This document shows, piece after piece, positions 1 to 64,000 of a DNA stretch of 64,000 bases. The translations under genes and the position numbers were made by a program. The stretch spans positions 12,298 to 76,297 of the forward strand of contig DATIWD010000066.1 of the NCBI GenBank assembly GCA_035519565.1, read 5' to 3'. Origin of the DNA: Gemmatimonadales bacterium. GTDB lineage: Bacteria; Gemmatimonadota; Gemmatimonadetes; Gemmatimonadales; GWC2-71-9. Each line of letters opens with the position of its first letter. The stretch's first letter is position 1. The notes under the pieces are model-generated. The model did no database searches and had not been told where the DNA came from. It was given only the letters and a program-made list of their open reading frames with translations.

Positions 1-168
1 TGGCTCCTGGCCGGTGAGCGGCTGAGCGCCCGGACCCTCATGGCCTCACTGGCAATCGTGGCAGCAGTGGTGGTGATCATCCTGAGTCGCGCGGCGCGAA
101 GCACCATGCGGGCCAAGCAGACAAAGGAAGAGATTCCGGTCATTACGGACGAAATACCCGCTGTATAG
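1..168 (+). CDS. C-terminal fragment of a membrane protein (gene begins upstream of the window)
   Basis: Frame 1 is open from the window edge to TAG at 166-168. Translation ends ...LMASLAIVAAVVVIILSRAARSTMRAKQTKEEIPVITDEIPAV*, a hydrophobic helix followed by a charged tail. It has no start in the window, so it is absent from the ORF track. Confidence 0.35.
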   Translation, partial: WLLAGERLSARTLMASLAIVAAVVVIILSRAARSTMRAKQTKEEIPVITDEIPAV

Positions 169-240
169 GACTGAGTGCTGAGGACTGAGGACTGAGGTAG
201 TCGGCGAGGAACTCAGTCCTCAGTCCTTAGTCCTCAGTCC
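168..240. repeat. Hairpin-forming inverted repeat built from tandem heptamers; probable terminator or RNA-stabilising stem
   Basis: Left arm is GGACTGAG TGCTGAG GACTGAG GACTGAG (168-196). A 14-nt spacer follows, then the right arm ACTCAGTC CTCAGTC CTTAGTC CTCAGTC (211-239). It starts on the stop codon of the upstream fragment. Confidence 0.8.
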
Positions 241-278
241 TTTCCTCCCATTCCACCTGGGCGGGATATTATTCCGCC

Positions 279-3200
279 ATGTCCCGCCCCGCCTTCGCGC
301 TCCTCCTCGCGGCGGTCTATGCCGGCTCCCCACCGCCGGCCCTCCAGGTACTGCGGGTCTCGCCCACCGGGGATGCTTCACCGGCTGCGACCATTACCGT
401 CACCTTCGACCGGCCGGTCGCGGGTTCGCTCGACCGCTCGATCGATCCCGCCAGCATCTTCAAGATCGAGCCAGCGGTGCCCGGGAAACTGGAGTGGCGC
501 GATCCCGTCACCCTTCGCCTGGCCCCGGCCTCGCCGCTTCAACCTGGAACCAGCTACACCGTGACCATCAGCGCCGGCTTCCAGGCGATGGACGGGAGCC
601 AGCTGCGTGAGCCCTACCGCTTCTCGTTCCGGGTGACCGGCCCCAAGGTCCTCACCGGATTGCCGGTGAGTAGCGGAGACCATCCCCGCTTCCTGACCCC
701 CGACACCAAGTTCGAGCTGCTCTTCAGCGCGCCAATCGACTCCGCAGTGGCGAGCGCCGTTGCCTACCTCGACTTCCCCGCCGGCTGTGTCAGCCCCGGC
801 ATCATTCGCCTGATCTACCAGCGTCAGCGACCCCTCGGCGAGGAAGAACCGTGGCAATACCGCGAGGCCGGAGGTTACGAACGGGACCGGGGCGCCGATG
901 CGCTTCGCCGGGTGGTCGAATTCAAGCCGGAGCGCCGCCTCCCGTACGGTTGCGGAGGGGACCTGGTGGTTCGGTCCATTATCGACGAGGAGGGTACCAG
1001 TCCTTATCTCCGCTGGTCCTTCCGGACCTACGGTCCGTTCGAGCTCACCAAGGCCGAGTGCGCGGGCGCCAAGTTTTGTCCCAGCGGTGGGATCCGGCTG
1101 CATTTCACGACCCCGGTACGAGGAGCCGTGCTGGTCCAGAAGATCCATCTCTATCCCCAGACGCCGTTCACGGTCCCCGATACCACCGACGAGCTGGCCG
1201 ACTGGTATCTGGAGGCTCAGCTCAAGCCGGTCACCAGCTACGCCGTGGTGGCGGATACCAACCTGACCGACGTCTTCGGCCAGCGGATCACCGGCAATCC
1301 GGCCAACGGGTTTACGACCACGAGCTTTGCGCCCACGGTAGAGCACACCTGGGGCCGCATGACCATCGAGCGCGGCGCCTTCCGGACCCTGGCGATCAGG
1401 TACGTCAACGTGGACACGCTGGACGCCGTGGTCGCCCCGGTGCCCGACTCCCTCGAAGCCAAGGTGCTCCAGTACAGCCGCTGGGGTGGGGACCGGGACA
1501 GTGTGTTGACCCGGATCGCGGCTTCGGTGCCCACCCGTCGCATCGTGGTTCCCGGGCCACGCGACCGGGCCCGGATCTACGGACTCAAGGTCCCGGTGTT
1601 GAACGCCCAGCGGGCCCGGAGCCCGGCGCTGCAGCTGGTCCGGGTCACCAGTCCGTCGCTCGATAGTGCCTGGAACAACGCGCAGCCCTGGGCCATCGTG
1701 CAGGTCACCGATCTCGGAGTGCACGCGCGGATCGGCGCCCGGGAAGGGGTGGTCTGGGTGACCGGGCTGAGCGATGGGAAGCCTCGCGGCGGCGCTACGG
1801 TCACTCTGCGCGACACCCGGGGCGCGGTTCGCGCCACCGCGACCACCAATGCCGACGGCGTCGCCCGTTTCCCCAGCTTCAGGCCCGACACGGTACCCGA
1901 CCAGGAGGGACGCTGGCGCTATACCCCGTTCGAGGGGTACGTGAGCGCGCAACTCGGGAACGATCGCGCGGTCACCGCCATCAGCCAGTACGACCCCGAC
2001 CTGAGTCCCTGGCAATTCAAGGTGCGGAGCGCCTATGGCGAGGAGCGTCTCCCCACCGCGGGCGCGGTATTCACCGAGCGGGGGATCTACCGGCCCGGCG
2101 AGCCGCTCTACGCCAAGGCGATCGTCCGCGACGGGATACTGGGCGCGCTCAAGGCGCCGGCGGGATCCGAATCGGTCCGGTGGATTTTCTCGGACCGGGA
2201 ATCGGGGACCCTCAAGGACACGACGGTCCGGCTATCCCGCTTCGGAACCGCCGATCTGACCTTCCGGCTCCCGCCGGGGATGCCGCTCGGCCAATACGAG
2301 ATCAAGATCCAGCGAAAGACCAACGGCGCCTGGTTTGACCTCGCGTCCACCGGCTATCGAGTGGCGGAGTATCGACCGCCGGAGTTTCTGGTGGACATGA
2401 CCGGAGACACCGCCGCCCGCTTCCCGGGAGATTCGCTCGTCGCGACGGTGCAGGCCCGCTACCTGTTCGGCGCGCCGATGGGACGTGCCGCGCTGAGCTG
2501 GACCCTCACCCAGACCACGCTGTTCGGTTCCGAAGTGTCCATCCCTAATACCCAGGACTACTACCTGGGGGACAACGGGTGGTGGTGGGAGGACTCGGAC
2601 AACGCCCCGGGTGGGACCCGGGTACTGGAAAGCGGGAAGGACACGCTGGACCCTGCCGGTCGGGCGGTCCTCAAGGTGGGACTCGATGCTCCGCCGACTG
2701 GGCGCCCCGCCCGCGCCGACCTCGAGGTCACTGTCACCGACGTGAATCGGCAAACGGTGTCGACCAGCGTCTCGACCCTGGTCCATCCCGCTGCGTTCTA
2801 CCTCGCCGCCAAGCCGCTCGGCACCGAGTACTTCTGGACCGCGGGCACCTCTCAATCAATCGCGGTCCTGGCGGTGCGCCCCAATGGGGAGCGGGTGCGC
2901 AATGTGCGGATCAATGGAGCCATCATCCGTCGCGAGTGGCACCAGGTCAATCGTGACCGCGACGGGTATGCGGAGACCGTCGGAGACTGGGTGTCGGACA
3001 CCGTGGCTCGTTGCGGTCTCACCAGCGCCGCCGATCCGGTCAACTGCGTGTTCACTCCATCACTGGCCGGCTCCTACATCGCGAGCTTCACGGCCACCGA
3101 TGCCCAGGGACGAGCGGTCTCGACCAGCTTCTACCGCTGGGCCACCGGCAAGGACTGGGTGCCCTGGAGCGACGAGAGCCAGTTCAAGATGGATGTCATC

Positions 3201-6002
3201 CCGGATCGCTCGCGGTACACCGTAGGCGACACCGCGACCGTGCTCTTCGCCTCCCCCTTCACCAACGCGGAGGCCTGGATCACCGTTGAACGGGAAGGAT
3301 TGATCGAGCAACGCCGGCTCAGGATCGACGCCGGCTCGACCACGCTCAAGTTCCCGATCACCGAGGCCTACACCCCTAACGCCTACGTGTCGATCATCGT
3401 GGCCCGGGGGCGGAGCGCCAAGCCCGGTCCACTCGACGATCCCGGGCGACCCACCATCCGGGTGGGTTATGCCGAGCTGCGAGTCACTCCAGAGGCGAAA
3501 CGGCTGGCCGTCACCGTGGAGCCGCTCTCGCGCGAATACCGCCCGGGGGATACCGCGCGCGTGCGCCTGCGAGTCAAGGATCGCGCCGGGGCCGGCCAGC
3601 GCAGCGAAGTCACCCTCTGGGCGGTGGACGAGGGTGTGCTGGCCCTCACCGGCTATCGCACTCCCGATCCGATCGACCTGATCTATCGGGAGCGTGGCCT
3701 CGGGTTCCGCCTGGCCAGCAATGTCACCACGGTAGCGCCGCAGGTCCCCGAGGGGGAAAAGGGCAGGTCGCCCGGCGGGGGTGGCGGCGCGGGACAGAGC
3801 GACATCCTCCGTTCCCGCTTCCAGACCACCGCCTTCTTCCTGGGTAGTGTGGTGACCGACAGCGCGGGGAACGCGGTAGCACGAGCCCGCCTGCCCGACA
3901 ACCTGACCACCTTCCGCGTCATGGCGGTGGCGCTCACCGCGGGAGACCGCTACGGCAACGGCGAGTCCTCGGTGATCGTGACCCGCCCGCTCCTGGCCCG
4001 GCCGGCCTTGCCGCGCTTCCTCCGGGACGGGGACCAGTTCTCCGCCGGAGTCGTAGTGAACCAGCGGTCGGGCGGCACTCCGACGGTGGCGGTCACGGCC
4101 GAGGCCGAGGGAGCCGCGCTGACCGGGCCGGCGAGCCAGAGCGTGACGCTGGAGGCGGGACGGGGGCGCGAGGTGCGTTTCGATCTCCGCGGCCAGGCCG
4201 CCGACACCGCCACCTTCAGGTTCCGGGTCTCCTCGGGCAAGGACGCCGACGCGGTGCAGCAGCGGATCCCCTATCAGCCGGTGTTCCATCCGCGCGCGGC
4301 CACCATCGCCGGCGTCCTGACCGATACCGCCTCGGTCCAATTCACCTTGCCGGAGGGGATCGACGCCAGGCGATCGCGCCTTGCCTTGAGCCTTGGCAGC
4401 TCGCCGCTCAGCGTGATTCGCGGGATCGATCGGGAGCTCGAGGTCTATCCCTGGGGTTGCACCGAGCAGGTGGTGAGTAGTGTCACGCCGATCCTGGCGC
4501 TCTATCGGGCCCAGTCCAGCCTCAAGACCACCCTGTTGCGCGGGAATCCCAAACGGGAAATCGCCACCGCCGTGGGCATCATCCTCGGGCGACAGCGCCC
4601 CGATGGCGGGATCGGGTACTGGAGCTCATCCGACTGGACCACGCCCTGGCTCAGTGCCTACGCGGGGCTCGTGCTGCTCGACGCGAAAGAAGCCGGGATC
4701 GCCGTCAATGATTCCGCCGTGGCCCGCCTGGTCACCTACCTGCGAGGGGCGCTCAAGGATCCGCAGCCGATTCGGGCGCCGGTGATCGGGTGGTACGACG
4801 AGCTTCGGGTCAAGCTCAGCGATCGGGTGGCTGCGGTAGACTTCCTGAGTCGCGCGAAGCGGGCCGATGTCGCCGCGGAGAACGACCTGCTCGGCGTCGC
4901 CCCGCAAATGGGCTGGGAAGATCGGGTCCGCCTCGCGGAGGTGCTCAGTCGTCGAGGCGCGGCCAAGGCGGCGCGCGGATTGTTGACCCCGATCTGGAAC
5001 GCGGTCAAGGTCGAAGGGCGGCGCGCGGTCGTGGCCGACACCGCCGCTCCTTCCTATCACTACTTCCCATCGCGGACCCGGCCGATCGCCCGGCTGCTCA
5101 CAGCCACGCTGGCGGTGGACTCGGCGCATCCCCTGCTGGGTCCGCTGGTGGAGACCCTGATCCAGCAGGGGCGCGCCACCAGTTGGATCTGGTGGAACAC
5201 CCAGGATTATGCGGCGGTCGTGAGTGGTCTGGCCGCCTTCGAGCGCCGGCAACAGGGCGCCGCAGCGAGAGACGTGCGGGTGACGTCCGGCTCGCGACTG
5301 GTCTTTGGTGTTTCCGGGTCTGCAGGGAGGGACTCGGTGGTGAGTCTCGAGGGCCTGCTCAACGAGGGCTCTGGTGGCGCGACCGTGCCGCTCAGCCTCA
5401 CGGCCGGCGGCGCCGGCGGACCGATCTACTACTACCTCACCGTGAGCGAAGTGCCTCGGGCCCGACCGGTCACTCCGGATCAAGAGGGGATCCAGGTCGA
5501 GCGCTGGTACGAGCGTTACGAGGGAGGTTCACCGACGGTCACCGCGCTGGAGGGCGATCTGGTTCGGGTGCGCCTCAGGATCACGGTCCCCAGCGACCGT
5601 CAGTTCGTGGTGCTCGAGGATCCCTTGCCGGCCGGCCTCGAAGCGGTGGACCTGAGCCTCAGAACCGTGGGCGGCCTGCCGGGCCCGGGGACTGGAGAGC
5701 AGACCCGGTACCAGGGTGACGAGGAGGACCTCGAGGAAGAGGGAGGTGGTGAGTTCGGGTGGTATTACGGGAGCTGGGATTTCGGCTGGTGGTCTCCTTT
5801 CGACCATCGGGAGCTGCGAGACGATCGGGTGGTCTACTTCGCTACGGTGCTCTGGAAAGGCACCTACAACGCGAGCTACGTGGCTCGGGCCACCACGCCG
5901 GGGACCTTCGTTCGCCCGCCGGCGCACGCGGAAGAGATGTACAACCCGGCCCTGCATGGGCGGAGCGATGGCGGAGTCTTCACGGTGACGGGGAAGCGGT
6001 GA
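279..6002 (+). CDS. Bacterial alpha-2-macroglobulin family protein (thioester-containing, YfhM/ECAM-like)
   Basis: 1907-aa ORF with a hydrophobic N-terminal signal-like segment. Thioester motif YPWGCTEQVV is present (CTEQ encoded at 4458-4469). Size and position directly upstream of pbpC match the known A2M-PBP1C pairing. Confidence 0.9.
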   Translation: MSRPAFALLLAAVYAGSPPPALQVLRVSPTGDASPAATITVTFDRPVAGSLDRSIDPASIFKIEPAVPGKLEWRDPVTLRLAPASPLQPGTSYTVTISAGFQAMDGSQLREPYRFSFRVTGPKVLTGLPVSSGDHPRFLTPDTKFELLFSAPIDSAVASAVAYLDFPAGCVSPGIIRLIYQRQRPLGEEEPWQYREAGGYERDRGADALRRVVEFKPERRLPYGCGGDLVVRSIIDEEGTSPYLRWSFRTYGPFELTKAECAGAKFCPSGGIRLHFTTPVRGAVLVQKIHLYPQTPFTVPDTTDELADWYLEAQLKPVTSYAVVADTNLTDVFGQRITGNPANGFTTTSFAPTVEHTWGRMTIERGAFRTLAIRYVNVDTLDAVVAPVPDSLEAKVLQYSRWGGDRDSVLTRIAASVPTRRIVVPGPRDRARIYGLKVPVLNAQRARSPALQLVRVTSPSLDSAWNNAQPWAIVQVTDLGVHARIGAREGVVWVTGLSDGKPRGGATVTLRDTRGAVRATATTNADGVARFPSFRPDTVPDQEGRWRYTPFEGYVSAQLGNDRAVTAISQYDPDLSPWQFKVRSAYGEERLPTAGAVFTERGIYRPGEPLYAKAIVRDGILGALKAPAGSESVRWIFSDRESGTLKDTTVRLSRFGTADLTFRLPPGMPLGQYEIKIQRKTNGAWFDLASTGYRVAEYRPPEFLVDMTGDTAARFPGDSLVATVQARYLFGAPMGRAALSWTLTQTTLFGSEVSIPNTQDYYLGDNGWWWEDSDNAPGGTRVLESGKDTLDPAGRAVLKVGLDAPPTGRPARADLEVTVTDVNRQTVSTSVSTLVHPAAFYLAAKPLGTEYFWTAGTSQSIAVLAVRPNGERVRNVRINGAIIRREWHQVNRDRDGYAETVGDWVSDTVARCGLTSAADPVNCVFTPSLAGSYIASFTATDAQGRAVSTSFYRWATGKDWVPWSDESQFKMDVIPDRSRYTVGDTATVLFASPFTNAEAWITVEREGLIEQRRLRIDAGSTTLKFPITEAYTPNAYVSIIVARGRSAKPGPLDDPGRPTIRVGYAELRVTPEAKRLAVTVEPLSREYRPGDTARVRLRVKDRAGAGQRSEVTLWAVDEGVLALTGYRTPDPIDLIYRERGLGFRLASNVTTVAPQVPEGEKGRSPGGGGGAGQSDILRSRFQTTAFFLGSVVTDSAGNAVARARLPDNLTTFRVMAVALTAGDRYGNGESSVIVTRPLLARPALPRFLRDGDQFSAGVVVNQRSGGTPTVAVTAEAEGAALTGPASQSVTLEAGRGREVRFDLRGQAADTATFRFRVSSGKDADAVQQRIPYQPVFHPRAATIAGVLTDTASVQFTLPEGIDARRSRLALSLGSSPLSVIRGIDRELEVYPWGCTEQVVSSVTPILALYRAQSSLKTTLLRGNPKREIATAVGIILGRQRPDGGIGYWSSSDWTTPWLSAYAGLVLLDAKEAGIAVNDSAVARLVTYLRGALKDPQPIRAPVIGWYDELRVKLSDRVAAVDFLSRAKRADVAAENDLLGVAPQMGWEDRVRLAEVLSRRGAAKAARGLLTPIWNAVKVEGRRAVVADTAAPSYHYFPSRTRPIARLLTATLAVDSAHPLLGPLVETLIQQGRATSWIWWNTQDYAAVVSGLAAFERRQQGAAARDVRVTSGSRLVFGVSGSAGRDSVVSLEGLLNEGSGGATVPLSLTAGGAGGPIYYYLTVSEVPRARPVTPDQEGIQVERWYERYEGGSPTVTALEGDLVRVRLRITVPSDRQFVVLEDPLPAGLEAVDLSLRTVGGLPGPGTGEQTRYQGDEEDLEEEGGGEFGWYYGSWDFGWWSPFDHRELRDDRVVYFATVLWKGTYNASYVARATTPGTFVRPPAHAEEMYNPALHGRSDGGVFTVTGKR

Positions 6003-6058
6003 ACGGGAGAACGGGAGAACGGGAGAACGGGAGAACGGGAGAACGGGAGATGGGAAGA
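6002..6058 (+). repeat. Tandem octamer array (AACGGGAG)x5 plus two degenerate copies; no inverted partner
   Basis: Read directly: aacgggag x5 (6002-6041), then atgggaag agcgagaag. It begins on the last base of the A2M stop codon and lies in the 102-nt A2M-pbpC spacer. Confidence 0.85.
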
Positions 6059-6104
6059 GCGAGAAGTTGGCTCGCGTCAAGCCCACGGTCCGCGTGAGCA
6101 TCGA

Positions 6105-8387
6105 ATGAACTGGGCGAGCGGTATGAAACGCGGAGCATGGGCCGTGGGATTGGTAGTGCTCCTGCTCGCTTCCGTCGCGGCGTGGGTCGCGTGGCCTTTG
6201 CCTGGCGGCCTGCTCGACCCGGGCAGCGAGCTCAGCCTCACGCTCCGGGACCGTCACGGGGTGATGTTGCGATCCACCCGGGCCGCGGATGGGAACCTGG
6301 CGCGCTGGCTCCCGCTGGACCGGATGGATCCCGATCTGCTGGTCGCCTTTCTCGTGATGGAAGACCGGCGATTCTACCAGCACCACGGTGTGGATCCTGC
6401 CGCCGTAGCTCGTGCGCTGCGTGACAACCTGACCAGTGGGCGGGTAGTCTCGGGCGCCTCGACCCTCACTATGCAGTTGGCCCGTCTGCTCAGGCCCATC
6501 GATCGTAGCTGGCTCGGCAAGCTGGAGCAGACCCTCTGGGCGCTGCGCCTCGAAGGGCATCTCTCCAAGCAGCAGATACTGGAGCAGTACCTCAATCGAG
6601 TGCCGCTGGGGCAGGGCACCGTCGGTGTCGGGGCTGCGGCGCGACTCTACTTTGACGGGTCGGCGACGACCTTAAGCCCAGGCCAGGCGGCCATGCTGGC
6701 GGGCCTGGCTCATTCTCCCTCGAGCGACAATCCGCTGGTGTCCTCGGGTCGGGCGCACGCACGGCGGACCGTCGCACTCAACCGGCTGCGCTCTCTCGGC
6801 TACCTCACCGCCGTGCAGGTGCAGGATGCCCAGCGCGAACCGGTGCTTGCCACGGGGCGGTCCACCCCGTTCCTGGCGCCGCACTTCACCACCGAGTGGC
6901 TGCGGCGGGCCGACGAGGATGGGACCTCCCCCAATGGTGCCTGGCGCACCTCGCTCGACATCGAACTACAGGAGACCCTCGAGGGAGAGGTGCGTCATAC
7001 CGTCGAGCTGCTCAAGGACCGAGGGGGACGGCAAGCCGCGGCGGTAGTGCTCGACAACACGACCGGCCAGGTCCTCGCCTGGGTTGGCTCGCCCGACTTC
7101 TGGGCCGATACCGCGGGCCAGGTGGACATGGTCGTGTCCGCCCGCCAGCCGGGGTCCGCGCTCAAGCCGTTTCTCTACGGCCTGGCGTTCGATCGGGGAT
7201 ACACCGCGGCGTCGGTGCTCGAGGATATCGCGCATACCTATCAGACCTCGACCGGCCCCTACCATCCGCGGAACTACGACCGCCGCTTTCACGGGCCGGT
7301 GCGGGCCCGGGAGGCACTGGCCAGCTCGTACAACGTCTCCGCTGTCGAGCTGGTGGATCGCCTCGGCTACGTCACCCTGTGGCAGGATCTGCATGAGGCC
7401 GGGTTCGCCTCGCTCGACCGGGCACCGGAGCACTACGGGTTGGGACTCGCGCTGGGCAATGGAGACGTGACGCTGTTGGAGTTGGCCAACGGGTATCGCG
7501 CATTGGCGAACGGCGGAGTCTGGAGGCCGGTGCAGTGGCTCGCCGGACCGGAGGCGGCTCCGTTCGCGAACGCCGCCGGCGAACGGCGAGTCATGTCTGC
7601 CGGCTCGGCCGCGCTGGTGCTGGATATCCTGAGCGATCCCGCGGCTCGAGTTCCGGGATTCGGTTTGCAGACGCCGTTCGATTTCCCCTTCAAGGTCGCG
7701 GCCAAGAGCGGCACCAGCCGCCATTTCACGGACAATTGGTCGGTCGGCGTGACCGGCAACTTCACGGTGGCGGTCTGGGTCGGGAACTTCAGCGGCCAGC
7801 CGATGGATGGAGTGAACGGGGTGACCGGCGCCGGCCCGCTGCTGCATCGGGCCATCCTCGCCACCGCGAAGCGGTACCCTCCTGGCGACTTTCTCGACCC
7901 CTCCCGACTCGGGGCTGTGTCGGTCCGGATCTGCCGCCTGTCCGGACTCCTCGCCGGCCCCGACTGTCCCACGACCGACGAGTGGTTCTGGCCTGGCTCG
8001 AAGCCCGGCCGAGAGTGCGATTGGCATCGAGACGGGCAGGTCTCCTTGCCGGTGGAATACGCGGAGTGGCTGCGCATTGAGGGGCAGACCGATCCCGGTT
8101 CCGTGATCACGCCCCGCCGTGATACTCATCCCGCCAGCGAGACCACTGACTTCAGGATCACCTCGCCTATGGAAGGCGATCGGTACCGGATACCTCCGGG
8201 CGTTGATCCCCGGTACAGTACCCTCGCCCTCCAGGCGGTCGGCGCTCGGCCCGACGAAGACGTCCGCTGGTCGGTGGACGGCCACCCGATGGGATCTGGG
8301 CGGTGGATGCTGGTGCGGGGCGGCCACGCGATCCGGGCGGAGACCAGCTCAGGCCGGGTATCCGAAGTCCGGATCACGGTGGAGTAA
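6105..8387 (+). CDS. pbpC: Penicillin-binding protein 1C (bifunctional glycosyltransferase/transpeptidase)
   Basis: Carries GT51 motifs EDRRFYQHHGVD and GASTLTMQ. Transpeptidase motifs are SxxK (GSALKPF), SxN (SYN) and KSG (KSGTS). It has an N-terminal membrane anchor and follows the A2M gene. Confidence 0.9.
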   Translation: MNWASGMKRGAWAVGLVVLLLASVAAWVAWPLPGGLLDPGSELSLTLRDRHGVMLRSTRAADGNLARWLPLDRMDPDLLVAFLVMEDRRFYQHHGVDPAAVARALRDNLTSGRVVSGASTLTMQLARLLRPIDRSWLGKLEQTLWALRLEGHLSKQQILEQYLNRVPLGQGTVGVGAAARLYFDGSATTLSPGQAAMLAGLAHSPSSDNPLVSSGRAHARRTVALNRLRSLGYLTAVQVQDAQREPVLATGRSTPFLAPHFTTEWLRRADEDGTSPNGAWRTSLDIELQETLEGEVRHTVELLKDRGGRQAAAVVLDNTTGQVLAWVGSPDFWADTAGQVDMVVSARQPGSALKPFLYGLAFDRGYTAASVLEDIAHTYQTSTGPYHPRNYDRRFHGPVRAREALASSYNVSAVELVDRLGYVTLWQDLHEAGFASLDRAPEHYGLGLALGNGDVTLLELANGYRALANGGVWRPVQWLAGPEAAPFANAAGERRVMSAGSAALVLDILSDPAARVPGFGLQTPFDFPFKVAAKSGTSRHFTDNWSVGVTGNFTVAVWVGNFSGQPMDGVNGVTGAGPLLHRAILATAKRYPPGDFLDPSRLGAVSVRICRLSGLLAGPDCPTTDEWFWPGSKPGRECDWHRDGQVSLPVEYAEWLRIEGQTDPGSVITPRRDTHPASETTDFRITSPMEGDRYRIPPGVDPRYSTLALQAVGARPDEDVRWSVDGHPMGSGRWMLVRGGHAIRAETSSGRVSEVRITVE

Positions 8388-9015
8388 GCGCGCCGGAGAC
8401 CCGCTGCGCCGTGGCTGGAACTACCGGCGACTTCCGGTGAGTTCGTTCCACCGCGTCGAGCAGCTTCCAGACGTCGCGGTGCTCCCAGTACCCTCCGTCG
8501 TCCCGCACATCGACCCCGAAGCCCAGCGCTCGCGCCTGGTCCAGTACCGCGATCACCGACTGGTGGCACCGGACGAAGTATTCGAGGCCGCAGAGACTCG
8601 CGTACCAGGTGTTGCAGGCGGCGCTCCACTGCCAACCCGGTAGCCCGGTCGCGTAGAGCAGGCCTCGTCGCTCGACCACCGCGGGGTATCGCGCCAGCCC
8701 GATCGGCAGGTTCTCGCAACGGCGCCCCACTTTGATCACGAATCCCTGGATTTCCTCCGGCTCCAGGTCTTCGGGCCAATCCGCGTCGGCCCAGGCGGCG
8801 CGCCGGCGTGCCGAAAGGCGCAAGAGGTCGCGCGGCTCCCGGAGTCCGGTGCTTCCTCCCGCGCGGCACTCTTCTCCTCTGAACCGCCAGATCGGCGTGA
8901 TCAAGTGAAACGGAAAGCGCTCCGAGACCAGACGGAGCCGCGCCAGCTGAGTCGCGGCCACGGTGGGATCGCGAGTTTCGGGGAGGGACAGCTTGTAGCG
9001 TACCGAGAAGGCCAC
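8374..9015 (-). CDS. Hypothetical protein, no family recognised
   Basis: 213-aa ORF with balanced composition (W/Y/F/C/D/E rich). The overlapping 315-aa frame is R/G/P-rich, typical of an off-frame. Its 3' end overlaps the pbpC 3' end by 14 nt (convergent). Confidence 0.5.
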   Translation of the reverse strand: MAFSVRYKLSLPETRDPTVAATQLARLRLVSERFPFHLITPIWRFRGEECRAGGSTGLREPRDLLRLSARRRAAWADADWPEDLEPEEIQGFVIKVGRRCENLPIGLARYPAVVERRGLLYATGLPGWQWSAACNTWYASLCGLEYFVRCHQSVIAVLDQARALGFGVDVRDDGGYWEHRDVWKLLDAVERTHRKSPVVPATAQRVSGALTPP

Positions 9016-9154
9016 GGCCAGACTCCGGGATGATGATCCCGACGATGTGGGTTAAGGCGTTTCGGTCCGTCATCCTTTCGCCGCGAACGGCAGCAACTTT
9101 GTTCGCGTACCCCTCCCTTCCGCCCGAGCCCGGCGCACGATACCCTTCCGGCCC

Positions 9155-10123
9155 ATGTCGAAGCCCTTCTCGTATCCAATGTGGCGTGCGCTGGGCCTGA
9201 TCTCCGCGTCGGCTTTCCTCGCGGCGAGCCCGGCGCTGGCGCAGACATCGGCCGCGGACCTCGCGGCCCGACTCAGTGCCATGAGCGCCGTCACCGGCTA
9301 TGAGCAGCGAATGGTCGACACCATGCTGACCTTGCTTCCGGGTGCCAAGCGGGATCGGGCAGGGGATGCGGTACTGGTCCTGGGCTCGGGTGAACCCCGG
9401 CGGCTGATCGCCTGCCCGCTGGATGAGCCGGGATACGCGGTCGGTGGGTTACGAGATGATGGCTATCTCACGCTGCGCCGGTTGCCGGGACACAACATCC
9501 CGCCGCTCTTCGACCAGCAACTCGAGGGGCAACGGGTCACCGTCTTCGGCCGGTTGGGCGCCGTGCCCGGCGTCGTCGCGGTGCGGTCTACCCACCTGAC
9601 GCGCGGCCGGTCTGGCGGATCCGACGATCCCTTTACCGTGGACGGCGCCTACGTGGATGTCGGCGCCTCCAGTCGGGCCGACCTGGCCCGCCTCGGCGTC
9701 ACCGTTCTCTCTCCCGTTACTCTGGCCAAGCGTCCTCATCGTTACGGGCGCGATCTCCTGGCAGCGCCGGTGGCCGGCCGCCGATCGGCTTGCGCAGCGC
9801 TGCTGGCCGCCGCCCGTGCTCGACAGGTGAAGGGAACCGTGGTGATCGCCCTGGTCGTGGAACAGAACCTCTATCGCCGCGGCATCCTGACTGTGGCCAA
9901 TGTGGGGGGCCCCGTCGACCAAGTCGTGTTGCTCACCGCTCGCGCCGGCGAGTTGGGCACCATCGGCACCGAGGCCGAGACCGACCCCGTGCCCAACGCG
10001 CGCGAATCGGTCCGCTGGCTGTTGCCGGTCCGGTTTGCAGATTCGCCAGTGGAGACCGTGTCTTTGGGAGACGTGGCAAAGCTTCAGCAGCGGGTAGAGC
10101 GGTGGATGGGGGGTGGAGAATGA
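9155..10123 (+). CDS. Exported M42 (FrvX/TET aminopeptidase)-like protein with degenerate metal site (probable pseudo-peptidase)
   Basis: Sec-type signal MWRALGLISASAFLAASPALAQT. It is co-linear with the downstream M42 paralogue, but the AHLDEIGF motif is CPLDEPGY, the DDR metal motif is replaced (VAGRRSA) and EE is EQ. Confidence 0.65.
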   Translation: MSKPFSYPMWRALGLISASAFLAASPALAQTSAADLAARLSAMSAVTGYEQRMVDTMLTLLPGAKRDRAGDAVLVLGSGEPRRLIACPLDEPGYAVGGLRDDGYLTLRRLPGHNIPPLFDQQLEGQRVTVFGRLGAVPGVVAVRSTHLTRGRSGGSDDPFTVDGAYVDVGASSRADLARLGVTVLSPVTLAKRPHRYGRDLLAAPVAGRRSACAALLAAARARQVKGTVVIALVVEQNLYRRGILTVANVGGPVDQVVLLTARAGELGTIGTEAETDPVPNARESVRWLLPVRFADSPVETVSLGDVAKLQQRVERWMGGGE

Positions 10124-11310
10124 CACTGAGTCGCTGGCTGCTCAGCACCAGGCACATGCCGCGGGAGGCCGCCCTGTCCGCCCTGTCCGTCCGCAGATTT
10201 CACAGATCTATCCGCAGATTGCACAGACAGACCGTCTTGTCCGTCTTGTCCGTCTTGTCCGTCTTCACCACCCTGTCCGCGCAAACTTCTGTCCCCGTCA
10301 CGGAAGCCGAATCCATCCTCCGGCCGCTGGTCGAGAGCTATGGCGTCTCAGGGATGGAAGCCCCGGTGCGGGAGACCGTGAAGCGTCTGTTGCCGGTATG
10401 GGCCAAGACGGAGACCGACACGGCTGGAAATCTCTGGGTGCGCGTCGGCAAGGGCGATCCAATCGTGGTCATCGTCGCCCACCTGGATGAGATCGGGTTC
10501 CGCGTCACGAAAATCCGGGAGGACGGGACCCTCGAGCTGGAGCGGCGCGGCGGTTTCTTCCCCTCGCTCTTCGAAGGCCGGCCGGCCTTGGTCCATACCG
10601 AGCAGGGGCCGGTACCCGGGGTGTTCATGCCGCGCGATAGCGTGACGGCCGGCGAACGGCGCACCCCGCCTCCGCTCCGGGCCGACGTCGGTGTTTCCAG
10701 CGCCGAGGGCGTCGAGCAGCTGGGCATTCGGGTGGGGACCACGCTCACCATGGTCAAGCAGTACGTCCGGCTGGCGGGCACCCGGGCGACCGGCCGCTCC
10801 TTCGACGACCGGATGGGGTGCGCGGCCTTGATCCTGGCCCTCAAACACCTCGATCGGGCTCGGCTCAAGCACCAGGTGATCTTCGTCTGGAGTGTGCGCG
10901 AGGAAATCGGCCTGGAGGGCGCCACCGCGGTGGCCAATCAGCTCGGCCTCTCGACCGCTCGGGTGCATGCCGTGGATACCTTCGTCTCCGCCGATTCTCC
11001 CCTGGAGGTCCAGACCTTCGCGGTGGCTCCGGTGGGGAAGGGCGCCGTGGCCCGGGCGCTGGATAACAGCGCGATCACGCCGCCGGCACAGCTGGATTCC
11101 CTGGTCGCGCTGGCCAAGCGCCGCGGCATCGCGCTTCAGGTCGGTACCACCAACGGCGGGAACGACGGCTCGGTGTTCGCTCCCTATGGTGTTCCCGACG
11201 TGCCGATCGCCTGGCCGCTCCGCTACTCGCACTCACCGGCTGAGCTCATCGACCTCAAGGATCTGGTGAGTATGGGTGAGCTGACTCGGGCGATTGCGGA
11301 AGACTGGTAA
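10120..11310 (+). CDS. M42 family metallopeptidase (glutamyl aminopeptidase / TET-like), apparently exported
   Basis: Metal and catalytic motifs are intact: VAHLDEIGF, SFDDRMGC, VREEIGLEGA, HAVDTF, RYSHSPAE. I place the start at ATG 10120, which overlaps the upstream stop (ATGA). The track ORF 9790-11310 extends upstream only as an R/G-rich overlap. Confidence 0.8.
   Translation: MTLSRWLLSTRHMPREAALSALSVRRFHRSIRRLHRQTVLSVLSVLSVFTTLSAQTSVPVTEAESILRPLVESYGVSGMEAPVRETVKRLLPVWAKTETDTAGNLWVRVGKGDPIVVIVAHLDEIGFRVTKIREDGTLELERRGGFFPSLFEGRPALVHTEQGPVPGVFMPRDSVTAGERRTPPPLRADVGVSSAEGVEQLGIRVGTTLTMVKQYVRLAGTRATGRSFDDRMGCAALILALKHLDRARLKHQVIFVWSVREEIGLEGATAVANQLGLSTARVHAVDTFVSADSPLEVQTFAVAPVGKGAVARALDNSAITPPAQLDSLVALAKRRGIALQVGTTNGGNDGSVFAPYGVPDVPIAWPLRYSHSPAELIDLKDLVSMGELTRAIAEDW
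10171..10266 (+). repeat. In-frame tandem repeats inside the 5' end of the M42 gene
   Basis: GCCCTGTCC x2 (10171-10188). TCCGCAGATT(T/G)CACAGA x2 as a 21-nt unit. GTCTTGTCC x3 plus GTCTTC (10234-10266). Together these encode ALSALS / VRRFHRS-IRRLHRQ / VLSVLSVLSV. Confidence 0.85.
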
Positions 11311-11548
11311 GACGGTTGGAGCGAGAGGTCAGTGACTCAGGCCGCCGACCCGACCTGCGTGGTGTGGTAGAGTTGCCCCGTCGGCCGGAGGGCCTGGGCC
11401 TGTCGCATCGGGTGATGGAAAGCGTTCTCAACCGCCGACTGTGGGTCCGGGGAGGCCTTTATGCACCAAGCCTCTGAACGCGTTGGCGTTCGGGTCATCT
11501 CTCCTGGATTCGAAGGAGCCGTACAGGTTGCCGCTCTGAGAAACGAGA

Positions 11549-11577
11549 GGGCCGCGGCACCGCTCCAGCCGCGGCCC
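11549..11577 (+). other. GC-rich stem-loop (9-bp stem GGGCCGCGG / CCGCGGCCC, 11-nt loop)
   Basis: Read directly. No U-tract follows it. It lies about 240 nt after the M42 stop and 39 nt before the argG ATG. Confidence 0.5.
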
Positions 11578-11578
11578 C

Positions 11579-11615
11579 TTGCGCCGGGTCCATGAAATCA
11601 GCATAGTTATGCACT
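11579..11615 (+). promoter_or_regulatory. Candidate argG promoter (TTGCGC-17-CATAGT) overlapping an AT-rich palindrome (GCATAGTTATGC); possible ArgR operator; argG possibly leaderless
   Basis: TTGCGC is at 11579-11584 and CATAGT at 11602-11607. Palindrome GCATA-GT-TATGC is at 11601-11612. The argG ATG at 11616 has no SD-like sequence upstream. This is the only strongly AT-rich patch in the region. Confidence 0.3.
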
Positions 11616-12809
11616 ATGCAACCACGGGAACCACTGGTCCTCGCCTTCTCCGGCGGGCTGGATACCTCCTACTGTGTCCCCCGCCTCACCGATCAGGGGT
11701 GGGCGGTCCATACCGCGTACGTCGACACCGGCGGCGCCTCTGCCGAAGAACGGGCCGCCATTCGCCGCCAGGCCCGGGCCGTCGGAGCCGTCGAGCACCA
11801 TGAGGTCGACGCCCGCGCCGCCGTCTACGACCGCTTCGTCCGCTTCTTGATCCAGGGCAACATCCTCCGTGGTGAGGTATACCCTCTCTCAGTCTCGGCG
11901 GAACGGACTCAGCAGGCGATTTCGGTGGTGGAAGTCGCGCGGAAGGTGGGCGCCAAGGCCGTCGCCCATGGGTCCACGGGAGCCGGCAACGATCAGATCC
12001 GCTTCGACGTCGCCTTCCGGGTGCTGGCCCCCGACCTCGACATCCGGACCCCGATTCGAGAAGAGGGGATTCCGCGCGCCCAGGCGATCGCCTACCTCGA
12101 GCAACGCGAGCTCCCGGTCCCGCCCAAGGCCGGGGCCTATTCCATCAATCAGGGGCTCTGGGGGACCACCTGGGGTGGCGGCTGGACCCACGATACCTGG
12201 GCCGGTCCGCCTGCCGATCTGCTGAACATCCCGCCGGACGCGCCAGCCCCGGGCGAGATCGTCCTGCGCTGGGAGCGCGGCCTTCCCATTGAGCTGGACG
12301 AAGCTCCGGTGAGCGGCCCGGACCTGATCGCGCGGCTGAGCGAGCTGGCCCGTGCCTACGGATTCGGACACAACATTCACGTCGGGGAGACCGCGCTCGG
12401 CATCAAGGGACGCATCGGCTTCGAAGCGGGGGCCGCGCTGCTTCTGATCGCCGCGCACCGGGAGCTGGAGAAACTGGTGCTCACCAAGTGGCAGGCCTTC
12501 TGGAAAGACCAGCTCAGCCGCTTCTATGGTGACCGCCTGCACGAAGGCCATTACTTCGACCCCGCCCTCCGCGATATCGAGGCGCTGATCACCGCCTCTC
12601 AGCAGCGCGTCACCGGTGAGACCCGCGTGCGGTTGGAGCCGGGGCGATTCCAGGTCGTGGGGACTCGAAGCCCGCACTCGATGATGGATCCCTCGGTCGC
12701 CACCTACGGCGAAGCCAATCGGCTGTGGACCGGCGAGGAGGCGCGGGGCTTCGCGCGAGTGTCGGCGATCCCGGAGCTGCTGGCTCGGAAGGCAGGCGGG
12801 GTCGAGTAG
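11616..12809 (+). CDS. argG: Argininosuccinate synthase
   Basis: N-terminal PP-loop LVLAFSGGLDTSYC, with full-length ArgG-like sequence (397 aa). Confidence 0.92.
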   Translation: MQPREPLVLAFSGGLDTSYCVPRLTDQGWAVHTAYVDTGGASAEERAAIRRQARAVGAVEHHEVDARAAVYDRFVRFLIQGNILRGEVYPLSVSAERTQQAISVVEVARKVGAKAVAHGSTGAGNDQIRFDVAFRVLAPDLDIRTPIREEGIPRAQAIAYLEQRELPVPPKAGAYSINQGLWGTTWGGGWTHDTWAGPPADLLNIPPDAPAPGEIVLRWERGLPIELDEAPVSGPDLIARLSELARAYGFGHNIHVGETALGIKGRIGFEAGAALLLIAAHRELEKLVLTKWQAFWKDQLSRFYGDRLHEGHYFDPALRDIEALITASQQRVTGETRVRLEPGRFQVVGTRSPHSMMDPSVATYGEANRLWTGEEARGFARVSAIPELLARKAGGVE

Positions 12810-12812
12810 GTC

Positions 12813-12865
12813 TCAAGTCGCAAGCTCCAAGTCACATCGCGACTTGTGACCTGTGACTTGCGACC
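12813..12865. repeat. Intercistronic imperfect hairpin built from CAAGTC/GACTTG-type short repeats
   Basis: Sequence is caagtcgcaagctccaagtcaca tcgc gacttgtgacctgtgacttgcgacc. CAAGTC pairs with GACTTG and GTCGCAAG with CTTGCGAC. It lies between argG and the next gene. Confidence 0.75.
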
Positions 12866-12901
12866 TCAACTCGTGATCCTTGCCTTGAATGGAGTAGAGG
12901 G

Positions 12902-14014
12902 ATGGTAAAGACAACTCGTGTGCATCTGGACAAGATCTCGTCCTCGACCAAGAACGCCCACCTGAGCCCGGAGGTGATCGTCGGAGACGAGATCATCTCG
13001 GCGGAAGGCTATGTGCTGGCCGTGCGCATCCTGCAGGACAAGTCCACCTACAACACGGTGGAAGACCTGACTGGCCGCATGGTCTCACTGCGCGCCGGAG
13101 ACGTGCTGGCAGGCACGCTCGGGTGCCGGCGAGCGCTCCGGGGCTACGCCGGTGAAGTGCCTGGCACTCTCGCCGTGGGCGATACCATCGAAGTCCTCAA
13201 CCTGGGCGGGATCCTGGGGCGCTGCACTTCGATCAATCCCGACATCGGTCCGCCCTTCAAGGCAGAGGTCCTGGGCGCGGTGCTCAGCTTCCCCGAGCTG
13301 GGTGATCGAATCGGTCGGCCGGCCCACATTCGCGACCAGGCGGTTCCGCCTGCCGAGCAATTGGAGTCGCCGGTTCCGGTGGTGTACGTGGCGGGAACCT
13401 GCATGAACGCGGGAAAAACCGTCGCGGCCACCGAGCTGGTGCGAGGGCTCTCTCGATCGGGTCTCCGGGTCGCAGCCGCCAAGCTCACCGGGGTGAGCCT
13501 CATGCGGGATATGCTGTCCATGCTCGACGCCGGCGCCATTGCGGCTCTGACCTTCAACGACGCCGGGATCGCCACCACGCATGCCGGGGTGACGGTGGCG
13601 GCCGCCAAAGGCGTCTTCAATCGGCTGAGTGGGACCCGGCCCGACGTCATCGTGGCCGAGTTGGGCGATGGTATCCTGGGCGAATACGGGGTGCAGGACA
13701 TCCTGCTGGACCGGGAGCTGATGAGCGTGGGGGCCGCCTACGTGATGGCCGCACCGGATCCGGTCGGCTGCTGGGGCGCCGCCGAGCTGATGAAGCATCA
13801 GTTCAACCTCGAGATCACCGTCATTACCGGACCCGCGACAGACAACGAGGTCGGCCGCGACTACGTCAAGGCCGCGCTCAGGCTGCCGGCTCACAACGCC
13901 CTCCGCGACGCGCCCGGCCTGGTGCAGGTCGTCCTCGACGCGCTGGAGGCTCGGGGGGCGGAGCCGCAGATGCCCGCCGCATCCACCGCCGATCACCCCG
14001 CGTTGGCATGCTGA
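12902..14014 (+). CDS. Uncharacterised protein with a BioD/DUF1611-like GX5GK[ST] P-loop, embedded in the arginine operon
   Basis: 370-aa ORF with an SD (ggagtagaggg) before the ATG. The N-terminal ~130 aa look like a small beta-barrel. The central motif VYVAGTCMNAGKTVAATELV resembles GTDxxVGKT-type loops. Its stop overlaps the argC start (ATGCTGA). Confidence 0.6.
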   Translation: MVKTTRVHLDKISSSTKNAHLSPEVIVGDEIISAEGYVLAVRILQDKSTYNTVEDLTGRMVSLRAGDVLAGTLGCRRALRGYAGEVPGTLAVGDTIEVLNLGGILGRCTSINPDIGPPFKAEVLGAVLSFPELGDRIGRPAHIRDQAVPPAEQLESPVPVVYVAGTCMNAGKTVAATELVRGLSRSGLRVAAAKLTGVSLMRDMLSMLDAGAIAALTFNDAGIATTHAGVTVAAAKGVFNRLSGTRPDVIVAELGDGILGEYGVQDILLDRELMSVGAAYVMAAPDPVGCWGAAELMKHQFNLEITVITGPATDNEVGRDYVKAALRLPAHNALRDAPGLVQVVLDALEARGAEPQMPAASTADHPALAC

Positions 14015-15042
14015 AAGTCGCGGTGATCGGCGCCGGCGGATACGTCGGCGGCGAGTTGCTTCGCATTCTGGCCCAGCATCCCGATGTGGGAGAGTGGATC
14101 GCCACCAGCCGGAGCAAGGCAGGGACCCCGATCGGGGCCACCCACCCGGCCCTGGCTCCGCTCACCGCCGCGATTTTTTCCGGCGACGACGCCTCGACAG
14201 CCGCCCGGGGCCGTGACGTGGTGTTCCTCGCGCTCGAGCACGGCGAATCATCCAAGTGGGCCAGGGAGCTCTTCGACGCGCGCCCGGGGATGGTGATCGA
14301 CCTGTCGGCGGATTTCCGGATCTCCGATCCCGCCCTCTACCGGGCGCACTACGGGGAACATGCAGCGCCGGCTCTGCTGGGCCGATTCACCTACGCCCTC
14401 GCCGACGTGCTGGGAGACCGGCTCCGCGGCAAGACGGCCCTCGCCGCCCCCGGCTGTTTTGCTACTGCGGCGCAGCTCGCTCTCTATCCACTGGCCACCG
14501 CCGACCTGGCGGGCCCGCCCGCACTGTTCGCGATCACCGGCTCGAGCGGCGCCGGGGTCCAGCCTCGCCCGACGACGCACCACCCGATGCGGGCGCACAA
14601 TCTCTTCGCCTATTCGATACTCAGCCATCGCCACGAAGGCGAGATCCTAGAGCGCTGGCGGCAGTGGACCGGTCGTCCCGATGCGGCCGCCCGACTCATG
14701 ACCCATTCGGGGCCTTTCGTGCGAGGGATCTACCTCACGCTCTACGCGCGCCTTCGCCGCGCCGCCGCCGCCGGCGAACTGGCGCAGAGGTATCGAACCA
14801 CGTTTGCCGGCCGGCCCTTCGTGCGGGTCCTGGATCAGCCTCCCGAGCTGACCCACGTGGTCGGCACCAACTACGCGCAGGTCTACGCCGCGCAGTCAGC
14901 CGATGGAAGCGAGATCCAGGTCATGGTCGCCATTGATAACCTGGTGAAAGGCGCCGGTGGACAGGCCGTCCAGGCGATGAATCTGGCCCTGGGTCTCGGC
15001 GAGGAGCGGGGCCTCGGCTTCGCGGGAGTGTATCCATGCTGA
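14008..15042 (+). CDS. argC: N-acetyl-gamma-glutamyl-phosphate reductase
   Basis: MLKVAVIGAGGYVGGELLRIL dinucleotide fold; catalytic Cys in APGCFATAAQLAL. Confidence 0.9.
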   Translation: MLKVAVIGAGGYVGGELLRILAQHPDVGEWIATSRSKAGTPIGATHPALAPLTAAIFSGDDASTAARGRDVVFLALEHGESSKWARELFDARPGMVIDLSADFRISDPALYRAHYGEHAAPALLGRFTYALADVLGDRLRGKTALAAPGCFATAAQLALYPLATADLAGPPALFAITGSSGAGVQPRPTTHHPMRAHNLFAYSILSHRHEGEILERWRQWTGRPDAAARLMTHSGPFVRGIYLTLYARLRRAAAAGELAQRYRTTFAGRPFVRVLDQPPELTHVVGTNYAQVYAAQSADGSEIQVMVAIDNLVKGAGGQAVQAMNLALGLGEERGLGFAGVYPC

Positions 15043-16181
15043 GTGGCCAGTCCGCGCTGCTTCCGGTCTATGCCCAGATGCCGATCCGCCCGGTCTCGGG
15101 GCAGGGGTCGTGGTTGATCGACGAGGAGGGGAACCGCTGGCTCGACGCCTACGGCGGCCACGCGGTCGCCGCTACCGGGCACTGCCATCCCCACGTGGTC
15201 GCGGCGATCAAGGAGCAGGCCGGCAAGCTGCTGTTCTACTCCACCGCCGTGCCGCACGAGAATCGGGAGCGGCTGGCGGCCAAGCTGGCCGAGCTGTGCC
15301 CCACGCCGCTCGAGCGGGTCTTTTTCTGCAATTCAGGCGCGGAGGCCAACGAGAACGCGCTGCATCTCGCCCGGCGGGCGACCGGGCGCGCGCAGATCGT
15401 CTCGCTCACCGGCGGATGGCACGGCCGCACCCTCGCCACCCAGGCCTGTACCGACGGGGCCCGATACGAAGCCGCCGCTCGCCGCGCCGGAATGCCGGTG
15501 TCCATCAAGGTGGCGTTCAACGATGTATCCGGTCTCGAGATCGCGATGGACGATTCGGTCGCGGCCCTGATTCTCGAGCCGGTACAGGGGATGGCTGGAG
15601 CGCGGACCTGCTCGCGGGAGTTCCTCGAGGCGGCGCGGCGTCTCTGCGATCGGCATGGGGCGGTGTTGATCTTCGACGAAGTCCAGTGCGGAGTGGGGCG
15701 CTGCGGCGCCTTCACGGCGGCCGAGGCCTTCGACGTCACCCCCGACATCCTGACCATGGCCAAGGGGCTTGCCTCCGGGATCCCGATCGGGGCGGTGGTC
15801 GCCTCCGAGACGGTCACCTCCGGCATCACCATCGGAGACTTGGGGAGCACCTTCGGCGGGGGCCCGGTCCCCTGTGCCGCGGCGCTGGCCACCATCGAGG
15901 TGATCGAACGCGAGGGTCTGATTGCCAACGCGGCGCGCGTTGGCGGCCATTTGCGGGCCGGCGCCCTGGCTCTCAAGGTGCCGGAGGTCCACGGTCGCGG
16001 GCTGCTGCTGGGTCTCAGGCTGGGGCGGCCCGCCGCGCCGGTTCAACGCGCCCTGTTCGAGCATCGCATCCTGACCGGCGGCGCCTCCGATGCCGAGGTC
16101 CTGCGTCTGCTCCCCCCGCTCTCCTTCAGCATCGAAGAGGCCGGCCTGGTTCTCAAGGCATTGGCCGAGGTGCTCAAGTGA
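15036..16181 (+). CDS. argD: Acetylornithine aminotransferase (class III PLP aminotransferase)
   Basis: Motifs GGHAVAATGHCHP, FDEVQCGVGRCG and PLP-lysine context TMAKGLASGIP. Its start overlaps the argC stop (ATGCTGA). Confidence 0.88.
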   Translation: MLSGQSALLPVYAQMPIRPVSGQGSWLIDEEGNRWLDAYGGHAVAATGHCHPHVVAAIKEQAGKLLFYSTAVPHENRERLAAKLAELCPTPLERVFFCNSGAEANENALHLARRATGRAQIVSLTGGWHGRTLATQACTDGARYEAAARRAGMPVSIKVAFNDVSGLEIAMDDSVAALILEPVQGMAGARTCSREFLEAARRLCDRHGAVLIFDEVQCGVGRCGAFTAAEAFDVTPDILTMAKGLASGIPIGAVVASETVTSGITIGDLGSTFGGGPVPCAAALATIEVIEREGLIANAARVGGHLRAGALALKVPEVHGRGLLLGLRLGRPAAPVQRALFEHRILTGGASDAEVLRLLPPLSFSIEEAGLVLKALAEVLK

Positions 16182-17197
16182 CCAAGCGCGATTTCCTTGC
16201 GGTCGAGGACTGGCCACCGGAACACGTGGATGCACTCTTGCGCCTGGCGAGCCGGATCAAGCGCGGCGAGGTGACCGGCGGTCTCGAGCGGAAGGTGATG
16301 GCCATGGTGTTTCTCGACCCCAGCCTCCGCACCCGGACCAGCTTCGAGACCGCCATGTTCCTCCATGGAGGCCACGCGGTCGCCCTGGAACCGGGTCGAA
16401 ACAGCTGGGCGCTGGAGACCGAGATCGGGGCGGTGATGGATGGCGCCAACGTCGAGCACATCGTCGACGCGGCGCGCGTGCTGGGGCGCTATGCCGACGT
16501 CGCCGGGATCCGGGCCTTTCCCCGTGGCGATAACTGGGCGGCGGTGCGGGACGATCACGTGCTCCGGACCTTCGCCCGCTATTGCGAGAAGCCGGTCATC
16601 AACCTCGAGTCGGCCCGGCGCCATCCCTGCCAGCAGCTGGCGGATGCGCTGACCCTCAAGGAGCGAGTGGGCGACACTCGGGGCAAGCGATTCGTGCTGA
16701 CCTGGACCTGGCATCCCAAGTCACTCCCTACCGCGGTGCCCGCCAGCGCCGCGCTTGCCGCAGCCAGCCTCGGCATGGAGGTGGTGATCGCCCGCCCGGA
16801 CGGCTACGAGCTGGATCCCGAGGATACGGCGCTGATCCGGAAGATCACCGTGCAGCAGGGTGGAGAGCTGGTGAGCATCATCAACGACCCCGATGAAGCG
16901 GTCGTGGGCGCCGACGTGGTGTACGCCAAGGCCTGGGGATCAGTGAAGTTGTTCGGGAAGCCGGAAGAGGAAGCCGTGCTTCGGAATGCCAATCGGGATT
17001 GGGGGCTCACCGCGCGCCGGCTCAAGTCTACGCGAGGCGGACAGGCCGTGGTGATGCACTGCCTTCCGGTACGGCGCAACGTGGAGATCGATGACGAGGT
17101 GCTCGACGGCCCCACTTCGGCCGTGGTCGATCAAGCGGAAAACCGATTGCACGTGCAGAGGGCACTGTTACTCGAGATGCTAGGAGCTAGGAGCTAG
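16178..17197 (+). CDS. argF': N-acyl-L-ornithine carbamoyltransferase (ArgF' type: N-acetyl- or N-succinyl-ornithine transcarbamylase)
   Basis: GTG at 16178 overlaps the argD stop (GTGA). It has PSLRTRTSFE instead of the OTCase STRTR, plus HPCQ and HCLPVRRN motifs. It is co-linear with the Xanthomonas AOTCase as I remember it. The upstream part of track ORF 15110-17197 is an off-frame over argD. Confidence 0.8.
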   Translation: MTKRDFLAVEDWPPEHVDALLRLASRIKRGEVTGGLERKVMAMVFLDPSLRTRTSFETAMFLHGGHAVALEPGRNSWALETEIGAVMDGANVEHIVDAARVLGRYADVAGIRAFPRGDNWAAVRDDHVLRTFARYCEKPVINLESARRHPCQQLADALTLKERVGDTRGKRFVLTWTWHPKSLPTAVPASAALAAASLGMEVVIARPDGYELDPEDTALIRKITVQQGGELVSIINDPDEAVVGADVVYAKAWGSVKLFGKPEEEAVLRNANRDWGLTARRLKSTRGGQAVVMHCLPVRRNVEIDDEVLDGPTSAVVDQAENRLHVQRALLLEMLGARS

Positions 17198-17258
17198 GAG
17201 CTGGGAGTTAGGAGCGGGCTCGGAGTTACTCCTGGCTCCCAGCTCCAAGCTCCCAGCC
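17179..17258. repeat. Intercistronic hairpin built from GCTAGGA/GCTGGGA heptamers and their complements
   Basis: Left arm is gctaggagctaggagctaggagctgggagttaggagc. The right arm is ggagttactcctggctcccagctccaagctcccagcc. The left arm includes the last codons and the TAG stop (17195-17197) of argF'. Confidence 0.8.
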
Positions 17259-17267
17259 AAATCGACC

Positions 17268-18212
17268 ATGACCACAATGACCATCGACACCAGCAAGGGC
17301 ATCGCGGGCCTCAAGGGCGCGCTCCGCTACGTGCGCGCCTACCGGGACCAGGTCTTCGTCGTGAAGCTCGGCGGAGACGTATTGGCGGATCCCGTGGCGC
17401 TCGACGCCGTGACCGCGCAGATCGCGCTCCTCTCCTCCCTGGGCATTCGCCTGGTGATCGTGCACGGAGGTGGCCCTCAGGCCACCGCCTTGAGTAAGCG
17501 ACTGGGGCAGGAGCCCAGGATGGTTGCCGGGCGGCGGGTCACCGACGACGGGGCGCTCGAAGTGGCCAAGATGGTGTACGCCGGAGTCCTCAACGTGGAC
17601 CTGCTCTCCGCCCTGCGTCGCCACCAGGTCCAGGCCGTGGGTCTGAGCGGCGTGGATGCCGACCTGATCACCGCCCATCGCCGGCCGCCGGTCCAGGTGG
17701 TTCACGACGGGGGCCAGACCACGACGGTCGATTTCGGCCACGTCGGGGATATCGATCGGGTGGATCCCCGGGTGCTCACCACGCTCCTGGAGTCGCGGTT
17801 CGTCCCGGTGGTGGCCAGTCTGGCGGGAGATCTCGAGGGGCGAGTCTACAACGTGAATGCCGATACGGTGGCGGAAGCGCTGGCCGTGGCCCTCCGGGCG
17901 ATGAAGCTGGTCTTCCTGACCGGGGCGCCCGGCGTCCTGCGGGACGTCAAGGATCCATCCAGCCTCGTGACCTTCGCCGATCCCGACGACCTGGCGGGCC
18001 TGATGGCCAGCGGAGCCCTGAGCGGTGGGATGCGGCCCAAGGTCGAGGCCTGCATTCGCGCCGCGACCAGCGGCGTCGAGCGCACCCACATCATCGACGG
18101 CCGCGCGCCGGACGCCCTCCTCCTCGAAGTGTTCACCGGGTCCGGCTGCGGGACCATGATTGTCGGGCGCAAGGAAAAGGCGACCTACCTTGGCGTTGAC
18201 CTGGCCACCTGA
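17268..18212 (+). CDS. argB: Acetylglutamate kinase
   Basis: Amino-acid kinase motifs VVKLGGDVL and VIVHGGGPQ; 314 aa. The antisense 410-aa ORF is R/G/P-rich and rejected. Confidence 0.9.
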   Translation: MTTMTIDTSKGIAGLKGALRYVRAYRDQVFVVKLGGDVLADPVALDAVTAQIALLSSLGIRLVIVHGGGPQATALSKRLGQEPRMVAGRRVTDDGALEVAKMVYAGVLNVDLLSALRRHQVQAVGLSGVDADLITAHRRPPVQVVHDGGQTTTVDFGHVGDIDRVDPRVLTTLLESRFVPVVASLAGDLEGRVYNVNADTVAEALAVALRAMKLVFLTGAPGVLRDVKDPSSLVTFADPDDLAGLMASGALSGGMRPKVEACIRAATSGVERTHIIDGRAPDALLLEVFTGSGCGTMIVGRKEKATYLGVDLAT

Positions 18213-19266
18213 GATCGAGCTCCTCCGGGAGCTGGTAGCGACCCCCTCGGTCAGTGGAGACGAGGAGGCCGTGGCCCGCCTCGTCGAATCGGCCGCTCGT
18301 GCCAGTGGGCTGGCGGTCACCCGGGACGAGTTCTCCGTCACGATCACGGTGCCGGGCAAGGGCCCGGGGCCCACGCTCGCGATGATCTCCCACCTCGACG
18401 TGGTTCCCGCCGGCGAGGGCTGGACCCGCGATCCGTTCCGGCCGTCGCTCGAAGGCAATCGGCTCTACGGGCGCGGCTCGGGAGACGCCAAAGCCTCGGT
18501 CGCCGCGATGGTGGGCGCGGCCGAAGACCTGCTCGAAGGGGGCGGTCCCGCTCGCGGGCGGCTGCTCGTCGTCCTGGGTTATGGCGAAGAGACCAAGCAC
18601 ACCACGATGCCCAAGGCCGTGGCCAGGGCCGGGACCATCGATGCCGCGGTGGTGGGCGAGCCGACCAATCTGAACTTCGCGATCGCGCAGCGCGGACTCA
18701 TGATGGTGGACCTGGTGGCCCACGGCGACCAGCGGCACGCCGGCTACGCCGGCGATGAGGGGCAGTTTGCCAACGCCATCACCGAGCTGGCCCGGGACCT
18801 GACTCGCTTGGGCACCTTGTTCCAGGGGCGAAAACACCCGATCCTTGGCCTCACCACCGTGACACCGACCATGATCGAGGGCGGCATCGGTCGCAACATC
18901 ACCCCACCCGTCGCCCAGGCGATCCTGGATGTGCGGAGTACGCCGTCGTGGACCCACGCCGAGCTGGCGGAGGAGATGCGACGGGTGCTGGGGTCCGAGG
19001 TGCGCATCGCCTCGGACCGGCTGATTCCGTGCGAGACCCCGGCCGGGTCCCGCCTGCTCGACCTGGCCACCCACATCCGGCCCGAGTCGAAGCGGTTCGG
19101 CAGCCCCACCTGTTCTGATTGGGTGTTCGTGCATCAGTGTGACGCCATCAAGTGCGGCCCCGGCACCAGCCGCCGGTCCCACACGCCGGACGAGTACGTC
19201 GATCTGCACGAAGTGAGCGAAGCCCGGACCTTCTTCCGCCAACTCGCGGAGCGTTATCTCGCATGA
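18160..19266 (+). CDS. argE: M20 family deacylase (ArgE-like; acetylornithine / N-acetylcitrulline deacetylase)
   Basis: Motifs LVATPSVSGDEE, ISHLDVVPAG, GRGSGDAKAS and GYGEETK. The start is uncertain: ATG 18160 overlaps argB by 53 nt, while in-frame TTG 18196 would overlap by 17 nt. Confidence 0.75.
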   Translation: MSGARKRRPTLALTWPPEIELLRELVATPSVSGDEEAVARLVESAARASGLAVTRDEFSVTITVPGKGPGPTLAMISHLDVVPAGEGWTRDPFRPSLEGNRLYGRGSGDAKASVAAMVGAAEDLLEGGGPARGRLLVVLGYGEETKHTTMPKAVARAGTIDAAVVGEPTNLNFAIAQRGLMMVDLVAHGDQRHAGYAGDEGQFANAITELARDLTRLGTLFQGRKHPILGLTTVTPTMIEGGIGRNITPPVAQAILDVRSTPSWTHAELAEEMRRVLGSEVRIASDRLIPCETPAGSRLLDLATHIRPESKRFGSPTCSDWVFVHQCDAIKCGPGTSRRSHTPDEYVDLHEVSEARTFFRQLAERYLA

Positions 19267-20702
19267 GGCCCAAATCCAAACGCCGTCGCTCGAAGCCCAA
19301 GTCGACAGCCCCCGCCTCCGTCCCCACCACGCTCTGGCAGCACGGCCATCCGATGGACGTGCAGATGCTCGACTACACCGCCGCCGAAGACCGGTTGCTC
19401 GACTCGAGGCTCCTGGCCTGGGACGTGCTCGGCAGCCTCGGCCACGTTGAGGGGTTGTGGGCCTCGAAGCTGCTGAGCCCATCCGAGCATCGCGAGCTTA
19501 AGGCCGGTCTCCGGAGCGCGCTCAAGGAGGTCGAGCTGGGCCGCCTGGTAGTTGGACCGGAGCACGAGGACGTGCACACCGCCGTCGAGGACTGGCTCAC
19601 CCGGCGGATCGGCCCCACCGGCGAGCGGCTGCACACCGGGCGGTCCCGCAACGATCAGGTGGCCTGCGATCTCCGCCTGTTTCTCAAGGACCGCTTGCTG
19701 TTGCTCCAGGGCGAGGCGCTCGACCTGGCGGAGAGCCTGCTCTCCTTCGCCGAGAAAAACCAGGATGCTCTCTGGCCCGGATACACCCATCAGCGGTTGG
19801 CGATGCCATCATCGGCGGGCCTGTGGGCCGGCGCTTTTGCCGAGGGGATTCTGGATACCGTGGAGGCGCTGCCGGCTCTCTATGGAAAGATCGATCGCTC
19901 TCCGCTCGGGAGTGCCGCTGGATACGGCGTGCCCTTGCCGCTCCGGCGGGAAGCCGCGGCGCGGGCCCTGGGCTTCGCGTCGGTCGAGCACAACGTGGCC
20001 TTGGTGCAGGCCGGGCGGGGGAAGCTGGAGGCCGCGGTGCTGTTCTGGTGTACCCAGCTGGGCCATGAGCTGGCCAAACTCTCGGCCGACATCATTCTCT
20101 TCAGTGGCGACGAATTCGGCTTCCTGATTCTCCCGGCCGATCTCGCCACCGGCTCGAGTCTCATGCCCCACAAGCGGAACCCCGATCTGTTCGAGCTTAC
20201 CAGGGGCCGGGCCGCGGCGCTGGAGGGAGACCTCATCACCATCCTTCAACTCAAGGGCAAACTCGCCAGCGGATATCACCGCGACTTCCAGCTGATCAAG
20301 GAGCCCTTGATGCGCGGCGTGGATCGGCTGGAAGGGATGCTCTCCATGATGGCCGTGGCGATCCCCCGCCTCTCGGTCGACCGGGCCGCCTGCCTTGCAC
20401 GGGTGAGCGGTGGTGCGCTCGCCACCGACGAAGTGATGCGACGCGTCGAGGGCGGCCAGGCCTTCCGGTCGGCGTATCGGGAAGTGGCCGCCGCCATTCG
20501 CGAGGGAGATTGGTGGCGGGAACCTTCGGCCGATGAAATCATGGGTCGCCGCCGTTCGATGGGCATGCCGGGCAACCTGGGACTGAACCTGGTCCGTACC
20601 AGGCTTCGGGCCAGTCGCCGCTGGGCGACGCAGGAGCAGCGGCGCTTCGACCGCGCCATGGCTCGGCTGGCGGGCAACGGTGCCGCGGGAGGCAACGGGT
20701 GA
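19263..20702 (+). CDS. argH: Argininosuccinate lyase
   Basis: Fumarate-lyase signature GSSLMPHKRNPD. ATG 19263 overlaps the argE stop (ATGA). The track ORF begins earlier (19152) inside argE. It has a basic 22-aa N-terminal extension (KSKRRRSKPKS). Confidence 0.88.
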   Translation: MRPKSKRRRSKPKSTAPASVPTTLWQHGHPMDVQMLDYTAAEDRLLDSRLLAWDVLGSLGHVEGLWASKLLSPSEHRELKAGLRSALKEVELGRLVVGPEHEDVHTAVEDWLTRRIGPTGERLHTGRSRNDQVACDLRLFLKDRLLLLQGEALDLAESLLSFAEKNQDALWPGYTHQRLAMPSSAGLWAGAFAEGILDTVEALPALYGKIDRSPLGSAAGYGVPLPLRREAAARALGFASVEHNVALVQAGRGKLEAAVLFWCTQLGHELAKLSADIILFSGDEFGFLILPADLATGSSLMPHKRNPDLFELTRGRAAALEGDLITILQLKGKLASGYHRDFQLIKEPLMRGVDRLEGMLSMMAVAIPRLSVDRAACLARVSGGALATDEVMRRVEGGQAFRSAYREVAAAIREGDWWREPSADEIMGRRRSMGMPGNLGLNLVRTRLRASRRWATQEQRRFDRAMARLAGNGAAGGNG

Positions 20703-21154
20703 CCGGCGATCGTCGCAAGCGGCAGCTCAAGATCCTCGAGCTGATCAGCACCCGGGCCATTCGGACCCAGGAAGAGCTGGCCGAGACGCTTGCGGCCGAG
20801 GGCTGGCCGGTCACCCAGTCGTCGGTGAGCCGGGACATCGCCGCCCTGCATCTGGTGAAGATGGGTGGCGCCTATCAGCGCCCCGCCCGGGCCATGGCCT
20901 CAGTGGAAAATCCTGATGAGCGGCGAATCGCCGACACGGTGCTCACCGTCGAGACGGCTGGCGAGGCGCTGGTGGTCCTGCACACTCCGCCCGGGGAAGC
21001 CAACCGGGTGGCCGTGGCGATCGATCGCCTGGCCTGGCCCGACGTGGTCGGCACCCTCGCGGGAGACGACACCATCTTCCTGGCGGTGCGAAACCGGGCG
21101 GCTCAGACCGCGGTGGTACGGCAGGTGCGGAAACTCACTCAGACCAAGAGCTAG
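20699..21154 (+). CDS. argR: Arginine repressor
   Basis: Winged-helix RTQEELAETLAAEGWPVTQSSVSRDIAAL. C-terminal arginine-binding motif GTLAGDDTIFL. The GTG start overlaps the argH stop. Confidence 0.88.
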   Translation: MTGDRRKRQLKILELISTRAIRTQEELAETLAAEGWPVTQSSVSRDIAALHLVKMGGAYQRPARAMASVENPDERRIADTVLTVETAGEALVVLHTPPGEANRVAVAIDRLAWPDVVGTLAGDDTIFLAVRNRAAQTAVVRQVRKLTQTKS

Positions 21155-21158
21155 ACCG

Positions 21159-21575
21159 ATGCCGAGCCCTCAGGCCTGGGGACTGGCCCTTGCGATGCTG
21201 GCAGTGGGGTGCAATCGCACCACCGCCAAGCTCACGCCCGAGCTGGAGGCCCGCTTTCAGCAGGAGCAGGTCCTTCATCGGGCCGACGATCAGGTCTTCC
21301 GCTACACCTACAGTGGCGGCAGGTGGGAGAATCGCGACGCCTCGATCATCGTGACCAAACAGAGCGTGTACATCCACAAGAACGAGAAGGTGGGCCTCGA
21401 CATCACGGGGACCAGCCGCCGTGCTTACGAGGTCCATCGGGATCATCAACGGGTGATCATCGCCGCTGGGAGCGGCCAATCGAGAATGAGCTGGTCGTTC
21501 GAGCCCCCCGATGGAGATGCGGACGGCTGGACCAAAGACATCAGGGCGGTGATGAACGCGGTGAGCGGAGACTAG
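21159..21575 (+). CDS. Small lipoprotein, function unknown
   Basis: ATG at 21159 lies 4 nt after the argR stop. Lipobox LAMLAVGC. 138 aa. The longer track ORF (20865) overlaps argR in another frame. Confidence 0.6.
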   Translation: MPSPQAWGLALAMLAVGCNRTTAKLTPELEARFQQEQVLHRADDQVFRYTYSGGRWENRDASIIVTKQSVYIHKNEKVGLDITGTSRRAYEVHRDHQRVIIAAGSGQSRMSWSFEPPDGDADGWTKDIRAVMNAVSGD

Positions 21576-21940
21576 GCCCTGTCCGGCGAGGGATCCTGCT
21601 TCGGGGGGATGGTGAGGTAAGGGGCGAGCCGTTCTTCCAGCACCATGATCAGCGCCGGTTCCAGCGGGTCGTAGATATCCGGAATCTCCAGGCACACAAT
21701 CTTCTTCTCGATCAGTAACTCCCCAAAGCGCTCCCACAGGGCGTCGGCGTGGTCCTGTTCCATCACGAAGATCCGGGTGGCCCAGCTCACCAGCTCCTCG
21801 CTCACCGGTACGCGGGCAGCGAAGCTGGTACCGGCCGAGCGGACATCATACTCGGCGCTCTCGAGGAACAGGTACTCGGCGGTGTAGCTCCGGCTGATGT
21901 TGTGGGTACAGACGAAGAGGACCTGCTCGCGCACCGTCAT
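21572..21940 (-). CDS. Low-molecular-weight phosphotyrosine phosphatase-like protein
   Basis: N-terminal VLFVCTHNISRS gives a C-X5-R-S phosphate-binding loop; 122 aa. Confidence 0.65.
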   Translation of the reverse strand: MTVREQVLFVCTHNISRSYTAEYLFLESAEYDVRSAGTSFAARVPVSEELVSWATRIFVMEQDHADALWERFGELLIEKKIVCLEIPDIYDPLEPALIMVLEERLAPYLTIPPKQDPSPDRA

Positions 21941-21962
21941 CGGGGCCGTTGGAAGTCGGTCA

Positions 21963-22778
21963 TCACCGCCTGGTCCGGGGCTTTCTCCCGACCACGTTCA
22001 CCACTGCCGGTGCGATCAGGATCGAGCTTGGATTCCGGGCCGCGGCCCGCCACCAACGCCGCAGTCGGATAGCCTGAGTCGGGGAGAAGGGAGGATGCTT
22101 CGCGTAGCGGTCCATCATGCCCAGGAAGAAGGTAGTCATCCAGTTCCAGGTGGGAGAGCCAGGGTGACCCATCTTGATGATCGGCTCGATCTGCTCGACT
22201 CGCAGTCCGGCGCGCCGGTATAGCGTCGGTAACGTTTCCGCCGGGCTCACATTCGCCCCTTGAGCCTCGAAGAACCGGCGCTCCGCCATGGCGAAGTTCT
22301 CCCACTCCGCCGGTTGAGGGATCATGGCGAAAGCCCCTCGATGATAATCCTGGAGCGCCAGCAGGCCGCCCGGCTTGAGCGCGCGCGCCAGCTTGCGCAG
22401 GTGCGCCGCCGGGTCAGGGAGAAAGAGAAACACCCAGCGCGCGAAGATCAGGTCGTAGTGGCGCCGGGGCAGGGGAGCTTCCCGGAGTCCGACAGTCCAG
22501 ATTTGCCCCTGGCCGTGTCCGTCTTTGCCGCAAAGGCGCCTGAGCCGCGTGGCGAAGACCGGTGAAGGCTCGACCGCATCGATCGGCCCCCGAGCCCTTC
22601 GCCGCAACTCCAGGTGCAGCGACCCCTGGCCCGGGCCGATCTCGAGCACCTTCCAGCCGGGCCGTATCCCTAGCCGGTCGAACAGGGCAAAGCTGTCGGG
22701 ATCCCAGAGTCGGGCCTGCACCCTGAGCCGAGCGGATTCGCGGCGGGAGTCCCCCAGGGCGTAGCGGTGGCGTCTCAT
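21963..22778 (-). CDS. Class I SAM-dependent methyltransferase
   Basis: SAM motif I VLEIGPGQGSL and motif post-I. I prefer the internal ATG (codon 29 of the track ORF, about 22778), which removes overlap with the next gene. Confidence 0.7.
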   Translation of the reverse strand: MRRHRYALGDSRRESARLRVQARLWDPDSFALFDRLGIRPGWKVLEIGPGQGSLHLELRRRARGPIDAVEPSPVFATRLRRLCGKDGHGQGQIWTVGLREAPLPRRHYDLIFARWVFLFLPDPAAHLRKLARALKPGGLLALQDYHRGAFAMIPQPAEWENFAMAERRFFEAQGANVSPAETLPTLYRRAGLRVEQIEPIIKMGHPGSPTWNWMTTFFLGMMDRYAKHPPFSPTQAIRLRRWWRAAARNPSSILIAPAVVNVVGRKPRTRR

Positions 22779-22834
22779 GCGCCTATGGTGCGATCGGCGA
22801 CCGTCTCTCCGCAATCCGATTCCTGCGATCGGAC

Positions 22835-24535
22835 TCAGGGATGCTGAACGCTCCCCTTCCACCCCGGCCCGCGTACCACCCGTCCCGGCTTGGCGCCGGT
22901 GTGCTCCCCGTCCTTGAGCACCTGCACGCCGTTGACGAACACATGCACCATCCCGGTCGTATACTGTCGCGGCTGATCGAAGGTGGCGTGATCCTGGATC
23001 TTCTCGGGATCGAAGATCGCGAGATCGGCGTAGTTGCCCACCTTGATGGTCCCGCGTTTGGCGATGCCGAGATTGGCAGCCGGCAATCCGGCCAGCTTGC
23101 GAATCGCCTCCGCCATCGGCATCAGCTTCTCGTCGCGGACGTACTTGGCCAGCACCCGTGAGAAGTTCCCGTAGGCGCGAGGATGCTGGTTATACCTGGT
23201 GAACACGCCTTCCGGTGCCGAGGACTCCTCGTCCGAGCCGAAGCTCACCCAGGGGAGCACCACCTGTCTCCGGATGTTGTCTTCCGACATCAGGAAATAG
23301 ATCGTCCCCACTCGGCTGTCGTCTCCCACCACCAGATCCATCGCGGTCTCTTCCGGGGACTTCCTCCGGATCTTGGCCACTTCGGTGAGCGTCTTGCCGG
23401 TGTACTTCTTGAGGGAGTCCGCCTTGAATCCGACCAGGAGGATGCGGTCCGGGGACCCGGCGCCCAGGAAGAGATTCTCCCATTGGTCGGTCGGGGTACT
23501 CATCTCCTTTTTCACCCGACGGCGAATCGCCGGGTCCTGGAGGCGCCTCCGCCACTCCTCGAGCCCTCCCTCCTGTACCCAGGGCGGCATCGCCGCGTCG
23601 AGGCCCGTGGCCCCAGCGGGATAGGTGTACATATCGGCGGTGATCCGGAGCCCGGCGCTCCGCGCCGAGTCGACCTTCTTGATCAGCTGGTCCAGCTTGG
23701 GCCAGTTGGGCTCGCCCGCAGCCTTGAGGTGATAGATCTCCGCCGGGAGCCCGGCCTCCTTGGCGATCCGGATCAGCTCGTCGGTTGCCTCCAGCAGGTG
23801 GTTACCCTCGCTCCGCATATGGGAGATGTACATCCCGTGGTACTGGGCGGCGACCTTGCACAGGGCGATCAGCTCGTCGGTCTTGGCGTAGAACGCCGGT
23901 GCGTAGATCAGGGAAGACCCCACCCCAAGGGCACCCTCTTCCATCGCCTCGTGGACCAGGAGCTTCATATGCTCCAGCTCGTCCGGCGTCGGGGGGCGAT
24001 CGGCAAAGCCGACCTCATGAACCCGCACGGTCGTGGCGCCGACGAACGAGGCCACGTTGGTGGAGATCCCCTTCGATACGATGAAGTCGAGATACTCGCC
24101 GAGGGTGGTCCAGGTGATCGGGTACTTGATGTCCGATTCCTGCTCCACCGCCAGCTGCTTCATCTCGTTGGTGAGCGGCCCCATCGACCACCCTTCGCCC
24201 ATGACCTCGAGCGTGACCCCCTGACGGATGTCACTCTGGGAGCGCCCATCGGCGATCAGGGCCTCCTGGGCCTGGCTCAGCATGTTGATGAACCCAGGTG
24301 CCACGGCCAGGCCTTGGGCATCGATTTCCTGAGTGCCGGTGGCTTTCCCCAGGTCCCCGATCGCGGCGATCGTGTCTCCGCGAATGGCGAGGTCGCCGGT
24401 GATCGGAGGACCGCCGGTCCCGTCATAAATGGTGCCGTGGCGGATGATGGTGTCGTAGTGCGGGCTGGAGCAGCCCGCGAGGATGAGGGCGATGACGACG
24501 ATCGCGGCAAGACCGGAAGACGGGCGACGATTCAT
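22835..24535 (-). CDS. Amidohydrolase-fold lipoprotein (N-acyl-D-amino-acid deacylase-like family)
   Basis: D-aminoacylase-like layout: GTIYDGTGGPP...IAAIGDL, YISHMRSEG, IYHLKAAG, SFGSDEE. Lipoprotein signal MNRRPSSGLAAIVVIALILAGC runs from ATG 24535. Confidence 0.7.
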   Translation of the reverse strand: MNRRPSSGLAAIVVIALILAGCSSPHYDTIIRHGTIYDGTGGPPITGDLAIRGDTIAAIGDLGKATGTQEIDAQGLAVAPGFINMLSQAQEALIADGRSQSDIRQGVTLEVMGEGWSMGPLTNEMKQLAVEQESDIKYPITWTTLGEYLDFIVSKGISTNVASFVGATTVRVHEVGFADRPPTPDELEHMKLLVHEAMEEGALGVGSSLIYAPAFYAKTDELIALCKVAAQYHGMYISHMRSEGNHLLEATDELIRIAKEAGLPAEIYHLKAAGEPNWPKLDQLIKKVDSARSAGLRITADMYTYPAGATGLDAAMPPWVQEGGLEEWRRRLQDPAIRRRVKKEMSTPTDQWENLFLGAGSPDRILLVGFKADSLKKYTGKTLTEVAKIRRKSPEETAMDLVVGDDSRVGTIYFLMSEDNIRRQVVLPWVSFGSDEESSAPEGVFTRYNQHPRAYGNFSRVLAKYVRDEKLMPMAEAIRKLAGLPAANLGIAKRGTIKVGNYADLAIFDPEKIQDHATFDQPRQYTTGMVHVFVNGVQVLKDGEHTGAKPGRVVRGPGWKGSVQHP

Positions 24536-24553
24536 TGGTCGATCCTGATCGGG

Positions 24554-24582
24554 TGGACGGCGGGACGGCCGAATGGTACAAT
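24554..24582 (+). promoter_or_regulatory. Candidate sigma-70 promoter with extended -10 (TGGACG-17-TGgTACAAT)
   Basis: -35 at 24554-24559 and TG-n-TACAAT at 24574-24582. RBS aaggaagg is at 24608-24615, then ATG 24621. Confidence 0.45.
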
Positions 24583-24620
24583 GGGCCGCAAGATCCCGAA
24601 ACCACCAAAGGAAGGAATGC

Positions 24621-25124
24621 ATGTCCATCAATGACGCCTTGCTGCCTGAGTTCGATCAGGAGATGGCTCGGACGCGCCGACTGCTGGAACGGGTCCCCGA
24701 CGAAAAGGCGGCTTGGACACCCCATGAGAAGTCCCGCAGTCTCGGGGCCCTCGCCTCGCACCTTGCGGATATCCCCGGTCGGATCGGGGGCAGCCTGAAC
24801 CAGGAGAGCCTCGATATGGCTCCAGCCGAGCGGAGGGAGCCGCCCCGTCCCTGGACCACTCGGGAGGAGGCGCTGGCCCGGTTTGACAAAGGGGTTGCGG
24901 CCGCGCGCGCGAACATGACCTCCAACGACGATGAATCCTATCGGCGCCCCTGGAGCCTCATGCGGACCGGTAAGGTGCTTTTCACCGTGCCCCGGACGGC
25001 CATGGTCCGCACCTTCGTTCTGAGCCACCTGATCCATCACCGCGGCCAGCTCACGGTCTATCTGCGCCTGGTCGGGGTCCCCCTGCCGTCCATCTACGGG
25101 CCTACCGCGGACGAAAGCATCTAA
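24621..25124 (+). CDS. DinB superfamily protein
   Basis: 167 aa from the ATG with a strong RBS. Four-helix DinB-like pattern (PDEKAAWTPHEKSRSLGALASHL...LSHLIHHRGQLTVYLR). Confidence 0.7.
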   Translation: MSINDALLPEFDQEMARTRRLLERVPDEKAAWTPHEKSRSLGALASHLADIPGRIGGSLNQESLDMAPAERREPPRPWTTREEALARFDKGVAAARANMTSNDDESYRRPWSLMRTGKVLFTVPRTAMVRTFVLSHLIHHRGQLTVYLRLVGVPLPSIYGPTADESI

Positions 25125-25128
25125 GAAA

Positions 25129-25199
25129 CAGTACTGAGTTCTGGGTACTGAGTTCTGAGTCACGTTCACCGAGTACCCAGTACCCAGTACTCGGTACTT
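25129..25199. repeat. Hairpin built from GTACTGA/GTACCCA-type short tandem repeats (terminator-like)
   Basis: Left arm cagtactgagttctgggtactgagttctgagtca, loop cgttc, right arm accgagtacccagtacccagtactcggtactt. It starts 5 nt after the DinB stop. Confidence 0.8.
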
Positions 25200-25226
25200 G
25201 ACACCATGATATTAGAGTGATATCAT
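25198..25226 (+). promoter_or_regulatory. Near-consensus sigma-70 promoter TTGACA-17-TATCAT
   Basis: TTGACA at 25198-25203, an exact 17-nt spacer, TATCAT at 25221-25226. GGAGGA is at 25242-25247 and the ATG at 25257. Confidence 0.55.
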
Positions 25227-25256
25227 AGAGCTATCACCAGCGGAGGATCGAGGCGT

Positions 25257-26126
25257 ATGGTACGCGAAGTCGAGCGTCGAGGCATTCCGGGCCTGCTGGC
25301 CCTGTTGCTCATTCTGGCGTTGATGTTTGTCGTCTCGGGGAAGCTGATCGAGAGCGCCGCCGCGAACGATCCCCGAAGCGTCGTGCTGTTCGCGCTGGTG
25401 TTCGGGGTTCTGGCCTTCTCGCTGCGCGGCCTCTTCGTGGTCAATCCCAACGAGGCGCGGGTGCTGACCCTGTTCGGGCGCTATGCCGGGACGGTGAAGA
25501 GCCCCGGGCTCTGGTGGACCAATCCGTTCATGTCCGGCATCAGGATTTCGCTTCGGGTCCGGAATTTCGAGACCGGCAAGCTCAAGGTGAACGACAGCAA
25601 CAGCAATCCGATCGAGATCGCGGCCGTCGTGGTCTGGCGGGTGGTGGACACCGCCGATGCCCTGTTTGAGGTCAACGACTACGAGAACTACGTGCACGTA
25701 CAGAGCGAGTCGGCGCTCCGCACCCTGGCCTCGAGTTACCCCTACGACGCCCACACGCCTGGGGAAGAGGCCCTGAGCACCCATACCCTCGAGGTCTCCA
25801 AGGGACTCCTGGCGCAGATCCAGGAGCGGCTCGGTAAGGCCGGGGTGCAGGTCACCGAGGCCCGGATCAGCCACCTGGCCTACGCCCCGGAGATCGCCTC
25901 CGCCATGCTCCAGCGGCAGCAGGCCAGTGCCGTCATCGCCGCCCGGCAGAAGATCGTCGAAGGCGCGGTGGGAATGGTGGAGATGGCCCTGCAGCAGCTC
26001 TCGGCCAGGCAGGTCGTGCAGCTCGACGACGAACGCAAAGCCGCCATGGTGAGCAACCTCCTGGTGGTCTTGTGCGCCGATCGCGCCACCCAGCCCGTGG
26101 TGAACACCGGAACGCTCTATCAGTAG
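25257..26126 (+). CDS. SPFH/band-7 (stomatin-prohibitin-like) membrane protein
   Basis: N-terminal TM segment followed by an SPFH core ([20 protein letters not shown]...[13 protein letters not shown]...). Confidence 0.8.
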
Positions 26127-26132
26127 CCGGCA

Positions 26133-26303
26133 ATGGCCGAGCGCAAGTCGTTCCTGCTTCGCATCGACCGGGCGGTGCTGGACCAGGTCCAGCGATGGGC
26201 CGACGCGGAGTTACGCAGCCTCAATGGGCAGATCGAATTCATTCTGAGGCGGGCTTTGCAGCAGGAAGGGAGACTCAAGAAGGCAGCCAGGGCCGAGGAC
26301 TGA
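26133..26303 (+). CDS. Small ribbon-helix-helix (Arc/MetJ-like) protein, not in the ORF track (<60 aa)
   Basis: ATG at 26133 lies 6 nt after the SPFH stop. It encodes MAERKSFLLRIDRAVLDQVQRWADAELRSLNGQIEFILRRALQQEGRLKKAARAED (56 aa), a beta-strand (FLLRI) plus two helices typical of RHH proteins. Confidence 0.6.
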   Translation: MAERKSFLLRIDRAVLDQVQRWADAELRSLNGQIEFILRRALQQEGRLKKAARAED

Positions 26304-26317
26304 ATCCTCGGCCCTGG
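26287..26317. terminator. Bidirectional terminator hairpin (13-bp stem CCAGGGCCGAGGA / TCCTCGGCCCTGG)
   Basis: A perfect 13-bp stem with a 5-nt loop spans the RHH stop codon. It ends 3 nt before the stop of the convergent xdhC-like gene. Confidence 0.65.
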
Positions 26318-26319
26318 TG

Positions 26320-27354
26320 TTACGCACTGGGTTTGCGCCGGTACCTCACCGCGGTAATCTCGGCCAGTATCGACAAGGCGATCTCCGCGGGTTCACGCCC
26401 GCCGAGGTCGAGGCCGATGGGTCCGTGCAGCTTCGCCATCTCCCGGTCGCTCAACCCCTCGGCTTTGAGTCGCTCGCGGCGAGCGGCCTGGGACTTCTTC
26501 GATCCCAGGGCGCCCACGTAGGCCGCCTCGGACTTCAGCGCGATCCGAAGCGCCGGGTCGTCGAACTTGGGGTCGTGGCTCAGGATGCAGACGTAGGTGG
26601 CGCGGTCGAGCCCGATCCGGGCAAAGGCCTCCTCGGGCCACCCCAGCACCAACTCGTCGGCCGCGGGAAACCGTTCCCTCGAGAGGAATGCCTGCCGTCC
26701 GTCGGCGACGACGGTCCGGTACCCGAGTGGCCCCGCCAACCGCACCAGCTCGGCCGCGATGTGGACTCCACCGAAGATCACCAGCGTCGGCCGGCGCGGG
26801 AGCACCTCGAGAAAGACGGAGACGGTGTCTCCCTTCGAATCGGGAACATCGATGGTGCGGCTGGTACCGGTTTCGAGAGTTGTCCTGGCGGCGGCGATGA
26901 TCGGCGGACGCAAGTGCTCCGGGAGGTTTCCCTCGATCCGCCCGTCGTCGTAGACGACCAGCCTCGCGCCCACTGGTCCGGCATCGGTAACGGTGGCGAC
27001 CACGGCCGCTCCGGGCGCCTGAGCCGCGGCCAGGACCTGGGGACTCACCGCGGGCTCGATGAAGACCTTGATGGTGCCGCCGCACGCGAGGCCGACCGAC
27101 CAGGCCATCTCGTCACTCACGCCAAAGCTCAGGTGCCTGGGAGCCCCTTCCCGGATTGCTTCCGCGATCGCCTGAGCGGTGGCGCCCTCGACGCATCCTC
27201 CCGAGATCGAGCCTGCCATCCGTCCGTCCGCGGTGGCCAGCATGCAGGCGCCCTCTGGACGGGGGGCGGAACCCCAGACGCTGGTTACGATCGCCCGGCC
27301 GACGGGATTCGCGCCCTCGGAGAGCAGGCGATAGTCACTCAACAGGTCGCGCAT
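26320..27354 (-). CDS. XdhC/CoxI family molybdoenzyme maturation protein
   Basis: N-terminal XdhC_CoxI pattern (AIVTSVWGSAPRPEGACMLATADGRMAGSISGGCVEGA) and a C-terminal Rossmann part (LVIFGGVHIA). Confidence 0.8.
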   Translation of the reverse strand: MRDLLSDYRLLSEGANPVGRAIVTSVWGSAPRPEGACMLATADGRMAGSISGGCVEGATAQAIAEAIREGAPRHLSFGVSDEMAWSVGLACGGTIKVFIEPAVSPQVLAAAQAPGAAVVATVTDAGPVGARLVVYDDGRIEGNLPEHLRPPIIAAARTTLETGTSRTIDVPDSKGDTVSVFLEVLPRRPTLVIFGGVHIAAELVRLAGPLGYRTVVADGRQAFLSRERFPAADELVLGWPEEAFARIGLDRATYVCILSHDPKFDDPALRIALKSEAAYVGALGSKKSQAARRERLKAEGLSDREMAKLHGPIGLDLGGREPAEIALSILAEITAVRYRRKPSA

Positions 27355-27391
27355 TCCATGGCTCCAGGCAGATCAGCCTCTGTCGTATCCT

Positions 27392-28819
27392 CTACCACCA
27401 GCCGAGCACCTTCCACCAGGTGAATCCGAAAACCACGAAGATGGCAATGGTTACCAGTGAGATCAGCCACCCGGTCAACCACCACTCGCGCTGGGTCACA
27501 TAGTTGGCGCCGAAGTAGATCGGCGCCGGCGTGGTGCCGTAGTGGGTCAGGGCCGCGCAGAGGTTGGAGAAATAGGCCAGTGAGAGCACGGCCAGCGCCG
27601 GAGGCGTACCGGCGGCCAGGATCACCACCAGGAACGGGGTGAACATCGCCGCGACATGGGCCGTGATGCTGGCAAAGCCGTAGTGGGCATAGAAGTAGAT
27701 CAACAGCAGGCCCGCGAGAGCGGCTCCCCAGGCCCATCCGGCCGTGAGCCCCGCGGCCGCCTCGGCGAATCGGCGAGTGATCCCGCTTTCTCCCAGCGCC
27801 TCCGCCATGCGGACCAGGCCGCCGTACCAGATGAAGATGTTCCAGGCCGCCCCGTCGCTCACCAGCTCGATCCAGTCCAGTACGCCGGTCACCACCAGGA
27901 TCCCTACACCCATCAGGGCTACCACGGCGTAATTGATGTGATGGAGCGTCGCGGTCATCCAGAGGCCGGCCACCAGAAGAAATACGACCAGCGTGATCCG
28001 CTCGTTCCAGCTTAGCGGCCCCAGACGGGCCAGCTCCTCCGCGGCGAACTTCGCCGCGTCCGGCGTGTGGCGCACCTCGGGTCGGAGCACCCGCGCGAGG
28101 AAAGGCGGCAGCACCAACAGGGCGATCAGTCCGGGGACGATGGCTCCCAGGATCCAGCCGGCATAGCTCAGCTGATAGCCCGCCGCGTCCAGCGCGAACT
28201 TGGCGGCGATCACGTTGGAGGCCTGTCCGGTCAGGAACATGGCGCTGTTGACCACGTCGCATTGATACACCGCCGTCATGAGATACTTCCCAAGCCGCCC
28301 GGCCGTCGGTCCCGGCCGGGACTCATACGCTTCCGCCAGACTCAGAGTGATCGGGAACAGGACGCCACCGGCGCGCGCGGCGTTGGAGGGGATGATCGAG
28401 GCCAGGATGCAATCCGTTCCGGCCAACGCGTACGCCAATCCTACGGTGCTCTTGCCGATGGCCCGGATGAACAGGAACGCGAATCGCCGGCCGAGGCCGG
28501 TACGGATGATCCCGTGAGAGAGGAAGAAGGCGCAGAGCACCATCCACACCACGGGATCGGCGTATCCTCCCAGGGCCTGGGTGGGCGTGAGGGCGCCGGT
28601 CAGGGCGGTGGCGCAGACGGCGATCAGGACGATCGCCCCGGCGGGGATCGGCTGCACGATGGAGCCGACGATGGTCATCGCGAAGATCGCGAGCAGCCGC
28701 CACGCGCTGGGATCGATCCCCTCGGGTAGCGGGATCGCGAGGATCAGCCCCCCGGTCCCGAGCATCACCGCCCACCCCAGCAGCCGGCGCCGTCTCGCAG
28801 GGTCGAAGAGAGCGGTCAC
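27392..28819 (-). CDS. DASS/SLC13-type anion (di/tricarboxylate or sulfate) transporter
   Basis: 475-aa polytopic membrane protein with internal repeat architecture and SNxxAxxxxxP-like hairpin motifs (IIPSNAARAGGVLFP; FSNLCAALTHYGT). Confidence 0.7.
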   Translation of the reverse strand: MTALFDPARRRRLLGWAVMLGTGGLILAIPLPEGIDPSAWRLLAIFAMTIVGSIVQPIPAGAIVLIAVCATALTGALTPTQALGGYADPVVWMVLCAFFLSHGIIRTGLGRRFAFLFIRAIGKSTVGLAYALAGTDCILASIIPSNAARAGGVLFPITLSLAEAYESRPGPTAGRLGKYLMTAVYQCDVVNSAMFLTGQASNVIAAKFALDAAGYQLSYAGWILGAIVPGLIALLVLPPFLARVLRPEVRHTPDAAKFAAEELARLGPLSWNERITLVVFLLVAGLWMTATLHHINYAVVALMGVGILVVTGVLDWIELVSDGAAWNIFIWYGGLVRMAEALGESGITRRFAEAAAGLTAGWAWGAALAGLLLIYFYAHYGFASITAHVAAMFTPFLVVILAAGTPPALAVLSLAYFSNLCAALTHYGTTPAPIYFGANYVTQREWWLTGWLISLVTIAIFVVFGFTWWKVLGWW

Positions 28820-28951
28820 ACGAAGGCCACGAGGACTGAAGTCATGATCCTGGGAGAGACGGACCGGCGTGCAGCTTGGAGTTGGGAGCTGGGGGTCTCA
28901 CGTCCAGCCAACTTGCCCCGAAGGCGGGAGTGGGGCAAGGACGACTGGGGT

Positions 28952-29251
28952 CTAATTCTTCAGGTATTGAACGACGATGATTCGAGGCTTGACCCTGGCG
29001 TCCTGGTGGGGGTTAATCCGACTGGCGAAGGTGATAGTGGCAAGTTGAGGAGGCGGGAGCGGAGTACCGCTGCCCGTCGGGAGAGGGGCTCCTATGAGGG
29101 CCAGCGCTGCCACGTAGCTCCGCCCCGCCTCCTGCGACATGACCCGTGCCGTGACCGGAAGGCTCCCCGTGCTCTGCGCAGCGGCGGGGATCGAATGCAT
29201 CCACCCGGCCAGAATGACCGCCGGGACCACGGCCCAACCCTTCGACATCAC
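28952..29251 (-). CDS. Small secreted protein, unknown function
   Basis: 99 aa with signal MMSKGWAVVPAVILAGWMHSIPAAAQS. Its start overlaps the stop of the upstream REC-HD-GYP gene by 4 nt. Confidence 0.5.
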   Translation of the reverse strand: MMSKGWAVVPAVILAGWMHSIPAAAQSTGSLPVTARVMSQEAGRSYVAALALIGAPLPTGSGTPLPPPQLATITFASRINPHQDARVKPRIIVVQYLKN

Positions 29252-30375
29252 TCAGTCTCCACTCTGGTCGCCGTGCTCAGGGCCAGAGCCGGCTCGCGGT
29301 GCGGGTGCTGATCCTCGTGCACGAACTCGAGTGCGTGACGCTGGGCAATCACGGCATCCAGGGCCTGACACACCGCGGGATCCAGTGTCACGCCGTCGAG
29401 TTCGTGGATCTTTGCCAGCGCCTCTTCGGACGGGACTTTCTCCCGGTAGGGGCGGGCGGTGGTCAGAGCGTCGTAAATCTCCGCCGCTGCCAGGATCCGG
29501 CTGCCCCAGGGAATGTTGTCGCCAAAAAGGCCGTCCGGATAGCCCCTCCCGTCCCACCGCTCGTGGTGGCCCCGGACAAACCGGGCTACCGTGTCCAGGT
29601 GCGGGTAGGCGGCCAGGATCTGATAGCCGACCAGACTGTGTCGCTTCACCATCTCGAACTCCTCGGGGGTCAAGGAACCGGGCCTGGAAAGAATCTCGCC
29701 GCTGATCCCGATCATGCCGATATCGTGAAGCCGTCCCGACAGCCGAAGCTGCTCGATTTCCTCGTCGGTCCTTCCCATCTCCGCGGCGAGCGCGGCGGCC
29801 AGCTGAGCTACCCGGATCGAGTGCCCGGCCAGGAAGCGATCTTTGGCCTCCATCGCTTGGACCAGCGCCTCAAGGGCGGAGGCCGCCAACCGCTGGATCT
29901 TCAGCCGCTCCTCTTCGATCTCCCGATTCCGCTGCTCCAACTCCTCCCGGAGCCACCGATTCATCTCCTGTTGTGCCAGTCGCTCTTCTCGCTCCTTGAG
30001 GGCGAGCTCCAGCGTCTGCCCCAGCGACTGCAGCTCAAACGGCTTGGTGACGAAGTCGACCACGCCCCGCTGCATGCAGAACACCGCGGTCTTCGCATCG
30101 GATCTCGCGCTCAGCATCACCACGGTGGCCGTCGGATTGGCTTCCTGCACCGAGGGCAGCAGTTCCAGCCCGGTGGTATCGGGCAGGTGAATATCGAGGA
30201 GGAGGCAAGCCACCTCATGGCGGTTGAGGATCTCCAACGCCTCCTTCCCGTTCGCGGCCAGGCGGACCACGTATCCGAGCCGAGTGAGAAACTTGTTCAC
30301 CGCGAGTCGGACCGATTCTTCGTCGTCTACGACCAGGATGGTCGGTGGGGCTTTGAGCACGCCAAATCCTCCCAC
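29248..30375 (-). CDS. Response regulator with HD-GYP domain (RpfG-type c-di-GMP phosphodiesterase)
   Basis: REC domain (ILVVDDEESVR...LLLDIHLPD), a coiled-coil linker, then HD-GYP motifs HSIRVAQL, LHDIGM and HHERWDGRGYPDG. Confidence 0.85.
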   Translation of the reverse strand: MGGFGVLKAPPTILVVDDEESVRLAVNKFLTRLGYVVRLAANGKEALEILNRHEVACLLLDIHLPDTTGLELLPSVQEANPTATVVMLSARSDAKTAVFCMQRGVVDFVTKPFELQSLGQTLELALKEREERLAQQEMNRWLREELEQRNREIEEERLKIQRLAASALEALVQAMEAKDRFLAGHSIRVAQLAAALAAEMGRTDEEIEQLRLSGRLHDIGMIGISGEILSRPGSLTPEEFEMVKRHSLVGYQILAAYPHLDTVARFVRGHHERWDGRGYPDGLFGDNIPWGSRILAAAEIYDALTTARPYREKVPSEEALAKIHELDGVTLDPAVCQALDAVIAQRHALEFVHEDQHPHREPALALSTATRVETE

Positions 30376-30569
30376 GCTTCAGGGCGGCCCGGGTCCAGGG
30401 CCTCGGCAGCCAAGAGAGAGCGGGGCTCATGCCCGGGCGCCGCCGTGGGCATAACGCTTTGCAGGCAAGTCACTTGGGGGTGATTCTGGTGGGGGACTCG
30501 AGGCTTCGATTGGGACAGTCTGCCCCAAGGAGGGGGCGGGATTGCCTGGCTGGAAGGGGTGAAAGGGCC

Positions 30570-32090
30570 CTAGTCTTCCGGCAGCGCATCCTCCAGGGGC
30601 TGGTCCTGGAGAAAACCCTCCCTCTGGTAACGTTGCAACTTCCGGAAGAGGGTGCGCCGGTCGATGCCCAGAACCTTTGAGGCCCTGGATTGGTGCCACT
30701 GGTGCTGTTCGAGCACTTTGAGGATGTACTCCCGCTCCATGCGGTCGAGGCTCCAGAACTCAGCGGTTCCCCGCTCGAGCAGCTCGCCCTGGCGCTTCTC
30801 CCAGTGAGCGCTGCTGGCCGGGATGGTCTTGGCCCCCATGTACATGATCACGGCCCGCTCGATGAAATTCTCCAGCTCGCGGACATTGCCGGGCCAGTCG
30901 TATTCGCCCAGCCGTCGCAGAAGTTCCGGTGAGAGCTCCGGTGGTGTGATGCCGTTGGCCTGACCGGCTCGCTGGCGGAAGTACGCGGCCAGCAGCGGAA
31001 TATCGGTCCTCCGTTCGCGCAGCGGCGGGACCTCGATAGGAAAGACATTCAAACGGAAGAAGAGATCCTCACGGAACCGCCCGGCGGCAACCTCCTCCTC
31101 CAGATTGCGGTTGGTGGCCGTGATCAGCCGAAAGCTGACTGGGATGGCCTGATTGGCGCCGACCCGCTGGATCTGCCGCTCCTGAATGGTCCGAAGCAGC
31201 TTGACCTGAATGACTGGGGAGAGCGTCGCCACCTCATCCAGAAACAACGTCCCGTCCCGGGCCTCTTCGAACAGCCCTCGTTTGGTTTCCACGGCCCCGG
31301 TGAAACTGCCCTTCATGTGACCGAAGAGCTCCGACTCCAGGAGCGTTTCGGATAGCGCCGAGCAGTGGACCGGGACGAACGGCTTGTGGACCCGGTCGGA
31401 GAGGGCATGGATGGTCCGGGCCACCAGCTCCTTGCCGGTCCCCGTCTCTCCGGTGATCAGCACATTGGCCCGGGTCGGCGCCACTCGCTTGATCAAATCG
31501 AACATCCGGTGGACGGCTGGGGCCTTGCCCACGATGGCGGACAAGGCGCTGGCCGAGACGCTCAGGCGGAGACTGGTCACCTCGCGCCGTCGCTCCCGCT
31601 CCTCCAGTGCTCGTTCGAGGACCAGGAGCAGTTCGGCGATGCAGACCGGCTTGCGCAGGTAGTCGTACGCGCCCAGCCGCATCGCCTCCAGGGCCGTGTC
31701 CACCGTAGCATCGCCCGTGATCATGATGAACTGCGCGTCGGCCTGTCGCGCCGGCCCCGCGTGGAGGAGCTCCATCCCGCTCACGCCGGGCAAGTGAAGA
31801 TCGAGCAGCACGAGGTCGTAGAGCTCGGTCCCCAGCCGAAGCAATCCTTCGCTGCCGGTAGTGGCGACCTCCACGTCATAGCCGGCCGGCTCCAAGACTC
31901 GGCGGAGCACGTTTCGGACGGCCTCGTCGTCCTCGACCACCAGAATTCGCGGTCGAGCCCGAACTTGCTCTGGCTGTAGAGGGATCTCGGACGCCGTGGA
32001 CGCGCCGACTGGATGCATGTGGCTCCTGGGGACCGCTCGAATGCCCGGGGGACCGGTGCCAGGCCGGGGCGCAGTCACTCCCGCGCCCAA
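30570..32090 (-). CDS. NtrC-family sigma-54-dependent response regulator (REC + AAA+ + Fis HTH)
   Basis: REC (ILVVEDDEAV...LLDLHLPG). AAA+ Walker A GETGTGKE, GAFTGA-type loop GSFTGA, and TLFLDEV. C-terminal HTH ASKVLGIDRRTLFRKL. An alternative start at the internal ATG (about 32018) is possible. Confidence 0.85.
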   Translation of the reverse strand: MGAGVTAPRPGTGPPGIRAVPRSHMHPVGASTASEIPLQPEQVRARPRILVVEDDEAVRNVLRRVLEPAGYDVEVATTGSEGLLRLGTELYDLVLLDLHLPGVSGMELLHAGPARQADAQFIMITGDATVDTALEAMRLGAYDYLRKPVCIAELLLVLERALEERERRREVTSLRLSVSASALSAIVGKAPAVHRMFDLIKRVAPTRANVLITGETGTGKELVARTIHALSDRVHKPFVPVHCSALSETLLESELFGHMKGSFTGAVETKRGLFEEARDGTLFLDEVATLSPVIQVKLLRTIQERQIQRVGANQAIPVSFRLITATNRNLEEEVAAGRFREDLFFRLNVFPIEVPPLRERRTDIPLLAAYFRQRAGQANGITPPELSPELLRRLGEYDWPGNVRELENFIERAVIMYMGAKTIPASSAHWEKRQGELLERGTAEFWSLDRMEREYILKVLEQHQWHQSRASKVLGIDRRTLFRKLQRYQREGFLQDQPLEDALPED

Positions 32091-32186
32091 TGATGCCAGT
32101 GGCCAGACCTTCGGTCTACCTGGGCAGTTTGTGGCAACTCGAGGGGTTGAAGCAAGAGAGGAAAAACCCGAGGGGCGAGCCGCGAG

Positions 32187-32837
32187 CTAGTCCAGTTGCA
32201 CCTGTCCGGTCCGGATGGCGAAGCGGACCAGGCCCGGGACGTCGGAGATGTGGAGCCGGCGCATGAGGTGAGCGCGGTGGGTCTCCACCGTTTTCACGCT
32301 GAGGTCCAGTTCCTCGGCGATGGCCTTGGTCCCACGCCCTTCCGCAATCATCCGAAGCACCTGACGCTGACGCGGGCTGAGACGCTCCAGCTGGCTCTGT
32401 CCCTTTCCGATGGGACCCAGGTAGTCCTCCATGACCGACTTGGGGATGGCGGCGCTCAGGTAGATCTCTCCCGAAGCCACGTTTCGGAGGGCAAGGTCCA
32501 GTTCGGCGTAACTCGAGTGTTTGAGCAGGTAACCGGAAGCGCCCGCCCGCAGGGCCTGCAGGACGTATTCGTCGTTGGCGTGCATGGACAGCACCAGCAC
32601 CTTGGTATCGGGCAGCTCTTCCGCCAGGTGCCGGGTGACCTCCAATCCCCCCATTCCCGGCATGCTGAGATCGAGCAGCATGACGTCGGGCCGATGAATG
32701 CGCGCCGCGGTCAGCGCCTCCGGGCCGGTCGAAGCTTCCGCGACCACCCGGATGTGGGGCCGCTGTTCGAGAACCGCCCGCAGAGCCGAGCGAACCAGCG
32801 TATGATCGTCCACCAGCACCACCCGAATCGCCTTCAT
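32187..32837 (-). CDS. NarL/FixJ-family response regulator (REC + LuxR HTH)
   Basis: REC (RVVLVDDHTLV...MLLDLSMPG) and LuxR-type HTH (LSPRQRQVLRMIAEGRGTKAIAEELDLSVKTVETHR). Its start overlaps the kinase stop by 4 nt. Confidence 0.88.
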   Translation of the reverse strand: MKAIRVVLVDDHTLVRSALRAVLEQRPHIRVVAEASTGPEALTAARIHRPDVMLLDLSMPGMGGLEVTRHLAEELPDTKVLVLSMHANDEYVLQALRAGASGYLLKHSSYAELDLALRNVASGEIYLSAAIPKSVMEDYLGPIGKGQSQLERLSPRQRQVLRMIAEGRGTKAIAEELDLSVKTVETHRAHLMRRLHISDVPGLVRFAIRTGQVQLD

Positions 32838-34357
32838 GGGCCCTTCTCCTCCACTGGGTTCTTCTCCTCGCGGTTTGAAATCGGAAACCGCGCGATAACC
32901 ACGGTCCCGGCACCAGCCGCCGAAAGTACCTGCCAGGTTCCACCGGCAAGAACGGCCCGTTCCTGCATGCTGAGCAAACCCAGGCTGTCGCCGTGGGCAG
33001 CGCGCTGGCGGGCCTCGGGGACGTCGAACCCGATCCCATCATCCCGGACCTCCAGCACCAGTTCGGCCCCTTCGCGGCGGAGCCGGACCTCGATGGTGGT
33101 CGCCTTCGCGTGGCGCACCGCGTTGGTGAGCGCCTCCTGGGCGACGCGGAAGCAGGCCGTCTCGATCGCGGCCGGGTAGCGCTGCTGGGGAGTGTCTACC
33201 ACGAAGCTGGTTTTGACGTCGGCCAGTTGGGCCGAGCGGTCGACCTGCCAGCGAAGCGCCACCACCAGGCCCAGGTCGTCCAGCATGGATGGCCGCAGGT
33301 CGAGGGAGAGGTTGCGCACCCGGTTCAGGGTCCGGTCGATGATCGCGGTGGTTTTGGCCAGCAGGTCGGAAGTCGCGCGCCGCCGGCCTGCCGCCAGCGA
33401 TTGGAGTTGAATCTGCGCCGCCGTCAGCTCCTGCCCCAACTCATCGTGAAGCTCGCGCGCCAGGAGACGCCGCTCGTTCTCCTGGACGGCGAGCAAGCGG
33501 TGGGACAGCGCCTGGAGCCGCTCCTCCGCCTGTCGGCGGTCCGAGATGTCACGCACGATCCCTTCGATCGCGACGACCTGATGGTTCTCATCGTACCGGG
33601 GCACGTTGCGCTGCTCGGTCCAGATGGTCCCTCCATCCTTGCGGAGCCAGCGTAACACGATCGGTCCCGCATGGGCGGAAGGGTCGCGCAGGTAGGCCTC
33701 GAGCAACCCGCGATCGTCGGGGTACACCAGGTCGAGCTGGAGATCGGGATTGGCGTAGTGCTCCTCCGGCGTGTAGCCGGTCAGGGAGGTCACCGAGGGG
33801 CTCACGTACTCGAAACCGCGCTGCGGTATCAGCCGGTAGCGATAGACCACGTCCTGGGCGTTCTCCGCCAGGAGACGAAAGCGCTCCTCGCTCTTCTGCA
33901 GGGCCTGCTCCGCCCGGCGACGCTCGGTGATGTCCTGGATCACCCACAGGTGGCCGGCGACCGTTCCCGCTCCGTCCTTGAGGGTTCGCACTGAGAGCTG
34001 GACGTGGATCGACTCTCCATGCCGGGTGAAATGAATCGCCTCGCCTTGCCAACTCCCCTTGGCCTCCAGCGCTTTGGGGTCGAGCGGCTCGGCATCGCGC
34101 ACCAGCCACGACGGCCGGTAGAGCTCGCTCAGCTGGAGCCCGAACAATGTCCGGCCCTGAGCCCCGTATTGCCGCTCGGCTGCGGCGTTCCAGTACTGAA
34201 TGCGATCGTCGCGATCGGTAATGAAGATGGCCTCGCTGATTTCCTCGAGCGCTTCGGGGAGAAACGGGGAGGCCGCCCTCGGACTCCCCAGAGTCAGTCG
34301 AGGAGCGCCGTCGGGCTTTTCGGTTCGATCATTCCGGCGCCGGGGATGGCTACTCAT
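32834..34357 (-). CDS. Cytoplasmic PAS-PAS sensor histidine kinase (HisKA_3 / NarX-DegS type)
   Basis: No TM segment. It has two PAS modules, the H-box LARELHDELGQELT, and an HATPase domain (EALTNAVRHA...DDGIGF...GLLSMQERA). Confidence 0.85.
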   Translation of the reverse strand: MSSHPRRRNDRTEKPDGAPRLTLGSPRAASPFLPEALEEISEAIFITDRDDRIQYWNAAAERQYGAQGRTLFGLQLSELYRPSWLVRDAEPLDPKALEAKGSWQGEAIHFTRHGESIHVQLSVRTLKDGAGTVAGHLWVIQDITERRRAEQALQKSEERFRLLAENAQDVVYRYRLIPQRGFEYVSPSVTSLTGYTPEEHYANPDLQLDLVYPDDRGLLEAYLRDPSAHAGPIVLRWLRKDGGTIWTEQRNVPRYDENHQVVAIEGIVRDISDRRQAEERLQALSHRLLAVQENERRLLARELHDELGQELTAAQIQLQSLAAGRRRATSDLLAKTTAIIDRTLNRVRNLSLDLRPSMLDDLGLVVALRWQVDRSAQLADVKTSFVVDTPQQRYPAAIETACFRVAQEALTNAVRHAKATTIEVRLRREGAELVLEVRDDGIGFDVPEARQRAAHGDSLGLLSMQERAVLAGGTWQVLSAAGAGTVVIARFPISNREEKNPVEEKGP

Positions 34358-34550
34358 GACCTGCCAAAGCGCCGGAACCCGGTCGTGGCCAGGCTCGTCG
34401 CAGGTACGGGGAACTGGAGACGTAGTCCGAAGGCACGACGCGCCCTCGGTCCCCCTAGGTTACCCAGCCAGAGGACGCCTCGCAATCACCGGTGCGCCGG
34501 AGGGCCAAACGCGCTCCCGGCAACGCCCGGTCGTCAATACAGGGAAACCC

Positions 34551-35012
34551 TTAGGGTGTTTGAGGCGTAACCGCGATGCTGGCGCCGAAGGCCTGCCAGA
34601 ATTCTTCGATCACCTTGCGGGCTTTTCCATCGACCAGCTGGGCACCGACCCCCGCGAGGGCACCGGTAATTTCGTTGTCCGTGTTCCAGCTCAATCGAGT
34701 TTGACCGGGCTCGATGGTCTCGAGAGTGAATATCCCCTTCAGGTCGAGCGCCGATCCCGGTGCCTTGCCGTGACAGAGGACCTCGAGGCGCTCCGGAGGC
34801 TTCTGGTCGCTGAACTCCACGTCCAGGGTGAGCCCGACTCTGAGGATCCCCATCTTGATCGAGGAGAGAATGGTGAAATGTCGTTCGTCCCGGATCTGAA
34901 CCGATTCCACCCGTGAGGCGTGCTGCGCCAGGAAATGCGGATGGGTCAATCGCGGCCAGATCTCCTCGGGCCTGGCGGCGATCACCGTGGATCCCGATAC
35001 CGTAAATCTCAT
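34551..35012 (-). CDS. CoxG/SRPBCC family protein (carbon monoxide dehydrogenase subunit G-like)
   Basis: 153 aa in a CoxG-like pattern (MRFTVSGSTVIAARPEEIW...LSWNTDNEITGALAGVGAQLVDGKARKVIEEF). Confidence 0.7.
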   Translation of the reverse strand: MRFTVSGSTVIAARPEEIWPRLTHPHFLAQHASRVESVQIRDERHFTILSSIKMGILRVGLTLDVEFSDQKPPERLEVLCHGKAPGSALDLKGIFTLETIEPGQTRLSWNTDNEITGALAGVGAQLVDGKARKVIEEFWQAFGASIAVTPQTP

Positions 35013-35656
35013 TGCCGTACCCGGTCGGTGGCGTCGAGATCGGCCACCGTGTCGATGTCCCGGTTCCGGCCCGGCAGGTCGATGGTAGTGACCAGGTGAG
35101 GCCTTGCGCGAAGCAGCGGACCCAGGCCGGTGTCGCCGCTCAATTCATCGGCCAGGTTCCAGTGCGCCCGATCCAGGAGCACCGGGTGGCCCGGTGCTTC
35201 AGGTCGTTCGAGGTATCGAGGGCGCACGATCGGGTGGGCCTGGCCGCGCCCGGCCAAGACCAGGGCGCGAATGGTCTCCACGCTGAGTTCGGGCTGATCT
35301 CCCAGGATGATCAAGGCGGCTGTCGGTCGGGGATCGAGGTTCTGCCTTGTCAGAGCGGTCAGTCCGAGTCGGAGCGAGTGAGACAGCCCGGCGGCGGGGT
35401 CATGGTTGAGTTCCGTCTGAATGCCGCCTTGTTCGACGAGCGTTGCGACGAGCCCGGAGCTGCACACGGCCACCGCGCCACTCAGCCAGCCCTGCACTCG
35501 CGCCTGGGCGATCGCCTCGAGGACCGGTTGCAGGAGCGGGCGACCATGAAAGGAAGCCAGCAGCTTCTCCCCGCCGAATCGCTGGCCTTTCCCTGCCGCC
35601 AGGAGCAAGGCATAGGTGGCACTCTGACTGGAGGGCTGCGAGTCTCGAGGGGTCAC
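35009..35656 (-). CDS. MobA/MocA-like molybdenum cofactor nucleotidyltransferase
   Basis: N-terminal LLLAAGKGQRFGGEKLL NTP-transferase motif. It overlaps the coxG-like start by 4 nt. Confidence 0.75.
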   Translation of the reverse strand: MTPRDSQPSSQSATYALLLAAGKGQRFGGEKLLASFHGRPLLQPVLEAIAQARVQGWLSGAVAVCSSGLVATLVEQGGIQTELNHDPAAGLSHSLRLGLTALTRQNLDPRPTAALIILGDQPELSVETIRALVLAGRGQAHPIVRPRYLERPEAPGHPVLLDRAHWNLADELSGDTGLGPLLRARPHLVTTIDLPGRNRDIDTVADLDATDRVRQ

Positions 35657-35747
35657 GCTTCGCGCTGGTGAACCGTTCGCCGGTCGGCGCCGGGGCTGGC
35701 AAGGCTAGTCCGGGCTCGGTTCGAGGTCAACCGCCGCGGCCGGCGTC

Positions 35748-35776
35748 TTGACCGGGGGCCTCGCCCTTCGTATCGT
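35748..35776 (+). promoter_or_regulatory. Candidate sigma-70 promoter TTGACC-17-TATCGT upstream of the tRNA-Asn leader
   Basis: TTGACC at 35748-35753, a 17-nt spacer, TATCGT at 35771-35776. An ATG follows 10 nt later (35786). Confidence 0.45.
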
Positions 35777-35785
35777 ACCTGCCCT

Positions 35786-35857
35786 ATGACGATGCCGACC
35801 AACCGCCGCAATAATCGAAACTCCAATCGGTTCCTCACCGGAACGGGTAGGGGGTAG
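35786..35857 (+). CDS. Candidate 23-codon leader peptide rich in Asn (and Arg) codons: MTMPTNRRNNRNSNRFLTGTGRG
   Basis: Codons are ATG ACG ATG CCG ACC AAC CGC CGC AAT AAT CGA AAC TCC AAT CGG TTC CTC ACC GGA ACG GGT AGG GGG TAG. Five of the 23 codons are Asn, three of them AAT in a GC-rich genome. There is no SD and the ATG is almost at the predicted TSS. Confidence 0.3.
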   Translation: MTMPTNRRNNRNSNRFLTGTGRG

Positions 35858-35882
35858 CGGTCGCGTTGAGTCGCCGTAGCCC

Positions 35883-35917
35883 AAGACCCGTTCGGATCGA
35901 GCGGGTCTTTCGATTTT
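35883..35917 (+). terminator. Intrinsic-terminator-like hairpin plus T-tract ending 3 nt before tRNA-Asn
   Basis: AAGACCCG (35883-35890) pairs with CGGGTCTT (35902-35909). The stem is extended by T.G and TCG/CGA around a GAT triloop. It is followed by TCGATTTTAA. Confidence 0.55.
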
Positions 35918-35919
35918 AA

Positions 35920-35992
35920 TGGGGTGTAGCTCAACTGGCAGAGCGCCCGGCTGTTAACCGGGAGGTTGCAGGTTCGAAGCCTGCCGCCCCAG
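35920..35992 (+). tRNA. tRNA-Asn (anticodon GTT)
   Basis: Manual cloverleaf. Acceptor is TGGGGTG/CGCCCCA and the D arm GCTC-AACTGGCA-GAGC. The anticodon arm is CCCGG-CTGTTAA-CCGGG. The T arm is GCAGG-TTCGAAG-CCTGC, with discriminator G and no encoded CCA. Confidence 0.9.
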
Positions 35993-36013
35993 CTCGTGGT
36001 ACCGTAGCACGAA

Positions 36014-36057
36014 GGGGGCGGAGAACCGATGCGGCTCTCCGCCCCCTCCTGTTATTT
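36014..36057. terminator. Terminator hairpin (GGGGGCGGAGA / TCTCCGCCCCC) with T-rich tail
   Basis: An 11-bp stem at 36014-36046 is followed by tcctgttattt. It lies between tRNA-Asn and the 3' end of the convergent lipoprotein gene. Confidence 0.65.
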
Positions 36058-36073
36058 GCGCTAACGTCTGGTC

Positions 36074-36715
36074 CTACTTCTCCTTTGGCTCGCCGGCCGG
36101 CGTACCGGCGGCGGGGAGCGTCTTGAAGAGTTCTTCCGCACCCTCGTTGAGCCGTTCCTGAGTCGGATTCTTGGCCGGGTCCTCTTTCTTGACCAGCCCC
36201 TGCCACGCTGCCTTCCCGCTCTTCCGCTCGACCAATTGCACCAGGAAACCCGCCTGCCGGTTCTCGACCGGCGTGGTCGTGCTATAGCCATAGCCGACCC
36301 CTACGGGGGCGTAGCCCCAGCCGTATCCCCAACCAGACCAGCCGGCATAGCCGACGCCCGCGCTGGTGGTAGTGGTGACGTACGAGGTGCTGCTCTTCAC
36401 CCCCAGGGAGTAACGAATGAAGAAGTCCGCCGTCTCGGGGTCATCGACCAGTTTGTACCCCTTCTTCTGCATGTTCGCGTCAACAGCGTTCCGGATTCGC
36501 TGGTGCACGATGCTGTTATTGATGGACGGGTCCGTAGCACCCTGCACGTCCTGCTGGCCCGCCCAGGCATAGGTCGGGGACTGTGGGATGGCGATGGTGT
36601 AATCGCGATCGGTGTCCATTTCCGGCGCGCTCGCGCAGCCGAGCATCGCTGCGGCGGAGAGCATGACACCGAGTCGCCTACCCACCTGACTGACGCTCAT
36701 GGAGATACCTGGCAT
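36074..36715 (-). CDS. DUF4136-like lipoprotein with a Gly/Tyr/Trp-rich insert
   Basis: Start at ATG 36715 (MPGISMSVSQVGRRLGVMLSAAAMLGC lipobox); 213 aa. Contains AGVGYAGWSGWGYGWGYAPVGVGYGYS. The upstream part of the 341-aa track ORF is R/G/P-rich and discarded. Confidence 0.7.
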   Translation of the reverse strand: MPGISMSVSQVGRRLGVMLSAAAMLGCASAPEMDTDRDYTIAIPQSPTYAWAGQQDVQGATDPSINNSIVHQRIRNAVDANMQKKGYKLVDDPETADFFIRYSLGVKSSTSYVTTTTSAGVGYAGWSGWGYGWGYAPVGVGYGYSTTTPVENRQAGFLVQLVERKSGKAAWQGLVKKEDPAKNPTQERLNEGAEELFKTLPAAGTPAGEPKEK

Positions 36716-36912
36716 AAAAGAAACCTGGGTTGAGGGTACGTGCCCGCTCGCTTTATTCCGATTCGGAGGGGGTTCAATATAAGCAGGCGGCTGAGTTGTT
36801 GAACCCCTGTGAGTCCTACGCTTCCGACCAGGGAAGACGTTTCGCCCCGAACCCCGGCGCACACCCCGGTCCGGCCTTAGCGCCACCGTCCCGGCACCTC
36901 TAGCTTCCTCCG

Positions 36913-38154
36913 ATGCTCCGGGACGACGCCCGCCACGATTCGTACGCCGCCCTCCGCCATCCCGGTTTCCGCTGGTTCTCCGCCAGCCTCCTGAGCCAGA
37001 CCCTCGCCACCCAGATCCAGGGGGTGGTCGTGGGATGGCAGGTCTACCAGAACACCCGGGATCCCCTGGCCCTGGGGTTGGTCGGCCTCGCCGAGGCATT
37101 GCCGTTCCTTACTATGGCATTGTTCGCCGGCCACGTAGCGGATCGGGTATCGCGGCGTGGCCTGGTGTTGGCCGCTCTGGCGGTGCTCAATGGTTCTTCC
37201 CTGGCGCTGCTGGTCTTCACGGTGACCGGCCACGTTGGCGTCGGGAGCGTCTGGCCGGTGTACGCCGTGCTGGCGGCGAGCGGTGTCGCGCGCAGCTTTC
37301 TCCAGCCAGCCCGGACCGCCATGCTCTCGCAGTTGGTCCAGCCTCCGCTCTATCCCAACGCCGTGGGGTGGCGCACTTCGGTCTGGCAATTCGGCGCAGT
37401 CATCGGTCCCGCCCTCGGCGGCATCTTGTACGCCATCGGCGGCGCCACCCTCGGCTATCTCGTCGACGCGGGTCTGATGGTCGGCGCCTGGGCAACCCTC
37501 GTGCGGGTTCCCTCCAGCCCGCCGCCACCCGCGGTCGCCACCTCGAGCGTGCTGGCCAGCCTGGGAGAAGGCCTCCGCTTCGTCTGGACTCGCCCGGTCC
37601 TCCTCAGTGCGCTGACGCTCGATCTCCTGGCCGTCCTCTTCGGAGGGGCGGAGGCGCTCCTTCCGCTGTTCGCGGCGGAAATTCTGCATGTCGGCCCTAC
37701 CGGGCTGGGCGCGCTGCGGGCGGCCCCGGCCATCGGCTCGGTGCTGACCGCTCTGGTCATGGCCCATCGGCCGCCTGTGGAGCGGTCCGGGCCTGCCCTG
37801 CTCGCGGCGGTCTCGGTCTTCGGCCTCAGCATCATTGGGTTCGGGTTCTCCCGTGATCCCGCACTTTCATGGCTGTTCCTGGCGATCGCGGGAATGGCAG
37901 ACAATGTGAGCGTGGTATTGCGGGCCACCATGCTCCAGGTCCTGACCCCGCCTCAACTCCTGGGGAGGGTCTCGGCGGTAAACGCGATCTTCATCGGATC
38001 CTCCAACGAAATCGGGGCCTTCGAATCGGGAGTCGCGGCTAAACTCATCGGTGCGGTTCCCGCGGTAGTGCTTGGTGGCGTGGTGACGCTCCTGGTAGTG
38101 GCGCTCACCGCGTGGCGAGTTCCCGTGTTACGCAGGTTGGAGCGCATCGAGTGA
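36913..38154 (+). CDS. MFS transporter
   Basis: 413 aa with about 12 predicted TM segments and an MFS loop motif (GHVADRVSRRG). Confidence 0.8.
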   Translation: MLRDDARHDSYAALRHPGFRWFSASLLSQTLATQIQGVVVGWQVYQNTRDPLALGLVGLAEALPFLTMALFAGHVADRVSRRGLVLAALAVLNGSSLALLVFTVTGHVGVGSVWPVYAVLAASGVARSFLQPARTAMLSQLVQPPLYPNAVGWRTSVWQFGAVIGPALGGILYAIGGATLGYLVDAGLMVGAWATLVRVPSSPPPPAVATSSVLASLGEGLRFVWTRPVLLSALTLDLLAVLFGGAEALLPLFAAEILHVGPTGLGALRAAPAIGSVLTALVMAHRPPVERSGPALLAAVSVFGLSIIGFGFSRDPALSWLFLAIAGMADNVSVVLRATMLQVLTPPQLLGRVSAVNAIFIGSSNEIGAFESGVAAKLIGAVPAVVLGGVVTLLVVALTAWRVPVLRRLERIE

Positions 38155-38240
38155 GCGCCCGCTGCCGCTGGCTTGTCATCCGGCCCCACGCCGCGTAGGC
38201 TAAGGCTGCTCCTCCTCGTCTCCAGGATGCAGGGACCCGC

Positions 38241-39416
38241 GTGACCCAACTTCACGAAGCTTCGCCTTTGCGCGTTGCCATCTTCTCCGAGGTCTATTGG
38301 CCAATGGTGAGCGGCGTAGGGGTAATCCTGCCGCGGTTGGCTGATGCGCTGATGGCGCGTGGACACGCGGTCCGGGTCTACAGCGCCAGCTATCCGCTGC
38401 CTGCCGGCGCGCTCGAGCGGCCGGAGGTCCATCGCTCTCCCAGCGTGCCCCTGTTCGTCTACCCCGATGTGCAATGGGCCCTCCCGCGGACGCGCGACAT
38501 CACCGCCGATCTCCGCGAGTTCGAGCCCGACATCGTTCACGTCGCCACCGAATTCTCCATGGGACTCACTGGGGTGAAGCTCAGTCAACAATTGGGGATT
38601 CCCGTGGTGGCGTCGGCCCACACCGACTACCAGAAGTACGCGATCAGCTATGGGCTGGGCTGGGTTCTCACGGCCGGCTGGCTCTACCTTCGCTGGTTCT
38701 ACGCTCAGGCGGATCGGGTCCTCTGTCCCTCGGGCTGGTATGCGCGATATCTCCAGAGCCGCGGTGTCAGCAATACGGGGATCTGGACCCGGGGGGTGGA
38801 TACGGAGGAATTCAATCCGGCCCACCGGAGCCAGGAGTACCGCGACGCCTTCGGTGCCGGCCCCGATGACCTCCTGCTGACCTACGTCGGCCGTCTGGCC
38901 CGCGAGAAGGACCTCCACCTGCTGCTCAGGGCCTGGGAGGAGTTGCGACGGGTGCGGGGCAATGCCCAGCTGGTCCTTCTGGGTCGGGGGCCGTTCGAAG
39001 AGGAAATTCGGCGGCGGGCCATCCCGGGCGTGCATACTGCCGGTGTCCTACGTGGGCGAGAGCTCGCAGTCGCCTACGCCTCAGCCGATCTGTTCGTGTT
39101 TCCCTCGCCCACGGAGACCTTCGGCAATTCACTCCTGGAAGCGATGGCGTCGGGTTTGCCGTCCCTGGCGGTGAGCGCGGGCGGCGTGGTGGAGTTCGCG
39201 CAACACGGGCGGAACGCGTGGCTGGTCGAATCCGGGAACGGTACCGCGCTCCGGATCGGTCTGGAGAGGTTGATGCGGGACGGAGAGCTGCGGGAGCGGC
39301 TGCGTGAGGGCTCGCTTCACACCGCGATGGAGCGGCGTTGGGACGTCATCTACGACAAATTGGAAGACGACTATCGCAGCGCCATCGCCCGGGCCGCCGG
39401 GGCTCGGGCCGCATAG
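38241..39416 (+). CDS. Glycosyltransferase family 4 (GT-B, Glycos_transf_1)
   Basis: N-terminal RVAIFSEVYWPMVSGVG and the C-terminal E-X7-E region FPSPTETFGNSLLEAMASGLP. Confidence 0.8.
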   Translation: MTQLHEASPLRVAIFSEVYWPMVSGVGVILPRLADALMARGHAVRVYSASYPLPAGALERPEVHRSPSVPLFVYPDVQWALPRTRDITADLREFEPDIVHVATEFSMGLTGVKLSQQLGIPVVASAHTDYQKYAISYGLGWVLTAGWLYLRWFYAQADRVLCPSGWYARYLQSRGVSNTGIWTRGVDTEEFNPAHRSQEYRDAFGAGPDDLLLTYVGRLAREKDLHLLLRAWEELRRVRGNAQLVLLGRGPFEEEIRRRAIPGVHTAGVLRGRELAVAYASADLFVFPSPTETFGNSLLEAMASGLPSLAVSAGGVVEFAQHGRNAWLVESGNGTALRIGLERLMRDGELRERLREGSLHTAMERRWDVIYDKLEDDYRSAIARAAGARAA

Positions 39417-39420
39417 ACCG

Positions 39421-40461
39421 CTAGAGTCCCGCCGCCTTCAGGCCGAGGAAGGTCAAGGCCGCGATCACCCCCGCCATCGGGATCGTGAGCACCCAGGCCC
39501 ACACGATCCTCCCGGCGACCCCCCATCGTACTGCCGAGATTCGCTGAGCCGTCCCCACTCCCACGATGGCGCCGGTGATGGTGTGGGTGGTGCTCACCGG
39601 GATTCCCAGGCTCGACGCCATCAGGAGCGTGATCCCGCCCGCCGTCTCGGCGCAGAACCCGCCGAACGGCCGGAGCCGGGTGATCTTCGAACCCATCGTC
39701 TTCACGATCCGCCACCCGCCCAGCGCGGTCCCCAGCGAGATGGCCGTGTAGGCCGACATCTCGACCCACAGTGGGATGCGGGACCCGTCGACGAGATAGA
39801 ACCGCCCCAACCACCCATCGTGACCGAGGAACATGGCCTGGCTCGAGACCAGCAGGCTCACGATGATGCCCATGGTCTTCTGCGCGTCGTTGGCTCCATG
39901 ACCGAGTGAATACAGCGCGGCCGATCCCAGCTGGAGCCGGCGGAACGTCACATCCATGAGCCCCCGTGGTTGCACACGGAGTAACCAGCTCAAGCCCACG
40001 TACAGGCCCAGGGCGATAATCATCCCCAGGATCGGGGAGATGAAAATAAAGAGAATCGGCTTGGTCCAGCCGCCGAGCAGGAGGGCGCCAACCCCGGCCT
40101 TGGCGATCGCCGCCCCGCCGTAGCCCCCGAGCAGGGCGTGCGAAGACGAACTCGGCAGGCCCAACCACCAGGTGATCAGGTTCCAGAGAATGGCGCCTAA
40201 CAAGGCTCCCAGGATGACCACGGGATCTACCACCTTGGGGTCGATCAGCCCGGTACCGATCGTCCTCGCCACCGCAGTGCCCACGGTAAAGGCGGCCACG
40301 AAGTTGAAGCCCGCCGCCCAAAACACCGCGACTCCCGGAGAGAGCACCCGGGTGGAAACCACCGTGGCGATGGAATTGGCGCTATCGTGAAAACCGTTGA
40401 TGAAATCGAAGACCAGCGCCACCACGATGATGGCGAGGATGAAGGCGATGGTGCCGGTCAT
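39421..40461 (-). CDS. Inorganic phosphate transporter, PiT family
   Basis: Duplicated PHO4 signatures NGFHDSANSIAT and LGHGANDAQKTMG. Confidence 0.88.
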   Translation of the reverse strand: MTGTIAFILAIIVVALVFDFINGFHDSANSIATVVSTRVLSPGVAVFWAAGFNFVAAFTVGTAVARTIGTGLIDPKVVDPVVILGALLGAILWNLITWWLGLPSSSSHALLGGYGGAAIAKAGVGALLLGGWTKPILFIFISPILGMIIALGLYVGLSWLLRVQPRGLMDVTFRRLQLGSAALYSLGHGANDAQKTMGIIVSLLVSSQAMFLGHDGWLGRFYLVDGSRIPLWVEMSAYTAISLGTALGGWRIVKTMGSKITRLRPFGGFCAETAGGITLLMASSLGIPVSTTHTITGAIVGVGTAQRISAVRWGVAGRIVWAWVLTIPMAGVIAALTFLGLKAAGL

Positions 40462-40463
40462 CG

Positions 40464-41084
40464 TCAGCCGTGCTTGATGGAGATCGATTCGAGGATGTTA
40501 GCCACGTCCTCTGCGGAGTCCAGCGTCCTTTCCAGATTGTCGTACAGCTCTTTCCACTTGATGACCGTGACCGCGTCTGGGGTACCCTCGAAGAGCTTGC
40601 CCAGCCATTCGTGGTAGATGGAGTCTCCCTCTTCCTCGAGGCGCTTGATCGCGATACAGGCGGTGAGGACCGCGCCGTTCTTGTCCTTCGAGAGACCGTT
40701 CACCGCCGCGAGGGTTTGCTCGCTGATCCGCTGGATGACTTCGGCCAGCAGGATGGCCCCGGTGGGCGCGGTGCCCGCGTGGAAGATATGGGCCCGGCGC
40801 GCCACCCCGTCGATCAGATCGATGACATCGTCCAGCCGGGACGCGAGCGTGTGGATGTCTTCGCGATCGAGCGGCGTGATGAAGGTCCGGTCCAGCCGAG
40901 CCACTACTTCGTGGGTCAGCTGATCGGCCTCGTGTTCGAGCCGCTTGATCGAATCCACCAGATGGCCACGGCGATTGTCTTCGGCCTTGAGCAATTCTTC
41001 CAGCAAGCCCGCGGCTTCGACTGCGCGCTGCGCGACCGCCGTGAACAGGTCGAAGAAACGCTCATCCCTGGGAAGCAGCCGCAC
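40464..41084 (-). CDS. DUF47 (PhoU-like) protein associated with PiT
   Basis: A GTG start about 41084 gives VRLLPRDERFFDLF..., the usual DUF47 N-terminus (206 aa). It ends 2 nt before the PiT start. Confidence 0.75.
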   Translation of the reverse strand: MRLLPRDERFFDLFTAVAQRAVEAAGLLEELLKAEDNRRGHLVDSIKRLEHEADQLTHEVVARLDRTFITPLDREDIHTLASRLDDVIDLIDGVARRAHIFHAGTAPTGAILLAEVIQRISEQTLAAVNGLSKDKNGAVLTACIAIKRLEEEGDSIYHEWLGKLFEGTPDAVTVIKWKELYDNLERTLDSAEDVANILESISIKHG

Positions 41085-41176
41085 CGGGGACCCCGCTGGT
41101 AAGTGGGTTGAGATTAGAATTGCAGACCGACCGGGCGAGAAGATAGCCCGTGACTGGGCAGAGGCAAGTAGACCGC

Positions 41177-41836
41177 TCAACGGTCCGATGTAAGTCCTGC
41201 TACGGTGAGCACATCCTCGGGAGCCGTCAACCAGTGATCCGGCTCTCCCGCCTCGAGATCTTCACGGGTGAAGGGTCCCCAGAGGGCCGCCGCCGTGAAG
41301 ACGCCGGCCCCCCGGCCGGCGTGCAGATCGTGAATGCTGTCTCCCACGTACACCGTGGTGGCCGGATCGGCGCCGAGCAGACTCAGGGCGCGATCCACTG
41401 GCTCGGGGTCGGGTTTGGGAGACTGGACGTCATCCACGCACACCAGGACCTCGAACGCCTCGTCCAGGCCGACCCGGCGGAGGCCCCGCAGCGTGCCCTC
41501 CCGGTTCTTGCTGGTGACCACGCCGGTCCGGCGCCCGTGTCGGCGGATCACCGTGAGCATTTCCGCGACCCCGGGATACGGATGCACCATCCGGTCGTGA
41601 TGCTCCAGATTGTATGCGCGATAGGTCGCGACCATCCGGTCTAGGGTGTCGGGTTCGTGAATCCACTCTTTGAACTGCACGCGCAGCGGGGTGCCCAACC
41701 CCCGGAGCCAGTCGGCATCCGGCCGGGGAGCGAAGCCATGGGCAGCCATGGTGTGGTGATAGCTGTCCAGGATCAGCCGGATCGAATCGATCAGGGTTCC
41801 ATCCAGGTCGAACAGAATGGTCTCGATAGTGCGCAT
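41177..41836 (-). CDS. HAD-superfamily phosphatase (PGP/PpaX-like)
   Basis: Motif I ILFDLDGTLIDS, motif II VVTSK, motif III/IV YVGDSIHDLHAG. Start taken at MRTIETILFD (41836). Confidence 0.8.
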   Translation of the reverse strand: MRTIETILFDLDGTLIDSIRLILDSYHHTMAAHGFAPRPDADWLRGLGTPLRVQFKEWIHEPDTLDRMVATYRAYNLEHHDRMVHPYPGVAEMLTVIRRHGRRTGVVTSKNREGTLRGLRRVGLDEAFEVLVCVDDVQSPKPDPEPVDRALSLLGADPATTVYVGDSIHDLHAGRGAGVFTAAALWGPFTREDLEAGEPDHWLTAPEDVLTVAGLTSDR

Positions 41837-41876
41837 GAATAGGAAGCTATACACTCCTGCTTCGGAAACCATCGAG

Positions 41877-44168
41877 TCATGGGATCCCCTGATCGGGTGC
41901 GCGGAACACGATCACGCCGATCAGTATCGGAGCTCCCGCTGTAACGATCGACTGGGGCGCCGGCAGGGAAGGGAGCCTCTCGCCCACTTGCTCGTCGCTC
42001 AGTAGCGCCAGCTCAGCGATCAGGGCCTCCTCTCCCGCTGTATGGCCGCCGGCGACGAATCGGAACGCGCGATCGAGCCGGTTCAGGGCCTCGGAATCCC
42101 GCCTGCGGGCTGCTGAGGCGCCCATGGCCCTGAGGCGCCGCAGGAGAATGCGGGCCTCGGGGATGCGGACGCCGTCGGCCCAGTACCGGGCGCTGAGGCG
42201 GCTCAGGTTCTCGCGGATCCAGCTGCGCACGTCGGCAAGTACCTGTTCCTTCTCATCGGCGCGCAACGGCGGGCAGCGCCGCGCGCGCTGCGCAGCCGCG
42301 AGACGATCGCCGATCACCGCTGGAGACTCCCACCAGGTTCCATCCGACGCGCGCCATTCGAGCACGGCGATCCGATCCGCCCCCAGACCGACTTCGAATC
42401 CCGCCAGGATCCCGGGCTCTGGATCCGCCACCACGGCGACCCCGCGAACGCCGGCGCCTCGGCCCATGGTTCGAGCCACGCGCTCCCGCCAGCCCCACCA
42501 CCCGGTTTCCCCCGCGTCGAGGCCCACTCGCCCCGGCAGCCTGGCCTTGAAGGCCAAACGGTAAGCGGCGTGAAGCCGGTGTTCGATCTCCGGGGGCGAC
42601 GCGAATTGCACCACGGTCACGTGAGAGTGCGTCGACCCCAGTCGGAGCGCTCTCCCCTCACGCTGGGCCAATCGCACCGAGGTCCAGGGCAGGTCGTAGT
42701 GAACCACCCGCTCCGCGGCCTGGAGGTCGAGTCCTTCGGCCGCGACGTCCGTCGTCACCAGGCAGCGGGGCGCCCACGGCGACCGGTCGGCCTGCGGACC
42801 GACGCCGAAGTGGGCCAGGACGGATGCTCGCGGTACGCGGATGGAGCCGATGCCGCTCGCCGAGCCGGTACACCAGGCTACGCGCGGGGTATCCAGGTGG
42901 GTACGCAGATAGCCAACCGTCTCCTGCGCGGTCACGAACACCAGGGTTCGCCTCTGATCCTCGAGCATCCGCCGAAGACATCGGACCTTGGCGTCTGGTC
43001 TCTCGAGTTGGGGGCGCAGTCGCTCGATCACCTGAGTGATCCCGGACAGGTCGTCGAGCGCCAGCTCCGCCGCGGACCCGGAGACCGCACCAGGATCGAC
43101 CACGGGCCAAAGCACCAGCTGATCGGGGGCCGATCCAGTGAAGCTCCGGAGGGCCGCGCGATTCCACTCTCGCCCGCTCGCCCGGGCGTCCCGTGCCTGG
43201 AGCAGCAAGGCCCGGTACCGGCGCAAGGCTCCCAGCAGGGCCGCGGGGCTCGAAGCCGCCGCATGCCAGAGGACGCTGCGCACCAGGGCCGCGATTCCCG
43301 GCTCCTGCGAGAGCTTGAGCGAATCCACGACGGTGTAGATCGCCGGAGGGAATTCGGCCGGCGGCCGCGCCACTTGAGCGACCGCCCTGGGGCGATCTCC
43401 TCCGATCGCCTCGTGACTCAGGACCATCACTTCCCCGAGGGCCGGGTGCGATTGATTCAGACGCAGCAATCCACGCAGAGACGGGACCCCGTGCCAGCGC
43501 AGGGCATCGTCCCGAATCGTGAGGAGCAGTTGAGCCGCTAGGTCGGAGAGCCGGTTGACCACCGGCGTGGCGCTGAGCAGGAGTCCTGGTCTGCCGAGGA
43601 GGTGAGGAGACAATACGCGGTACCGGCGGGTGGTCGGATTTCGGAAATGGTGGCTCTCGTCGACAATCACGAGGCCCTTCGATTCCGGTGGGCACTGACC
43701 CCGGCTCAGCCGCTCGTGGGAGAAGAGCTGCACTGGGCATCCGAGGCGCTGGGCGACCCGTCGCCACTGTGGAACCAGGACCGCGGGGACGACACAGAGC
43801 GTAGGCTCGGAGCCGTTGAGTTGGCCGCCGGCCGCCAGCGCCACAAAGGTCTTTCCACTTCCCACCGGGTCGGCGAGCATGACCCCTTGGTAGCGGGCCA
43901 GACTCGCCAGCACCCGCGCAAAACTCCCCGTCTGATCCGGACGGAGCCAGGATGGAGGGTCCGCAGCAGACCGTGGCTGTGCCAGCGCGTGGGCGAGCGC
44001 CGTGGCGACCTCCGCCGCCGCGGCCGGTGGTCCGAGCCGGAGCAGCGGCTCGAGCGAATCGCACACCCGGTGAAGCGCCTCAGCCGGCAGCCTCGGGACT
44101 GCGGCCCACCATCCCCAGTGCGGATCGTTCGTTGGCGGTGAGGCCGAGATGACGGGCGCAACACTCAT
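41877..44168 (-). CDS. SNF2-family (SF2) helicase/translocase with uncharacterised N- and C-terminal regions
   Basis: Motif I LADPVGSGKTFVALA, Ia CVVPAVLVPQW, II VIVDESHHFRN, III LLLSATPVVN, V-VI LVTTDVAAEGLDLQ...HYDLPWTSVRLAQREGRALRLG. The start is ambiguous. The frame is open to 44300, ATGs lie at about 44189 and 44168 inside the upstream gene, and a GTG lies about 44066. Confidence 0.8.
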   Translation of the reverse strand: MSVAPVISASPPTNDPHWGWWAAVPRLPAEALHRVCDSLEPLLRLGPPAAAAEVATALAHALAQPRSAADPPSWLRPDQTGSFARVLASLARYQGVMLADPVGSGKTFVALAAGGQLNGSEPTLCVVPAVLVPQWRRVAQRLGCPVQLFSHERLSRGQCPPESKGLVIVDESHHFRNPTTRRYRVLSPHLLGRPGLLLSATPVVNRLSDLAAQLLLTIRDDALRWHGVPSLRGLLRLNQSHPALGEVMVLSHEAIGGDRPRAVAQVARPPAEFPPAIYTVVDSLKLSQEPGIAALVRSVLWHAAASSPAALLGALRRYRALLLQARDARASGREWNRAALRSFTGSAPDQLVLWPVVDPGAVSGSAAELALDDLSGITQVIERLRPQLERPDAKVRCLRRMLEDQRRTLVFVTAQETVGYLRTHLDTPRVAWCTGSASGIGSIRVPRASVLAHFGVGPQADRSPWAPRCLVTTDVAAEGLDLQAAERVVHYDLPWTSVRLAQREGRALRLGSTHSHVTVVQFASPPEIEHRLHAAYRLAFKARLPGRVGLDAGETGWWGWRERVARTMGRGAGVRGVAVVADPEPGILAGFEVGLGADRIAVLEWRASDGTWWESPAVIGDRLAAAQRARRCPPLRADEKEQVLADVRSWIRENLSRLSARYWADGVRIPEARILLRRLRAMGASAARRRDSEALNRLDRAFRFVAGGHTAGEEALIAELALLSDEQVGERLPSLPAPQSIVTAGAPILIGVIVFRAPDQGIP

Positions 44169-47133
44169 CGAGTTCCTCCTGTATGGCATGCCCTGCCGCG
44201 CCCGCGCGACCGAGACTGGCCAGGTCGGGATCGGAGATCGCGCTGGCTGGGAGGGGGAGGCCGGCGATGACACTCGCGGTAAATCGGGCGTAGCCCCCAC
44301 TGGCCGGCATCGCAGTCAACCGGGCCAGTCCGGTGAGCCACCGGGCGTTGAGCCACGCCGCGAGGCGATGTGCTTCATCGCTGGATCTGGTCGGCAGCAC
44401 ATAGCAGCTGTTGAGTGGAATCGGGTCCCGGGTTGGATCGCCGGTCAGCGCGACCGCGGCCAGCTGGCAGCTGAGGTCCGCCCACACCACTCTGCCTGGG
44501 GCAGTCAGCGGCGCGGTCCGGAACACCATCCAGGGTGGTCCTCCGGTGAAGTCGGCTCGAGCTCGAAGCCGCGCTTCGTGCGCAAGGAAGTGACGAGCCG
44601 CCTGTGCCGGGAGCCGTCGGAAGGGTCGTCCCGCGGCATCGTGCGTCCATACGATTCGGGTTCGGAGCTCCACCCGGAACGGCCGCACGTCACGGCCGCG
44701 AATCGCCCAGCGAATCAGGGCCGGCTCGATCGGCGCCTCGGGATTCAGGAACAGGTGATTGGCTCCGGTCTTGGCTCCCGACTGCGGCTGATAGCCGGCG
44801 GCGATCGGCGGATGGCGTCCGACGATGGCTTCGCGTGCCTCTCGCACGTCCGGTCGCGTCAGCACCCAGGGCGCTCCACCCAGCAGGGTGGCCTGGGGAG
44901 TGAGTGCCGGGACCGTCGCGCTCAGCGCGTCTCGCACCACACCGCGCAGACGTGGCGCTCGTTTGGAGAGCACCAGAGCAAGCGGATAGGTCGTTGCCTG
45001 AAACCGCGCGCCTGGCTCTTCGGTCAGGTCCGCAATCGCATGTAGCGTCGCTTGACTCCCGAGCGCCTGCCGAGCGGTCGTGGCATACCCGGCCGTGGCC
45101 AGCTTGGAGGGGAGGAGCATGGCCATTGCTCCGCCGGGCCCGGTGAGCTCGAACGCGCGCTCCAGGAATGCCACGGCCAGGTCCGGGCGATGAGCGTACC
45201 CGCTCTCAGCGCCGGCGGTGCGCCACCACCGGTATCGTCGCTTCAATCGATCACGGAGCGCTGGCGGGATGCGCTCGCCTCGGACCCAGGGCGGATTGCC
45301 GACCAGGAGGTCGAACCCGCCACGCTCGGCGAAGACATCGGCGAAATGACTCTCGAACTGGAACCAGGGGAGCTCGCCGTCGCGGTCGAGGCGCCGCCGG
45401 GCCCCGCGAATCTGGTGCAACGCGGCACGCAGCGAACGCAGGCGTTGTGCCAGCTTCGGTGTCAGTCCTCGCCGTTCCCCGAAGAGGTCGGGCGCCCGAG
45501 CCGCGCCCAGGCATTCGGCCAGATCGAGTTCGATCCGTTCCGCGGCCAGCTCGAGGCACTCGCGGCCGGCGTTGATCTCGGCGCCACGGAGCGCTCGAGC
45601 GGCGATTCGCTTCTCCTCTCCGGTGGCCAGGATGAACCGCTGGCGGATCGCCGCAACCATCCCACCGGCCCGGGCGGGCCGCAACGGCCAGCTCGTCACC
45701 AGGCCGATCGGGTCGGCCAGGGTATCGCCCTGGCGGATCAGGCAGTCGAGGTTGGGGAGGGGAAGGACATGTTCCGGACGGTCTTCGGGATCGTCGGCGA
45801 TCACCGCGAGCCACAGGCGCAGTTCGGCCAGCCGCACCGCCATCGGATTGATATCGACGCCGAACAGATTGCGCCGAAGCACCTCGCGCTTGAGCGAGCT
45901 GCTCGGTCGAGCGCCCGGACTGCGCAACCGGGCCAGTCGTTCGAGGGTCGCGAGGAGGAATCCACCCGATCCCACCGCGGGATCCAGCACGGTCAGGTCC
46001 CTGAGCAGACGCGATAGCTCGGGGCCTCCCTGTCGCAGCCTGGCCGACGCCTCCGGGTCGCCCACGTCGAACCGACTCGCGATCAGCGCTACCAGCCCGG
46101 CTTCCATCAGCTCGCCGACCAGCGCCGCTGGGGTGTAGAAAGTCCCGCTCCCGCGACGCAGCTCCGGCGCCATCACTCCCTCGAAGACCCGGCCCAGCAT
46201 GTCGGGAGCGACGGCGGGCGCGGCCCCGGCCGCTCGTTCGCCGGTCTCGCTGACGGTGAAGTGAAACCGTTCGAACAGCCCGTCAAAGGCCGACTGCCAG
46301 ACGGCATTGGAGAAGTCCTGCCCCCTTCGCTCCAGGTAGTGGGCCTCGAACAGACCACCATTGAGGAAGGGAATCCGGCCGAACTGGGCGGCTCGGCCGC
46401 GCGCCCCGATCCGGCGATTCAGGGTGCCGAAGAAGAGCGGTCGCAGCAGGTCGCGGTGGATCGAGCCGCCCCTGTCCAGACAACCGTCGATCCGACGACG
46501 AAGAAAGTCCGGCTCCTCGTTGAGCCACCCTTTGGCCTGAACGAAATAGAGGAACAGAACCCGCGTGAGCTGCAGCAGGGCCAGCCCATGCCGCTCCCCC
46601 TCGTTCGTGGCCCCGCGCACTTCGTCGCTCACGTGGGCCAGCGTGGAGCGAAAGCCTTCGAAGAACCGCCGGCTCACCCCTTCGCCGCTCAAGGCCTCGG
46701 CTATCAGTACTGCCTGGGCCAGTCCGCTGATCCCGGAGCGCGCCCGGGCTCGTTCGAGGCACGCCAGCGCGATGGCGTCGGGCCGATCCAGCCCCACTTC
46801 GAGTGAAGGCAGATCGCCGAAGGCGACACTCACCGCCAGCTGGCGAGTCCCGCTCCCCAGCGCCACCACGCCCCCGACCTCGCCGCGAGCGAGAAGGCGC
46901 CCGGCGGTTGCCGCTGCCCTCTGCCCCGGGTCGTCGGCGTCAATCCCCAGCCAGGCGAATCCCTCGCTCCGACCCACGACGGCCGCCCGCCGAATTCCGC
47001 GAGCACCGCTGACCGCGCCAAGCCACGAGTCGACCGAGATTTCTTCCCAGGCCGGCCGATACCCGAGGGCCGCGACCAGATGGGCGAGTTGTTCGAGCCC
47101 TGCCACGGCGCGCAGAGATTCGGCAAGCGTCAT
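44080..47133 (-). CDS. Large gamma-class N6-adenine DNA methyltransferase (Eco57I/PglX/DrmMI-like) with C-terminal specificity region
   Basis: Motifs FLNGGLFE, SGTFYTPAALV, SAM motif I LDPAVGSGGFL and catalytic motif IV LVGNPPWV. The C-terminal region carries GAKTGANHLF, typical of Eco57I/TaqI-type specificity domains. 1017 aa. Confidence 0.85.
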   Translation of the reverse strand: MTLAESLRAVAGLEQLAHLVAALGYRPAWEEISVDSWLGAVSGARGIRRAAVVGRSEGFAWLGIDADDPGQRAAATAGRLLARGEVGGVVALGSGTRQLAVSVAFGDLPSLEVGLDRPDAIALACLERARARSGISGLAQAVLIAEALSGEGVSRRFFEGFRSTLAHVSDEVRGATNEGERHGLALLQLTRVLFLYFVQAKGWLNEEPDFLRRRIDGCLDRGGSIHRDLLRPLFFGTLNRRIGARGRAAQFGRIPFLNGGLFEAHYLERRGQDFSNAVWQSAFDGLFERFHFTVSETGERAAGAAPAVAPDMLGRVFEGVMAPELRRGSGTFYTPAALVGELMEAGLVALIASRFDVGDPEASARLRQGGPELSRLLRDLTVLDPAVGSGGFLLATLERLARLRSPGARPSSSLKREVLRRNLFGVDINPMAVRLAELRLWLAVIADDPEDRPEHVLPLPNLDCLIRQGDTLADPIGLVTSWPLRPARAGGMVAAIRQRFILATGEEKRIAARALRGAEINAGRECLELAAERIELDLAECLGAARAPDLFGERRGLTPKLAQRLRSLRAALHQIRGARRRLDRDGELPWFQFESHFADVFAERGGFDLLVGNPPWVRGERIPPALRDRLKRRYRWWRTAGAESGYAHRPDLAVAFLERAFELTGPGGAMAMLLPSKLATAGYATTARQALGSQATLHAIADLTEEPGARFQATTYPLALVLSKRAPRLRGVVRDALSATVPALTPQATLLGGAPWVLTRPDVREAREAIVGRHPPIAAGYQPQSGAKTGANHLFLNPEAPIEPALIRWAIRGRDVRPFRVELRTRIVWTHDAAGRPFRRLPAQAARHFLAHEARLRARADFTGGPPWMVFRTAPLTAPGRVVWADLSCQLAAVALTGDPTRDPIPLNSCYVLPTRSSDEAHRLAAWLNARWLTGLARLTAMPASGGYARFTASVIAGLPLPASAISDPDLASLGRAGAAGHAIQEELDECCARHLGLTANERSALGMVGRSPEAAG

Positions 47134-47253
47134 CGGGACCTCTTCGGATGAGGAGGTCCATGCTATCGGCCCGACCCTGTTATCTTGGTACCCTATTCGT
47201 GCCGTCTGGTGGGAAAAACTCCCTACTTCACCCCAACCGAATCGTCACGCCTC

Positions 47254-47913
47254 ATGCGGTCTCATACGTGGCTGTCCATCCTGGCTCTCACGACTCTCAT
47301 CACTCCTCTCGATGCCCAGAGCCCAACCGATAGTTCCGGCTCCGCTGTGCTTTCGGGATTCACCGTCCTCCACAATGCCGACACCGTCGCGGTGGAGTCG
47401 ATGAACCGTACGGCTACCGAGGTCACCGGCACCATCCGGTTTCCCGCCAAGGGAGAGCGGATGATTTATCACCTCGTGATCGCCCCTGACGAGACGACCC
47501 CGCTCGTAGAGGTGAGCGCGTGGCGCCTGAGCGATGCTGACTCGCGCGCGCCTCGTCAGCGAACCCGCGTCATCTTCAAGGCGGATAGTGCGGCGATCGA
47601 CGACCTGACGTCGAGCGGAATTAGGACGCTCATCTATCCGACCATGCAAGGCGCGATGCCGTACCTGAACCTTTCGTTCGGATTCTTGGAGCAGGCGACG
47701 ATGCGCGCCTTCCGTCTCGCCCGGGACACGACGACCGTCCCGTTCTTCAGCCTCGGTGGGGGCCAGACCGCCTTCGGCACCGTGCAGCGAATCGGCTCAG
47801 ATTCGGCCTCGGTGACGCTCGGTCAGGTGCAGTTTCGCCTAAAGGTGGGGCCGGAAGGAGAAATCGAGGGGGGTGGGATCCCCGCTCAGCAGATCACGGT
47901 CAGCCGGCAGTAA
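47254..47913 (+). CDS. Secreted hypothetical protein
   Basis: ATG 47254 gives signal MRSHTWLSILALTTLITPLDAQS; 219 aa; no family recognised. Confidence 0.55.
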   Translation: MRSHTWLSILALTTLITPLDAQSPTDSSGSAVLSGFTVLHNADTVAVESMNRTATEVTGTIRFPAKGERMIYHLVIAPDETTPLVEVSAWRLSDADSRAPRQRTRVIFKADSAAIDDLTSSGIRTLIYPTMQGAMPYLNLSFGFLEQATMRAFRLARDTTTVPFFSLGGGQTAFGTVQRIGSDSASVTLGQVQFRLKVGPEGEIEGGGIPAQQITVSRQ

Positions 47914-47925
47914 TCGCGGGCTCGC

Positions 47926-48177
47926 TCAGTAGTTCTGCAGAATGAGGAGGGACAGCTCCTCGAGCGGCTGATGCTGGGGGAGCACCTTGTCGTTAGCGTC
48001 GAACCTGATATTCATGGCGCACAGCTCCTCCAGGGCCGTGCTCTCCTGGTTGGCGAGATGGAGGACGTACGGCTCGCTCCCAGCCTTGAGCCGGGCCAGC
48101 CGCTCGATCAGCCAGTCCGGTTTGTCCTTCGCGTGTTCGAGCGCGTCGATCATGGCTCGCGTAATCGTGAGATGCAT
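47926..48177 (-). CDS. Small hypothetical protein (83 aa)
   Basis: Starts MHLTITRAMIDALEHAKDKPDWLIERL... It is the balanced-composition tail of the 311-aa track ORF and begins 11 nt after the GT2 stop. The upstream part of that ORF overlaps GT2 off-frame. Confidence 0.45.
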   Translation of the reverse strand: MHLTITRAMIDALEHAKDKPDWLIERLARLKAGSEPYVLHLANQESTALEELCAMNIRFDANDKVLPQHQPLEELSLLILQNY

Positions 48178-48188
48178 GGTCCCCTCGC

Positions 48189-49337
48189 TCAGGTGACTTG
48201 CGGCCCGGTGCCCGCGCTGGAATACACCCTCCCTCTCCATTCGACTCTCCTCGAGCCCCGCGCGATCGAGCGCGTCACGATGTACACGCTCATCGCCACC
48301 CCGAGGGGATAACCCAGCCCGTACCAGGGGGGAATGCGCATCCCCGCGGTCACCGCGATCCAGAACAGAGTAGCGCTCACTGCCGCTCCGGTCGCGTCCG
48401 GGAGACCGGGAGCACCCACGGCACTCAGCCCGAGCACCACCAGCGGCACCAGCCAGAAGAGCATCGCGGCCACCAACATGAGCGGGGTCAGCGCGCGCCG
48501 CCAGGGCTCGTCCGGAAAGGAAGCCTGGCTTCCGAGGAAGATGTTCTTGGACCATCCCTCGATCAGGCTCCTCAGATCCCGGTACATCCGGGTCTCCATG
48601 AGGTCGGCGGCAAACGCGCAGTAGATCCGCTCGCCGTTGCGGTAGTAGGCCTGGGCCAGCGCGAGGTCTTCGGCCACGGCCTCGCGAACCTTGCCGTGGC
48701 CGCCCACCCGATCGTACGACTCCCGGGTCACCAGGATGAATTGCCCGTTGGCGATCACGTCGCGCAGGCGATGAGGCCGGTTGATCTCCCGCGGCGGATA
48801 TCGTTGGGAGAGAAGGAAGATGATCTGCGGCATCACCAGGCGTTCCCAGAAACTGACGCATTGCAGGCTGGGGACGACGGTCAGGAGCTGGGCCCCGTGA
48901 CGCTCCAATCCGCCCACCGCGTGCGCCAGCAGCCCCGGATGATGGCGGGTGTCCGCGTCCGTGAAGAGCAGCAGCTCACCGGTGGCTTCCCGGGCGCCCT
49001 GCACGCAGGCCCACGGCTTTCCGAACCAGCCCTCGGGCAGCTCCGCGCCTTCGAGTAGCTTCACCCGGTTGTCCGCGCTTGCCACCCCTCGCACGATCGC
49101 GGCTGTGTCGTCAGTGGACCGATCGTTGACGACGATGACCTCGAAGGAATCGTAATCGCTCCCCAGGATGGAATTGACCACTTCGGCGATGTTGATGGCT
49201 TCGTTGCGGGCGGGGACGATGACACTGACTCGGCGCCCGCGGCGCGGCGGATCGTCACTGAGGCGGGGCTTCCGCAGGCTGATCCGGAGGAGGCTCAACC
49301 ACGGCAGGAGATAGACAAGGAGAAAGGCCCGGTTCAA
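48189..49337 (-). CDS. Membrane-bound glycosyltransferase family 2
   Basis: Motifs VSVIVPARNEA, VVNDRSTDDT and DxD in LLFTDADT, followed by C-terminal TM helices. Confidence 0.8.
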   Translation of the reverse strand: MNRAFLLVYLLPWLSLLRISLRKPRLSDDPPRRGRRVSVIVPARNEAINIAEVVNSILGSDYDSFEVIVVNDRSTDDTAAIVRGVASADNRVKLLEGAELPEGWFGKPWACVQGAREATGELLLFTDADTRHHPGLLAHAVGGLERHGAQLLTVVPSLQCVSFWERLVMPQIIFLLSQRYPPREINRPHRLRDVIANGQFILVTRESYDRVGGHGKVREAVAEDLALAQAYYRNGERIYCAFAADLMETRMYRDLRSLIEGWSKNIFLGSQASFPDEPWRRALTPLMLVAAMLFWLVPLVVLGLSAVGAPGLPDATGAAVSATLFWIAVTAGMRIPPWYGLGYPLGVAMSVYIVTRSIARGSRRVEWRGRVYSSAGTGPQVT

Positions 49338-49894
49338 TCCCGGGCCCGAGTCACCGCGGCCAGCTGGCCCTCGATCGCCTCCAGTTGGCGGTCCACCTCG
49401 ATGGCGTCGACCTCGCGGTCTTCGGCGGGAACGCCATTCCGCGAGAAGAGTGTGGCGACCAGCGAGTCGGTGTACCCCACGACCGCGACCGCGATCCCCT
49501 TATCGAGGAGCGCATTGAGACGGAGAATGATGGCCATCGCCTGCCGAGGTCTCATCAGGGCCAGCACCGGCGCCAGCCTCCGGATCAACACCTCTCGCAG
49601 GAATTGCATCTCTTCGACGACTTCACCCGCCGCCAGCCCTCGTGCCGTTCCCAGCCGGCCGTAGAATTCGCAGCTCTGGAACCAGATCTCACGGGTCTCT
49701 CGCCGGAGCGGCCCGACCATCTCGGCGAGCGTGCCGACCAGCAGACGAAGTTGGCGTTCGACGGTGGAGCGCGGAATCGTTGGGGCGGCGGTCATGCGTT
49801 CGCCGAGTCGGGCGGCCCATTGGGCGACCATGGCGTCACGCATTTCTGCCATGGCACGGCCCGCGGCAAGCAATGACGGGTGGGAGACGCGCAA
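49334..49894 (-). CDS. Hypothetical helical cytoplasmic protein (possibly RsbR-N-like sensor domain)
   Basis: 186 aa and all-helical by composition. Its stop overlaps the GT2 start by 4 nt. The family assignment is tentative and from memory only. Confidence 0.5.
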   Translation of the reverse strand: MRVSHPSLLAAGRAMAEMRDAMVAQWAARLGERMTAAPTIPRSTVERQLRLLVGTLAEMVGPLRRETREIWFQSCEFYGRLGTARGLAAGEVVEEMQFLREVLIRRLAPVLALMRPRQAMAIILRLNALLDKGIAVAVVGYTDSLVATLFSRNGVPAEDREVDAIEVDRQLEAIEGQLAAVTRARD

Positions 49895-49991
49895 GGCTGG
49901 TTTCCCCGGTTTCGTGCGCGGGTGAATCTATACCCGGGCCACGGAGCGCTCACAAGACCTCACGCGGACGGCCCCCAAGTTCGGGTTATGA

Positions 49992-50840
49992 TTGGGAGAC
50001 CGTATGGCCACCCCAACGCTGAAACGACACCGGCTCCCCGGCGTCCTGGGCGAGCTCCTGATCGATGTGAGAACCGCCGGTGGATCCTCGCCCCGCCCGG
50101 CCGTCATCGTGGTGCCCGGATTCAAGGGCTTCAAGGACTGGGGGATGTTTCCGCCCTTGTGCGAGCGGCTGGCCCGGGCAGGGTTTGCGGCCGTCTCGGT
50201 GAACCTGAGCGGGAGCGGGGTCGACGACTCCGGGAACTTCGCCTGGCCCGACCGATTCGGCCACAACACCCTCTCCGCCGAATTGACCGATCTCGCAACG
50301 GTGGTAGACGCCATCTCGGCGGGGAGCCTGGGATTCGCGTCGCCACCAGCGCTGGGGATCGTCGGTCACTCGAGAGGTGGCGGTATCGCCATCCTGCTGA
50401 CGGAACGCGATGCGCGAGTCAAGGCGCTGGTAACTTGGGCCGCCATCTCGACCGTGGACCGATGGCCGGGACAGCAGCGGGAATGGCGTGCTCGTGGTTA
50501 CCTGGACATTCTCAATTCGCGAACCGGGCAGGTCCTCCCGCTCTTTACCGACGTGCTCGATGATGTGGAGCGGAACCGCTCCGGCACCCTCGATATTCCT
50601 GGCGCAGCGGCTCGACTAACCACACCGTGGTTGGTGGTGCATGGGGCCGCCGATGCGTCGGTCCCACCCGAAGAGGGCGAGCGACTCGCCGCGGCCGGGC
50701 CATCAGGGCATCGGCGGTTTCTTCTGATCCCCGACGGGGATCATACGTTGGGGATCCGGCACCCCTATCAAGGTTCAACGCCCCAGTTCGAACGTGCTCA
50801 GGATGAAACGCTCGCCTGGCTGAATGGGGCGCTGGGTTGA
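49992..50840 (+). CDS. Alpha/beta hydrolase (dienelactone hydrolase / S9-like)
   Basis: Nucleophile elbow GIVGHSRGG, later HGAADASVP, and a terminal His region (DGDHTLG). Confidence 0.75.
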   Translation: MGDRMATPTLKRHRLPGVLGELLIDVRTAGGSSPRPAVIVVPGFKGFKDWGMFPPLCERLARAGFAAVSVNLSGSGVDDSGNFAWPDRFGHNTLSAELTDLATVVDAISAGSLGFASPPALGIVGHSRGGGIAILLTERDARVKALVTWAAISTVDRWPGQQREWRARGYLDILNSRTGQVLPLFTDVLDDVERNRSGTLDIPGAAARLTTPWLVVHGAADASVPPEEGERLAAAGPSGHRRFLLIPDGDHTLGIRHPYQGSTPQFERAQDETLAWLNGALG

Positions 50841-50902
50841 TCGGTCAGCGCTGCCGGCTCTACCCCTGGCTCCGCCCGCTCCACCCCAGCATACTTTGCG
50901 TC

Positions 50903-51958
50903 ATGCCGGCCAATCAGTTTCAGGGATCGAAACGGGCAATGATCGGCGTCCCCGTCATGCTCGGGCTGGTCTCGTCGCTCATGGCTCAGGCCCCTGGCGC
51001 CAATGCCGCCCCGAGCAACGAGGCGAGCATGGACATGGGGGCCAGCAAGAAGAGTGTGGGCGGGCCGGCGCATGATCAGAGCTCTCCCTCGCGCAGGGAG
51101 TCGTCCAGCCAGGCGGCCCAGACCTACTGGGAGACGGCGGACGGACTACGCAAGGCCGCCGAGCAGGCTTCCGCCGACGAAAAGGGCTGCTACCTCCGGT
51201 GGGCGGCGTTCGACGAAGCCGTGGCGTCCGCGCTGGAAACGGGCTCGCAGGTCACCGACCCTCAACCGGACTGCCAACTGGGTGCCGCGGCAGTCACCGT
51301 GCCGGGGACCGGAACCAACCCTGAGGATCTGGCCAAACGCCGGGCCGAGCAGCAGCGGATTCTCGATGAAGCCACCCGGGATCAACAGGACATCCAGCGC
51401 CAGCTAGCCAACCTCACCAATGCAGTGGGGCGTGGCGTCGATCAGGCCAGCCAGGCCAAGGAGGAAGAACGGCTTCGGGGGAAGCTGGGCGTGGCCCAGT
51501 TGCAGGCGGATCAGGCGCGTAAACGGCTGGCCGAGCTCGACCGCGCGGCTGCCACACCTCCGTCCGCACCCAAAGAGTACGCGATCCCCACTCTGCGGGC
51601 CGACGTGGCGCAGCTCCGCTTCTACGCCAGCGGACCGGAATTCATCCCCATCACCAATCGGGATTACGCGACCACGTTCCCAGCGGCTCAATCGCAATTC
51701 ATCGCTTTTCAAGTCGACCTCGATCACCCGGCGGTAGACTCCACCCGGAGCTTCACGATGGTCTGCACCTATACCTGGCCCGACGGCACCACCTCGCCCG
51801 TGGAAGTCGACGGCGAGATCGAGGCAGGTTGGACCGGCTCCAGCCACAGCGGCGGGAAGGGGTGGCGCGAAGCCGGTCACTGGAAGGTTGGTGAGTACCG
51901 CGTGAGCTGCATGGTCGAGGGAAGGACCATCGCGTCCGGCGCATTCCAGGTGCAATAG
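50903..51958 (+). CDS. Secreted protein with coiled-coil middle and C-terminal beta-rich domain, unknown function
   Basis: Signal MPANQFQGSKRAMIGVPVMLGLVSSLMAQAPGANA. A heptad-like region (RRAEQQRILDEATRDQQDIQRQLANL...) is present. The start is uncertain (TTG 50837 overlapping the upstream stop, ATG 50903 or ATG 50939). Confidence 0.55.
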   Translation: MPANQFQGSKRAMIGVPVMLGLVSSLMAQAPGANAAPSNEASMDMGASKKSVGGPAHDQSSPSRRESSSQAAQTYWETADGLRKAAEQASADEKGCYLRWAAFDEAVASALETGSQVTDPQPDCQLGAAAVTVPGTGTNPEDLAKRRAEQQRILDEATRDQQDIQRQLANLTNAVGRGVDQASQAKEEERLRGKLGVAQLQADQARKRLAELDRAAATPPSAPKEYAIPTLRADVAQLRFYASGPEFIPITNRDYATTFPAAQSQFIAFQVDLDHPAVDSTRSFTMVCTYTWPDGTTSPVEVDGEIEAGWTGSSHSGGKGWREAGHWKVGEYRVSCMVEGRTIASGAFQVQ

Positions 51959-52000
51959 CGGGCCTTGACCCGTTTCGCTGCCCGAGACAATCTCAACGTC

Positions 52001-52222
52001 ATGCCGATCTTCGAATACCGCTGCGATCAGTGCGGCTCTCAGTTCGAGCTGTTGGTCAGGTCCGACACCGTCATCGCGTGTCCGTCGTGCGAGGGCCGGC
52101 AGGTCAGCAAGTTCATCTCGGTTCCCGCGCGACCGGCTGGCTCTACCGCGGTCGCCGACTACAGCAGGCTTGGTCCACCCTCCGGTGGCTGCTGTGGTGG
52201 AGGTGGCTGCGGCTGTCACTGA
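52001..52222 (+). CDS. FmdB-family zinc-ribbon protein
   Basis: MPIFEYRCDQCGSQFELLV...CPSCEG gives two CxxC pairs. The Gly/Cys tail is SGGCCGGGGCGCH. Confidence 0.75.
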   Translation: MPIFEYRCDQCGSQFELLVRSDTVIACPSCEGRQVSKFISVPARPAGSTAVADYSRLGPPSGGCCGGGGCGCH

Positions 52223-52785
52223 GCCCCCTTCAGCAACAACTCGCCTCGCTTCTCGCGCAACGACCGCCACAACAGGGTGACACCGCCGGCCGGCTGCCTG
52301 CCGCGGTCGCCGTCATCCTGGTCCCCCGGCCTGACTCCATTCTGCTTATTCGTCGGGCCGAGCGCCCCGGTGATCCATGGTCCGGGCAGATCGGGTTCCC
52401 CGGCGGGCGACAACACTCCGATGATCCCGATCTTCGAGCCACCGCCGTTCGGGAGACGGCCGAGGAGGTGGGGCTGGGCCTGAAGGCGGAGACTCAGATC
52501 GGTCAGCTCGACGACTTGGCCCCGCTCACGCCGACTCCCGTGCCGGTCCTGGTCCGCCCCTTCGTGTTCGCGCTCGACCTGCGCCCCTCCCTGGTCCCCA
52601 ATCCGGAAGTCGCTCGCGTACTCTGGGTGCCGTTCGCGGACCTCCGCCGATCAGGAACCTTCCGCCCCACTACGCTCGTGGTCCGGGGAGAGCCCCGCAC
52701 CTACCCTGCCTACCATCTGGGCTCGGATATCGTCTGGGGCCTGACGGAAAGAATCCTGACCCCCCTCCTGGGCCTGCTCCCCTAG
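52219..52785 (+). CDS. NUDIX hydrolase (CoA pyrophosphatase-like); start codon unresolved
   Basis: Motif LLIRRAERPGDPWSGQIGFPGG and Nudix box GGRQHSDDPDLRATAVRETAEEVGL. No ATG/GTG/TTG lies in frame between 52088 and the domain. The listed start is a CTG overlapping the fmdB stop; GTG 52087 is the alternative. Confidence 0.6.
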   Translation: MSPLQQQLASLLAQRPPQQGDTAGRLPAAVAVILVPRPDSILLIRRAERPGDPWSGQIGFPGGRQHSDDPDLRATAVRETAEEVGLGLKAETQIGQLDDLAPLTPTPVPVLVRPFVFALDLRPSLVPNPEVARVLWVPFADLRRSGTFRPTTLVVRGEPRTYPAYHLGSDIVWGLTERILTPLLGLLP

Positions 52786-52837
52786 GCGTCCAATAGCCTA
52801 ACCCCTGCGAGGCACTGGCAATTAGGGTGTGGCAATC

Positions 52838-52879
52838 TTGACGTTAGCTCCCCAATATCATTAGATTAGGTTCAACTAA
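52838..52879 (+). promoter_or_regulatory. Candidate promoter (TTGACG-18-TAGATT) overlapped by a DtxR/IdeR-type operator TTAGATTAGGTTCAACTAA
   Basis: TTGACG is at 52838-52843. The 19-bp box at 52861-52879 matches the remembered consensus TTAGGTTAGGCTAACCTAA at 15 of 19 positions. It lies 21 nt before the mntR-like ATG. Confidence 0.55.
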
Positions 52880-52899
52880 TTCTTACGGTTGGAGCCTCC

Positions 52900-53589
52900 A
52901 TGAGTGCGGCAGCTACCTACGAGCCCCTGACTCGCTCCGTCGAGGACTATCTGAAGGCCATTTACCGCCTCTCGCTCAAGGGCCAGCCCGCCACGACCAG
53001 CGAGATTGCCCAGCGCCTGGAGCTTTCCGCTCCGTCCGTGAGCGGCATGATCAAGCGGCTCTCGGAGCAGGGGCTGTTGGCTCACGTCCCGTATCGGGGA
53101 GTCGAGCTGACCCCCGAAGGCCGGCGGGTGGCGTTGCGCATGCTGCGCCGGCATCGGATCATCGAGGCCTACCTCGTCGCCTTCCTCAAGTACGGTTGGG
53201 AACAGGTTCATCAGGAAGCGGAACGCCTCGAGCACGCGGTCTCCGACGCGCTGATCGAACGGATGGCCGAGGCGCTGGGGAACCCGCGGTTTGACCCGCA
53301 CGGTGATCCGATTCCCGATGCGGACGGCTCGGTGCACGAGTTGGTCTACACCCCGCTGGCGGAGATTCCCGTCGGCGAAACCGCCGAGATTCGGCAGGTG
53401 GACACCAGCCAGCCGGAACGGCTCCGCTATCTCGCCACCCGCGGTTTGACCCCCGGTGCGCGGGTCACCATTCAGCATCGCGAGCCCTTCAACGGCCCCA
53501 TCACGATCCGGGTGAGTGGCAAGCGGCAAGTCATCGGGGACGAGTTGGGTCAGTTGCTCCTCTGCGCGCGGCCGGAGGTTCATCCGTGA
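52900..53589 (+). CDS. DtxR/MntR-family metal-dependent repressor with C-terminal FeoA/SH3-like domain
   Basis: [38 protein letters not shown], dimerisation region [10 protein letters not shown], and the C-terminal GETAEIRQV. Confidence 0.85.
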
Positions 53590-54944
53590 CGACCTCCACT
53601 CCCCCGCTGGATCAGCTGACCGGTTGGCGCTACCGTCGCCCCCGGCCCACACTCCCCGAGTCCTATCAATCGATTGCGGTGCCGCATCCTGGCGCGGGCG
53701 TCCTCCGAAAGCTCCTCGCCTTTGCCGGGCCCGGCTATTTGATCGCTGTCGGCTACATGGACCCCGGCAACTGGGCCACCGATCTGGCCGGTGGCGCCCG
53801 GTTCGGCTATACGCTGCTGAGCGTTATCCTGCTCTCCAACCTGATAGCGATCCTGCTGCAGGCGCTTTCGCTGAAGCTGGGGATCGTGACAGGACGCGAT
53901 CTGGCCCAGGCCTGCCGGGATCACTATTCCCGCCCCGTGAGCTTCGCGCTCTGGGTGGGGTGCGAGATCGCCATCGCAGCCTGTGACCTGGCGGAGGTGA
54001 TCGGTTCGGCCATCGCGCTGAATCTTCTATTCGGGATTCCCCTGCTGTGGGGCGTTTGCCTGACCGCCCTCGATGTCTTGATGATCCTGCTGCTTCAGCA
54101 GCGCGGGTTTCGTTGGCTCGAGGCCTTCGTCCTGGCTCTGGTCGTCACCATCGCCGTCTGCTTTGCCGTGGAGGTGATCCTTTCTCGCCCGGCCGCTCGG
54201 GAGGTGCTGGGTGGCCTGGTGCCCAGCGCGGAAATCGTGACCAATCCAGCCATGCTCTACATCGCGATCGGGATTCTGGGTGCGACCGTGATGCCCCACA
54301 ACCTCTATCTGCACTCCTCGATCGTACAGACCCGCAAGGTGGGGGCGGACGAGGCCTCCAAGCGGGAAGCGATTCGCTACGCCACTATCGATTCGACGGC
54401 GGCCCTTCTCTTCGCGTTCCTGGTTAATGGGGCGATCCTGGTCGTGGCCGCGGCCACCTTTCATACCAGCGGCCATCGGGACGTGGCGGACATCCACGAC
54501 GCGTATCAGTTGCTGACCCCGCTGCTCGGCAGCGCGGCCGCGAGTGGGCTCTTCGCCCTGGCCCTGCTGGCCTCAGGGCAGAACTCCACGATCACCGGCA
54601 CGCTGGCCGGTCAGATTGTGATGGAGGGGTTCCTCGATATCCGACTGCCCGCATGGCTGCGCCGACTCATCACCCGGTTGATCGCCATCGTGCCCGCCGT
54701 GGTGGTCACGGCGCTCTATGGCGAAACGGGTACCGGCAAGCTGCTGATCCTGAGTCAGGTCATCCTGAGCCTGCAGCTTTCCTTCGCGGTGGTCCCGCTG
54801 GTGTACTTCACGAGTCAGAAGAGCAAGATGGGCCCCTTCGCCAACGGCAAGCCACTGGCGGTGACGGCGTGGGTGGTCGCCGCCGTAATTATCGGCCTGA
54901 ATGCTTGGCTGTTGATCGAAACCTTCCGCCCGATGCTCGGTTGA
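53586..54944 (+). CDS. mntH: Nramp-family divalent metal (Mn2+) transporter
   Basis: Motifs [12 protein letters not shown] and [11 protein letters not shown]. The GTG start overlaps the repressor stop (GTGA). Confidence 0.88.
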
Positions 54945-54950
54945 GGCTGG

Positions 54951-55910
54951 TCAGGCAGCTGGCCAGTCGGTCGTAGCCGCCAGAATGAACCGGGAGAGGC
55001 GCCGGTCCCGGACTTCCCGCAGCTCGGGTAGCCTTCCATGATAGGCTTTTTCCACGGCCTTGATCAGCTTCTTCTGCTCTTCCGCTGAAAGCGTCTGCCA
55101 CTGGGCCAGGGAGGCCCAGCGTTCCTCGCATTCCTTTATGTAGGTAGGGATGAAGATGTCGATCGCGGCGGCCTCGCCCTGGCGGAGCTCCTCGCTGGCC
55201 TGGGGGCCCGAGGCGGCCCACGCGAGGGCCGGTCCCAAAGCGATGGCGCGATCGATGTCGTCTACGTCCAGCACTCCCAGCAGCACCAGGTGAATACACT
55301 CCCGGTAAACCGCCGCTTCGATCCGGGCGATGATGTTGCCCTGAATCTCCTTCTTGAACACGATCGGTACCCGGCCCAGGACGCTAAGCCAGAATCGGAC
55401 GTCCTCGATACAGGCGGTATCGGTGGCGGGTCCGGGCACCACCTCCACCACCGGCAGGTACTCGACCGGCCGCATTGGATGAGCCACGAGAAACCGTTCC
55501 GGGCGCCGGACCCTCGCGCAGAGATCGCTGGGTCGAAGTCCTGCTGTACTGCTGGTGATGATGGCCGCCATCCGGGCGATCGGTTCCAGCTGATCGTACA
55601 GCTTCTGCTTGGCGCTCAAGTCCTCCGGGAGCGCCTCGATGATCCAGTCAGCGTCGTTGACCGCATTGAGCAGACTCCGCCCAGTCCGGAGTTTGGACAG
55701 GGTCTCCCTGGCCACTACGCGATCGGCTCGCCCAAGCCCTACCAGGGTGTCCACTCGGCGCGAGATCTCATCCACCGCCCGGTGGAGATGCGTGGTGTCG
55801 GTCTCGTAGATCGCTACCGGCCAGCCGGCCCCGATGGCCAACGCGGCCCAACCGCAGCCGATCTCACCAGCCCCGATGATGGCGACTCTGGGCTGCTCGA
55901 ACCTGGTCAT
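54951..55910 (-). CDS. 3-hydroxyacyl-CoA dehydrogenase family protein
   Basis: N-terminal RVAIIGAGEIGCGWA Rossmann motif; 3HCDH-like length and layout. Confidence 0.7.
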   Translation of the reverse strand: MTRFEQPRVAIIGAGEIGCGWAALAIGAGWPVAIYETDTTHLHRAVDEISRRVDTLVGLGRADRVVARETLSKLRTGRSLLNAVNDADWIIEALPEDLSAKQKLYDQLEPIARMAAIITSSTAGLRPSDLCARVRRPERFLVAHPMRPVEYLPVVEVVPGPATDTACIEDVRFWLSVLGRVPIVFKKEIQGNIIARIEAAVYRECIHLVLLGVLDVDDIDRAIALGPALAWAASGPQASEELRQGEAAAIDIFIPTYIKECEERWASLAQWQTLSAEEQKKLIKAVEKAYHGRLPELREVRDRRLSRFILAATTDWPAA

Positions 55911-56134
55911 GCAGGCCTCCGAGCGTAGGATGGGACTCCGTGCCTACGATAATGGAGCCCCGTGCACTGCGCCAATGAGGGGCCAAGGCCAATGCGTTGG
56001 AGTGCGGCCTGGCGACCTCTATGCTCGCATACGCATCCCTACACTCGCGTGGTGGAATGGTATGATTAGGCGCGGAGGAGCGAGATGTCCGGTCGTGAAA
56101 TCATGACTTCAGCGAGGCGGAGGGCGAGGCGCAA

Positions 56135-56518
56135 ATGAGCGAGACCGGGGTGCAGGATTGCCGGGCTTTGGGTCGCCAGTTGGTGGACACTTTCGGGAAG
56201 GGTTGGGAAAAGGGAAACCCGGATCTCATCATGTCGGTGTTTGCGCCTGATATCGTCTTTCTGGATGCCCCCTTCGAAGAGCCCCGGCGCGGGCAGGAAC
56301 AGGTCCGGGAGTATTGGGCTGACGTGCCCCTCCACCAGTCAGAGGTTCGCTTTCGTTCGGGGGAGATCTTCACCGTGGGGCCCTGGTTCGCTACCGAGTT
56401 CCGGTGCCACTTCCGCCGCCGTCGGACCGGCGAGTGGGTCGAAGCCCGGGGCGCCTTGTTCTGTGAGACCGTTGGTGATTTGATCGGGGAGATGCGCATG
56501 TACTGGCATCGGAGGTAA
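56135..56518 (+). CDS. SnoaL/NTF2-like fold protein
   Basis: 127 aa with pattern LVDTFGKGWEKGNPDLIMSVFAPDIVFLD...GQEQVREYW, typical of SnoaL-like polyketide-cyclase-fold proteins. Confidence 0.6.
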   Translation: MSETGVQDCRALGRQLVDTFGKGWEKGNPDLIMSVFAPDIVFLDAPFEEPRRGQEQVREYWADVPLHQSEVRFRSGEIFTVGPWFATEFRCHFRRRRTGEWVEARGALFCETVGDLIGEMRMYWHRR

Positions 56519-56691
56519 ATTGAACCTGGTCCTAGCGGAGGACACCGCAAGCGGGATCGCGTCCTCTTGGGGCGCCGTTGTTCGTCGTGGGAGCAAGACG
56601 TAATGCCAAGTCGCACAAGAGCTTCGCCCACTGGCATATGTTTCGCCATTGACCTTCCGGCTTCTTGTAGTTCCACCGCGCCGGAGGCCCT

Positions 56692-58086
56692 ATGAAACCC
56701 CTGCTGATGTTCCCACTCGTAACGAGCGCGCTGCTGCTGGCGCCGGTTACCGGCATGGCAGGCGATTCCCCCATTCGAGTCTGGCTGGATGAGGATACCT
56801 ACGCCCGGGGGGAGACGGCCCAGGTCAAGGTGAAGGCCGCGCACGACGGCTACTTGATGGTGTTCAGAGCCACCACCGAGGGCCGTGTTCGGGTCATTTT
56901 CCCGCTGGATCCCTCTGATGACAACTTCATCCGGGGCGGCCGGACCATCGAGATTCACGGCCGCGGGGATCGAGAAGCCTTTACCGTGGATGATCCAGGC
57001 GGGACAGGGACGATTTATGCCGCACTCTCTCCCGACCCCTTCAACTACACTGAGTTCGTCCGTGGGGACCACTGGGACTATCAGGCCCTCTCCAGCTATC
57101 GGGTCACCGATGACGCCGAGGAGCAACTGACCAGCCTGGCCGACCGGATGGCCGCGGGCGCGCACTTCTCCTACGACCTGGTTCGCTACGACGTCCCCAG
57201 CACCACCGCCCACGACTACCGCCCCTACGACTCGTACGTTCGATACTACGAGCCCTACTATAGTCCCTGGTACGACTGCTGGAGCTGCTACTCCTACAGC
57301 CCCGGCATCAGCGTTGGGATCTCGTTTGGATTCCCGTTCTACTACCCGGCCTACTACCCCTATTGGGGTTACCCGATCTACGGATACCCCTACTACGGGT
57401 ACCCCTACTACGGCTATCCATACCACGGCTACTACGGCGGCTATTACGGCGGTTACTACGGCTCCCCGGGATATCCACATTATGTCGGGAAGCCCGGCCT
57501 TACCCCTACGACTCCATATCGGCCCCGGGGCTGGTCGGGCTCGGGCGGTTGGGTGAATACCACGCCGGTTGGGTTCCGTCCTCGCGGGGCCAACGGTTCG
57601 ACGGGAGTGACCACGCCAACTATGGATCGCCGGCCGGTTGGAAAAGTCGATGCGCGTCCTCGGTACAACCCATTGATCGGGGACACCTATCGGCGGACCG
57701 CCAACCCGAATGCCCCTGGCGCTCGCCGGGCCCCGGAAAGTGGGCCACAGGTCGATGCTGGCCAGCCCAGAATCAGAGAAGGGGGGAGTGCTCCTGACGC
57801 TCCTCGCGTTTCCAGTGGTGGCGGGAGCGAGGGACGCCGCAGTTACGGCGGCACCTACAGCGCTCCAAGCGGGAACTCCGGCGGGTCCTATAGTCCGCCC
57901 AGGAGAAATGCCGAATCGTACAGCCCCCCGAAGGGTGGAAGTGGTGGTGGGAGATCCTACAGTCCGCCCAGCCGAGGTGGCGGCGGATCTTCCAGCGCTC
58001 CCAAGGGCGGTGGTGGCGGTCGCGGGATGAGTGGAGGGAAGTCGGCGCCGTCGTCGCACGGCGGCTCGGGAGGCCGGAGGCGATAG
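56692..58086 (+). CDS. Secreted DUF4384-like protein with extreme Tyr/Pro/Gly and Gly/Ser/Arg low-complexity C-terminal half
   Basis: Signal MKPLLMFPLVTSALLLAPVTGMAG. The N-domain reads IRVWLDEDTYARGETAQVKVKAAHDGYLMVFRATTEGRVRVIFP. It is followed by YYPAYYPYWGYPIYGYPYYGYPYYGYPYHGYYGGYYGGYYG and three SYSPP repeats. Confidence 0.75.
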   Translation: MKPLLMFPLVTSALLLAPVTGMAGDSPIRVWLDEDTYARGETAQVKVKAAHDGYLMVFRATTEGRVRVIFPLDPSDDNFIRGGRTIEIHGRGDREAFTVDDPGGTGTIYAALSPDPFNYTEFVRGDHWDYQALSSYRVTDDAEEQLTSLADRMAAGAHFSYDLVRYDVPSTTAHDYRPYDSYVRYYEPYYSPWYDCWSCYSYSPGISVGISFGFPFYYPAYYPYWGYPIYGYPYYGYPYYGYPYHGYYGGYYGGYYGSPGYPHYVGKPGLTPTTPYRPRGWSGSGGWVNTTPVGFRPRGANGSTGVTTPTMDRRPVGKVDARPRYNPLIGDTYRRTANPNAPGARRAPESGPQVDAGQPRIREGGSAPDAPRVSSGGGSEGRRSYGGTYSAPSGNSGGSYSPPRRNAESYSPPKGGSGGGRSYSPPSRGGGGSSSAPKGGGGGRGMSGGKSAPSSHGGSGGRRR

Positions 58087-58107
58087 CAGGTCCGCCAAAG
58101 GGCAAAG

Positions 58108-58141
58108 AAAAGGGGAAGGGTCTCGGGACCCTTCCCCTTTT
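58108..58141. terminator. Bidirectional intrinsic terminator (A-tract, 15-bp stem AAAAGGGGAAGGGTC / GACCCTTCCCCTTTT, T-tract)
   Basis: Read directly, between the convergent DUF4384 and M13 peptidase genes. Confidence 0.8.
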
Positions 58142-58173
58142 TCATGGCTGCCTTACAGGCAGATGTTGCTGGA

Positions 58174-60207
58174 CTACCAGACGACCGCTTGCTCGGATCT
58201 CACCATCTCGTCGCCGGCCTTGCATCCAAACGCCTTGGCGAATTCGCCCAGATTGGATAGCGGCCCGTTGACTCGGAAGATCCCAGGTGAGTGCGGATCG
58301 GTGAGCACCTGCAGGCGGGTACGCTGTGGGCGCTGGATCTGGCGCCAGATCTGGGCCCAGGCCAGGAAGAACCGCTGATCGCCGGTCCATCCGTCGATGG
58401 GAGCCGGCTCCGGCTTCCCCTCGAGCGTGCGGCGGTAGGCCCCATAGGCGATGGTCAGGCCGCCCAGGTCCGCCAGGTTCTCTCCCAGTGTCAGGTTCCC
58501 GTTCACGTGCAGGGTATCGATCGCGACATAGCCGTCGAACTGGCGGACCACCACGTCCGCCCGCTGCTTGAACCGCTCTTCATCCTCCTGTTGCCACCAT
58601 CCGCTCAGGTTGCCATTGGCGTCGAACTGACGCCCCTCGTCGTCGAAGCCATGGGTGATCTCGTGCCCGATCACCGCTCCCATGCCGCCGTAGTTGACCG
58701 CGTCGTCGGCGGCAGGATCGAAGAAAGGCGGCTGCATGATTCCGGCCGGGAAGACGATCTTGTTGTACAGCGGGTTGTAGTACGCGTTGACCGTGGGAGG
58801 TGTCATCCCCCATTCGGTCTTGACCACGGGCTTCCCGATCTTGGCCAGGTCACGGTTGTAGTCGAAGGTAGCCGCGCGGGAGACGTTGTTCGCGAACGGA
58901 CCCGGCGTGACATTCAAGGCGCCGTAATCGCGCCACTGGTCCGGGTATCCGATCTGATTGATGATGGCGTCCAGTTTGGTGAAGGCCTTGGCCTTGGTCT
59001 CCTCGCTCATCCAGTCGAGCTTCTCCAGCCTGCGTCTGAACTCCGCCTGGATGTTCTGGACCATGGTCAGGGCCCGCTGCTTCGCTTCGGGCGAAAAGTT
59101 GGTCGCCACGTAGGCCTGTCCCAGAATCTCACCCAGGCCGGTGTCCGCCTGAGCCAGGCACCGCTTCCAGCGAGGCTGCATCTCGCTCACTCCGCGGAGG
59201 GTGTGGAGGCGGAACTCCCAGTCTTCCTTGACCATGGCCGAGCTCAACACCGCCGCTCTGGCACTCAGCAGCTGCCAGCGGAGATAGGTCTTCCAGGTGT
59301 CGGTCGATGCATTGGCGGTCAGGGAGTCGACCACGCGCAGGAAATCGGGCTGAGAGACGTTGACCTCTGACAACCCCTTCATTCCCAGCTGATCGAAGAA
59401 CGATTCCCACGGGATGGACGGGGCCGCCGTCTTCAAGTCCCCCACCTTGGTGAGATGATAGGTCTTCTCCGGGTCGCGCTGGTCGACCAGGGTCATCGAA
59501 GCCCGGGCCAGCGCGGTCTCCATCCCCATGACGATCTTGGCCGATGCGACCGCCTTGGACTGATCCTGGCCCAGCAATCCGAACATGTGGGTGACGTGCT
59601 CGACGTACCTGTCCCGCAACGCGGCCGAGGCCGAGTCGTCCCGAGTGTAGTAATCGCGATCGGGGAGGCCGAGGCCTGCCTGGTAGAGGTCCCCGATGAC
59701 GCGCGCACTGTTCTTGGCGTCCGGCGTCGAGTGAAATACCAGCGGCGCAAAGACCTCGAGCTGCTGGAGCCGGGCCCAGACTGAGATCAGGTCAGAGCGG
59801 TTCTTGATCTTGTCGATCCGCTTGAAGTCCGACTCCAGGGGTTTCACCCCTTCCTTCTCGGCGGCGACCGAATCCATACAGCCCGCGTAGTAGGTGCCGA
59901 GTTTGCGGGTGTTCGGATCACTGGTGGTCTTGGCTTCGCTGGCTGCCTTTTCGAGCGTGGATTTCAACGCCGCATAGTTGCGCTCGTACAGCTCGTTGAA
60001 GCTGCCCCAGCGGGACTGATCGCCGGGAATGGTGCTGCGGTCCAACCAGCTGCCGTTGGCGTAACGGAAGAAGTCCTTGCAGGGCGCGCAGCTGGTGTCG
60101 GTGTTGGCAGGATCCAGCGGCTTCGGATGGTCGGCCTGGGCGGATACGGTCCCGGCGGCAATGGCAAGACACCCCAGGAAGGCAATCGCACGAGTACCAA
60201 GGGTCAT
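58174..60207 (-). CDS. M13 family zinc metallopeptidase (PepO / endothelin-converting-enzyme-like), exported
   Basis: Zincin HEITHGFDD and downstream GENLADLGG (ENxADxGG). Signal MTLGTRAIAFLGCLAIAAGTVSAQA from ATG 60207. The upstream part of the track ORF is discarded. Confidence 0.88.
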   Translation of the reverse strand: MTLGTRAIAFLGCLAIAAGTVSAQADHPKPLDPANTDTSCAPCKDFFRYANGSWLDRSTIPGDQSRWGSFNELYERNYAALKSTLEKAASEAKTTSDPNTRKLGTYYAGCMDSVAAEKEGVKPLESDFKRIDKIKNRSDLISVWARLQQLEVFAPLVFHSTPDAKNSARVIGDLYQAGLGLPDRDYYTRDDSASAALRDRYVEHVTHMFGLLGQDQSKAVASAKIVMGMETALARASMTLVDQRDPEKTYHLTKVGDLKTAAPSIPWESFFDQLGMKGLSEVNVSQPDFLRVVDSLTANASTDTWKTYLRWQLLSARAAVLSSAMVKEDWEFRLHTLRGVSEMQPRWKRCLAQADTGLGEILGQAYVATNFSPEAKQRALTMVQNIQAEFRRRLEKLDWMSEETKAKAFTKLDAIINQIGYPDQWRDYGALNVTPGPFANNVSRAATFDYNRDLAKIGKPVVKTEWGMTPPTVNAYYNPLYNKIVFPAGIMQPPFFDPAADDAVNYGGMGAVIGHEITHGFDDEGRQFDANGNLSGWWQQEDEERFKQRADVVVRQFDGYVAIDTLHVNGNLTLGENLADLGGLTIAYGAYRRTLEGKPEPAPIDGWTGDQRFFLAWAQIWRQIQRPQRTRLQVLTDPHSPGIFRVNGPLSNLGEFAKAFGCKAGDEMVRSEQAVVW

Positions 60208-60229
60208 GTTGATCTTCTCTCTCGTCAGT

Positions 60230-60727
60230 TCAGGGGTTTCCCAGTTTGCGTCTGGCGTAAGACAATCCCCACTCCAGCAGGTCGACACTTCGGAGGCCGA
60301 CCCGCATGGCTTGATCGATCGCGCCTTCCTCCTCCGCGTGCTGGTCGAGCATGAAATAGGGAAGCAGCGCGCCCCCGACCCGGTTCCCGCTGGCGCAATG
60401 AAGAAAGACGGTCTTTCCACCAGCCCCGCGAAGCGTATCGAGGATTCGGGTCAGGGCCTCGTCGTTCAGCGCGCCATGCCGAACCGGGATGTTCACATAC
60501 TCCATGCCGACTTTGCGGACCGCCTCGGGTTCATCCATTGGCCGCGGCTCCATCGGGTCGCGGATATCGACGACCAGACTCGCCCCCGCGGCTTTGAGCG
60601 CTTCCAGGTGTCGAAGTGCAGGCTGGCCGCCTGTCACCAGAGTGGGCGTGACCTGGCAGGCGTTGGCGACGCCGGCGATGGCATCCAGCGGAGTTGGCAT
60701 GAGTCTGGGGTCGAATTGGTCGACCAT
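60230..60727 (-). CDS. DUF442 / dual-specificity-phosphatase-fold protein (sulfurtransferase-associated family)
   Basis: VTGGQPALRHLEALKAAGASLVVDIR and the P-loop FLHCASGNRVG. The start is ambiguous (60775 or ATG 60727). Confidence 0.6.
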   Translation of the reverse strand: MVDQFDPRLMPTPLDAIAGVANACQVTPTLVTGGQPALRHLEALKAAGASLVVDIRDPMEPRPMDEPEAVRKVGMEYVNIPVRHGALNDEALTRILDTLRGAGGKTVFLHCASGNRVGGALLPYFMLDQHAEEEGAIDQAMRVGLRSVDLLEWGLSYARRKLGNP

Positions 60728-60879
60728 AAAGATGGTGTCCGAACCCGGACAGGGAAGGCCGCCCCCAATCCCCAAATCGAATATCTTTCAGGTCGAATGA
60801 ATGCTTCTCCGACACCGACGGAACTTCCCTCAGGCCGTCCGCTCGGTCGTCGGTCCTCCACGAACCGTTTCCATCGTTC

Positions 60880-61269
60880 ATGATCTGGTACATCGCCATC
60901 GGGAGTGCGATCGGGGGAGTCACCCGCTACCTCCTCGGAGGCTGGATTCAGCGGCTCTTCGGGGGCTCCTTCCCGACCGGGACGCTGGTCATCAATGTGA
61001 CCGGGTCCTTTCTTCTGGGGCTGCTGCTCCGCTATGCCCTGGAGACACCGGCCATCAGTCCGGAGGTGCGGGGCTTTCTCACCATCGGGATCTGCGGCGG
61101 CTACACTACCTTTTCGACCTTCAGTTATGAGACTCTGAGTCTGCTGGAAAACACCCAGTACCTGCGTGCCGGTTGGTACGTAGCGGCCAGCATAATTGTT
61201 TCCCTGCTCGGCGTATTTCTGGGGTCCATGCTGGCGAGGGAGCTGCTCGTCCTGCGCCGTGGGGCGTAG
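60880..61269 (+). CDS. crcB: Fluoride channel CrcB/FluC
   Basis: 129 aa with four TM segments. Motifs GGVTRYLL, FPTGTLVINVTGSFLLG and GGYTTFSTFS. Confidence 0.88.
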   Translation: MIWYIAIGSAIGGVTRYLLGGWIQRLFGGSFPTGTLVINVTGSFLLGLLLRYALETPAISPEVRGFLTIGICGGYTTFSTFSYETLSLLENTQYLRAGWYVAASIIVSLLGVFLGSMLARELLVLRRGA

Positions 61270-61311
61270 GGGAGGTGTCATTATGATCGATGAGGAGTCC
61301 TGGAGGGGCCC

Positions 61312-61665
61312 ATGCACGGGTTGACCGGTGAGCGCATCCTGATGCGGATCCACCTGGGGGAGTCCGACCGGTACCAGGGCCGGCCGCTGTACCAGGCCAT
61401 CGTCGAAATGCTGAGGGAGCGACACTATGCCGGCGCCACCGTGGTGCGGGCGATCATGGGGTTCGGGGCCACGGCCCGGCTCCATACCGACAAGGTCCTG
61501 CGCCTCTCGCTGGATTTGCCCATCATCGTGGAGTGCGTCGACACCGAGGAACGCATCGAGGCGATCCTGCCCGAATTGGACGAGATGATCGGCGGGGGAT
61601 TGATCACCTTGGAGAAGGTCAAGGTGATCGTCTACCGCCCCGAGGCTGCGGCCAAGAAAGCGTAG
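61312..61665 (+). CDS. DUF190 (PII-like) protein commonly linked to crcB
   Basis: LMRIHLGESDRYQGRPLYQAIVEMLRERHYAGATVVRAIMGFG matches the typical DUF190 N-terminus. Confidence 0.75.
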   Translation: MHGLTGERILMRIHLGESDRYQGRPLYQAIVEMLRERHYAGATVVRAIMGFGATARLHTDKVLRLSLDLPIIVECVDTEERIEAILPELDEMIGGGLITLEKVKVIVYRPEAAAKKA

Positions 61666-61677
61666 AACAATCGCCCC

Positions 61678-63453
61678 ATGCTCCGCGTCGCAATTGTTCA
61701 GTTCAGGCCGACCAAGACCGCCTATGCCGACAACCTCAAGCGGCTGGGCGATCGGATGCGGGAGTGCGCCGCCTGGCCTCAGCCACCCGATCTGCTCATC
61801 GGTCCGGAGAGCGCTCTCACCGGGTACTTCCTGGAGGGCGGGGTGCGGGAGTTGGCGGTGTCTGCCGAGCAGTTGTTCCACGACCTCTCGGATACGCACG
61901 CCGCCTCAAAGGCGCCTCCGCTCGACCTGGCGCTGGGCTTCTACGAGGTCTACCGCAACCGGCTGTACAATTCCGCCCTCTACGCCACGCTGGGAGGGCC
62001 GGAGCCCGGAATCCGGCACGTCCACCGCAAGATCTTTCTACCGACCTACGGGGTGTTCGACGAGGAGCGATTCGTCGACCCGGGCCGCTCGGTCCAGGCG
62101 TTCGATACCCGATGGGGCCGCGCCGCCATGCTGGTTTGCGAGGATGCCTGGCATTCGCTGACGCCCACCCTGGCGGCGCTCGACGGAGCCCAACTGATCA
62201 TTGTGCCGAGCGCCACGCCGGCCCGCGGGATCGCCCCCCAGGTCGGGTTGCAGCGACCGGCCAACCTCGACCGGTGGGACCGATTGGCCCAGGGGATCGC
62301 CGAGGAGCACGGACTATTCGTCATCGTGGCGCACCTGGTGGGGTTCGAAGGGGGGAAGGGATTCGCGGGTGGGTCAGTCGTGGCCGATCCGCGCGGCCAC
62401 CTGTTGGTGCAGGCCCCGCTGTTCGAGGAGGCGGTGATCGGCGTGACGCTCGACCTGGACGACATCACCCGGGTGCGGGCGGAGGCTCCGCTGCTGGCCG
62501 ATCTGGAGGCCAGGCTGCCGTACCTGGTGGAAAGCCTCCCGGGAAAGGCGCAGGCCGCCAAACGGGCCGCCCCGACGGCGGGCAAGGCACCGCCGGCGCC
62601 TCGTCCCGTCGTACGCCCGGCCATCGGTGCCGCCGCCAATCCCCTGGCCATCGATGCCGAGCTGACTCGACGTTGGCTGGTGGAATTCATCCGGGACGAG
62701 ATCCGACGCCGCCGCGGGTTCGAGCGGGTGGTCGTGGGACTTTCCGGTGGAGTGGACAGCTCGCTGGTGGCCTATCTGGCCGCGGAAGCGCTGGGTCCGG
62801 GGAATGTGATCGGAGTCCGCATGCCCTACCGGACCTCCAATCCGGAGAGCCTGGCCCACGCCCAACTGGTCATCGACGCGCTCAAGATCGAGTCTCAGAC
62901 GGTCGATATCACCTCAGCGGTCGACGCATTGGTCAGCTCGATCGGGGGGGAGACGACTCCCGCTCGACGCGGGAACATCATGGCGCGAACCCGGATGATC
63001 GTGTTGTTCGATCTGTCCGCGGCGTTGCACGCGCTGCCGCTGGGCACCGGGAACAAGAGCGAACGGCTGCTGGGGTACTTTACCTGGCACGCCGACGACT
63101 CCCCGCCGGTGAACCCGATCGGCGATCTGTTCAAGACCCAGATTTGGGCCCTCGCCCGGGCGCTTGGGGTGCCTCCCGTGATCGTGACCAAGCCGGCGTC
63201 CGCAGACCTGATCACGGGTCAGACCGACGAGGGAGACTTCGGCGTCTCGTATCCCAAGGCCGACCTGATTCTCCACTGGCTGCTCTCGGGCTACCGCCCG
63301 GAGGCGATCGTCGAGCTGGGATTCACGGCCCAGGAGGTCGAGTTGGTGCGCCGCCGTCTGGAGTCCACCCACTGGAAGCGCCGATTGCCCACGGTGGCGA
63401 TGCTGAGCCAGACCGCGATCGGCGAGTACTACCTGAGGCCGGTCGACTTCTGA
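61678..63453 (+). CDS. nadE: Glutamine-dependent NAD+ synthetase
   Basis: N-terminal CN-hydrolase domain (catalytic Cys in MLVCEDAW). C-terminal PP-loop VVVGLSGGVDSS and GTGNKSE. Confidence 0.88.
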   Translation: MLRVAIVQFRPTKTAYADNLKRLGDRMRECAAWPQPPDLLIGPESALTGYFLEGGVRELAVSAEQLFHDLSDTHAASKAPPLDLALGFYEVYRNRLYNSALYATLGGPEPGIRHVHRKIFLPTYGVFDEERFVDPGRSVQAFDTRWGRAAMLVCEDAWHSLTPTLAALDGAQLIIVPSATPARGIAPQVGLQRPANLDRWDRLAQGIAEEHGLFVIVAHLVGFEGGKGFAGGSVVADPRGHLLVQAPLFEEAVIGVTLDLDDITRVRAEAPLLADLEARLPYLVESLPGKAQAAKRAAPTAGKAPPAPRPVVRPAIGAAANPLAIDAELTRRWLVEFIRDEIRRRRGFERVVVGLSGGVDSSLVAYLAAEALGPGNVIGVRMPYRTSNPESLAHAQLVIDALKIESQTVDITSAVDALVSSIGGETTPARRGNIMARTRMIVLFDLSAALHALPLGTGNKSERLLGYFTWHADDSPPVNPIGDLFKTQIWALARALGVPPVIVTKPASADLITGQTDEGDFGVSYPKADLILHWLLSGYRPEAIVELGFTAQEVELVRRRLESTHWKRRLPTVAMLSQTAIGEYYLRPVDF

Positions 63454-63509
63454 TCCGACCTGCGATTCCGTTCGTCTCCTTAACGCTCGACTAGCGGGGA
63501 GCCAGGGCC

Positions 63510-63974
63510 ATGATTCCTCCGTCCCGTCCGATGTCGTTCTCGCGGGCCGAGCTGACCACGGTGGTGATGCCGCACATGCAGAACGTGCTGGGCGATCTCT
63601 TCGGCGGGCACCTGATGGCACTGGTCGATCAGGCCGCCGCAGTCGCGGCGATCCGGCACGCCGGAGGACCGGCGGTGACCGCGAGTATCGACCGGGTGGA
63701 TTTCCGGGAGCGAATTCCGGTCGGGGCCCTGGTGACTTGCGTCGCCTCGGTCGATTTCGTCGGCAACTCGTCGATGGATGTCTCGGTCGAGGTGTATTCG
63801 GAGCAGGTGGCCACTGGGGAGCGGCGGCACACGCACACCGCGCACGTGGTCTTCGTGGCCATCGATGAGAGGGGAAAACCCAAGCGGGTTCCCCGGCTCG
63901 AACCCCAGACGCCCGAGGAGCATGAGCGCTACGAACGGGCCCGCCAGCACCGGGAGTCTCGCGCGCGATCATGA
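63510..63974 (+). CDS. Acyl-CoA thioesterase (hotdog fold, YciA-like)
   Basis: MPHMQNVLGDLFGGHLMALVDQAA...TASIDRVDFRERIPVGALV...NSSMDVSVEV. Confidence 0.75.
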   Translation: MIPPSRPMSFSRAELTTVVMPHMQNVLGDLFGGHLMALVDQAAAVAAIRHAGGPAVTASIDRVDFRERIPVGALVTCVASVDFVGNSSMDVSVEVYSEQVATGERRHTHTAHVVFVAIDERGKPKRVPRLEPQTPEEHERYERARQHRESRARS

Positions 63975-64000
63975 TACCTCAGCGAGTAGCGGTCGTGCTG

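Follow-up and report, generated by a model that had tools for sequence, protein, structure and literature searches.

The tRNA-Asn gene of the window (the whole stretch of 64,000 nucleotides of Gemmatimonadales DNA that was analysed) is preceded by a conserved module that is quite probably a ribosome-mediated (leader-peptide) transcription attenuator, with tRNA-Asn as its regulated product. We infer the transcription start, the translation, the termination and the response to Asn from the sequence and from its conservation among relatives. It also seems reasonably likely, at a somewhat lower level of confidence, that the tRNA gene is autoregulated, the speed at which Asn codons are decoded in a leaderless 23-codon ORF setting the transcription of the cognate tRNA. 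Tuning of tRNA-Asn by a leader attenuator had been put forward in the earlier note on this DNA, and the proposal is supported by the conservation of the ORF, by conserved pairings and by a hairpin that belongs to the module, with the Asn response as its predicted part. The features of the element are the following.

35748-35776, + strand: leader promoter, with the -35 box TTGACC at 35748-35753, a 17-nt spacer and the -10 box TATCGT at 35771-35776 (consensus scan)
35786-35857, + strand: leader ORF of 23 codons, MTMPTNRRNNRNSNRFLTGTGRG, predicted to be leaderless or near-leaderless, with the stop codon TAG at 35855-35857 (ORF list)
35801-35827, + strand: cluster of putative regulatory codons, Asn interleaved with Arg (read from the sequence)
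35821-35834, + strand: segment 1, the 5' arm of hairpin P1 (anti-antiterminator), which overlaps Asn codons 12 and 14 (folds)
35838-35853, + strand: segment 2, the 3' arm of P1 and the 5' strand of the antiterminator (CCGGAACGGGU...), formed by the last codons before the stop (folds)
35852-35882, + strand: hairpin P2, which contains the stop codon and lies inside the 2:3 helix when the leader is antiterminated (constrained and unconstrained folds)
35883-35917, + strand: intrinsic terminator, with segment 3 at 35883-35894, a loop, segment 4 at 35898-35909 and the T-rich tail TCGATTTT (scan and fold)
35920-35993, + strand: tRNA-Asn(GTT), the sole gene behind the attenuator (ARAGORN; 66.8 bits against the Rfam tRNA model)

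The surroundings of the element comprise three further features.

35009-35656, - strand: gene for a MobA-like NTP-transferase, divergent, upstream of the leader
36014-36046, no strand assigned: strong GC-rich hairpin between the 3' end of the tRNA and the DUF4136 gene (read from the sequence; -31.9 kcal/mol)
Stop codon at 36074, convergent: DUF4136 gene, downstream of the tRNA

ARAGORN found a single tRNA in the window, and this is the tRNA-Asn(GTT). On the + strand it is the only gene between the leader and the hairpin at 36014-36046, a probable terminator for both directions at the end of the tRNA transcription unit. The earlier note had stated that no other gene of the + strand needs a terminator in front of the tRNA, and indeed none lies upstream of the leader. 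No Asn-related protein gene was found near the locus, the neighbours being CoxG, the MobA-like transferase, DUF4136, MFS and two-component system genes.

A 40-nt core of tRNA-Asn was scanned over 185,579 species genomes. This gave 82 loci, nearly all of them from Gemmatimonadales MAGs, over which an iterated nhmmer search seeded with the leader of the window was run. The module was found in 42 of the 82 Gemmatimonadales tRNA-Asn loci, in addition to the window, with one copy per locus. The leader copy was always on the strand of the tRNA and lay 6-147 nt upstream of it. The order of the module is TTGACC-17/18-TAnnnT, ATG, an ORF of 21-23 codons, P1, P2, the intrinsic terminator and tRNA-Asn. 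One locus, L095, is a relative that is nearly identical to the window. With a covariance model derived from the alignment, the nhmmer set was recovered together with two divergent leaders (L020 and L073), and no second copy was found in 740 kb; a further divergent version, that of L034, was added by inspection. The terminators of L073, L020 and L034 differ in sequence, and the best upstream partner of their 5' arm (-17 to -20 kcal/mol) lies in the ORF or at its end. The L034 leader has only one Asn codon. The family alignment comprised 58 sequences, and the distinct leaders numbered 60 overall.

A metagenome scan was carried out with the leader motif only, no tRNA sequence being included in the pattern. 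All of the 26 matches were this leader, and tRNA-Asn was found downstream by ARAGORN in 22/22 of those with enough sequence. In fact, tRNA-Asn stands behind the leader in every locus for which the sequence extends far enough. On this comparison of sequences the module is not a product of chance: dozens of related genomes have kept it, and always before tRNA-Asn. The possibility, raised earlier, that the hairpin is only another member of a generic class of intergenic hairpins failed at this point, as the hairpin belongs to the conserved module.

The standard element was absent from 40 of the 82 related loci, some of which have a promoter directly at the tRNA. The element is therefore dispensable. 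The MobA-like neighbour was syntenic in ~40 loci, regardless of whether the leader was present or absent. Hence, the locus is orthologous among these genomes, and it is within this locus that the leader was acquired or lost.

The promoter-like sequence TTGACC-17-TATCGT that the earlier note had placed at the start of the element was present as described when the region was scanned against the consensus. Promoter-like sites in a 1.6-kb scan numbered 3, compared with 0.2 expected. When 30 element-bearing loci were scanned by a script, all 30 carried a CTTGACC -35 box and a TAnnnT -10 box at a spacing of 17-18 nt; for the remaining element-bearing loci, the same promoter was visible in the alignment. 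The ATG of the window (35786) lies 9 nt past the -10 box and is not preceded by a Shine-Dalgarno sequence. Across the family an invariant ATG stands 9-10 nt past the -10 box; the stretch ahead of it is rich in pyrimidines and again contains no Shine-Dalgarno sequence, in agreement with the near-leaderless ORF read previously. Because of this short distance and the lack of a Shine-Dalgarno sequence, the leader transcript appears to be leaderless or nearly so, with the start site and the leaderless translation as predictions. No literature was found on leaderless mRNAs in Gemmatimonadota. The leader's own TTGAC-TAnnnT-ATG arrangement was the only one found in the window, which gives no gauge of the frequency of leaderless genes here. 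A second promoter match, at 35786-35815 (ATGACG-18-AATAAT), was discarded; it lies inside the Asn codons, is not kept in homologues, and is probably just a side effect of these AT-rich codons.

The 23-codon ORF of the window, with five Asn codons clustered at positions 6-14, was confirmed exactly where the earlier note had located it. The Asn codons are AAC, AAT, AAT, AAC and AAT (codons 6, 9, 10, 12 and 14), and the core formed by codons 10-14 reads AAT-CGA-AAC-TCC-AAT. The family ORF, 21-23 codons long, has an N-R-N-S-N-R core. Among 57 unique leaders, which encode 49 different peptides, the ORF had 23 codons in 48, 22 in 8 and 21 in 1, and the stop codon was TAG in 55 and TAA in 2. The alternative frames contained 50 and 16 stops across the same 57 leaders. 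In 55 distinct leaders, Asn was nearly invariant at codons 10, 12 and 14, and the rare CGA at codon 11 was invariant. The third positions of the three Asn codons are fixed, as AAT, AAC and AAC, respectively. Extra Asn codons recur at codons 6-9, where the sequence contexts differ. Asn accounts for 21.7% and Arg for 22.6% of the leader residues of the 57 unique homologues, the enrichment of Arg matching that of Asn.

Codons 2-9 are variable at all three positions, and there is therefore no protein-level selection on them. Codons 20-23 are fixed, including their third positions, and coincide with segment 2; this fixation of third positions indicates an RNA-level constraint on segment 2. The gap runs inside the ORF were all (6/6) of 3 or 6 nt, whereas only 7 of the 26 indels past the stop codon were multiples of 3. 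Conservation of the small ORF among relatives, on which the earlier note had made its reading depend, was thus observed: the ATG, the frame, the length, the stop and the Asn codons 10, 12 and 14 are kept, and the indels within the ORF are all in frame. This pattern suggests a translated regulatory ORF and not a protein gene. Profile searches returned no match for the leader peptide, either for three peptides against NCBIfam (E<=10) or for two against Pfam (E<=0.01).

The terminator hairpin at 35883-35909 consists of 12 bp and a 3-nt loop, and is followed by TCGATTTTAA. Its fold has an energy of -19.2 kcal/mol (z = -4.8), and none of 200 shuffles was as good. The hairpin and T-tract that had been reported before the tRNA were found, but the gap of 3 nt given with them was not, since the last T of the run, at 35917, is 2 nt short of the tRNA. 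The terminator was present in 60/60 leaders, with the helix 94-95% paired. In 19 loci, the window among them, the terminator lies 32 nt or less from the tRNA; the tRNA can therefore be made only by read-through in these loci. In the loci with longer spacers (n = 14), a conserved GATAnT box is located 24-31 nt ahead of the tRNA, and this box is probably a second, weaker promoter.

The two pairings on which the proposed switch was originally built, GGTTCC (35829-35834) with GGAAC (35840-35844) and GAACGGGT (35841-35848) with ACCCGTTC (35886-35893), were found as described, and the predicted folds contain both of them. The fold of P1 (35819-35857) had an energy of -16.5 kcal/mol (z = -2.6). The antiterminator conformer, spanning 35838-35897 with the 2:3 helix around P2, gave -33.7 kcal/mol (z = -4.3), and 0/200 shuffles were as good. 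When the full leader of the window was folded without a ribosome, P1 and the terminator were formed. Segment 2 copies the 3' arm of the terminator and can pair with its 5' arm. The stop codon is so positioned that a terminating ribosome would mask segment 2, and segment 1 overlaps the regulatory codons.

Family-wide support for the helices was assessed on the MAFFT and the model-based alignments. RNAalifold on the MAFFT alignment recovered the terminator only, and P1 and P2 were defined by hand and with the covariance model. The P1 helix was 86% paired, with both sides changed in 5 of 12 pairs; the P2 helix, which is poorly aligned, was 72-76% paired, with both sides changed in 5-6 of 6 pairs. 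Taken together, P1, P2 and the terminator were 86-87% paired in both alignments, compared with 32-50% when the partner columns were slid, and 16 of their pairs had changed on both sides; the MAFFT alignment by itself gave 86% and 34-50%. The 8-bp core of the 2:3 helix was 96% paired as aligned and 22-51% paired when slid. Pair 77-132 of this helix occurs in compensatory variants (AU 40, GC 7, CG 2 and GU 3), and the window adds a double change, GC to AU, at the pair next to it. Only 2 of the 8 pairs of the 2:3 helix covary, its other support being conservation. The best upstream partner of the 5' arm of the terminator begins 13-17 nt ahead of the stop codon in 56 of the 57 leaders, and the cognate 2:3 duplexes were stabler than permuted ones in 5000/5000 permutations. 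The 1:2 / 2:3 / 3:4 scheme of the earlier note has thus held up in the family, in that all three pairings are conserved, some with compensatory changes, and the cognate 2:3 pairing beats permuted ones.

All of the 60 leaders folded as the antiterminator when a ribosome footprint was placed on the last Asn codon in the model and the transcript was cut off ahead of segment 4. The full leaders, free of ribosomes and at equilibrium, folded as the terminator in 35 and as the antiterminator in 25 of the 60. As these 25 favour the antiterminator at equilibrium, the default state depends on folding kinetics.

We propose that the attenuator would operate in the following way. The strong promoter would give rise to an essentially leaderless transcript, the 23-codon ORF of which would be translated at once. 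With Asn-tRNA(Asn) plentiful, the ribosome would reach the TAG and cover segment 2, so that segments 3 and 4 form the terminator and transcription stops 2-10 nt ahead of the tRNA. With the ribosome absent, P1 (1:2) would sequester segment 2, and termination would occur likewise. With Asn-tRNA(Asn) scarce, the ribosome would stall at Asn codon 10, 12 or 14, thereby covering segment 1; segment 2, now free, would pair with the 5' arm of the terminator, enclosing P2, and transcription would read through into the tRNA gene. RNase P would then free the tRNA from the ~130-nt leader. The net outcome would be a negative feedback by which the supply of tRNA-Asn is matched to the decoding demand. How useful more tRNA-Asn would be under a shortage of Asn depends on the route by which Asn-tRNA is synthesized.

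Since the module owns a strong promoter and a terminator, one may also consider that it is an independent small gene, for a basic Asn/Arg-rich micropeptide or for an sRNA of ~130 nt, and that the tRNA is expressed by leak-through or from a second promoter without any sensing of Asn. The GATAnT box of the 14 long-spacer loci could be such a separate promoter, but 19 loci leave the tRNA no room for a promoter of its own. It also speaks for such a gene that terminated attenuator RNAs and leader peptides can work in trans in other bacteria (PMC6614838; PMC7298713). The peptide, however, is unconserved beyond the Asn codons and the RNA-pairing segments, with codons 2-9 free to vary, and its C-terminal codons, which overlie segment 2, are kept down to the third positions. 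A plain gene would have no use for the conserved mimicry between segments 2 and 4, and the association of an Asn-rich ORF with tRNA-Asn in the 22/22 loci of the unbiased scan would be a coincidence. An independent gene is therefore rather unlikely.

An attenuator that dispenses with the ribosome is, in our judgement, quite unlikely too. In such a scheme a protein, or tRNA-Asn itself, would bind the AAUCGAAAC/UCGAACC region and tip the fold towards P1 or the antiterminator, much as TRAP, PyrR or the T-box would, with the ORF being incidental. Translation is favoured instead by an ATG that never varies and keeps a set distance from the -10 box, by the kept stop, by the closed frames and by the exclusively in-frame indels, and the Asn codons recur at variable positions (codons 6-9) in differing contexts. 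No T-box or other Rfam match was obtained even at E = 10. In favour of such binding are the block AATCGAAACTCGAACCG, which is kept at the nucleotide level including third codon positions, with CGA invariant, and the complementarity of TCGAACC to GGTTCGA in the T-arm of the tRNA (read from the sequence). Very unlikely is a purely structural 5' leader that would aid the processing of the pre-tRNA or stabilize it, or that would shield it from transcription arriving from upstream, with no switching in either case. It would leave the conserved ORF, the Asn codons and the 2:3 pairing unaccounted for; a strong hairpin with a U tract would terminate the transcript and not merely decorate it; and there is no upstream gene on the + strand from which the tRNA needs insulation. 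On the other hand, six tRNA-Asn loci that lack the leader carry, between the promoter and the tRNA, a hairpin with a T-rich tail but no ORF, and hairpins before this tRNA may therefore have a general role.

Leader-peptide attenuation, the reading that we prefer, is textbook knowledge for amino-acid operons and a few synthetase genes, and the pheST operon of E. coli has an attenuator with the pheM leader. The element resembles the enterobacterial leaders trpL, hisL, pheL, thrL, leuL and ilvL (of which the Trp, His, Leu and Thr leaders are in Rfam) in its short ORF with clustered regulatory codons, in the 1:2, 2:3 and 3:4 hairpins, in the intrinsic terminator before the regulated gene and in a stop codon that lets the terminating ribosome mask segment 2. 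In contrast to these leaders, which regulate enzymes, the present element would regulate a tRNA, and would sense Asn, for which we found no described leader. Its Asn codons alternate with Arg and Ser and do not form a run, and it is presumably leaderless and has no Shine-Dalgarno sequence. No sequence or covariance-model likeness to the Rfam leader families (Trp, His, Leu, Thr) was detected. When the window region and representative homologues were scanned against Rfam, at the gathering threshold and at E<=10, only the tRNA was returned.

In Streptomyces lividans, leaderless leuL, trpL, alaL and thrL precede leuS, trpS, alaS and thrS (PMC8079986). In these cases and in pheST, as in the element proposed here, a leader peptide senses charged tRNA and controls a component of aminoacylation or decoding; the S. 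lividans examples are also alike in being leaderless and in belonging to GC-rich genomes. The synthetase attenuators regulate the charging enzyme, whereas here the tRNA gene itself would be the target and the sensor would read its own product. The phylum, Gemmatimonadota, differs as well from those of S. lividans and E. coli. In mycobacteria, leaderless short ORFs that encode polycysteine act as Cys-responsive attenuators (bioRxiv 10.1101/834739). There, too, the codon-specific speed of translation of a leaderless short ORF controls downstream expression, but the mycobacterial ORFs act on protein-coding operons, whereas the element here has a tRNA target and a clear terminator/antiterminator switch. 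The T-box riboswitch, too, acts in cis from a leader, sensing whether a specific tRNA is charged and toggling between terminator and antiterminator. It binds the tRNA directly and has no ORF, unlike the present element with its signatures of translation, and no T-box match was found in Rfam at E<=10.

A full-text literature search found neither an attenuator of a tRNA gene nor an Asn leader peptide, in line with the earlier note, whose author was aware of no described leader-peptide attenuator controlling a tRNA gene. The tRNA-Phe gene pheV of E. coli was considered as a precedent and set aside, as its sequence has only a promoter directly upstream of the tRNA and no leader. The element is outside every curated family and, going by its predicted structure, would work like the classical leader attenuators, the kind of target being new.

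Control of bacterial tRNA genes is generally ascribed to their promoters (growth rate, stringent control) and to processing. The tRNA-Asn gene studied here is probably tuned by the speed of the ribosome on its own codons. If this is true, the element would balance supply against demand directly, as a homeostat of one tRNA species, and a conserved attenuator of a tRNA gene would constitute a new regulatory logic, in which the tRNA senses, at the A site of the ribosome, how abundant it functionally is. If Asn is made on the tRNA via AspRS/GatCAB, the element may be the Asn counterpart of the attenuator of a biosynthetic operon, with the tRNA as the biosynthetic scaffold. The element is compact (~170 nt), and the family alignment could seed a new RNA family. 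Attenuation would be extended by it to asparagine and to the little-studied phylum Gemmatimonadota, for which the element would also be indirect evidence of leaderless translation.

Codon choice in the Asn-rich leader ORF upstream of tRNA-Asn was compared among 55 distinct leaders. Codon 11 (window 35816-35818), which is flanked by two Asn codons, is CGA, a rare arginine codon, and it showed no variation among them. Asn codons 10, 12, and 14 are almost constant in their third base among the homologous leaders (AAT, AAC, and AAC, respectively); codon 14 of the window departs from this, being AAT in place of the usual AAC. Arginine and asparagine are equally enriched, making up 22.6% and 21.7% of leader residues. 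The invariant CGA, along with the nearly fixed third positions of the Asn codons, may reflect a purposely slow codon or a constraint acting at the RNA level.

The main group of homologues (for example L017; L-numbers denote related tRNA-Asn loci) carries the leader block ACTCGAACCG. The TCGAACC of this conserved leader is the complement of GGTTCGA, a stretch of the T arm in the tRNA that follows (window 35968-35984); the leader of the window reads TCCAATC at that position. This complementarity is probably fortuitous, arising from the Asn codons and the universal T loop.

Two other arrangements were observed upstream of tRNA-Asn. In L034, a variant located ~130 nt upstream of the tRNA has a divergent sequence with an unchanged architecture: an ATG 8 nt after a -10 box, a 20-codon ORF with a TAG stop, a hairpin, and, directly against the tRNA, a terminator. 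Its ORF contains only one Asn codon, and the L034 version could be a relative that has degenerated or been re-tuned. Six loci without the leader (L025, L027, L042, L050, L079, and L040) have an alternative arrangement ~70 nt upstream of tRNA-Asn, in which a TTGACC-17-TAGAGT promoter leads almost immediately into a GC hairpin of 9 bp and its T-rich tail, the tRNA coming next. The hairpin is terminator-like and is accompanied by no ORF; it could be what is left of the attenuator, or another type of control.

The following features flank tRNA-Asn in the window:

34551-35012: CoxG-like gene, adjoining the MobA-like gene
35009-35656, minus strand: MobA-like NTP-transferase gene (PF12804), divergent neighbour of tRNA-Asn
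36014-36046: very stable GC hairpin GGGGGCGGAGA...TCTCCGCCCCC, about -32 kcal/mol

The MobA-like gene is kept beside tRNA-Asn in ~40 Gemmatimonadales loci, irrespective of the leader's presence. The hairpin at 36014-36046 sits between the 3' end of the tRNA, whose gene does not encode CCA, and the stop (36074) of the convergent DUF4136 gene, and probably acts as a terminator in both directions. In about a dozen Gemmatimonadales loci, tRNA-Asn is bordered by short tandem arrays, each with 3-7 copies of a 7-8-nt unit; they lie downstream in L047, L036, L014, L072, L024, L048, L007, and L002, and upstream in L003, L078, and L068. Some are inverted, as in L047 (GAGAAGT x6.7, then CTTCTCA x4.3). 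No such array flanks tRNA-Asn in the window.

Fourteen loci (L017, L035, L053, L066, L043, L060, L065, L041, L039, L005, L016, L055, L062, and L074) have a conserved CGATAnT box 24-31 nt upstream of the tRNA, within the spacer that separates the tRNA from the attenuator terminator. GT(T/A)CAG is often found 17 nt upstream of the box, which is probably a second, weaker promoter of the tRNA. With such a promoter, these 14 genomes would join a basal input to the attenuator-controlled one.
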